35,191 nt of DNA. Origin: an uncultured bacterium (GTDB lineage: Bacteria > Caldisericota > Caldisericia > B22-G15). The stretch spans positions 1 to 35,191 of the forward strand of contig CBFDTJ010000008.1 of NCBI GenBank assembly GCA_965612865.1, in the 5' to 3' direction. A program made the translations under genes and the position numbers. Positions 1-35,191 of the stretch are shown one piece after another. Every line of letters starts with the position of its first letter. Position 1 is the first letter of the stretch. Below the pieces are notes generated by a model, which was not told the DNA's origin, ran no database searches, and saw only the letters and a program-made list of their open reading frames with translations.

Positions 1-53
1 CGAGATCTACACCTAAGCCTTCGTCGGCAGCGTCAGATGTGTATAAGAGACAG
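1..53 (+). other. Illumina Nextera i5 adapter remnant (P5 tail, index CTAAGCCT, s5, Tn5 mosaic end); not genomic
   Basis: CGAGATCTACAC-CTAAGCCT-TCGTCGGCAGCGTC-AGATGTGTATAAGAGACAG matches the Nextera read-1 adapter layout. Confidence 0.99.
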
Positions 54-610
54 ATGTATTTTGTTGAGGGCAAGTGTGGACCTCTACATAAATCCACAAA
101 TTCCCCAACTTTATATATACTTATTGTTTCTTCCTCAAGCTCATCTATAAGTTCCAGTTTAAACTTCTCGTCTTTGAATAATTCCTTTGCCCTTTCCTTT
201 GATATTTCCTCTTTCTCAAATTTGTATTCTCTGGTTAAAAGCTCTCTCATTTTGTTTTCTATTTTCTCAATGTCCTCTGGAGTGAAAGGTTTTTCTACAA
301 GGAAATCATAATAAAATCCGTTCTTTATGGAAGGACCTATACCAAGTTTTGCGCCCTTAAAAAGAGATTTAACAGCCCATGCAAGTATATGAGAGGTGGA
401 ATGATTTAAAATATCAAGAGCTTTCTCACTATCATGGGTTATAAATTCTATCTTGTCACCCTCTTCAGGCTGATAATAGAAATCTACCACTGTATCATTT
501 ACGATAGCCCCCACATAGTTATCCTCTGGTAAAAGGTGTAAAATTTTAAAAAGGTTATCACCTTCATCAATTTCCATTTCCTTTCCAATATTTTTAACAA
601 AAATGTTCAT
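54..610 (-). CDS. thrS: Threonine--tRNA ligase, N-terminal part (truncated by the contig end)
   Basis: Absent from the ORF track. Manual translation from the ATG at 610 gives MNIFVKNIGKEMEIDEG...ALDILNHSTSHILAWAVKSLFKGAKLGIGPSIKNGFYYDF, i.e. a TGS domain plus the HxxxH editing-domain signature. RBS GGAAGGTGA upstream. Confidence 0.95.
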
Positions 611-641
611 CTCTCACCTTCCTTACGGGGGGATTTAAAAA

Positions 642-716
642 TGGTGGGCGATGGTGGACTCGAACCACCGACCTCTTCGATGTCAACGAAGCGTTCTACC
701 TCTGAACTAACCGCCC
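642..716 (-). tRNA. tRNA-Val(GAC), CCA encoded
   Basis: The reverse complement folds as a cloverleaf: GGGCGGT-TA-GTTC-AGAGGTA-GAAC-G-CTTCG-TT[GAC]AT-CGAAG-AGGTC-GGTGG-TTCGAGT-CCACC-ATCGCCC-A-CCA. Confidence 0.97.
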
Positions 717-728
717 ACCTCGTTTATT

Positions 729-757
729 ATATTATACGTAAATAGCCTTCTTGTCAA
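729..757 (-). promoter_or_regulatory. sigma70-type promoter for tRNA-Val/thrS
   Basis: TTGACA (757-752), 17 nt, TAATAT (734-729). An overlapping TATAAT (736-731) lies at 15 nt spacing. Confidence 0.75.
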
Positions 758-768
758 GTTTTAATTTG

Positions 769-1830
769 CTATTTTGGAAAAATTTTTGCTTGTTTCAAAT
801 AAATAGCTGGGGATTTTTTTCTTCCCTTGGGAATGGATGAAAGTTCTGGTTTGTCTGAAAGCCCAAAGACAAGGGCACCTTTCTTTTTTGCAATAAGGCC
901 CACATCATACACTTCCTTTGTAATTAATATCTCTTCGTTTAGTAGTTTCCTTACATCACTTATATCTGGAAGGAAATCCATTCTTTTTAGAGTGCAACTA
1001 AACTCCCTTTCTCTAAATGTTGGAAAAGCGGTTGGGTTTTTCTTTAGAAGATTCTCTTTAACCTCCTCCAGTAGTTTATATGCTTTCTCATTAGGTGAGA
1101 TTGTTATGGTATTAAAGAATTCTAAGGGCTCTCTCCATTTTCCGGCGTAAAACTCTCTTATAAACCTTCCAAGAGCATAGTAGTCTCCATAGAAAAGAAT
1201 ACTCATAATTGCCACTATATCCTGATTATCTCCTGTGAAGGAATGAAGACTTCTTCTATTCAGCCTGGAATATACATAATCAAATCTATCCTCTTCAATT
1301 CCACCTAAAGCATCCTTTATTATGGATGTAATTGCATCCATTCTCGCTTTGTCAATGGCTTTATTGTTTCTTCCTCTTGCTCCTATGAAGGTTTTATCAA
1401 TATCTATAACAACAATGGTTTTTTCGTCAAGTAAGAAACCTCTCCTCTCAAGGATCTCAAGAATTGGTAGGAGATTTCTCCACTTTGTATTAATTATTAT
1501 ATTCCCTTTAAACTTTATATAATCCTGTTCCCTCTCCTCTGTTATAACACCAGAGACTTCATATTCATCAAGTTCTGTGAGGTTTTTGATAACATTCCCA
1601 TCGTTTAGATAGGTGTCTCCAAAGTATATTACTTTTTCAAAATCTCCTATCTTTTTGAATAGAAAGGACAAAACTTTTGCATATTCAGGATCTTTCTTTC
1701 TTGGAAGAAAGTCAAATTTTAGCTGTTTCTTTAATTCCGAAAAGGAAGGCAATTCCTTTCTTAAAGGATTAAGTTCCCTAAAGACTATATAATTTTCAAA
1801 GATGGTGTTTAAATTGTCTCTCTTATACAT
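769..1830 (-). CDS. Hypothetical protein; probable circularly permuted HAD-superfamily phosphatase/phosphotransferase
   Basis: 353 aa. PRKKDPEY (motif III-like, K45), VIYFGDTYLND (motif IV), VVIDIDKT (motif I DxDxT, D143/D145), a helical cap, then KKKGALVFGLSDKP (motif II, S325). Start overlaps the asd stop. Confidence 0.7.
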   Translation of the reverse strand: MYKRDNLNTIFENYIVFRELNPLRKELPSFSELKKQLKFDFLPRKKDPEYAKVLSFLFKKIGDFEKVIYFGDTYLNDGNVIKNLTELDEYEVSGVITEEREQDYIKFKGNIIINTKWRNLLPILEILERRGFLLDEKTIVVIDIDKTFIGARGRNNKAIDKARMDAITSIIKDALGGIEEDRFDYVYSRLNRRSLHSFTGDNQDIVAIMSILFYGDYYALGRFIREFYAGKWREPLEFFNTITISPNEKAYKLLEEVKENLLKKNPTAFPTFREREFSCTLKRMDFLPDISDVRKLLNEEILITKEVYDVGLIAKKKGALVFGLSDKPELSSIPKGRKKSPAIYLKQAKIFPK

Positions 1831-2863
1831 ATAATCCCTCCAAAAGCTCTAATTTTAATGCAAGTTCTAAATTTAGAATACTTCCTCCTGCTGCCCCCCT
1901 TATAGTGTTGTGAGAGATGAGTGTAAATGTAAAGAAACTTTCTTCCGTTTTCTCTATTCTACCTACAGTTATACTCATTCCCTTTCCGTTGAATCTGTCA
2001 AAGAAAGGCTGTGGTCTATCAATTTCCTCTCTTACGACTATTGGTTTTTCAGGTGCCGTTGGCAGGTGTAACTTTTGAGGCAATCCTTCAAATTCTATAA
2101 AAGACTTCTTTAATTCAGAAAGAGACGGGTTCTTTTCTGTTTTTACAAATACGACTTCCATATGACCATCTCTTACCATAACCCTATTACACCTTGCATA
2201 CACTTTAAAACTACCAGGGACAAATTTCCCGTTAAATTTCCCAAGAATTTTTTTACTTTCCAATTTTATCTTTTCCTCCTCTTTTTCTATGTAAGGAATA
2301 ATATTATCCAGAATAGAAAGAGAGGGGACTCCGGGAAACCCAGCTCCTGATAGAGCTTGCATTGTAAAGAGGGTTACTCTCTCTATTCCAAATCTATCCA
2401 TAATAGGTTTTAGTGAGATTACGAGACCAGCTGTGGAGCAGTTAGGATTTGTAATTATAACTCCCTTTCTTTTTTGATACCTTATAGCTTCAAGATGTTC
2501 TGGATTGACCTCTGGCACAACTATCGGAACAAAATCGTCATACCTGTGACTGCTTGCATTACTGAATACATAATGCCCATTTTTCGATAGTCTCTCCTCT
2601 ACATCAAAGGCAATAGATGATGGAAGAGCCGAAAATACTATTTTCTCTGGCTGATCCCTTTCTAAAGATAGAAGGGGAAGATGGGCAATACTTTCCGGAA
2701 TTCCTCCTTCAAGTATCCATTTTACAGCATTTTTATACTTCTCTCCTCTCTTCTTTTCCGATGCAAAGATAGAACTTATTTTGAACCACGGATGTTCGGA
2801 TAATATTTGAACAAATCTCTGACCTACTGCTCCTGTGGCTCCAAGAATCGATACATTTATCAT
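1823..2863 (-). CDS. asd: Aspartate-semialdehyde dehydrogenase (archaeal/fungal-like subtype)
   Basis: GATGAVGQRF NAD-binding motif, catalytic Cys in TNPNCST, QALSGAG, DNIIPYI, SHNTIRGAAGG. Confidence 0.96.
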   Translation of the reverse strand: MINVSILGATGAVGQRFVQILSEHPWFKISSIFASEKKRGEKYKNAVKWILEGGIPESIAHLPLLSLERDQPEKIVFSALPSSIAFDVEERLSKNGHYVFSNASSHRYDDFVPIVVPEVNPEHLEAIRYQKRKGVIITNPNCSTAGLVISLKPIMDRFGIERVTLFTMQALSGAGFPGVPSLSILDNIIPYIEKEEEKIKLESKKILGKFNGKFVPGSFKVYARCNRVMVRDGHMEVVFVKTEKNPSLSELKKSFIEFEGLPQKLHLPTAPEKPIVVREEIDRPQPFFDRFNGKGMSITVGRIEKTEESFFTFTLISHNTIRGAAGGSILNLELALKLELLEGLYV

Positions 2864-5256
2864 ATCTCTCTCCCTATTCTTAAAATATCTGACAATACAC
2901 CTGAGGCTGTAATTAAAGGTCCTGCCCCTATGCCTTTAATTATAACAGGATTTTTCTTATATCTTACGGTATATATGAGAAAGATATTTTCACCTGGCTT
3001 TAGATTGTAGAATTCCGAATTTTTGCTAAAAACTTCGAGAGAAACTTTAACCTTTCTTCCTTCAATCCTTGATACAGGATAAACAAAACCACCTTCTCTC
3101 ATCTTATTGATTCTATCTCTAAAGCTTCTTATCTCTGTTTTTCTGAATTCTTCAAGAGAGTTGGATTCAACAAATTCCTCGAAGTCTATATGAGATAATT
3201 CAAGTTTCTTTCCTATAATTCTTGCAAGGATTAAAGTTTTTCTTAAAATATCTGTTCCCTTTAGATCATCCATAGGATTTGGTTCTGTATAGCTGAGTTT
3301 CATAGCAAGTTCTATTGCATCAGTGATATCCTTTCCTCTATTCAGATGATAGAAGATGAAGGATAGAGAGCCACTGGGTAGGGATACGATCCTTTTTATC
3401 CTATCACCTGTCTCCATTAAATTTAGTAAAGTTTTTATTACAGGAAGAGATGCTCCAACGGTAGTTTCGAAGTAGAACTTCCCGTGAGAACTTGTAAGGC
3501 TTTTAAATGTTTTGAAGTTTTTTACAAGATTCTTTTTATTGGATGTGACCGCATTCGCTCCATATCTTAATGCATCTATGAGAATATCGGTAGTTTCATC
3601 TGAGTTGGTAACATCAACAAACACGGTGTTCCTTTTTTTTACAAAATCTGACAAATTTGGTTTACCCTTATTAGGAAACTGGAAATCCTTCTCTTTTATA
3701 TACTTCTCTGTCTCTTCACCTAAAATATAGGAGTTACTTCTTAAAACACCTCTATAAACAATTCTTATTCTTTCTTCCTTTTCAATTCTTTTTCTTTCCG
3801 ACAGGATTAATTCAATAAGACTTTTCCCAACTTTTCCAACGCCAAACTGCACAATTTCTACTACCTTTATTCCCTCTTTATCCAGAGATAAACCTAATTC
3901 TATATGTAGAGCTTTAACTGCTTCTTTAACTTCTCTCTCTTTAACCACAAAAGAGATATTGTATTCAGATGAACCCTGTGCAATGGCAATTATATTTATT
4001 CCGTGTCTTCCCAGAGTGGAGAAAACCTTTCCAGCAATTCCAGGGGTTCCTTTCATTCCCGCTCCTATAACTGAGATTATAGCGACTCCATCTTCTTTTA
4101 ATACGCCTTCAATTTCCTTCTTTTCAATTTCCCTTTCAAATTCCTCTTTCAGGCATTTTATAAAATTATCTGCCTCTTCCTTCTTCACCACGAGGCAAAT
4201 ATTTTGTTCTGAGGAGGATTGAGATATCATGAGTATGTTTGTTTTACTCTTCCATGCAGATTTAAAAACTCTTGCAGCAATTCCCGGAACACCAAGCATT
4301 CCTCTTCCGTTAACACTTACAAGTGAGAGATTTTTTATATAGGTTAGAGATTTAATTATATTTTTATCCTTTCTTACCCTTTTAACAATTACTGTACCGG
4401 GAAAATCAGGATTAAAGGTATTCTTTATTCTTACAGGTATATTTTTTTCCATAACAGGTGAAAGGGTTTTTGGGTGAAGAACCTTTGCTCCATAGTAGGA
4501 GAGTTCTGCTGCTTCAATGTATGAGATGTATGGAAGTGGTTTTGCATCCTCAGTGATTCTGGGGTCAGCTGTCATTACCCCATCAACATCTGTCCATATC
4601 CATACCTCTCTTGCAGCAAGAACTCTCCCTAAAATTGTTGCTGTAAAGTCACTTCCTCCTCTCCCAAGGGTGGTTATTCTTCCATCTTTCGTGCTGCCTA
4701 TAAACCCCGTAACTATTGGTGTTGTTTCCTTTGGAAGCAGATCTTTATTAAATATATTATTAGCTCTTTTCTCAATCTCAGCATATATTGGACTCGCATT
4801 TCCAAATTCATCTGTTGTTATAAGAAAGGAGTTTGCATCAATGTATGCAGATTTAATTCCAGATCTATTTAAATACTCTGAAATTATTCTTACAATCATT
4901 CTCTCCCCGAAGGAAGCTATTGTGTCAAGAGCTCTGGGCGTTAATTCCCCGAGAACCTCTATACTTTTTAGTATATTTAAAAGTTCTTCAAGAAGTGTCT
5001 CTACATTTTCAAGCCGCTCTTTAAAGAGCTCCTCCATAACAGATATATGCCTGTCCCTTATGTTTACATACTCGTTTAGATATTTCTTATCCCCCACCTG
5101 GGAGAGTTTTCCAGCCTTTATCAGTAAATCAGTTACTCCGCTCATAGCAGACACAACAACCACTTTTTCCTCTCTATTTTTTGCCAGAATATTTTTAAGA
5201 TTTCTTATCCTTGCAGCGCTTCCTACAGAGGTTCCTCCAAATTTCATTATTATCAT
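2860..5256 (-). CDS. thrA: Bifunctional aspartokinase/homoserine dehydrogenase
   Basis: AK domain (KFGGTSV, VVSAMSGVT, TLGRGGSD, WTDVDG..ADPR), two ACT domains, HSDH domain (GVGKVG, ETTVGASLP, TEPNPMDDLKG, GIGAG). Confidence 0.95.
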   Translation of the reverse strand: MIIMKFGGTSVGSAARIRNLKNILAKNREEKVVVVSAMSGVTDLLIKAGKLSQVGDKKYLNEYVNIRDRHISVMEELFKERLENVETLLEELLNILKSIEVLGELTPRALDTIASFGERMIVRIISEYLNRSGIKSAYIDANSFLITTDEFGNASPIYAEIEKRANNIFNKDLLPKETTPIVTGFIGSTKDGRITTLGRGGSDFTATILGRVLAAREVWIWTDVDGVMTADPRITEDAKPLPYISYIEAAELSYYGAKVLHPKTLSPVMEKNIPVRIKNTFNPDFPGTVIVKRVRKDKNIIKSLTYIKNLSLVSVNGRGMLGVPGIAARVFKSAWKSKTNILMISQSSSEQNICLVVKKEEADNFIKCLKEEFEREIEKKEIEGVLKEDGVAIISVIGAGMKGTPGIAGKVFSTLGRHGINIIAIAQGSSEYNISFVVKEREVKEAVKALHIELGLSLDKEGIKVVEIVQFGVGKVGKSLIELILSERKRIEKEERIRIVYRGVLRSNSYILGEETEKYIKEKDFQFPNKGKPNLSDFVKKRNTVFVDVTNSDETTDILIDALRYGANAVTSNKKNLVKNFKTFKSLTSSHGKFYFETTVGASLPVIKTLLNLMETGDRIKRIVSLPSGSLSFIFYHLNRGKDITDAIELAMKLSYTEPNPMDDLKGTDILRKTLILARIIGKKLELSHIDFEEFVESNSLEEFRKTEIRSFRDRINKMREGGFVYPVSRIEGRKVKVSLEVFSKNSEFYNLKPGENIFLIYTVRYKKNPVIIKGIGAGPLITASGVLSDILRIGREI

Positions 5257-6533
5257 AGATTCTCCTCCATAATTCTTTCGATAAGACTCTCCACTTCCTT
5301 TATCTCATTTTTTACAGTGATAGGTCTGTTTATCATCTCTTCAGGGATTCCCTCAATTTCTCCCATATGAAACTTTGTTACTATGTCTGGATCTTTTAAG
5401 AGATTTCCCGTAAGAATTAAAACAGCACTTTCATAAGATTTAACGATTCCCTTTTCTATCATTTTAATCAAACCTGCAAGGGAAGCTGCTGATGCTGGTT
5501 CGCATCCTATTCCCATGGAATCAATTTTTGCTTTTGCCATAAGAATTTCTCTGTCAGCAACCTCTTCAACAAATCCTTTTGTGAAATCTATGGTTCGTTT
5601 GGCCTTTTCAAAGTTTACTGGATTTCCAATCCTTATTGCCGTTGCAACTGTTTCTGCTTTCCTCGGTTTAAAATCCCAGTTGTTTTTAAATGAAAGGTAG
5701 AAAGGGTTTGCTTCCTTTGCCTGTATAACAGCAATTTTTGGAATCTTATCTATTATTTTGAATTTTTTAAGCTCCATAAGTGCTTTTCCAAAAGCTGATG
5801 TATTTCCAAGATTTCCTCCAGGAAGTATTATCCAGTCAGGCACCTCCCAGTTTAATTGAAAAAATGTGTGAATTATAATCGTCTTTTGCCCCTCAAGTCT
5901 TATTGGATTTAGCGAGTTTAAAAGGTATATTTTATACTTTTTAGAAATCTCCTTTACGATTCTCATAGCATCATCAAAATCACCTTCAATTTGAATTGTC
6001 TTTGCTCCATAGGAAAGAGCCTGCGAGAGTTTGCCAAGTGCAATTTTTCCCTTTGGAAGGAAAACTATAGGGATGAGTCCTCCTCTTTTTGCATAAGCAG
6101 TCATTGATGCTGATGTGTTTCCAGTGGAAGCGCATGCCACAATTCTATATCCCAGCTTTTTTGCGAAAGTTACTCCCACCGTCATTCCTCTATCCTTGAA
6201 AGAGCCTGTTGGATTCTCCCCTTCATGTTTTAGGAATACCCCTTTAACTCCCTTTATCTCATCGGATATGTCATATAGGTTTGTTTTCCCTTCAGGAAAT
6301 GTGACTATCTCATCTTCGTTAAGGTCAAGCACCAACTCCCTGAATCTCCAGACTCCGCTTTCATCAATACTTTTTCTACTCCCCACCCTCTTCTCCCACA
6401 CATCCTTTAGATAAGAAAGATTTTCTTCATTCCTTATGTGAACGTCAAGAAGCCCACCACACTGGCATGTGTATCTTCCAGTTAAAAGAGAATATTCTTT
6501 TCCACATCTTATGCACTTTAAGACTCTCTCCAT
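5253..6533 (-). CDS. thrC: Threonine synthase
   Basis: N-terminal Zn ribbon (CIRC..CQCGG), PLP lysine motif NPTGSFKDRG, CASTGNTSAS, RLEGQKT, PGGNLGN, EPASA, LTGNLLKD. Confidence 0.96.
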   Translation of the reverse strand: MERVLKCIRCGKEYSLLTGRYTCQCGGLLDVHIRNEENLSYLKDVWEKRVGSRKSIDESGVWRFRELVLDLNEDEIVTFPEGKTNLYDISDEIKGVKGVFLKHEGENPTGSFKDRGMTVGVTFAKKLGYRIVACASTGNTSASMTAYAKRGGLIPIVFLPKGKIALGKLSQALSYGAKTIQIEGDFDDAMRIVKEISKKYKIYLLNSLNPIRLEGQKTIIIHTFFQLNWEVPDWIILPGGNLGNTSAFGKALMELKKFKIIDKIPKIAVIQAKEANPFYLSFKNNWDFKPRKAETVATAIRIGNPVNFEKAKRTIDFTKGFVEEVADREILMAKAKIDSMGIGCEPASAASLAGLIKMIEKGIVKSYESAVLILTGNLLKDPDIVTKFHMGEIEGIPEEMINRPITVKNEIKEVESLIERIMEENL

Positions 6534-6541
6534 TTTTATGA

Positions 6542-6569
6542 ATTATAAGGAAATTTACTATAAATTCAA
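6542..6569 (-). promoter_or_regulatory. sigma70-type promoter for the thr operon, likely (near-)leaderless transcript
   Basis: TTGAAT (6569-6564), 16 nt, TATAAT (6547-6542), only 8 nt before the thrC ATG; no Shine-Dalgarno. Confidence 0.6.
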
Positions 6570-6623
6570 ATTTAAAAAATGTGATTAGAATTGTAATTTA
6601 AAGAATTTTATTATTTATAAAAG

Positions 6624-7790
6624 CTACTTTAGGTATTTTCTTCCCTTAAGCTCTTTTGGTAGATACTCTATTTTTTTCTCTGGATGGTCATGTGGATATA
6701 TATAACCTTTACCCCATCCAATTTCTTTAAGCCCCTTCACCGATGGATTCCTGAGATGTAAAGGTACCGGTATGTTTCCATATTTTTTTACATCCTCTAA
6801 TGCAAGTTTCATCGCTGTTAGAACTTTGTTACTCTTTGGGGCTTTAGAAAGATATAGAACCAATTCCGAAAGAATCAATTTCGCTTCAGGTAGCCCTACT
6901 CTTTCCACTGCTTCTGCTCCACTTGTGGCAAGGACAAGGGAAAATGGATCAGAAAGACCTATATCCTCTGACGAGAGGATTATAAGTCTTCTTGTAATAA
7001 AGTTTAAGTCTTCCCCACCCTCAATTAATCTCATAAGGTAGTACAAAGAAGCATCAGGGTCTGAACCCCTTATGCTTTTTATTAGAGCTGAGATTAGATT
7101 GTAGTGCTCTTCAACTTTATCAAATTTAATCCTTTTTGAGAGAACAAATTTTTGTATCTCTTCCTTTGTAAAAGATTTCTTTATATCTCCCTCTAAAGAC
7201 TCAAGTATGTTTAGTAGAAACCTTGCATCTCCCCTGGATAATTCTACAATGAAATCCTTTGCTTCTCCATTAAGTTCTATTCCTGTCTCCTTTAGTCCCT
7301 TCTCAAGTATACTTTTCATCTCTTCCTCTGAATATGGTGAGAGCTCTATGAGAAAACACCTTGAGAGAAGAGGCGGAACTATGTAGAAGTATGGATTTTC
7401 AGTGGTTGCCCCGATAAGGACAATGTCTCTATTCTCTACGAAAGAGAGAAGAAAATCCTGTTCCTTTCTGTTTAATCTATGGATTTCATCTATAAAAAGA
7501 ATGGTTTCTTTTTTAAAGAATTCCCTTTTCTTCTTTGCTTCCTCTATTATTTTCCTTATGTCCTTTATTCCTACCTCAGCTCCTGACACTCTTATTAGGT
7601 CCAGACCACTCTCCTTTTCTATAAGGAGAGCAAGTGTTGTTTTTCCGCTTCCAGGTGGTCCCCATAGAATAAGATGAAAAACATTCCCGCTCCTTATTTT
7701 CTCTTTGAAATCCCTTGTTAATACATCTTTGTGTCCCACAAATTCATCAAAAGTTTTTGGTCTTATTCGCATGCTAAGAGGTTTCTTCAT
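6624..7790 (-). CDS. rarA: Replication-associated recombination protein A (MgsA/RarA AAA+ ATPase)
   Basis: PLSMRIRP, GPPGSGKTT, FIDEIHRLN, GATTENPYF, ISALIKSIRGSDPD, SEDIG, VPLHLRN, YIYPHD. Confidence 0.95.
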   Translation of the reverse strand: MKKPLSMRIRPKTFDEFVGHKDVLTRDFKEKIRSGNVFHLILWGPPGSGKTTLALLIEKESGLDLIRVSGAEVGIKDIRKIIEEAKKKREFFKKETILFIDEIHRLNRKEQDFLLSFVENRDIVLIGATTENPYFYIVPPLLSRCFLIELSPYSEEEMKSILEKGLKETGIELNGEAKDFIVELSRGDARFLLNILESLEGDIKKSFTKEEIQKFVLSKRIKFDKVEEHYNLISALIKSIRGSDPDASLYYLMRLIEGGEDLNFITRRLIILSSEDIGLSDPFSLVLATSGAEAVERVGLPEAKLILSELVLYLSKAPKSNKVLTAMKLALEDVKKYGNIPVPLHLRNPSVKGLKEIGWGKGYIYPHDHPEKKIEYLPKELKGRKYLK

Positions 7791-8380
7791 AGATCCTCTA
7801 AAAATAGATAAAAAGCATCAAGGATTTTAAAATCATTTTTATATAATTTCTCTATATAATTTTTAATGAAATCCCCATCAATTGTTTTAGCTCTCTCCTT
7901 TAACTTCTCCCACAGGTTCATGGCGAGTATAGCATCCTCAAGAGCTCTGTGATTCTCATTCCAGGGAATTCCAAAGTTCGAAGCTACACGCCTCAAACTG
8001 TGGAATCTTAAACCTGGAAGGAGAAATTTTGATATTATTAATGTATCTGAAACTCTGTTTTTTATTGGCATTCCAAGATACTTTTCAATGAATGGTACAT
8101 CAAAGTATATGGCATTGTGTCCCACAAGAGGATCGTTTCCGATAAACTCAAAAAATTCATTCATAACTTCCCTCTCTTCCCTTCCATTCCTTAATATTTC
8201 TTCATCTGTTAGTCCAGTTATTTTTGATATCTTTGGAGGCAGGGGGATTCTCTGGTTTATTACCACAGAAAATGAAGAGAGTATCTTTCCGTTTTCACTC
8301 TTTACGGCTCCAACTTCGATAATTTTATCTAAATCAGGATTCAACCCTGTTGTCTCAAAATCAAAAAACACAATCCTCAT
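7787..8380 (-). CDS. DEDDh 3'-5' exonuclease (DnaQ/Pol III epsilon-like)
   Basis: ExoI DFETTGL, ExoII GHNAIYFD, ExoIII HRALEDA. Confidence 0.9.
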   Translation of the reverse strand: MRIVFFDFETTGLNPDLDKIIEVGAVKSENGKILSSFSVVINQRIPLPPKISKITGLTDEEILRNGREEREVMNEFFEFIGNDPLVGHNAIYFDVPFIEKYLGMPIKNRVSDTLIISKFLLPGLRFHSLRRVASNFGIPWNENHRALEDAILAMNLWEKLKERAKTIDGDFIKNYIEKLYKNDFKILDAFYLFLEDL

Positions 8381-8721
8381 TTCTTCTTCCTGTATTCTAC
8401 TCCTGCTTCCTCAAGAATTCCATCTATTGGAGGAGAAACCTTGATCACTTTCACCAGCACCTCTTTAACTTTGTCTATTGCTAAGATCTCATTCCCAATT
8501 TCCTTTGCAAGGGATTCCATAAGGTTAAAATTTTTTCCCTCCACAATTTCTCTTACCAGTTTATAAACATAGGAGTAACTTACCGTATTATCGATATTAT
8601 CTCCCTTTACTTCGTCTACATAAAATTCCACATCCACCTTGAATCTCTGTCCAAGAATTTTTTCCTCTTTATTAACGCCGTGATAGGCGAAAAATTCCAT
8701 ACCTTTTAAGAATACTTTCAT
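8377..8721 (-). CDS. folB: Dihydroneopterin aldolase
   Basis: FFAYHGVNKEEKILGQRFKVD, TVSY, FNLMESLA, K.SPPI; directly downstream of folP. Confidence 0.93.
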   Translation of the reverse strand: MKVFLKGMEFFAYHGVNKEEKILGQRFKVDVEFYVDEVKGDNIDNTVSYSYVYKLVREIVEGKNFNLMESLAKEIGNEILAIDKVKEVLVKVIKVSPPIDGILEEAGVEYRKKK

Positions 8722-9917
8722 CTTAGTATCCTATCAGCAACTATAGTTGCTCTCTTTATCTCCTTTACATCATGCACTCTTACAATGTCAACTCCTTTTG
8801 CAATTGAGGTTACAACGCTTGATATAGTTCCCTCCAATCTTTCTTCAGGTGGTAGAGAGAGAATATCACCTATAAAACTCTTTCTGCTCGTTCCAACAAG
8901 AAGGGGATATCCCAGAGTTTTAAATTCAGAAAGCTTTGAGAGTATCTTTATATTCTCCTCTGTTCCTTTTCCAAAGCCTATTCCCGGATCTATTATTATA
9001 TTATGAGGTTTTATTCCATTCTCAAGGGCAAATTCAATCCTTTCTTTAAGAGAGAAGTACACATCACTCACAACATCCTTATAATACCCCTCTGGAGGAG
9101 GTCCACCTCTTCCATCTATAGAATGCATTATTACCACTGGAACATTGTATTTTGCAACGATCTTTGCCATCTCTTTGTCTTTTTTTAACCCCCAGACGTC
9201 ATTTATCATACTTGCACCAAGGTGAAGTGCCTCTTTTGCTATCTCCCATTTATTTGTATCCACTGAAATAGGGCAATCAATATCTTTCACGAGTTTTCTC
9301 AATACAGGTATTACTCTTCTTCTCTCCTCCTCGTAGGATACTTCTTCACTTCCCGGTCTTGTTGACTCTCCTCCTATATCAATTATATCTGCCCCCCATT
9401 CTCTGAGGAGACAGGCATAACCCAAAGCATTATCAACAAATCTTTCTTTTGAGTAGAGTCCGTCTCCTGAAAAGGAATCTGGAGTTAAGTTTATTATGCC
9501 CATTATATAGGTTCTTTTTCCCCACTCAAAAAGAGTATCCCCTATCCTTGTAGCTTTTACTGGAGTCCTATGTATTATTTTCTCCATCTCCTCTGCGAGA
9601 TCCTTCAAACCAAAAGGCTGGAGTTTGAGTTTTGGAATCAGTCTGTTGAAGTGATGAACTGTTCCCATAACAATTGCCCTGCACTCATTCTTTCCAAGAT
9701 AAAATGCATCTCTGGATAAAGCAACTTCTCCTCCAATGGAAAGCATCTCCTGTTTTAGAATATTTGCTGCTCTTACATCTATATTTTCTATCTTCAGAAA
9801 TCTTATTTTACCCTTATTTTTCATAATAGATATTCCAACTGGATGAACTTCTATCCTTTCGAGCTCTTTCTCTACTTCCCTTTCGTCAAGATGTATTTCC
9901 TTTATTCTATATTCCAT
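8718..9917 (-). CDS. folP: Dihydropteroate synthase with ~130-aa N-terminal extension
   Basis: [57 protein letters not shown]. Start moved from 9953 to the ATG at 9917 (MEYRIKE), which follows GAGGAAGGA and overlaps the folE end. Confidence 0.93.
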
Positions 9918-10488
9918 TTGTCCTTCCTCTTGAGATAAGATACAGAAATTCACTTCTTGTTGAGGCGTATTTTCTAAATGAACCTCTTATTGCTGATGTT
10001 ACTATTAAACTGCCAGGTTTCTTTATTCCTCTCATTACCATACACAAATGTTCTGCCTCGAGAACCACACCAAGTCCAAGTGGTTCAAGTTCCTCAAATA
10101 TGATATCTGCAATTTCACTTGTAAGTCTCTCCTGAAGTTGTGGTTTCCTTGCGAGCGTATCTACAACCCTTGCAATTTTTGAAATGCCAACGATTTTCCC
10201 GTTTGGTATGTATCCTACATGGGCTTTTCCAAAGAAAGGGAGGAAGTGGTGCTCGCACATTGAAAAGAAAGAGATATTTCTTAAGATAACCATTTCCTGA
10301 TGTCTTTCCTCCACAAACTGGGATTTTAAGAAGCTTCGTGGATCTGTATATAGTCCTCTAAATATCTCTTCAAACATATCTGCAATTCTTTCTGGAGTCT
10401 CTTTAAGTCCTTCTCTGTTGTTATCCTCTCCAATGGCATCAATGATCATCCTCATCGCTTCTATAATTTTTTCTCTGTCAAAATGCAT
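9907..10488 (-). CDS. folE: GTP cyclohydrolase I
   Basis: [44 protein letters not shown]. Confidence 0.97.
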
Positions 10489-11716
10489 GTTTTACCTCTC
10501 CATTCTTTATAAGATATTTTAAATAATTCATTCCAAAGAAGTAAGGTATGAGTTTGTATGTTTTAAGCGAGAGAATCTGAAGATTAGCTGATTTCCCTTT
10601 TTCTATACTTCCAGTATTCTCATGGATGGATAGAGCGAAAGCAGGGTTTATGGTAGAAGCATTTATTGCTTCTTCAATGGAAAGACCTTCTCTTATAACA
10701 GAAAGAGATAGAACAAGATAAAAGTTTATTGTAGGTGACGTTCCCGGATTGAAGTCTGTTGATATTGCCAGAGGAACGCCACTGTCAGCAATCCGTCTTC
10801 CCAATCCTCCCTCTTTTAAAAGAAACATTCTCTCTGTTGGAAATATAATTCCCACTATATCTTTTTTGGCTAGCTCTTTAAGAGATTCTGTATCTGTTTT
10901 ATCAAGATGAGACACGGAGTTTAGATTCAACTCTATAGCCACTTCAATTCCACCAATAGTGTTAAATTGATCAACATGCATAGAGGTTTTAAATCCAAGT
11001 TTTTTTGCTTCAGATAGGAAGGTATATGCTTCTTCCTTTGAAAAGGCATCCTTCTCAACGAATATGTCAACAAAGTCTGAAAGTTCTTCATCCTTTATAA
11101 ATTTTAGGTTTTCAATAGCTTTCTTAAAATAAGCACTTCTATCAATTCCCTTTGGTGGAAGGTGAAGTAGGAAGGTGGAAATAATATTTTTATTTCTTTT
11201 CTTCACTTCTTTTATAATTTTTAATATCCTTATTTCATCCTCAATGTAGAGACCATAGCCACTTTTTATTTCAAAGGTTGAAATACCGTGGGTTTCTCCT
11301 TTTTCTATAAAGGAGAGTGCTCTTTCTATGAGTTTAGCGTCTTCAAGGGATTTTGTTGCTCTTACTGTGGAGTATATTCCTCCCCCCTTCCTTTGAATCT
11401 CAAGATAACTTACGCCAGATAGTCTCATAAGAAACTCTTCCTCTCTTGTTCCACCGAAAACAAGGTGCGTGTGGGCTTCAACAAAAGAAGGTAAAACAAT
11501 ACTTTCACCAGAAAGATCTATTTCCTTTTCTCCTGAATATACATCCCTTATTCTCTCACTCTCTCCAACATCAACAATCTTTCCATCTTTTATGGCTATA
11601 CCGCCACCTTTAATGACTTTTAATTCTTTTAAGCTTTCACCTTTTTTCGGCACATTCCCTTCTGGTGTTACTATCTCTGATGCGTTGATTATTAATAAAC
11701 TGGCATGCTCTCTCAT
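10478..11716 (-). CDS. hutI: Imidazolonepropionase (amidohydrolase superfamily)
   Basis: [49 protein letters not shown]. Confidence 0.88.
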
Positions 11717-14700
11717 CAGTCACATTTTGAGTATCCACACTTTGGACACGTCCAGCAACCCTCAATACTTATCATTGGAGTTCCACATTCAGGGCATAAA
11801 GGTATGTCAAGATTTATCTTAGGTTCCTCTTCACTTTCTTCCTCTGCCTTCTCCTCAACAACTATCTTTTTCTTTTCCTCTTTTCTCATGGAAAGATACT
11901 TTTCTATTGCTTTGGCAATAGCGTCTGCACAGGATAGAATTTTATCTCCATCCTGCCATGTTGGATTTGGACACCTGATTCCCTTTAATTGATCAACTAT
12001 GGAATCTGGGTCAATTCCTGATCTTAAAGCAAGGGATATTAGTCTGGAAATTGCCTCAGTTTGAGATGCTGCACACCCACCAGCCTTCCCAAGAGTTGAA
12101 AAGACTTCACATATTCCATTTTCGTCTTCGTTTATAGTTACATACAGGTTGCCACATCCAGTCTTCATCTTTATTGTGGCACCAAAGGTAATTTTAGGTC
12201 TTGGTCTTGGTTTTAGTTTCTCTCCTCTTTTCTCTTCCTTTCCTCTTATAAGTACCTGAGTCTCTTTAGATCTATCTCTATATACTGTTATTCCTTTTAA
12301 ACCAAGTTTATATCCTGTAAGGTATATATTCTTTATTTCGTCAACTTTAGCATCCTGAGGGAGATTTACTGTCTTTGAAACAGCGTTATCTGTGTATCTT
12401 TGAAAGGCTCCCTGCATCTTTACGTGCCATTCCCAGTGTATATCATGTGCAGTAACGTATATTCTTTTCATATCTTCTGGAATTTCTTCTATATCCTGAA
12501 TGCTTCCCTCTTCAATAACTTTATCCATCAACTCTTCTGAATAGAGTCCTCGTTCTTTAAGTTCCCTTTCAAATATTGGATGTATCTCATTCCACTCTCC
12601 TATAGCTACCTTTCTCTTAAATGCAAGTGCAAATAAAGGTTCAATTCCAGAAGAACAACCAGCAATTATGCTTATAGATCCAGTTGGGGCAATTGTAGTG
12701 ATTGTTGCATTCCTGACCTTTCTTTCCTCTTTTTCAAATACGCTTCCCTTCCAGTTGGGGAAAACTCCTCTTTTTTCTGCAAGTTCCTCTGATTTCTTCC
12801 AGCCTTCCTTGCTTATAAAACTCATCACATCTTCTGCAACTTTAAGTGCTTCTTCTGAATCGTAAGGAATCCTTAGCTTTATAAGTAGATCATGAAACCC
12901 CATCACTCCCAATCCTATTTTTCTGTTACCTTTTGTTTCCCTTTCAATTTCAGGAAGCGGGAATTTATTTACATCAATTACATTGTCAAGAAAATGAACT
13001 GCAGTTCTTACAACTTCTCCCAAAGAGTTATAGTCAATCTTTCCATCTACCGCAAACTTGGATACATCAATGGAGCCAAGATTACACGATTCATAAGGTA
13101 GAAGAGGCTGCTCACCACAGTCCATGCTTAATATTCCATTGGTTATCCATGTATACTCTGGCGGTGCAGTTATATCAAAAACTTCTTCCTCGCCATCTTC
13201 ATCTATGCTTATAATTTCCTGATATTCATACTTTTTTAGTGTTGAGTATGTATTTTTATTCCCTGCGAGTTTCTTAAACTTCTCTTTCTTTTTTCCAATA
13301 AATCCTATTTTTTCAAAGAATAAGCTCGCTCTTTCTCCAGAGATTAAAATTCTGTAAGTAGAGTTTGTTCTATAGCTTTTTCCTTTTATAGTTTTTGTCT
13401 CTTCCCCTTTCTCCTTTGTTAATGTAGATGGGATACCGAGATAGAGTAAAAGAATCTGAACCTGTTTTAGAAGTTTCTTTGAGGAGGAAGAAAGAGCAAC
13501 CGTGATAGTTCCTTTTGATTCATAAACTGTTCCATCAGAAGAAAATATTCCCCTAAGAAGTGCTTTTATGGATTCTGTATCCTCCCTCAGGAATTTTTTA
13601 GGAATCTCCTTTTCTATGCTTTTGGAAGTTTCTATCCCAAAAATTCCTCTTAGCTTCTCTGCAAACTGTTTTACATGAGTATCCACTATAAACTGGTTCT
13701 CCCTCTCCATAATGTAGGAGGAGCCGGAGAATCTTTCAAGTATAGGAGAGAGATGATTGACAAGCTCTAAGTCACTTCCCACATGTAAAGATACATGATT
13801 TGAATTGCTTAAAGATCCATCTCCAATAAAATATCCAATAAGTTCAAAGAATTCTATATCTTTTGTTTTGTTAGATTTTACCTCTGGATAATTCAAAGGA
13901 ACAAAAACTCTATCATGAAGTTTTAAGTCCCTCACCTCTTTCCATCCATCCTCTGTCATAAGTTTATGCTCAGGAGTTACTCTAATTTCCAATCCAGATT
14001 TCAAAGTAATTTTATATATCTTTTTGACCCCATTATTTATAACTTCCTCTATCTTGTTCCATCCTCTACCATTCCATGCTCTCATTCCCTTCTTAAGGTC
14101 CCTTGCTTCAACAAGTCCTTCATCTGTAGCTACAAGAGTATCTCCAACCACACAGGGGTTCGTGGATTCTATATCTCCAACATTGGGTGTCGGATTGTGT
14201 TTGTTTATGGTATCTATAAAAATTACGCCTGGATCACCTGTTTTCCAGGCGTGTTCTGCTATTAAATCAAAAACATACTTTGCCCTTAACTTTTTCCAAA
14301 CTTTCCCATTTCTCGGGTTTATAAGCTCATACTCTTCATCATCAAAGTACCTTCTCATAAATTCATCTGTTATTGCCACAGAAATATTGAAATTGGTAAG
14401 AATCCCTTTTTCGTCCTTTGCTGTTATGAATTCAAGGATATCTGGATGATCAACTCTTAAAATGCCCATATTTGCTCCCCTTCTTACCCCTCCCTGTTTT
14501 ATAGTATCGGTAGCTACATCAAATATCTTCATGAATGATACAGGCCCTGAAGCAACACCCATTGTGCTTTTGACTATATCACCTTTGGGTCTCAATCTTG
14601 AGAATGAAAAGCCTGTTCCTCCCCCTGATTGGTGAATTAATGCAGCATGCTTTATCGCATCAAATATTTCTGTGAGGGAGTCTCCAACAGGTAAAACAAA

Positions 14701-14973
14701 GCAGGCTGAGAGTTGTCCAAGTTCTCTTCCTGCGTTCATGAGTGTTGGAGAGTTGGGAATGAATTTTAGCTCTTCCATTACATTTAGGAATTCATTGTAG
14801 GTTTTTTCTATATCAGCTTCCTTATCATAGATCTTATCTGCTTCAGCTATTGTTCTCGCCACACGCTCAAACATATCCTCAGGGCTTTCTATAACTTCCC
14901 CTTTCTCATTTTTTTTGAGGTATCTTTTTTCGAGGACAAAAATTGCCTGTTTTGTGAGATTTACTTTACTCAT
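11716..14973 (-). CDS. nrdJ: Class II (adenosylcobalamin-dependent) ribonucleotide reductase precursor containing an intein
   Basis: PNSPTLMNAG, QLSACF, GGGTG, RRGANMG, TNP|CGEQPL split by the intein, ESCNLGS, RNATITTIAPTG, SKTVN, C-terminal TSCPD-type domain (CADAIA) and Zn ribbon CPECG..CPKCGYSKC. Confidence 0.95.
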   Translation of the reverse strand: MSKVNLTKQAIFVLEKRYLKKNEKGEVIESPEDMFERVARTIAEADKIYDKEADIEKTYNEFLNVMEELKFIPNSPTLMNAGRELGQLSACFVLPVGDSLTEIFDAIKHAALIHQSGGGTGFSFSRLRPKGDIVKSTMGVASGPVSFMKIFDVATDTIKQGGVRRGANMGILRVDHPDILEFITAKDEKGILTNFNISVAITDEFMRRYFDDEEYELINPRNGKVWKKLRAKYVFDLIAEHAWKTGDPGVIFIDTINKHNPTPNVGDIESTNPCVVGDTLVATDEGLVEARDLKKGMRAWNGRGWNKIEEVINNGVKKIYKITLKSGLEIRVTPEHKLMTEDGWKEVRDLKLHDRVFVPLNYPEVKSNKTKDIEFFELIGYFIGDGSLSNSNHVSLHVGSDLELVNHLSPILERFSGSSYIMERENQFIVDTHVKQFAEKLRGIFGIETSKSIEKEIPKKFLREDTESIKALLRGIFSSDGTVYESKGTITVALSSSSKKLLKQVQILLLYLGIPSTLTKEKGEETKTIKGKSYRTNSTYRILISGERASLFFEKIGFIGKKKEKFKKLAGNKNTYSTLKKYEYQEIISIDEDGEEEVFDITAPPEYTWITNGILSMDCGEQPLLPYESCNLGSIDVSKFAVDGKIDYNSLGEVVRTAVHFLDNVIDVNKFPLPEIERETKGNRKIGLGVMGFHDLLIKLRIPYDSEEALKVAEDVMSFISKEGWKKSEELAEKRGVFPNWKGSVFEKEERKVRNATITTIAPTGSISIIAGCSSGIEPLFALAFKRKVAIGEWNEIHPIFERELKERGLYSEELMDKVIEEGSIQDIEEIPEDMKRIYVTAHDIHWEWHVKMQGAFQRYTDNAVSKTVNLPQDAKVDEIKNIYLTGYKLGLKGITVYRDRSKETQVLIRGKEEKRGEKLKPRPRPKITFGATIKMKTGCGNLYVTINEDENGICEVFSTLGKAGGCAASQTEAISRLISLALRSGIDPDSIVDQLKGIRCPNPTWQDGDKILSCADAIAKAIEKYLSMRKEEKKKIVVEEKAEEESEEEPKINLDIPLCPECGTPMISIEGCWTCPKCGYSKCD
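13120..14154 (-). mobile_element. 345-aa intein with LAGLIDADG homing endonuclease (precursor residues 274-618), ending in Met-Asp
   Basis: Block A CVVGDTLV, block B VTPEHKL, endonuclease motifs LIGYFIGDGS and LLRGIFSSDG, block F VFDITAP, block G WITNGILSMD followed by Cys+1. Removing it restores STNPCGEQPL. Confidence 0.93.
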
Positions 14974-15007
14974 GGCGCCTCCTTAGGATTTTAATGCTCT
15001 TTCTTTT

Positions 15008-15036
15008 AATTTACACCCCACAGATTTTTAAGTCAA
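15008..15036 (-). promoter_or_regulatory. sigma70-type promoter for the nrdJ-hutI-fol operon
   Basis: TTGACT (15036-15031), 17 nt, TAAATT (15013-15008); AAGGAGG RBS before the nrdJ ATG. Confidence 0.6.
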
Positions 15037-15079
15037 ATGAAAATTTTTTCTAAAAATAAAAAGGCTTTTTATGTAATAA

Positions 15080-15107
15080 TGGTATAATTAAATTGGAACT
15101 GGAGGTG
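15080..15107 (+). promoter_or_regulatory. Extended -10 promoter and RBS for clpC
   Basis: TGgTATAAT at 15080-15088; GGAGGTG at 15101-15107. Confidence 0.6.
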
Positions 15108-15110
15108 AAG

Positions 15111-17582
15111 ATGGAATTCTGGGATTATCTTACAGATAGTTCAAGACAGGCCTTCTTCTTCGCTCAAGAAGAAGCCCAGAGAATGAACAATAATTATATT
15201 GGTACTGAACATATACTGCTTGGACTCTCAAGACTTGGTCAGGGCATTGCCTCCCAGGCTCTATCAATGTTTCATGTAGAGTATGGTCAGGTTGCTTCTA
15301 AGGTTAGAGAGATGGTGGCAGGTATTGGAAGTGAGGAGGTTTACTATTCTTCAAAGAAAATAATTTTAACTCCAAGAGTTAAAAGAATTCTGGAACTTGC
15401 AAGAATGATTGCCCAGGAAATGGGTGATTACTATGTTGATACAGAACATATCCTTTTAGGAATAATAGAAGAAGGGGAGGGGATGGCTATAAAGATACTT
15501 GAGGAGCTTGGTGTTGATCCTGAAAAGTTGAGAGAAGAACTCTATGTGCTTATAGAGGAGAAAAAGTTTGGTTCAGGTAGAAATAAGAGGGAATCTTCTC
15601 AGAGGAAGACAAAAACTCCAACCCTTGATCAATTTTCAAGGGATCTAACGCACCTTGCATCCAATGACAAGCTCGACCCTGTAATTGGCAGAGAGAAGGA
15701 AATACAAAGGGTAATAGAGATACTGTGTAGAAGAACGAAAAACAATCCTGTACTTATAGGAGATCCCGGTGTAGGTAAGACTGCTATTGTTGAAGGACTT
15801 GCTCAAAAGATAGTTAAAGGTGAAATACCAGATTTGCTGAAGAATAAAAGAATTGTTGCCCTTGATCTCTCTTCTCTTGTAGCAGGCACAAAGTATAGAG
15901 GTGAGTTTGAGGAGAGAATGAAGAGGGTATTGAATGAGATTAAGAGAGCAAAAGGAGAGATAATTCTCTTTCTTGATGAACTTCACACCCTTGTAGGTGC
16001 AGGAAGTGCAGAAGGAGCAATTGATGCATCCAACATATTAAAACCAGCTCTTGCAAGAGGAGAGCTTCAATGCATCGGAGCAACTACTCTAAAAGATTAT
16101 AGAAAGTACATCGAGAGGGATTCTGCTCTTGAAAGAAGATTCCAGCCAATAATAGTTGAAGAGCCAAGTTTCGATGATACCATTAAAATTCTTAAAGGTT
16201 TAAGGCCCAAATATGAAGCTCACCATAAAGTAAAGATACCTGACGAAACCCTTATTGAAGCAGTGAAACTTTCAACAAGGTATATAACGTCAAGATTTCT
16301 TCCTGATAAAGCCATAGATTTAATAGATGAGGCGAGTTCAAAGGTTAGACTTCGTTCGAGTGTAACACCCCCGGACATAGTTGAACTCGAGGAGAAGGTG
16401 AAGGATATCAAGGATAAGAAGATAAAAGCCATTCAGTCCCAGAGGTTTGAGGAAGCAGCAAAATTAAGAGACAAGGAGCAAAAATTAAGAGCTCTGATTG
16501 AAGAAAAGAGAGAGAAGTGGAAAAAGGAAAGGGAAGAGAAATTTCCTGTGGTGAAACCAGAAGATGTGGCTGAAGTAGTTTCCACATGGACAGGTATCCC
16601 TGTAACGAGGATAATGGTGAAGGAGAGAGAGAAAATTCTTCATCTTGAGGAAGAACTTCATAAGAGAATAGTAGATCAGGAGGAGGCAATACAGGCTATA
16701 TCCAAAGCAATAAGAAGGGCAAAGGCCGGTCTTAAAGATCCAGATAAGCCAATTGGTTCATTTCTCTTTCTTGGACCAACAGGTGTTGGAAAGACAGAAC
16801 TTGCAAGAGCACTTGCGGAGATACTATTTGGAAGTGAGGATTCCCTTGTAAGATTGGACATGAGTGAATATATGGAGAAGTTTTCTGTTTCAAGATTGAT
16901 TGGTTCTCCTCCAGGATATGTGGGTTACGACGAGGGAGGACAACTCACAGAAGCTGTTAGAAGAAGACCTTATTCAATAATTCTTTTTGATGAGATAGAG
17001 AAGGCACATCCAGAGGTTTTCAATATTCTTCTTCAGATTCTTGATTCTGGAAGACTTACAGACTCTCAGGGCCATATTGTAGATTTTAGAAATACCATAA
17101 TAATACTTACTTCAAACATAGGAACAAACTTTGAGTCCATGAAGAAATTTGGTTTTATCAAAGAGGATGACGAAAACTACACAGAGCTAAAGAATAGAGT
17201 TTTTTCTGATCTTAAGAAGACATTCAAGCCAGAACTTTTGAATAGAATTGACGAGGTTATAGTATTTAAACCTCTTACCAAAGAAGAGGTAAAGGAGATA
17301 CTTGAGATAATGATGAAGAGGGTGAGAAAAGAACTTGATGAGAAAAACATAACTCTTGAACTTACAGAAAGTGCGAAGGATTTTCTTGTGGAGAAAGGAT
17401 TTGATAAGAAGTTTGGTGCAAGGCCACTCTGGAGAACCATTTTGAGAGAACTTGAAAATCCCCTCTCAGAGAAACTCCTTGAGGGAGTGTTCCAGGAAGG
17501 CGACACAATCCTTGTTGATAGAGAGGGAGAGGGGTTAACATTTAAAAAAGTTGAGAAAAAAGAAGTCCTATCAAAGAGTTAG
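15111..17582 (+). CDS. clpC: ATP-dependent Clp protease ATP-binding subunit ClpC
   Basis: Two Clp-N repeats ([16 protein letters not shown]), NBD1 [11 protein letters not shown]-like middle domain ([11 protein letters not shown]), NBD2 [18 protein letters not shown]. Start set to the ATG at 15111 after the RBS, not the TTG at 15093. Confidence 0.95.
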
Positions 17583-18522
17583 CTATATAGATGCTTTAAA
17601 AGAAATAGAAAAAAAGAAAATATTTCCTTTTTATATTCTCCAGGGAAGAGGGAGGTACATAAAAAATCAGATAATTGAAAAATTAAAGGATGCATTAAAG
17701 GTTGATTCTATAAGTTTGATAGATGGAAAAGGAAAAGATTTCTTAAGTATTGTGAGGGAGATAAGTTCTCCCTCTTTCTTTTTCTCCTCTACCCTTTTTT
17801 ATGTTAAAGATGCTGGAAGGATAAAGGGATTTAAGTGGGAAAAAATTAAGAAGGATAATAGAGTTGTTGTGTTTGACGATCTGGAGGAAAAGATTCCCGC
17901 TCCCCCGGAAGCATTTTCCGATTTAGTAAGAATTGTTAGAGACATACCGCTTCCAGAAGGAGTTTTAAAAGCCTGGATAAGAAAGAAATTTAAAGAGAAC
18001 GGAAAAGTGGTAGACGAATCTGGTGTGTACTCCCTTATCTACAATGTAGGGGCTGATCTTGATTATCTTGTAACAGAGATTGAGAAGATTTCCCTATCCA
18101 TTGATAAGAAAGAAATTACAAAGGAAGATATAGAGAGACACGTTTACCCTATATCATCGACCTCTATTTTCGATATTTCAAACCTCTTCTTTACAGGAAG
18201 AAAAGGAAAAACTATTCTCTTTATAGAAGAAATGATAGATAGGGGAGAAAATATAGAGAGGATATTCTACATTCTAATGAATAGAGTAATAAATGTTTTT
18301 GATGTCAAAGTCTCTCTTATGCAGGGACTTAAGCCAAAGGAGATTCAAAAAGTTATGAACATCTCTCCCTTTCTCTTTGGCATATATGAAAGAGAAGCAA
18401 GAGAGATAGATATTAACAAACTTATGAAGTTACTCTTTTATCTTGAGGATGTGGAAAAAGCTATAAAGATAGGAAAAGGTGATCCACAAACCCTTCTTGA
18501 AGTTATTTCTCTAAAGATGTAA
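17551..18522 (+). CDS. holA: DNA polymerase III subunit delta
   Basis: PFYILQG, WIRKKFKENGK, LVTEIEKI, ITKEDIE, SIFD, AIKIG; convergent with rpsT as is common. Start codon uncertain. Confidence 0.8.
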   Translation: MRKKKSYQRVSYIDALKEIEKKKIFPFYILQGRGRYIKNQIIEKLKDALKVDSISLIDGKGKDFLSIVREISSPSFFFSSTLFYVKDAGRIKGFKWEKIKKDNRVVVFDDLEEKIPAPPEAFSDLVRIVRDIPLPEGVLKAWIRKKFKENGKVVDESGVYSLIYNVGADLDYLVTEIEKISLSIDKKEITKEDIERHVYPISSTSIFDISNLFFTGRKGKTILFIEEMIDRGENIERIFYILMNRVINVFDVKVSLMQGLKPKEIQKVMNISPFLFGIYEREAREIDINKLMKLLFYLEDVEKAIKIGKGDPQTLLEVISLKM

Positions 18523-18796
18523 GATTCTCCTCAAGTTTTATTATAAATTCTGAGAACCTCTTCATTAACCTACTCTTCTTTCTTGCTGCTGTATTTTTAT
18601 GAAAGACTCCTTTTGATGTTGCATGGTCAATAAAGGATATCGTCTCTTTCAATCTTTTTTCAGCTTCTTCTCTGTTTTCTGCAAGAAATACAGACTTAAT
18701 GAGATTTTTTGTTCTTGTCTTATAATATTTATTTCTTATTCTCCTCTTTAAGTTCTTTCTTGCATTCTTTAATGCAGACTTTGTTCTCTTTGCCAT
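18503..18796 (-). CDS. rpsT: 30S ribosomal protein S20
   Basis: MAKRTKSALKNAR...KGVFHKNTAARKKSRL; AAGGAGG RBS. Confidence 0.96.
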   Translation of the reverse strand: MAKRTKSALKNARKNLKRRIRNKYYKTRTKNLIKSVFLAENREEAEKRLKETISFIDHATSKGVFHKNTAARKKSRLMKRFSEFIIKLEENLTSLEK

Positions 18797-18832
18797 ATCT
18801 TCCTCCTTATAGTTTCCAAAATTTACTCTAAA

Positions 18833-18861
18833 ATTTTAGCACAACAGGTAGGGTTTTCCAA
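18833..18861 (-). promoter_or_regulatory. Promoter for rpsT
   Basis: TTGGAA (18861-18856), 17 nt ending in TGc, TAAAAT (18838-18833). Confidence 0.6.
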
Positions 18862-18956
18862 GTTTTTAAGGTTTAAGAATTTAGTAACCTTTACCTTTTC
18901 TCTCTTTTATTATAAAATTAGTTAGATTGACTAAGAAGAAATATAGGAGGTAGTGT

Positions 18957-20471
18957 ATGGGAAGAATACAGAAGATAAAAAAGGAGAGAAAACTTAAAGA
19001 GAAGGAGAAAACTGAAGGAAAGGAAAGGATAAAGAGCATTATAATAAAATCAATAATAATGTTCATAGTAGCTATCCTTGTTGCAGGAGGGATAACTTTT
19101 GCCCTCGCTTACAAGGATAGAGGCATTGAAGCAAAGGTTGGTTCCACTGTCGTTAAAAAGGCAGAAATAGAGAAAAGAGTTGAGGCTATAAAGAATCAAT
19201 ATAGAAGCATGGGAATAGATCCCGATGATCCTCAATACAAGTCAATAATAGAACAAATTGTAGAACAGACAAGAAATGATTTAATAAACCAGGCTGTTAT
19301 TGAAGAATATGCAAAGAGAAACGATGTAAAACCCACCGAAGAAGAGATAAAGAAGGAAGTGGATAGACAAATAGAGAACATAAAGAGTGGATTTGAGTCA
19401 GAGGAAGCTTATGAGAAGGCACTTGCCCAATCCAGATTTAAAAATGAGGAAAACCTAAGAAAAGAGATTGAAAAGTATGTAATTCCAGATATTCTTGAAA
19501 GAAAGGTGCTTGCACCAGTTTACTCAAAGATAAAAGTAACAGAAGAAGATGCCCTCAAGTACTTCAGCGAAATTACTCAGGTGCATGCAAGACATATTCT
19601 TATAAAGGTTCCTGAGGATGCCGATGAGAAAACCGTAGAGGAGAAAAAGAAATTAGCAGAGGAGATAAGAGACAAGATTTTAAATGGTGCAGATTTTGCT
19701 GAGATGGCAAAGAAATACTCAGATGATCCTGGAAGTAAAGATAAGGGAGGAGATCTTGGCTGGTTTGGTAGAGGCAAGATGGTGAAAGAGTTTGAGACTG
19801 CTGCTTTCTCTCTTAAACCTGGCGAAATAAGTCCTCCTGTAAAAACTAAATATGGTTTTCATATTATTCAGGTTCTTGGAGTAAAGACAAAGGGCGAAGC
19901 ATACAACAAGCCTGAAAGAGTAAAGGTTAAGCACATTCTCTTAAAAATAGACAAGAACATGACTCCTGAAGATAGAACGAAGAAACAGCAACTTGCAGAA
20001 AAGATATACAATGATCTTCTGAATGGCGCAAACTTTGATGAGCTTGCAAAGAAGTATTCTGAGGATGAGGCAACAAAAGATAAAGGTGGAGAACTTGGAG
20101 AGGTTGCAAAAGGAGCTAGAGGAGAAGACTGGGACAAGAATGTCTTTGTCCTTAACAAAGGTGAGTTTTCAAAACCTTTCCTTACATCTCAAGGCTATGA
20201 GATTGTGTTTGTAGAGGATAAATTTCCCGAAGTCAAAGCAAGGTTCGAGGATGTAAAAGACGATATTATCAAAAACCTTGAGACAAAGAGAAGAAATGAA
20301 GCTAAGAGAAAATGGCTCGAAGAGAAGAAGAAAGAGTTTGGAGTAAAAGAGGGGAACCTCTGGGATGAAATTACATCCTATTTAAAGAAGCATTTTCTTG
20401 ATCCCCTCAAGAATTGGCTCTCTAAAGTTAGAGAGTCAGTTCAGAGGAATTCTGGAGAGAATAATCCATAA
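18957..20471 (+). CDS. PrsA/SurA-like foldase with N-terminal TM anchor and two parvulin PPIase domains
   Basis: Basic N-terminus plus TM helix, SurA_N-like helical domain, PPIase 1 ([32 protein letters not shown]), PPIase 2 ([23 protein letters not shown]). Confidence 0.9.
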
Positions 20472-21586
20472 TGAAGAGACTTCTGGACAAGAAGAAAAAA
20501 AAGAAAATTAAAAAAACGCTTTTGAATATTTTTAGGTATGTGAGAATACCGCTTCTCATACTGATAATTATATTAGGTATTTCTCTCTGGATGTTCTCTC
20601 AAAGAGACATAGCAGCAACAGTTTTTAATGAGAAAATATATAAGGCAGAAGTTAATGCTGCTGTAAGAAGGAAGATAAAGGATTATGAAGATAAGAATAT
20701 AAAGCTTTCTCAGGCGGATATTGAAGCTATAAAGAAAAATACAATAAACGAAATGGTGGAGAATCTTCTTCTTGATCACTGGGCAAAAGAGCATGAAATC
20801 AGTGTTTCAGACAAAGAGGTTCAGGATGAAATAGAAAGAATGAGGAAAGCAACAGGACTTTCTAAAGATGAAATCTATAAACAAGCACTGAGTAAATTCC
20901 AGCTCCTTGAGTCAGATATAGAAACTATAGTGAGGGAAGCTCTTCTCTCAGATAAGGTTTACGCCTCTGTTTTGAAAGACTTAAAAATTACCGATGAAGA
21001 GGCGTGGGATTATTTTATAGAAAGAACCAGGTTCTATGCTGGAGCAAGGAGGGTTTCTCACATCTTTTTAGTTATTGACCCAGCTAAGGATAAGCCGGAA
21101 GATGTAAAGAAAAAAATAGAGAAACTTGAAGAGATAAGGAATCGCATCCTTAATGGAGAAGATTTTGGAAAACTCGCCCAGGAATTTTCAGATGATGAGT
21201 CTACAAAGGATAAAGGAGGAGATCTTGGCTGGTTTAGAAAAGGGACAATTTCCGATTCAGCACTTTCAAAGGCTGTATTCTCAATGGATAAAGGAGATGT
21301 GAGTGAAGTAATAAGAGGAAAGTTTGGACTCCATATAGTGAAAATAACAGATGTTGTTCCAGAGAACCTGTCTTCACTCTCAGAGGAAGAAAAGAGGGCA
21401 TACTTTGAGAAGATTAAAGAGCTTGTAAAGGGAGATATGATGTACACAAAGGCTGAAGAAAGGATTAAAGAGTTTAACAAATCACTATGGGAGATGTATA
21501 ATAAAGATATAAAGATAGGAAATCCATGGGATAACTTTGTTTCATGGATTAAGACAATAATTAAAAAAATAGAGGGAAAAGGATGA
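20471..21586 (+). CDS. Second PrsA-like foldase with one parvulin domain
   Basis: Lys-rich N-terminus plus TM helix, SurA_N-like domain, VSHIFL, FSDD, GGDLGWF, FGLHIVKI. Confidence 0.9.
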   Translation: MKRLLDKKKKKKIKKTLLNIFRYVRIPLLILIIILGISLWMFSQRDIAATVFNEKIYKAEVNAAVRRKIKDYEDKNIKLSQADIEAIKKNTINEMVENLLLDHWAKEHEISVSDKEVQDEIERMRKATGLSKDEIYKQALSKFQLLESDIETIVREALLSDKVYASVLKDLKITDEEAWDYFIERTRFYAGARRVSHIFLVIDPAKDKPEDVKKKIEKLEEIRNRILNGEDFGKLAQEFSDDESTKDKGGDLGWFRKGTISDSALSKAVFSMDKGDVSEVIRGKFGLHIVKITDVVPENLSSLSEEEKRAYFEKIKELVKGDMMYTKAEERIKEFNKSLWEMYNKDIKIGNPWDNFVSWIKTIIKKIEGKG

Positions 21587-22470
21587 GCAAGAAGGGATGG
21601 ATTATTTTATTGATAGTTGTTTTGATAATAGTGGGAGGAGCCTTCTATTTTCTTACAGCAAACCACATAGAAGGGCTTGTGTATGACTCCAAAACAGGAA
21701 AGGTCTTAAGTGGTGCCATAGTAACAATAAATAAACTTACAAAACTTGAAACAGACGAAGAGGGAAAGTTCAGAGCCTTTGCTCCACCTATGAAGAAGGT
21801 AATAACAGTGGAGAAACCCGGATACAAAACATTTGAAGAAGCTTTTCCATCAAAGTTTGGCCTTCAGGTTATAGAGATATCCCTTGAGCCCTTTACATTC
21901 AGTGAGCTGGTGGAGGATTTCAAGGAAAGAGTGTCTACCCTTAAAAGTTATAATGCAAAATACTTTATCGAAAGTGAGGTTGATGGTAAAAAGGATACCT
22001 TCTCAATACAGCTCTCATACTCCCTTGGAAAAGGAATCCATTTTGTATCTGAGGAGGAAGGAGAAAATACATCATTTACCGAAGTCTATATACTTAAGGA
22101 CTATGTGTATTTAAGAGACGGAAAGGACAAGGAATTTAAAAAAGTTGAAAAGGAAGAATCAGAGAATATTCCAATTCTGAAACTCTCAGATGTGGTAGAC
22201 TTTTTCACCATGAAAGCAGAACCTTCTTCTTTCTCGTTCTTGAAGGAAACAACCTTTGGTGATGAGAAGTGTGTTGTATTTAAAATTCAATGGGAAGATG
22301 CCTTTTCTGAATCCAGTGGTTTTGTTTATCTTGGCGAAGAGAGTGGAATCATAAGAAAAATATCTGTTGTAGATAAAGGATTTAACGAAGAGGGGAAGAC
22401 TGTAACTACAAAGGTAAGTTTTGTTGTAGAGGATATAAACAAACCGGTAGAGATAAGCCCGCCCTCTTAA
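21583..22470 (+). CDS. Membrane-anchored exported protein: carboxypeptidase-regulatory-like beta sandwich plus possible LolA/LppX-like domain
   Basis: N-terminal TM; GLVYDSKTGKVLSGAIVTI..TDEEGKF..VEKPGY; beta-rich C-terminus ending DINKPVEISPP. Confidence 0.55.
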   Translation: MSKKGWIILLIVVLIIVGGAFYFLTANHIEGLVYDSKTGKVLSGAIVTINKLTKLETDEEGKFRAFAPPMKKVITVEKPGYKTFEEAFPSKFGLQVIEISLEPFTFSELVEDFKERVSTLKSYNAKYFIESEVDGKKDTFSIQLSYSLGKGIHFVSEEEGENTSFTEVYILKDYVYLRDGKDKEFKKVEKEESENIPILKLSDVVDFFTMKAEPSSFSFLKETTFGDEKCVVFKIQWEDAFSESSGFVYLGEESGIIRKISVVDKGFNEEGKTVTTKVSFVVEDINKPVEISPPS

Positions 22471-23009
22471 TCCATTGCCTGGGAGAAAAGGGTAGGTATT
22501 TCTTCGCCTATTCCTATAAGTCTTACAACCTTAAGATCTGTTTCTTCATTTTTGAGGAACTCTTTCACAGTTTCATATATTATTTTTGTTCCCTTTTTCT
22601 TTGGAAAACCGAATATCCCACAGCTTACAGCAGGTATGGAGATACTTTCAAGTTTTTTTTCTGTTGCCAACCTGAGAACACTCAAGATAGCTTTCTTTAA
22701 CTTCCTCTCCTCATCTCCCTCTCCCCATACAGGACCAACTGTATGTATCACATACTTTGATGGAAGGTTTCCAGCAGTTGTTATTACGGCATCTCCAGTG
22801 TTTAAAGGTCCATTCTTTTCCACAATTTCGTTACTCTCTTCTTGTATTATGCGGCCTCCGGCTCTTACAATAGCTCCTGCTACGCCGCCACCATGGGATA
22901 GATACTTATTTGCAGCATTAACTATTGCATCAACTTCTTCCTTTGTAATATCTCCTCTAACCACCTGAATAATCTTATCCTTTATCTTCTTTTCTTTCAA
23001 AATTTTCAT
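22467..23009 (-). CDS. MacroD-type macrodomain (ADP-ribose-binding / O-acetyl-ADP-ribose deacetylase, YmdB-like)
   Basis: GDIT, DAIVNAAN, HGGGVAGAI, VIHTVGP, PAVSCGIFGFP. Confidence 0.93.
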   Translation of the reverse strand: MKILKEKKIKDKIIQVVRGDITKEEVDAIVNAANKYLSHGGGVAGAIVRAGGRIIQEESNEIVEKNGPLNTGDAVITTAGNLPSKYVIHTVGPVWGEGDEERKLKKAILSVLRLATEKKLESISIPAVSCGIFGFPKKKGTKIIYETVKEFLKNEETDLKVVRLIGIGEEIPTLFSQAMD

Positions 23010-23034
23010 GTCTTCCTCCTTCTTTATACTTTCC

Positions 23035-23058
23035 TAAAATAAATTATAATTTATTTTA
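23035..23058. promoter_or_regulatory. Perfect 24-bp palindrome with TATAAT on both strands; candidate bidirectional promoter/operator
   Basis: TAAAATAAATTATAATTTATTTTA equals its own reverse complement. It sits between divergent genes that each have an AGGAGG RBS. Confidence 0.7.
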
Positions 23059-23070
23059 AGGAGGATAAAA

Positions 23071-23568
23071 GTGAAAAAGAAAAAAACATGGAGGGAAAAG
23101 TTATTGGATAAAAAGGACCTCCCAAAGGTTGTTGAACTAACGGGGAAATTAAAAGATAAATTTGGTGAAGGGACCATGGTAATTCCAGCTCCCATAGAAG
23201 TGGATGAAATTATGAGATTTGTCCCATTTGGAAAACTGATAACAGTTAATGAGATAAGAGAGATTCTTAGAATAAAACATAATACAACAACTGCGTGTCC
23301 TTTAACCACCGGTATATTTGTGTGGATTTCAGCAAATGCTGCTGAGGATGATAGAAGAGAGGGAAAGAAAAATATAACTCCATACTGGAGAACTTTGAAG
23401 AGTGGAGGTTTTTTAAATCCGAAGTATCCTGGAGGTGATGAGAATCATAAGGTCTTACTTGAAATGGAGGGACATAAGGTTTTAAAAAAGGGTAAAAAAT
23501 TCTTTGTTAAGGATTATAAAAATAGCGTTGTGGACATTGAGGAAATACTTACAAAACTTAGCCTTTAA
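23071..23568 (+). CDS. MGMT-family / alkyltransferase-like DNA-binding protein
   Basis: VPFGKLITVNEI (HTH start) and PYWRTL where active alkyltransferases have PCHRV; LEMEG; GTG start after AAGGAGG. Confidence 0.75.
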   Translation: MKKKKTWREKLLDKKDLPKVVELTGKLKDKFGEGTMVIPAPIEVDEIMRFVPFGKLITVNEIREILRIKHNTTTACPLTTGIFVWISANAAEDDRREGKKNITPYWRTLKSGGFLNPKYPGGDENHKVLLEMEGHKVLKKGKKFFVKDYKNSVVDIEEILTKLSL

Positions 23569-24112
23569 AGAAAAAGCTTCTAAGTGGAGTATAAATTGGA
23601 CCCTTTGGGGTAAGCTTTGATTCAAATAGAATCAATCTATCTATTGTAAACGATGATGTAGTTAGATTTTCTTCCTTTAAAAGCTTTACTTCGCTCTCAT
23701 TAAGTCCAAATTTCGCCCTTCCAATGGTAAGATGAGGAACAAAGTTTTCCTTTCTTATCTTTAAGAATCTACTAAATTCCGTGTAAAGAGTTGAATATAT
23801 AGACTTCATTTCATCGCTTCCCTCTTTTACCCCAATCCACACAACCCTTACCCTTCTTTCATTGGGAAAAAAGGATAAACCGTTTAATCTGACATTGAAC
23901 TTCTTTAAAAGATGGATTTTGCCATTTATTACAGATTCTATTCTTTCTACCTGTCTTTCTTCCACCTCTCCAAAGAAAAATATGGTGAAGTGAAGATTCT
24001 CTTCCTCAACCCACTTTACCCTTGATTTTATTCTTTTTGAGACTTCTTTTACGAAGGAATTCACTCTTTTTCTTACATCTTCCCTTATCGGCAAAGCAAG
24101 AAAGGTTCTCAT
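23558..24112 (-). CDS. thpR: RNA 2',3'-cyclic phosphodiesterase (2H phosphoesterase)
   Basis: MRTFLAL, two HxT motifs (NLHFTI, PHLTIGR), RVVWIG, FESKLTPKGPIY. Confidence 0.93.
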   Translation of the reverse strand: MRTFLALPIREDVRKRVNSFVKEVSKRIKSRVKWVEEENLHFTIFFFGEVEERQVERIESVINGKIHLLKKFNVRLNGLSFFPNERRVRVVWIGVKEGSDEMKSIYSTLYTEFSRFLKIRKENFVPHLTIGRAKFGLNESEVKLLKEENLTTSSFTIDRLILFESKLTPKGPIYTPLRSFFFKG

Positions 24113-24137
24113 TCATCCCTCCTTTGTTTTTATACTG

Positions 24138-24166
24138 ATTATATAATATTTTCCTTATGGTATAAT
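24138..24166. promoter_or_regulatory. Divergent -10 elements for thpR (-) and the 24199 operon (+)
   Basis: Minus-strand TATAAT at 24143-24138; plus-strand TGgTATAAT at 24158-24166. Small inverted repeat AAGGAT-AAA-ATCCTT just before the plus-strand RBS. Confidence 0.5.
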
Positions 24167-24198
24167 ATGAAGGATAAAATCCTTAAGGAGGACTAACC

Positions 24199-25251
24199 AT
24201 GAAAAAACATATTGAAGATTTTATACTTAAAGTATATTCTCTTCATCCTCATTTTTTATTTGTTGTTAATTTTATTATCTTCCTTCTTCTTATCGCCCTT
24301 CTAGTACCCTCTTTAAATCAAAATCCTGAATTTATTTTAAGACTGAAGACATTATCTCTAACCCAGACCTATCTTAACAAATTTACTTTTCTTAAAAACC
24401 CATTTGTTTATCTTATTTTTTCTATTGTCTTTGGAGCTCTTATATTTCTTGGAAATATCTTTCTATCATGGATTGGAATTCCTCTATTTTACATCTCCTA
24501 TTTCTTTATTGAAAACATGAAGAGATTCACCTATATCTTTACAGGGAGAGGGACACTGATTGCCCTCAATCTTCCAGAAAAAACAGTTAAGGGGTTTTCA
24601 GTTTACTTCTCTACTTTCCCTGCTAACATATTCGAAGCCTTCGGATATTTTATCTCCCTTGCAGCAGGCCTATTTGTGCTTGTCTACTTTGGTGTATTTA
24701 TGTACAGAACAATAAGGGAAAAATTTCCGAAGATAAAGGCCTTATGGGGCAAGATAAGTACCTTTGTAATTTTTATCCTTATTCCCCATCTTATAATCCT
24801 TTTCTTTATATTAAGGGAAGTTTTAAAGGACATGAAGATAATTTCTCTGAGGGGTCCATTTCTTGCAGTAATTCTTGTCTACCTTGTTTCAGTGGGATCC
24901 CATTTCTTCTCTTTTGTTGGAAAAGAGGTAAAGAAGGGAAAGGATAAAAAACCATCTGAGTTTCTCTCTGAGGGTTTAACTCTTGGTCTATTTTTTATTC
25001 CTATAGGGCTAACCTCCTTACTTATAGGTATAATTTTAAAGAACACACTTTCCTTTAGAATTCTTTTACCTCTGTTTGAGAAGATGAATCCATCTTCCAG
25101 CACACTTTTAATTTTAAATATAATAGGAATTATCCTTTATGTTCTATCAATTGTGCTTCCATTCTGGTATGTATTTTACAATGCTAAAAGATGGAGCAAG
25201 AAAATCCTTAATGAAAGGAAGGTATCCAGGAAAAAGAGGAGGAAGAAATGA
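24199..25251 (+). CDS. Hypothetical polytopic membrane protein
   Basis: 350 aa with about 7-8 hydrophobic segments and a basic C-terminal tail; AAGGAGG RBS; no family recognised. Confidence 0.75.
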   Translation: MKKHIEDFILKVYSLHPHFLFVVNFIIFLLLIALLVPSLNQNPEFILRLKTLSLTQTYLNKFTFLKNPFVYLIFSIVFGALIFLGNIFLSWIGIPLFYISYFFIENMKRFTYIFTGRGTLIALNLPEKTVKGFSVYFSTFPANIFEAFGYFISLAAGLFVLVYFGVFMYRTIREKFPKIKALWGKISTFVIFILIPHLIILFFILREVLKDMKIISLRGPFLAVILVYLVSVGSHFFSFVGKEVKKGKDKKPSEFLSEGLTLGLFFIPIGLTSLLIGIILKNTLSFRILLPLFEKMNPSSSTLLILNIIGIILYVLSIVLPFWYVFYNAKRWSKKILNERKVSRKKRRKK

Positions 25252-25775
25252 TAAAAAGATTGATAATTGTATCTCTTTTACTTGTATTACTCATTTCCTG
25301 CTCTGCAGGAACAGAGAGCGAAACCAATAAACCTAAATTGGATACTTCAAATAGAAAAGAAGCACCAGATTTTACACTATCCACCCTTGATGGTGGGGTT
25401 ATATCTCTATCGGAGCTCAGGGGAAAGGTTGTTCTTTTAGATTTTTGGGCTACATGGTGTGGCCCATGTAGAAGATCAACTCCAATAATAGTTTCAATCT
25501 ACAATGAATATCATAAAAGGGGCTTTGTAGCCTTAGGTATAAATCTTGACAGAGAAAACGACATGGATAAAGTTGCTCAATATGTTAATGAAAACAATAT
25601 GGATTACCCAATACTTATAAATGCCTTTAGTGTTGCAGAGGTATATAAAGTTACGGGAATTCCAAGATTTGTTCTTATTGATAAACAGGGAAGGATAGTT
25701 ATAGAGATAGAAGGACTTGTTCCAGATTTGAAGGCAAAGCTTGAGCAATATATAGAGACACTTCTAACTGAATAA
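25248..25775 (+). CDS. TlpA/ResA-family thiol-disulfide oxidoreductase, lipoprotein
   Basis: Lipobox-like LLISC, APDFTL, DFWATWCGPC, GIP cis-Pro motif. Confidence 0.9.
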   Translation: MIKRLIIVSLLLVLLISCSAGTESETNKPKLDTSNRKEAPDFTLSTLDGGVISLSELRGKVVLLDFWATWCGPCRRSTPIIVSIYNEYHKRGFVALGINLDRENDMDKVAQYVNENNMDYPILINAFSVAEVYKVTGIPRFVLIDKQGRIVIEIEGLVPDLKAKLEQYIETLLTE

Positions 25776-25780
25776 AGGGG

Positions 25781-26299
25781 GTGATTCAGTTGATTTTAAA
25801 AGAGATACTTGAGAGGTACAGCGTTAGAAAGTACCTTGATAAAGATGTGGAGGAGGAGAAATTAAGAGAGGTCCTTGAAGCTGGAAGGCTTGCACCCTCT
25901 GCATGCAACTACCAACCATGGAAGTTCATAGTTGTAAGGGATAAAGAGACAAGAAGAAAGATTGCAGAACCAACCACATGGGGTAAATTCATTGCTGAAG
26001 CACCTGTCCTTATTGTTGCTTGTAAAGTTAGAGATGGTTTTCCCATGGGTTATTGGTTTGATAGCGCTGTTCTTGATATAGGCATTGCCGTAGACCACAT
26101 GACCCTTCAGGCAACCCATCTTGGTCTTGGAACATGCTGGATAGGTGATTTTAATGAGAAAATCGTTAAAGAGTTGCTTAAAATTCCAGAAAATGTGAGG
26201 GTGGTTACACTTCTCACCCTTGGCTATCCTAAAGAAAAAAAGGTGCCAAAGAAGAGAAGAAAACCATTTGATGAAGTTGTGTCCTTTGAAAAGTTCTAA
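25781..26299 (+). CDS. Nitroreductase family protein
   Basis: RYSVRKY, APSACNYQPWKFIVV, GLGTCWIG, LGYP. Confidence 0.92.
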   Translation: MIQLILKEILERYSVRKYLDKDVEEEKLREVLEAGRLAPSACNYQPWKFIVVRDKETRRKIAEPTTWGKFIAEAPVLIVACKVRDGFPMGYWFDSAVLDIGIAVDHMTLQATHLGLGTCWIGDFNEKIVKELLKIPENVRVVTLLTLGYPKEKKVPKKRRKPFDEVVSFEKF

Positions 26300-26319
26300 A
26301 AACCTACTAAAATTAGAAT

Positions 26320-26934
26320 ATGGGAAAATTTGTTGTTGCCATATGTGGAAATATTGGGGTTGGAAAATCCACACTGGCAAAGATACTTTCTAAGAAATGG
26401 AACTTCTCCATTGTTCCTGAACCTCAGGACAGGAACCCCTTTTTAAAAAATTTCTATAAGGATCCAAAGAGATGGGCACTCCACTCACAGCTCTTTTTCC
26501 TTCTCTCTCGCCTTAAAATTCTTGAGATTATCGAAAAGAGCTCAGATTCCTTTATAATAGACAGAACCATCTATGAAGATGCAGAAATCTTTGCTAAACT
26601 TGTTCTAACAAAAAGAGAGTATAATTTATATAAAGAAGTTTATAATAGAGTAATAAAGGATTTTCCTTCACCCCATCTTCTTATATATCTTTATGCTCCA
26701 GTTAAGGTTTTAAAAAAGAGGATAGAGATGAGGGGAAGAGTTTATGAAAAGAGTATAAAAACAAGTTATTTGAAGAGATTAAATGAAGCCTATGAGGGAT
26801 GGATAGAAGGCTTTAATTTATGTCCAGTTTACAGACTGAACACAGAAGAGTTTGATTTGAACAATCTATTTTCAAATCTCTCAAAGGTTATAGATGATAT
26901 TGAGAAATTTTTCTGGGAAGGAAGAAAGAGATGA
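26320..26934 (+). CDS. Deoxynucleoside kinase (dCK/dAK/dGK family)
   Basis: GNIGVGKST, QLFFLLSR, DRTIYED, RGRVYE, YLKRLNEAY. Confidence 0.9.
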   Translation: MGKFVVAICGNIGVGKSTLAKILSKKWNFSIVPEPQDRNPFLKNFYKDPKRWALHSQLFFLLSRLKILEIIEKSSDSFIIDRTIYEDAEIFAKLVLTKREYNLYKEVYNRVIKDFPSPHLLIYLYAPVKVLKKRIEMRGRVYEKSIKTSYLKRLNEAYEGWIEGFNLCPVYRLNTEEFDLNNLFSNLSKVIDDIEKFFWEGRKR

Positions 26935-28424
26935 CAAGAGAAGAGGAACTAAGAAAACTAAGTGAGTTTGAAAAGGAAGCTTTTATGTCAGTTCTACCCC
27001 CACATGTAAGGAGGGAACTGGAAAAATTGAATAGATGGGAGAGCCTCATTGAGGTAGTACTTGATCTTGGAAGGAGATCTGAAGCAAGATTCTCTGATTC
27101 TTTTCAGTATCTATCTGATCAACCTGTGTCCCGTGAAGATATAGAGTATGTAAGGAGTAGAGTTGGCGAGTTTGACAGAGATAATAGAGCAGGGATTGAA
27201 AGAACTCTTCACAGAATCTCCTGCATAAGAAACAGAAGAGGGGCTATAGTTGGTCTAACTTTAAGGGTTGGAAGGGCAATATATGGAACTATAGATATTG
27301 TAAGGGACCTCTTTGAGACAGGAAAAAGCGTTTTACTCCTGGGACGCCCTGGAGTTGGAAAGACAACCCTTTTAAGAGAGGCTGCAAGGGTTTTAAGTGA
27401 CGAATTAAAGAAGAGGGTGGTTGTTGTGGATACCTCCAATGAAATTGGCGGGGATGGAGATATACCCCATCCTGCCATAGGTTCAGCAAGAAGAATGCAG
27501 GTTCCATTTGGAAGAACTCAAGCTGATGTGATGATAGAAGCTGTTGAGAACCATATGCCTGAGGTGATAATAATTGATGAGATTGGAAGAAAAGATGAAG
27601 CTGAGGCATGTAGAACCATTGCAGAGAGAGGAGTGCAACTCATTGCCACTGCCCATGGAAATACCCTTGATAATTTACTTATAAACCCTGTTCTCTCCGA
27701 CCTTCTCGGAGGAATTACAACAGTTATACTTGGTGATGAGGAGGCTCAGAGAAGAGGAACGCAGAAAACTGTGCTTGAAAGGTCTTCACCCCCTTCTTTT
27801 GATATCTTGGTAGAAATAAGAGACAGAGACACCCTTGCAGTTTACTATGATGTTGCTGAGGTTGTAGATAAGTATTTACGTGGCTATCCTTTAAATCCTG
27901 AGATAAGAAGGAGAAAAGAAGGAGGGAAGATTGAAATAAAATCTGAAAGAGAGATAGAAAAACTTCCCAAATACAAGCCTTTGAAGATTTTCACATACGG
28001 TGTCTCAAGAGATTATCTTGAGCAGGGTTTAAGGTCTGTGGGGCTGGATTGGGAGTTTGTTAACGATCTTGATGAAGCTGAGGCACTGATAATATCAAAA
28101 ACTCAGGAGAGGAGAAATCCAGGGCTTGTAAGGGAGGCGCAGAAGAGGGGAATAGAAGTTTTAAGGGTTAAATCTAATACAAAGAAGCAGATTAGAAAAC
28201 TATGCATTGATTTAAGGAACACTTTTCTGGATAGAAAGAGGGACTATATAAAGGAGATAGAGGAGGGGGTAAGAGAGGTTCTTGCCACAGGAAAACCTTA
28301 TCCCCTTTATCCTGCTCCGGCAGAAATAAGAAAAATACAGCATAGAATTATAAGAGAGTTTGGTTTAAGATCTGAGAGTCAAGGAGAGGAGCCATTTAGA
28401 TGCGTGATAATATTTCCAAAATAG
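26931..28424 (+). CDS. Ycf45/SpoIIIAA-like AAA ATPase with C-terminal R3H-like domain
   Basis: DNRAGIERTLHRIS, GRPGVGKTT, DTSNEIGGDGD.PH, EAVENHMP, IDEIG, TAHG; C-terminal RKIQH and SQGEEPFR. Confidence 0.88.
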   Translation: MTREEELRKLSEFEKEAFMSVLPPHVRRELEKLNRWESLIEVVLDLGRRSEARFSDSFQYLSDQPVSREDIEYVRSRVGEFDRDNRAGIERTLHRISCIRNRRGAIVGLTLRVGRAIYGTIDIVRDLFETGKSVLLLGRPGVGKTTLLREAARVLSDELKKRVVVVDTSNEIGGDGDIPHPAIGSARRMQVPFGRTQADVMIEAVENHMPEVIIIDEIGRKDEAEACRTIAERGVQLIATAHGNTLDNLLINPVLSDLLGGITTVILGDEEAQRRGTQKTVLERSSPPSFDILVEIRDRDTLAVYYDVAEVVDKYLRGYPLNPEIRRRKEGGKIEIKSEREIEKLPKYKPLKIFTYGVSRDYLEQGLRSVGLDWEFVNDLDEAEALIISKTQERRNPGLVREAQKRGIEVLRVKSNTKKQIRKLCIDLRNTFLDRKRDYIKEIEEGVREVLATGKPYPLYPAPAEIRKIQHRIIREFGLRSESQGEEPFRCVIIFPK

Positions 28425-29038
28425 GTGGATACTTTATAACCTTTGAAGGTATCGATGGATGTGGTAAATCCACTCAGGCGAAATTGCTGAAGAAAAATCT
28501 GGAAGGACTGGGTTTTGGTGTCTTCTGGACAAAGGAGCCTGGTGGAACGGATATAGGGGAGAAAATAAGAGATATACTGCTAAAGTATGATGGTGATATA
28601 GATTCTCTGACTGAATTTCTTCTCTTTGCATCAGATAGAAATGCTCATATTAAAAGAATTATAGAGGAGATAGGGAAGGGTAAAATTGTTATTTCAGAGA
28701 GATTTAAAGACTCATCAGTTGCATATCAGGGATATGGGGGAGGAGTTTCCATATCATTTATAGAGAAAGTACACAGAGAGATAACTCTTCTTGATCCAGA
28801 TATAACATTCTTATTGGATATTTCTCCAAGAGAGTCCCTGAAGAGAGTTAAAAATATGGATAGAATTGAAAAGAGAGGGACCAATTTTCTCGAGAGAGTA
28901 AGAAATGGATATCTAATACTTTCAAAAATGTATCCAGAAAGAATCTACGTGATTGACGGAAGTAGATCAAAGGAGGAAATTGGAGAAGAAATTTTTTCCA
29001 TAGTCAAAAGGAGAGTTCTTTCCAACAAAAACAAATAG
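28400..29038 (+). CDS. tmk: Thymidylate kinase
   Basis: FITFEGIDGCGKSTQ, KEPGGT, LFASDR, ERFKDSSVAYQG, PDITFLLD. Start codon uncertain. Confidence 0.94.
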   Translation: MRDNISKIGGYFITFEGIDGCGKSTQAKLLKKNLEGLGFGVFWTKEPGGTDIGEKIRDILLKYDGDIDSLTEFLLFASDRNAHIKRIIEEIGKGKIVISERFKDSSVAYQGYGGGVSISFIEKVHREITLLDPDITFLLDISPRESLKRVKNMDRIEKRGTNFLERVRNGYLILSKMYPERIYVIDGSRSKEEIGEEIFSIVKRRVLSNKNK

Positions 29039-31105
29039 ATGAAGAAGTTTATAGTCCTGTTTATGGTGTTCTTATTTTTTGTCTTCAATATAAATCCCAT
29101 AGATTTTCCTCTTGGAAAAGTTAGAGATTCAGATTGGATTAAGTATGCAAGGATTGCCACACCATACGATTTACATTTAAATACTTTCTGGGAAGAGAAC
29201 ATAAGAAGAGCAGTAGAATCGGGAGCAAATGTCATGCTTGATTGGTGTGGCGTATCTGATGGATATAGAGGGCTTCTAAATTATAAAGAGGAAATTAAAG
29301 AATTAGAGAGGAGAGTCTCTTTTATAAAAACAAACTATCCATCCATTAAATATGTTATATACATGGCCCCTCTTGAAGTTCAGACTTACAATGCCGATAT
29401 GAATCTTGATGGCAAACCAGATGCGGGAGTTCACACAGTTTTTACAGACCATCCAGATTGGATTCAGGTGGGTTTTTCCGGTAAAAAGGCTGTATTTTAT
29501 GGAGTGGATAGTTCTCTACCCTTTTGGGTTCAGAAGACAAGTGAAGATGCGTGGATATGCCCAAATAATCAAGAGTACAGAGGTTTGTTGAAGGATATTT
29601 TTATACTACTTGCCCAATCTGGAATAGATGGAATCTGGCTTGATGTTCCATTCTTAAGAAGTGACTTTGGAGAAAATTTCAAAAATGAATGGGCATGTAC
29701 CTGTGAAGTCTGCAAAAGAAAGTTTGAAAGAGAAGAGAAAATAGCTTTTCCAGATAAGGTGGATTGGGATGACAAAAACTTTAAAAGATATATTCAATTT
29801 AGATACAAAGAGACAGAAGAGTTCATAGAATTTGTGAATGATACAATTAAGAGAGTCAATCCTGATATAAAACTGATAGTTGAGACTCCAGCAGCTTTCA
29901 CTCTCTTTTCCACAAAGTGTGCTTCAAATCCTCTAAATTATAAAAGTATATCTGATTTAACTGTCCATGAACTTGGAGGCCCGGTAAGAAAATCTCAAAT
30001 CTTTTCTCAACTTTACTTTCTATCTTATATGGATTTCTTCTCTGCCACAGATAAAGGCCCTACATGGATACTTTCCTATGTTTTTAAAAAGCACAAAGGG
30101 TTTAAGGAGCTTTATAAGTTACACGGAGCAGAGATCGTACTCTTTGAAATGAATCCCTTAACTTCCGGTGACGAAACCATGTCTTCTGTTGTAGATGAAA
30201 ATTTTAGGAAAGTTTTGTTTAGTTGGATGGAGAAATATAAAAAGGATATATTTGGCTTTAATAAAATTTACTCAAAGGTATGCGTTGTTTTTTCAAGGAA
30301 AACTCTTGATTTTATAGATAGAGGAGAATACTTATCAGAATATGCCTATCATGATATGTTTCCAGGGATGCTTATGTTGCTTAATTATCTTGGAATTCCC
30401 CACGTTGTTGTAGGAGAAGATGAAATGGAGGATGTTAATAAATACGATGTAGCAATTTTTCCATCCTTTCTTTGTGTTTCAGAGAAAGAAAGAGAGGTAA
30501 TAGAGAATTATATAAGAAATGGGGGAAAGGCTATTTTTACAGGATACTCATCGTTATTTGATGAGTATGGAAATAAACTCAATGATTTCAGATTAAAAGA
30601 TCTTTTTGGAGTAAGCTTTGTAAGGGTTGGTGACAGAATTTATAGAAACAAATATGGGGATGGAGAGGTAATTTATATTCCCTGGACACCAGAGGGAGAT
30701 TTTATTTACACGGTATCGCCATGGTACCCTGACCTCAAGGTGGATTTGAAAAAAGTTCAAAGGATAGGTGAAGATTTTTTAGAGGATACGAGTATCCGTA
30801 AATTAACAGATTTTATAACTGTGGAATCTAATGGAATTGTTATTCCTACCATATTTAAGAGAGGCTCAGTGTATTCACTAAGACTTTTAAATTTTACTGG
30901 AATATCTCAAGAAAATAGTGTTCCGAGAAGGATTAATGTTAGGATAAAGTTTAAATTGGAGGAAGGGGTGAAGGTAAAGAAGGTAATTTTTCTTCCATAC
31001 CTTGGTGATAAAGAGGAATTTTCTTTTAAAACCCTGGATGGTTTTTTGATAATAGAAGCACCACTCTCATACATGAATATTTTTACCATTTGCACTTTTA
31101 AATAA
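29039..31105 (+). CDS. Secreted glycoside hydrolase-like protein (TIM barrel plus GH42-type trimerisation domain)
   Basis: Signal peptide; HPDWIQ, WICPN, GIDGIWLD, CTCEVC Cys cluster; GATase-like segment YDVAIFP...IENYIRNGGK. Confidence 0.65.
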   Translation: MKKFIVLFMVFLFFVFNINPIDFPLGKVRDSDWIKYARIATPYDLHLNTFWEENIRRAVESGANVMLDWCGVSDGYRGLLNYKEEIKELERRVSFIKTNYPSIKYVIYMAPLEVQTYNADMNLDGKPDAGVHTVFTDHPDWIQVGFSGKKAVFYGVDSSLPFWVQKTSEDAWICPNNQEYRGLLKDIFILLAQSGIDGIWLDVPFLRSDFGENFKNEWACTCEVCKRKFEREEKIAFPDKVDWDDKNFKRYIQFRYKETEEFIEFVNDTIKRVNPDIKLIVETPAAFTLFSTKCASNPLNYKSISDLTVHELGGPVRKSQIFSQLYFLSYMDFFSATDKGPTWILSYVFKKHKGFKELYKLHGAEIVLFEMNPLTSGDETMSSVVDENFRKVLFSWMEKYKKDIFGFNKIYSKVCVVFSRKTLDFIDRGEYLSEYAYHDMFPGMLMLLNYLGIPHVVVGEDEMEDVNKYDVAIFPSFLCVSEKEREVIENYIRNGGKAIFTGYSSLFDEYGNKLNDFRLKDLFGVSFVRVGDRIYRNKYGDGEVIYIPWTPEGDFIYTVSPWYPDLKVDLKKVQRIGEDFLEDTSIRKLTDFITVESNGIVIPTIFKRGSVYSLRLLNFTGISQENSVPRRINVRIKFKLEEGVKVKKVIFLPYLGDKEEFSFKTLDGFLIIEAPLSYMNIFTICTFK

Positions 31106-31159
31106 ACTTTATGAAACAAAATTCTTAAATTTTTGTATTTTTATGTGGAGGTGATCTTT

Positions 31160-32839
31160 ATGAAGCTGAAATATGGAGTAATCTTTTCTCTTATGTTGGT
31201 TCTTATCCTTTCTTCATGTATTCCTCAGGGTAAGGAAAATCTTACAGGCGGGGAGAAGACCCGCTATTACGATGAAATTTTTAGTAAAGTTTCTGTTGAG
31301 AAAGATATTGTCTATGGAGAAAGTGTAGATTACACAGGTAAGAAGATAGAGCTTAAACTTGATGTTTATAAACCAGAGGGGGACACAGAGGATAAGAGAC
31401 CGCTTATTATATGGATTCATGGGGGTGGGTTTGTAACAGGTGATAAGACAAATAGAGGTATTGTTTCCCTTTGTGAGTATTTTGCAAAGAGGGGTTATGT
31501 TACTGCCTCTATTAACTATAGATTGAGAAAAAAACCTATAAGTGAGTTTGATGAAGCTATAAAGGATGCTGTGGAGGATGCAAGAAAAGCTGTAGACTTC
31601 TTTAGAGAAAATAGTGATAGATTCAGGATAGATGTTAACCACATTGCTGTTGGTGGTTCCTCAGCTGGAGCCATAACGTCACTTCACCTTGCCTATACAG
31701 ATACCTGGGATAAGGAAGGGATCTTTGCAGTAATTTCTCTGTGGGGAGAGTTATTGAATTTCAATGAGATAAAACAGACCGATCCTCCCCTTCTTATTGT
31801 TCATGGAACAGAGGATAAGGTTGTTCCTTTTGAAATGGTAGAAAGGCTTAAAAATAAACTTGATGAACTTAGTATTTTCAATGAGTTTCACCCCCTTGAA
31901 GGAGAAGGTCATGCTCCATGGAAATACCTAAAAGATATAGAGACATGGACAAGGGATTTTCTGTACAAACTTTTAAATAGTGAATCTTCCAGCACAAATG
32001 AAAAAACCGATTTAGATATCCCCTACTATTTTATAGCTATCCACAACGAACCTTTCAATATGCCGGGAGGAGAAAAGAGGATAGAGAAATCTTTCTCTGT
32101 TTTAAGAGAAATGGTTAAGAAAGCTGATGAATACAACATAAAACTTACTTTAATGTTCTCTCCTCAGTGGGCAGATTACATTGTTAAGGACCCGGAGAGG
32201 CTTTCTGAGGTGAAGAGATGGGAGGAGGAGGGACACGAGATAGCAGCACATCATCACAGTATCTATCATGGAAACTGGGATGGTTACACCAATTATCCAG
32301 AGGATGTGGCAAAGAAAGAGAGAATAAAAAGAAAAGGTTTTTCCGAGGAGTACTTTGGTACATTAGAGGATCTTATTTCAAAGTTAAAAATGATAAATCC
32401 AGATATTCATTCAGGTTGTATGAATGATGAAGAGGATAAAAACTGTTTACCTGATGAGATTATATATGATACATGCTCGGGTTTTGCAAACTTTGGAGAG
32501 GTTATAAGACTTGGAGATGCCTTTGATCCTAAAAAGGGAATAAATGAATTTGTTCTTGTTGGTAAAGTGAATGGAATTGAGAGGAAGTGGCTTGCACATT
32601 ATCAGATAACCACAAGACAGAGAGAGAAACTTGCAGAGAATATATTTAACTCTCTCGATTCTGGTGTTTATGGAGTTGTAACCCATAGTGTAGAGAGTCA
32701 GGCAGAGTGTTTCTATAAATTTCTTGATTTCCTACACTCCAAAGACGAAACAGGAAAATACAGTAAGACACTTTCCCAGATAATAGATGAAAAGATACTA
32801 CCTGAAAGGGAAATACCAGATGAACTTCTAAACCCCTAA
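31160..32839 (+). CDS. Lipoprotein: alpha/beta-hydrolase esterase fused to a NodB/CE4-like deacetylase domain
   Basis: Lipobox LSSC; HGGGF, GSSAG nucleophile, HGTEDKVVP, GH; Ser-rich linker; then IAIHNEP, KLTLMF, GHEIAAHHH. Start set to the ATG at 31160 after GGAGGTG. Confidence 0.75.
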   Translation: MKLKYGVIFSLMLVLILSSCIPQGKENLTGGEKTRYYDEIFSKVSVEKDIVYGESVDYTGKKIELKLDVYKPEGDTEDKRPLIIWIHGGGFVTGDKTNRGIVSLCEYFAKRGYVTASINYRLRKKPISEFDEAIKDAVEDARKAVDFFRENSDRFRIDVNHIAVGGSSAGAITSLHLAYTDTWDKEGIFAVISLWGELLNFNEIKQTDPPLLIVHGTEDKVVPFEMVERLKNKLDELSIFNEFHPLEGEGHAPWKYLKDIETWTRDFLYKLLNSESSSTNEKTDLDIPYYFIAIHNEPFNMPGGEKRIEKSFSVLREMVKKADEYNIKLTLMFSPQWADYIVKDPERLSEVKRWEEEGHEIAAHHHSIYHGNWDGYTNYPEDVAKKERIKRKGFSEEYFGTLEDLISKLKMINPDIHSGCMNDEEDKNCLPDEIIYDTCSGFANFGEVIRLGDAFDPKKGINEFVLVGKVNGIERKWLAHYQITTRQREKLAENIFNSLDSGVYGVVTHSVESQAECFYKFLDFLHSKDETGKYSKTLSQIIDEKILPEREIPDELLNP

Positions 32840-34218
32840 GGTTTTTTTCTTAGAATTATTATGGGAGTTTGATAATCTTCATTTCCTGCAGGATTGTCGC
32901 TCATAACATCCTCAACCCAGCTTTTATCAACACCAGTGCTCTTTCCCACAACCCATGCTATTCCAAGATCGTTTGCATCAACAATACATGCTTCACATGA
33001 AGTTTTCTTCTTTATCTCTTCACAAAAATTATCAGGATTTTCTGGACCGGGGATAACATAGTAGTCGTATGGAGGCATGGAGGCTGGCATGTCATCAATC
33101 TGTGCCACATTCTTTCCAGCAATGATGTAAAACCATCCCCTTCTTCTTAATAATTTTCCAATAAAACCTATAAAAGAAGCCAGAAGAATTTTAAAAACTC
33201 CAGCTTCTTCCACAGCTACCTGCATCGCATAGGGATTTGAAAGCGGAGCAGTAGTTGCAAAAGGGGTATTCCTGTTTCTTGAAACAAACTTTGAAAGAAT
33301 CTTTGCCAAAGGTTTTACATCTATAGTTTCAACAGAGTAAACTCTCCCCTGAGATATTGCTGAAACGGAAGATGCAACTGTTATTATATCCCCTTTTCTT
33401 CTTTTATCCTTTGTAAGCTCATCTATTAAATCTATTAGATTTGTTCTTTCTGTGATAAGGGGTGTTTTAATTGGTATTCTCTCTGCGTCTTTCCTCTCCT
33501 TTGCTTCATCAGGCTCCCCAAGATTTAGTCCAAGTTCTTTTACCTTTTTCTTTATGATATTTCCGCGTCTTCTCTTTATTCCATCTTTAAAGATTTCTTC
33601 TGCCTCTTTTCTCTTTCCAAGTTTGAAAAGAGTATCTCCGTAGAAGAAGAAATCGTTTTCATAGAAATTTGAGGGTTTGAGCTCATAAAATTTTTTGTAG
33701 AAGCAGGTTGCCTTCTCATAATCACCAAGTTTATAGTAAATCCTTGAGAGCCTTTTAAATAGATATCTTGCAGGAGATTTGATATCTGATGTAAGCGGAA
33801 CATCGTCTCTATCAAGGAGTTTTGTGTAAAAGGAAAGAGCAGTTTCAGGGTCCTTTTTTTCATAATAGTATATATCTCCAAGTATTATATCGTACCAGTA
33901 AACTTCTGGGTTGTTTTCCTTTGCAATCTTTATAGTCTGAATGGCTTTATCTATTTCCCCTTTTCTTATGTAAATTTCCTTTAGAAGCCTAAAGATCCCG
34001 CTACATTTTTTAAACTTTTCTATCCCCTCTTTTAATACTTCCTCTGCTTTGTCTAAATTCCCGTCTCTTATTAGAAGAAACCCATATTTTTCGTATGTTT
34101 TGCAGGTTAGAATTCCCCTTTTCCTTAACCTTTTTAATAAATTAAGTGCTCTCTCTTTCTCACCTTTCCTTAAAAGAGAGTAAACTATACCCTGATAAAA
34201 GTATGCGGTAAACTTCAT
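32836..34218 (-). CDS. TPR-repeat protein fused to a CofE-like (F420-0:gamma-glutamyl ligase family) domain
   Basis: About 230 aa of TPR-like helices, then PIKTPLI, GDIITVASSVSAISQGR, AQIDD, PPYD, IVDAND, DNPAGN..QTPIIILR. Confidence 0.75.
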   Translation of the reverse strand: MKFTAYFYQGIVYSLLRKGEKERALNLLKRLRKRGILTCKTYEKYGFLLIRDGNLDKAEEVLKEGIEKFKKCSGIFRLLKEIYIRKGEIDKAIQTIKIAKENNPEVYWYDIILGDIYYYEKKDPETALSFYTKLLDRDDVPLTSDIKSPARYLFKRLSRIYYKLGDYEKATCFYKKFYELKPSNFYENDFFFYGDTLFKLGKRKEAEEIFKDGIKRRRGNIIKKKVKELGLNLGEPDEAKERKDAERIPIKTPLITERTNLIDLIDELTKDKRRKGDIITVASSVSAISQGRVYSVETIDVKPLAKILSKFVSRNRNTPFATTAPLSNPYAMQVAVEEAGVFKILLASFIGFIGKLLRRRGWFYIIAGKNVAQIDDMPASMPPYDYYVIPGPENPDNFCEEIKKKTSCEACIVDANDLGIAWVVGKSTGVDKSWVEDVMSDNPAGNEDYQTPIIILRKKP

Positions 34219-34222
34219 TCAG

Positions 34223-35116
34223 CTAAACAAGTCCCTCTAAATCTTCTTCAAAGAAGCAAAGACCAGTTGTTCCCGGTCCTGGATGTGCACCAATGGTTGT
34301 TCCCATAATTCTTGTGTATATTGGTCCCATATAGCCAGTTTCTTTTCTGAAAAGATGTATTAGAAACTCCTGATCTTCTTTACAGTCTGCATGAGGCGAG
34401 CCAACAACAAGTTTATTTACATCTTTTATTCTCTCTTTTGCTATCTCTACAATCCTTACAAGTGACTTTTTTCTGCCCCTTACTTTTTCTATAGGACCAA
34501 CTTCTCCATCCTCTATATCCATAATTGGTTTTACTTTCATAAGGTTTGCCATAAGTGCTGCCCCCTTTCCCAATCTTCCACCGAGATAAAAGAAGTAAAG
34601 ATCCTCTAAAGTAAATATTACATTCGTTTTCTCCCTGATTCCTTTCAGTTTTTTCACAATCTCATCAAAACTCAAGACTCCTTTTCTGATCATTTTTGCT
34701 GCTGTTATTTGTTGTATTCCCTCTCCAAAGGTTGCAGATTTTGTGTCTATAATCTCGACTTTCACATCGGGATGCCTTTTCTTTAATTCCTCCTTTGCTA
34801 GGACTGCAGACTGGAAACTTCCACTGAACTTTGAGCTTAAGGTCATAACAAGGATTTTATCTTTCCCTTCCTTTATGACCTCCTCAAACACAGATAGATA
34901 ATCTTCCATATTGGGTTGAGCTGTTCTTGGATGTTTCTTCTTGTGTCTCATGATTTTGTAGAATTCTTCTGGAGTTATAGTTACATTCTCCTTGTACATC
35001 GTATCCTCTTCTCCTTCAAAGTAGAGATAGAAAGGAACCTCTTTTATATTGTATTCTTTCACTATATCTCTTGGTAAATCTCCTGCCGTGTCAACCACGA
35101 GTCCTATTTTCTCCAT
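34223..35116 (-). CDS. DegV family fatty-acid-binding protein
   Basis: VDTAGDLP, PRTAQP, LSSKFSGS, IDTKSA, GGRLG, KVKPI, IGAHPGPG. Probable start MEKIG at 35116; most of the ORF-track N-terminus is adapter. Confidence 0.92.
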   Translation of the reverse strand: MEKIGLVVDTAGDLPRDIVKEYNIKEVPFYLYFEGEEDTMYKENVTITPEEFYKIMRHKKKHPRTAQPNMEDYLSVFEEVIKEGKDKILVMTLSSKFSGSFQSAVLAKEELKKRHPDVKVEIIDTKSATFGEGIQQITAAKMIRKGVLSFDEIVKKLKGIREKTNVIFTLEDLYFFYLGGRLGKGAALMANLMKVKPIMDIEDGEVGPIEKVRGRKKSLVRIVEIAKERIKDVNKLVVGSPHADCKEDQEFLIHLFRKETGYMGPIYTRIMGTTIGAHPGPGTTGLCFFEEDLEGLV

Positions 35117-35123
35117 AATAACC

Positions 35124-35191
35124 CTGTCTCTTATACACATCTCCGAGCCCACGAGACTAGGCATGATATCGTATGCCGTCTTCTGCTTGAA
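35124..35191 (+). other. Illumina Nextera i7 adapter read-through (mosaic end, s7, index TAGGCATG, P7); not genomic
   Basis: CTGTCTCTTATACACATCT-CCGAGCCCACGAGAC-TAGGCATG-AT(A)TCGTATGCCGTCTTCTGCTTG, with one mismatch to P7. Confidence 0.99.

What the first reader, a model, noticed from the sequence alone, without database searches (positions are those of the whole stretch)
769..1830. Circularly permuted HAD-superfamily enzyme
Seen: all four HAD motifs are present but in permuted order. Motif III Lys (PRKKDPEY, ~K45) and motif IV (YFGDTYLND, D72/D77) come first, then motif I (VIDIDKT, D143-x-D145-x-T147), a ~150-aa helical cap, and motif II at the C-terminus (KKKGALVFGLSDKP, resembling the 'G..l.ivSNKP' strand of phosphoglycolate phosphatase-type HADs). 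The N-terminal LNTIFENYIVF resembles the 'l..yFd.iv' segment that normally follows motif II, which places the break just after motif II. Established: canonical HAD order is I-II-III-IV. Inference: the permutation would make standard HAD profiles miss the protein, leaving it as 'hypothetical'.
Basis: partly seen in the sequence, partly recalled or inferred. Interest (0 to 1): 0.8.

Follow-up and report, generated by a model that had tools for sequence, protein, structure and literature searches.

The report
Permuted HAD replacing homoserine kinase
An unannotated enzyme whose phosphatase-type (HAD) motifs are shuffled in order closes a threonine biosynthesis operon that lacks homoserine kinase, and it likely performs that missing step, which would add a new enzyme family to a pathway with a known gap.

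Summary
Observation confirmed. The 353-aa ORF (769-1830, minus strand) carries HAD motifs in the order III-IV-I-cap-II. The catalytic residues are nearly invariant in 145 full-length relatives, and 212 of 212 proteins holding all three segments share the order. Each segment ranks a HAD profile first of 28. Fold searches were inconclusive (Z below 5 to HADs), and the rearranged full-length profile scored no better than the native one.

The gene ends a thrC-thrA-asd operon with no thrB. 77 of 80 related loci lie beside threonine-pathway genes, some behind Thr T-boxes. In a Chloroflexota sample 0 of 30 carriers have thrB, against 255 of 321 non-carriers; in this phylum 0 of 20 do. None of 50 carriers has another known substitute above cut-off. 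One carrier from another phylum has thrB.

Best reading: a homoserine phosphotransferase working through phospho-Asp143 (about 0.7). The donor is unknown. SerA is missing in most carriers of this phylum, so aspartyl phosphate is a candidate.

The scan found this family before on other DNA (Chloroflexota); my paper searches found no description.

The parts
769..1830 (-). Circularly permuted HAD-type protein, 353 aa; proposed homoserine phosphotransferase
1780..1812 (-). Residues 7-17: segment that aligns, after rearrangement, with the strand following motif II in canonical HADs; not significant on its own
1681..1704 (-). Motif III region (R44, K45)
1600..1626 (-). Motif IV (G71, D72, D77), predicted Mg2+ ligands
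1390..1410 (-). Motif I (D143-x-D145-x-T147): predicted nucleophile and general acid/base
931..1383 (-). About 150-aa helical cap between motifs I and II (C1 position), with conserved R163, T199-x-D201-N-Q-D204, F272-R273-x-x-E276
847..885 (-). Motif II (S325) followed by D326-K/R327-P328
1823..2863 (-). asd, aspartate-semialdehyde dehydrogenase (TIGR00978, 437 bits, above cut-off); its stop overlaps the start of the finding's gene
2860..5256 (-). thrA, bifunctional aspartate kinase/homoserine dehydrogenase (NF006959, 757 bits, above cut-off)
5253..6533 (-). thrC, threonine synthase (TIGR00260, 260 bits, above cut-off); first gene of the overlapping thrC-thrA-asd-X run
642..716 (-). tRNA-Val(GAC) just downstream; probably has its own promoter-like site at 757-729
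2..610 (-). 5' part of thrS (threonine-tRNA ligase), cut by the contig end

Best explanation
The protein carries the four HAD motifs in circularly permuted order and likely makes O-phosphohomoserine, the substrate of threonine synthase, in bacteria that lack homoserine kinase. Shown: motif order and conservation, operon position, and near-exclusive distribution with thrB. Inferred from HAD chemistry: Mg2+ held by D143, D72 and D77; D143 takes a phosphoryl group from a donor, steadied by S325 and K45; D145 acts as acid then base; the large helical cap closes over the site, and its conserved Asp and Arg residues grip the amino and carboxyl groups of homoserine, so the phosphoryl group passes to the homoserine hydroxyl rather than to water. 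It would work like Pseudomonas ThrH but is not a ThrH. The donor is not shown. My best single guess is beta-aspartyl phosphate made by the neighbouring aspartate kinase (about 0.3 within this explanation), then phosphoserine (0.2), ATP/PPi/polyphosphate (0.2), or another phosphometabolite (0.3).
For: Operon thrC-thrA-asd-X with overlapping genes. Own genome has no thrB, thrB_alt, thrH or HomK above cut-off; its only GHMP kinase is IspE. 77 of 80 related loci hold asd (67), aspartate kinase (56), thrC (52) or homoserine dehydrogenase (23); asd is the immediate upstream gene in 60 of 80 and thrC the immediate downstream gene in 27 of 80. A further 18 of 20 loci from a separate genome sample have asd adjacent. 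Chloroflexota sample of 351 genomes: family in 30, thrB in 255, overlap 0; all 30 carriers have thrC. Own phylum, 93 genomes: family in 20, thrB in 21, overlap 0. 0 of 50 carriers exceed the cut-off for HomK, thrB_alt or thrH. T-box leaders stand before the gene cluster in 5 of 38 loci scanned, four with a clear ACC (Thr) specifier. SAM riboswitch operons with a cystathionine-gamma-synthase-like gene or metX include the gene. One protein fuses aspartate kinase to the family domain (P0073).
Against: No activity was tested. Genome G096 has the family gene beside aspartate kinase and also a thrB above cut-off. 25 of the 30 Chloroflexota carriers hold an APH-fold kinase with 61-128 bits to thrB_alt (cut-off 256) that could be a diverged homoserine kinase; the four contexts read showed no threonine genes. 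15 of 50 carriers hold an ApgM-like protein (164-201 bits to HomK, cut-off 446); the own copy scores as phosphoglycerate mutase, but GapMind 2026 shows one such protein acting as HomK. G183 has a near-cut-off thrH (210 against 223). Kin are not independent: about 22 of the 30 carriers score alike and look like one clade. 2 of 20 loci had no threonine gene nearby. A side clade keeps the motifs but is fused to DUF4062 or unknown domains. Fold searches gave no significant HAD match. The own genome is 87.6% complete.
Confidence: 0.72

Rival explanations
1. It fills the homoserine kinase step as a true kinase, using ATP, pyrophosphate or polyphosphate through the phospho-aspartate, with the basic residues of the large cap binding the polyphosphate donor.
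For: Many nearly invariant basic residues: R18 145, R44 144, R163 144, R273 144, K/R327 145 of 145. The cap is about twice the size of that in the HAD_2 comparison set. P-type ATPases use a HAD core with ATP (recalled). The donor would be available in all carriers.
Against: Motif I is DxDxT, the phosphatase/phosphotransferase form, not the DKTGT of P-type ATPases (recalled definitions). No nucleotide-binding family matched. ThrH was shown to have no ATP-dependent kinase activity (PMC1079889, passage).
Confidence: 0.14
2. It is a hydrolytic phosphatase attached to the aspartate pathway (for O-phosphohomoserine, phosphothreonine, phosphoserine or surplus aspartyl phosphate), and the kinase step is done by another unrecognised protein such as the APH-like or ApgM-like ones.
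For: Most HADs are phosphatases (established). The tightest link is to asd rather than thrC. APH-like kinases occur in 25 of 30 Chloroflexota carriers and ApgM-like proteins in 15 of 50. G096 has thrB as well.
Against: A phosphatase gives no reason for the exclusion with thrB (0 of 50). None of the 20 carriers of this phylum has the APH-like protein and 9 of them have no ApgM-like protein either. A destroyer of ThrC's substrate under a Thr T-box makes little sense.
Confidence: 0.1
3. The motifs are a convergent likeness and the protein is not derived from a HAD, whatever its role in threonine synthesis.
For: No Pfam, NCBIfam or PDB sequence hit of significance. Whole-model fold searches list no HAD. 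HAD matches to the 1-150 fragment have Z 4.6-4.8, ranks 27-47. No relative in canonical order was found among 333 proteins.
Against: Three separate segments each rank HAD first of 28 templates and map to the expected HAD positions. They become colinear on one cut. Weak NIF/dullard HAD hits cover residues 49-118. The named Atlas look-alikes are HAD clusters at 0.76-0.77, a lead only. The four named HAD structures align model residues 2-133 to their C-terminal halves.
Confidence: 0.04

Closest known systems
ThrH of Pseudomonas aeruginosa (phosphoserine:homoserine phosphotransferase; NCBIfam TIGR02137)
   Same: HAD-type enzyme that can stand in for homoserine kinase by phosphoryl transfer through a phospho-enzyme (PMC1079889, passage).
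   Different: ThrH is about 200 aa (model 203 positions) in canonical order. This protein is 353 aa, permuted, with a 150-aa cap, and does not match TIGR02137. It sits in threonine operons and excludes thrB. SerA is missing in most carriers of this phylum, so the donor may differ.
HomK / ThrB2 (BT2402, TIGR02535)
   Same: Non-orthologous thrB replacement found by the same logic (operon position, complementary occurrence), confirmed by complementation, donor unknown (GapMind 2026, passages and Appendix 3; PMC9026213, passages).
   Different: Phosphoglycerate-mutase/alkaline-phosphatase type with a catalytic serine and two metals; no sequence match to this protein.
ThrB (GHMP kinase, TIGR00191) and type II ThrB (APH fold, TIGR00938)
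   Same: Same proposed product and often the same place in the operon, before thrC.
   Different: Direct ATP-dependent kinases of unrelated folds; no match.
C1-capped HAD phosphatases (HAD_2 PF13419; structures NANP 2w4m, HDHD3 3k1z, YfnB 3i76, 2pke)
   Same: Motifs I-IV, cap between motifs I and II; their C-terminal halves align with residues 2-133 of the model (89-95 residues, rmsd 3.0-3.5).
   Different: Canonical order, smaller cap, hydrolytic; the structural Z of 4.6-4.8 is not significant on its own.

Membership tests
HAD superfamily | Motif I DxDx(T/V) at the end of a core strand | tested here: met
   D143 144, D145 144, T147 142 of 145; strand 138-143; HAD rank 1 of 28, E 2e-5
HAD superfamily | Motif II Ser/Thr at the end of a core strand | tested here: met
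   S/T325 in 145 of 145; strand 320-324; maps to HAD 89-113, rank 1 of 28 but weak, E 6e-3
HAD superfamily | Motif III Lys and motif IV (G)DxxxxD | tested here: met
   K45 143 K + 2 R, D72 143, D77 144 of 145; maps to HAD 135-176, rank 1 of 28, E 6e-5
HAD superfamily (canonical form) | Motif order I-II-III-IV | tested here: not met
   Order III/IV-I-II in 212 of 212 proteins with all three segments; this is the permutation
HAD superfamily | Rossmannoid HAD core fold | tested here: inconclusive
   Fragment 1-150 against HAD C-terminal halves: Z 4.6-4.8, rmsd 3.0-3.5, 89-95 residues aligned, tied with unrelated rows
HAD superfamily | Catalytic residues converge on one Mg2+ site; phospho-aspartate intermediate | not testable with these tools
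ThrH (TIGR02137) | Score above the family cut-off of 223 bits | tested here: not met
   No match at E up to 1
ThrH (TIGR02137) | Phosphoserine:homoserine phosphotransferase activity | not testable with these tools
   Indirect only: SerA above cut-off in 25 of 30 Chloroflexota carriers and 0 of 20 in this phylum
ThrB, GHMP type (TIGR00191) | GHMP kinase domains | tested here: not met
   No Pfam or NCBIfam match
HomK/ThrB2 (TIGR02535) | ApgM-like metalloenzyme with catalytic serine | tested here: not met
   No match
Type II ThrB (TIGR00938) | APH kinase fold | tested here: not met
   No match

The most novel reading that the evidence does not exclude
A naturally circularly permuted HAD enzyme that makes O-phosphohomoserine by taking the phosphoryl group from beta-aspartyl phosphate, the product of aspartate kinase and a near-isostere of O-phosphohomoserine. 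Aspartate kinase would then serve as the only ATP-using enzyme of the threonine pathway, and its feedback control would gate both phosphorylation steps.
Probability: 0.22. Interest if true: 0.88.

Novelty: new variant of a known kind. Interest (0 to 1): 0.72.

Why it matters
Homoserine kinase is one of four steps that make up most of the remaining gaps in amino-acid pathway annotation: it is missing in 16 of 208 prototrophs in GapMind 2026 (passage), which does not mention Chloroflexus, Roseiflexus or Caldisericum. This family (509 matching stretches in the GTDB species genomes from one pattern) would be a further solution to that step, would correct false threonine-auxotrophy calls in Chloroflexota and Caldisericota, and can be tested with one complementation experiment. 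It would also be a natural, family-wide circular permutation of the HAD core with intact catalytic motifs, for which my two literature searches found no precedent.

Tried and rejected
Sequence searches: Pfam, NCBIfam, PADLOC and PDB sequences gave nothing significant for the protein, its alignment or its halves.

Fold searches: with the whole model, Foldseek gave no match at E 0.001 and VIA-align a best Z of 6.7 and 6.2, with no HAD among the listed rows. These aligners are sequential, so the absence neither supports nor refutes a permutation. Foldseek with the 1-150 model found nothing. The Atlas search with residues 135-335 gave no usable hit.

Rearrangement tests: hmmsearch with the family profile cut at 16 positions against 30 HADs and 1719 own-genome ORFs put 4-6 HADs in the top 15 at every cut, with no gain from the proposed cut. 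hhalign of full-length rearrangements gave the same score as native. With the cap removed, every order with motif I before III/IV scored E 2e-6 to 6e-6, so that test places I before III/IV but hardly resolves motif II. 13 of the 30 HADs were dropped from the HAD alignment because the motif I/IV pattern filter did not find both motifs.

No canonical-order relative was found, but only the best 150 of 395 and 120 of 620 hits were visible.

Rejected: replacement of homoserine dehydrogenase, because this operon already has it in ThrA. No T-box or riboswitch was found in the window or in 11 Caldisericota/WOR-3-type loci. A complex prediction with Asd was not available, so binding is untested.

Literature: 8 searches found no description of this family.

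Full report
1. The observation. The window holds a 353-codon ORF at 769-1830 on the minus strand, with a good ribosome-binding site. No Pfam, NCBIfam or PDB sequence family matches significantly; the only echoes are sub-threshold NIF/dullard HAD hits over residues 49-118 (E 0.12 and 0.003). The protein belongs to a real family: 65 homologues by single-sequence search, 395 representatives at 50% identity by profile, and 509 matching stretches in GTDB species genomes. Record titles name mainly Chloroflexota, Caldisericota, WOR-3 and Bipolaricaulota; sources call the proteins hypothetical. In 145 full-length members the proposed catalytic residues are nearly invariant: K45 143 (+2 R), D72 143, D77 144, D143 144, D145 144, T147 142, S/T325 145.

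2. Is it a permuted HAD? The AlphaFold model is confident (pLDDT 96). D72, D143 and S325 each end a strand, residues 156-299 form a helical insert, and short strand elements lie at both termini (4-5, 348-351). Against an alignment of 17 canonical HAD_2 proteins (17 of 30 fetched), hhalign finds three local matches in native order: 137 onward to HAD 3 onward, 40-87 to HAD 135-179, and 297-346 to HAD 79-129. A cut at 132 makes them one colinear 182-column alignment. Taken singly against 28 templates (27 unrelated families from the loci), the III/IV, I and II segments each rank HAD first (E 6e-5, 2e-5, 6e-3); segment 1-25 does not (rank 16). I chose those segments from the hypothesis, so the test shows specificity, not discovery. 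All 212 proteins that match the three segments, of 333 held, have the order III/IV-I-II. Against: the rearranged full-length profile scored no better than native, and a gain came only without the cap (E 2e-6 against 6e-4). Structure searches with the whole model listed no HAD. The 1-150 fragment model matched four named HADs (2w4m, 3k1z, 3i76, 2pke), with model residues 2-133 on their C-terminal halves, but at Z 4.6-4.8, tied with unrelated rows. I put the permuted-HAD reading at about 0.9 or above, resting on motifs and profiles, not on fold scores.

3. Context. The gene is the last of four overlapping genes: thrC (5253-6533), thrA aspartate kinase/homoserine dehydrogenase (2860-5256), asd (1823-2863) and this gene, followed by tRNA-Val and thrS. 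That is the whole route from aspartate to threonine except homoserine kinase. In the 80 best related loci, 77 contain asd (67), aspartate kinase (56), thrC (52) or homoserine dehydrogenase (23); the three without are 2.5, 2.6 and 7.9 kb long. asd is directly upstream in 60 of 80 and thrC directly downstream in 27 of 80. The common Chloroflexota order is aspartate kinase-asd-X-thrC. Of 20 loci taken from the 30 carriers of an evenly drawn genome sample, 18 have asd adjacent and 2 have no threonine gene nearby. T-box leaders precede the cluster in 5 of 38 loci scanned (L017, L026, L037, L045, L079). Four read ACC (Thr) at the specifier position and L079 is ambiguous; in L045 and L037 other genes lie between asd and the family gene. 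None was found in the window or in 11 Caldisericota/WOR-3-type loci. In L059 a SAM riboswitch heads a cystathionine-gamma-synthase-like gene, aspartate kinase, asd and the family gene; in L133 it heads metX, aspartate kinase, homoserine dehydrogenase, asd and the family gene. O-phosphohomoserine also feeds methionine synthesis in some organisms (GapMind 2026 passage). P0073 fuses aspartate kinase to the family domain, and P0098 fuses the domain to a Prok-JAB domain; each is a single sequence and could be a read-through.

4. Distribution against thrB. Own genome (87.6% complete): no thrB, thrB_alt or thrH, and the only GHMP kinase is IspE. Own phylum, 93 genomes: 20 match the family, one of them (G004) only as a fragment with stops outside any threonine operon. 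21 have thrB (19 above cut-off, 2 split over contigs) and none of these is a carrier; carrier G011 has only a 69-bit GHMP hit. The 31 genomes whose best thrC scores 241 bits or more are exactly the 19 intact carriers plus 12 thrB genomes (threshold chosen after seeing the data). Many genomes with lower-scoring thrC paralogues have neither gene. Chloroflexota sample, 351 genomes requested at 90% completeness or more: family in 30, thrB in 255, overlap 0 (Fisher p 3e-19, overstated because kin are not independent). One of the 255, G360, is flagged unpublished; without it the count is 254 of 320. All 30 carriers have thrC above cut-off. Across the 50 carriers none exceeds the cut-off for HomK, thrB_alt or thrH. 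Caveats: 15 have ApgM-like proteins, 25 have APH-like kinases, and G183 has a thrH-like gene at 210 of 223 bits. One carrier outside these samples, G096, has a thrB above cut-off.

5. Mechanism. Shown: motifs, order, context, distribution. Inferred from established HAD chemistry: Mg2+-dependent ping-pong transfer through phospho-D143, with D145 as acid/base and a C1-position cap that closes the site. The conserved cap residues D201, D204, R163, R273 and E276 are candidates for binding an amino acid; this is not shown. ThrH is the precedent for a HAD making O-phosphohomoserine without ATP (PMC1079889). On the donor: SerA exceeds its cut-off in 25 of 30 Chloroflexota carriers but 0 of 20 in this phylum. 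Only the own genome has a short SerA-like protein (308 bits); the other 19 score 171 bits or less or have no hit, including the single-contig G016. Phosphoserine is therefore doubtful as a universal donor. Beta-aspartyl phosphate differs from O-phosphohomoserine by one carbonyl oxygen, is a high-energy acyl phosphate, and is made and consumed by the two genes most tightly linked to this one. That HADs accept acyl phosphates is recalled, not from a call. This is a hypothesis at about 0.3 within the main reading; a paper search for it returned nothing.

6. Comparison and novelty. It works like ThrH or HomK but fails membership of ThrH, HomK, ThrB and type II ThrB. It meets the HAD motif criteria but not the canonical order. 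Papers seen: GapMind 2026 (10.1101/2024.10.14.618325; passages and Appendix 3; no occurrence of Chloroflex, Roseiflex or Caldiseric in the main text; its supplements were not seen and could list such a candidate); PMC9026213 (passages); PMC1079889 (passages); PMC7824862, PMC9503650 and PMC2575518 (passages, none about a permuted HAD). The other papers were seen only as search listings. Burroughs 2006 and Singh 2004 were not read, and subscription literature was not searched, so 'not in print' holds only. This scan's earlier notes reached the same reading on Chloroflexota DNA (four notes). I saw them after forming and testing the reading (stated), and they are not counted as evidence. What this window adds is a complete four-gene operon in a second phylum, with its own thrB exclusion and the missing SerA.

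7. Verdict. Most likely a circularly permuted HAD-type homoserine phosphotransferase replacing ThrB (0.72; a true kinase filling the same step adds 0.14). New variant of a known kind; interest 0.72.

Noticed in passing
window 13120-14154 (-), inside ORF 11716-14973: A 345-aa insert in a ribonucleotide-reductase-like protein looks like an intein (starts with Cys, next residue Cys) but ends in Asp rather than the usual Asn. Asp-ending inteins are rare and known from a reductase intein (recalled).
   Followed up: no
window 1-53 and about 35125-35191: Both contig ends carry what look like transposase library adapter sequences (recalled), which give false ends to the thrS and DegV-like ORFs.
   Followed up: partly
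window 757-729 (-): Sigma-70-like site (10 of 12) between the finding's stop and tRNA-Val, so tRNA-Val and thrS may be transcribed separately; 2 sites found against 0.7 expected.
   Followed up: no
proteins P0200, P0212, P0214, P0201, P0190, P0194, P0146, P0151, P0156, P0159, P0162, P0174: A side clade keeps the permuted motifs but carries long N-terminal extensions, DUF4062 in three; no PADLOC hit in the 10 scanned; genomic context not read. It may have another function.
   Followed up: partly
protein P0098: Family domain fused to a Prok-JAB domain. Mec, part of a pathway from O-phosphohomoserine to homocysteine, is a JAB-type protein (recalled).
   Followed up: no
G004:C54:49351-49710 (L143): Only a fragment of the family gene, with stops and no threonine genes around it: a probable remnant after loss of the operon.
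   Followed up: partly
G000:C5:18224-19459: A second thrC-like gene above cut-off, outside any threonine operon; such paralogues occur in many genomes of this phylum that have neither thrB nor the family.
   Followed up: no
G096 (L055, L142): Carrier with both the family gene, next to aspartate kinase, and a stand-alone thrB.
   Followed up: partly
L137, L138, L140, L141: A conserved APH-fold kinase (61-128 bits to thrB_alt) in 25 of 30 Chloroflexota carriers, not near threonine genes in the four contexts read; function open.
   Followed up: partly
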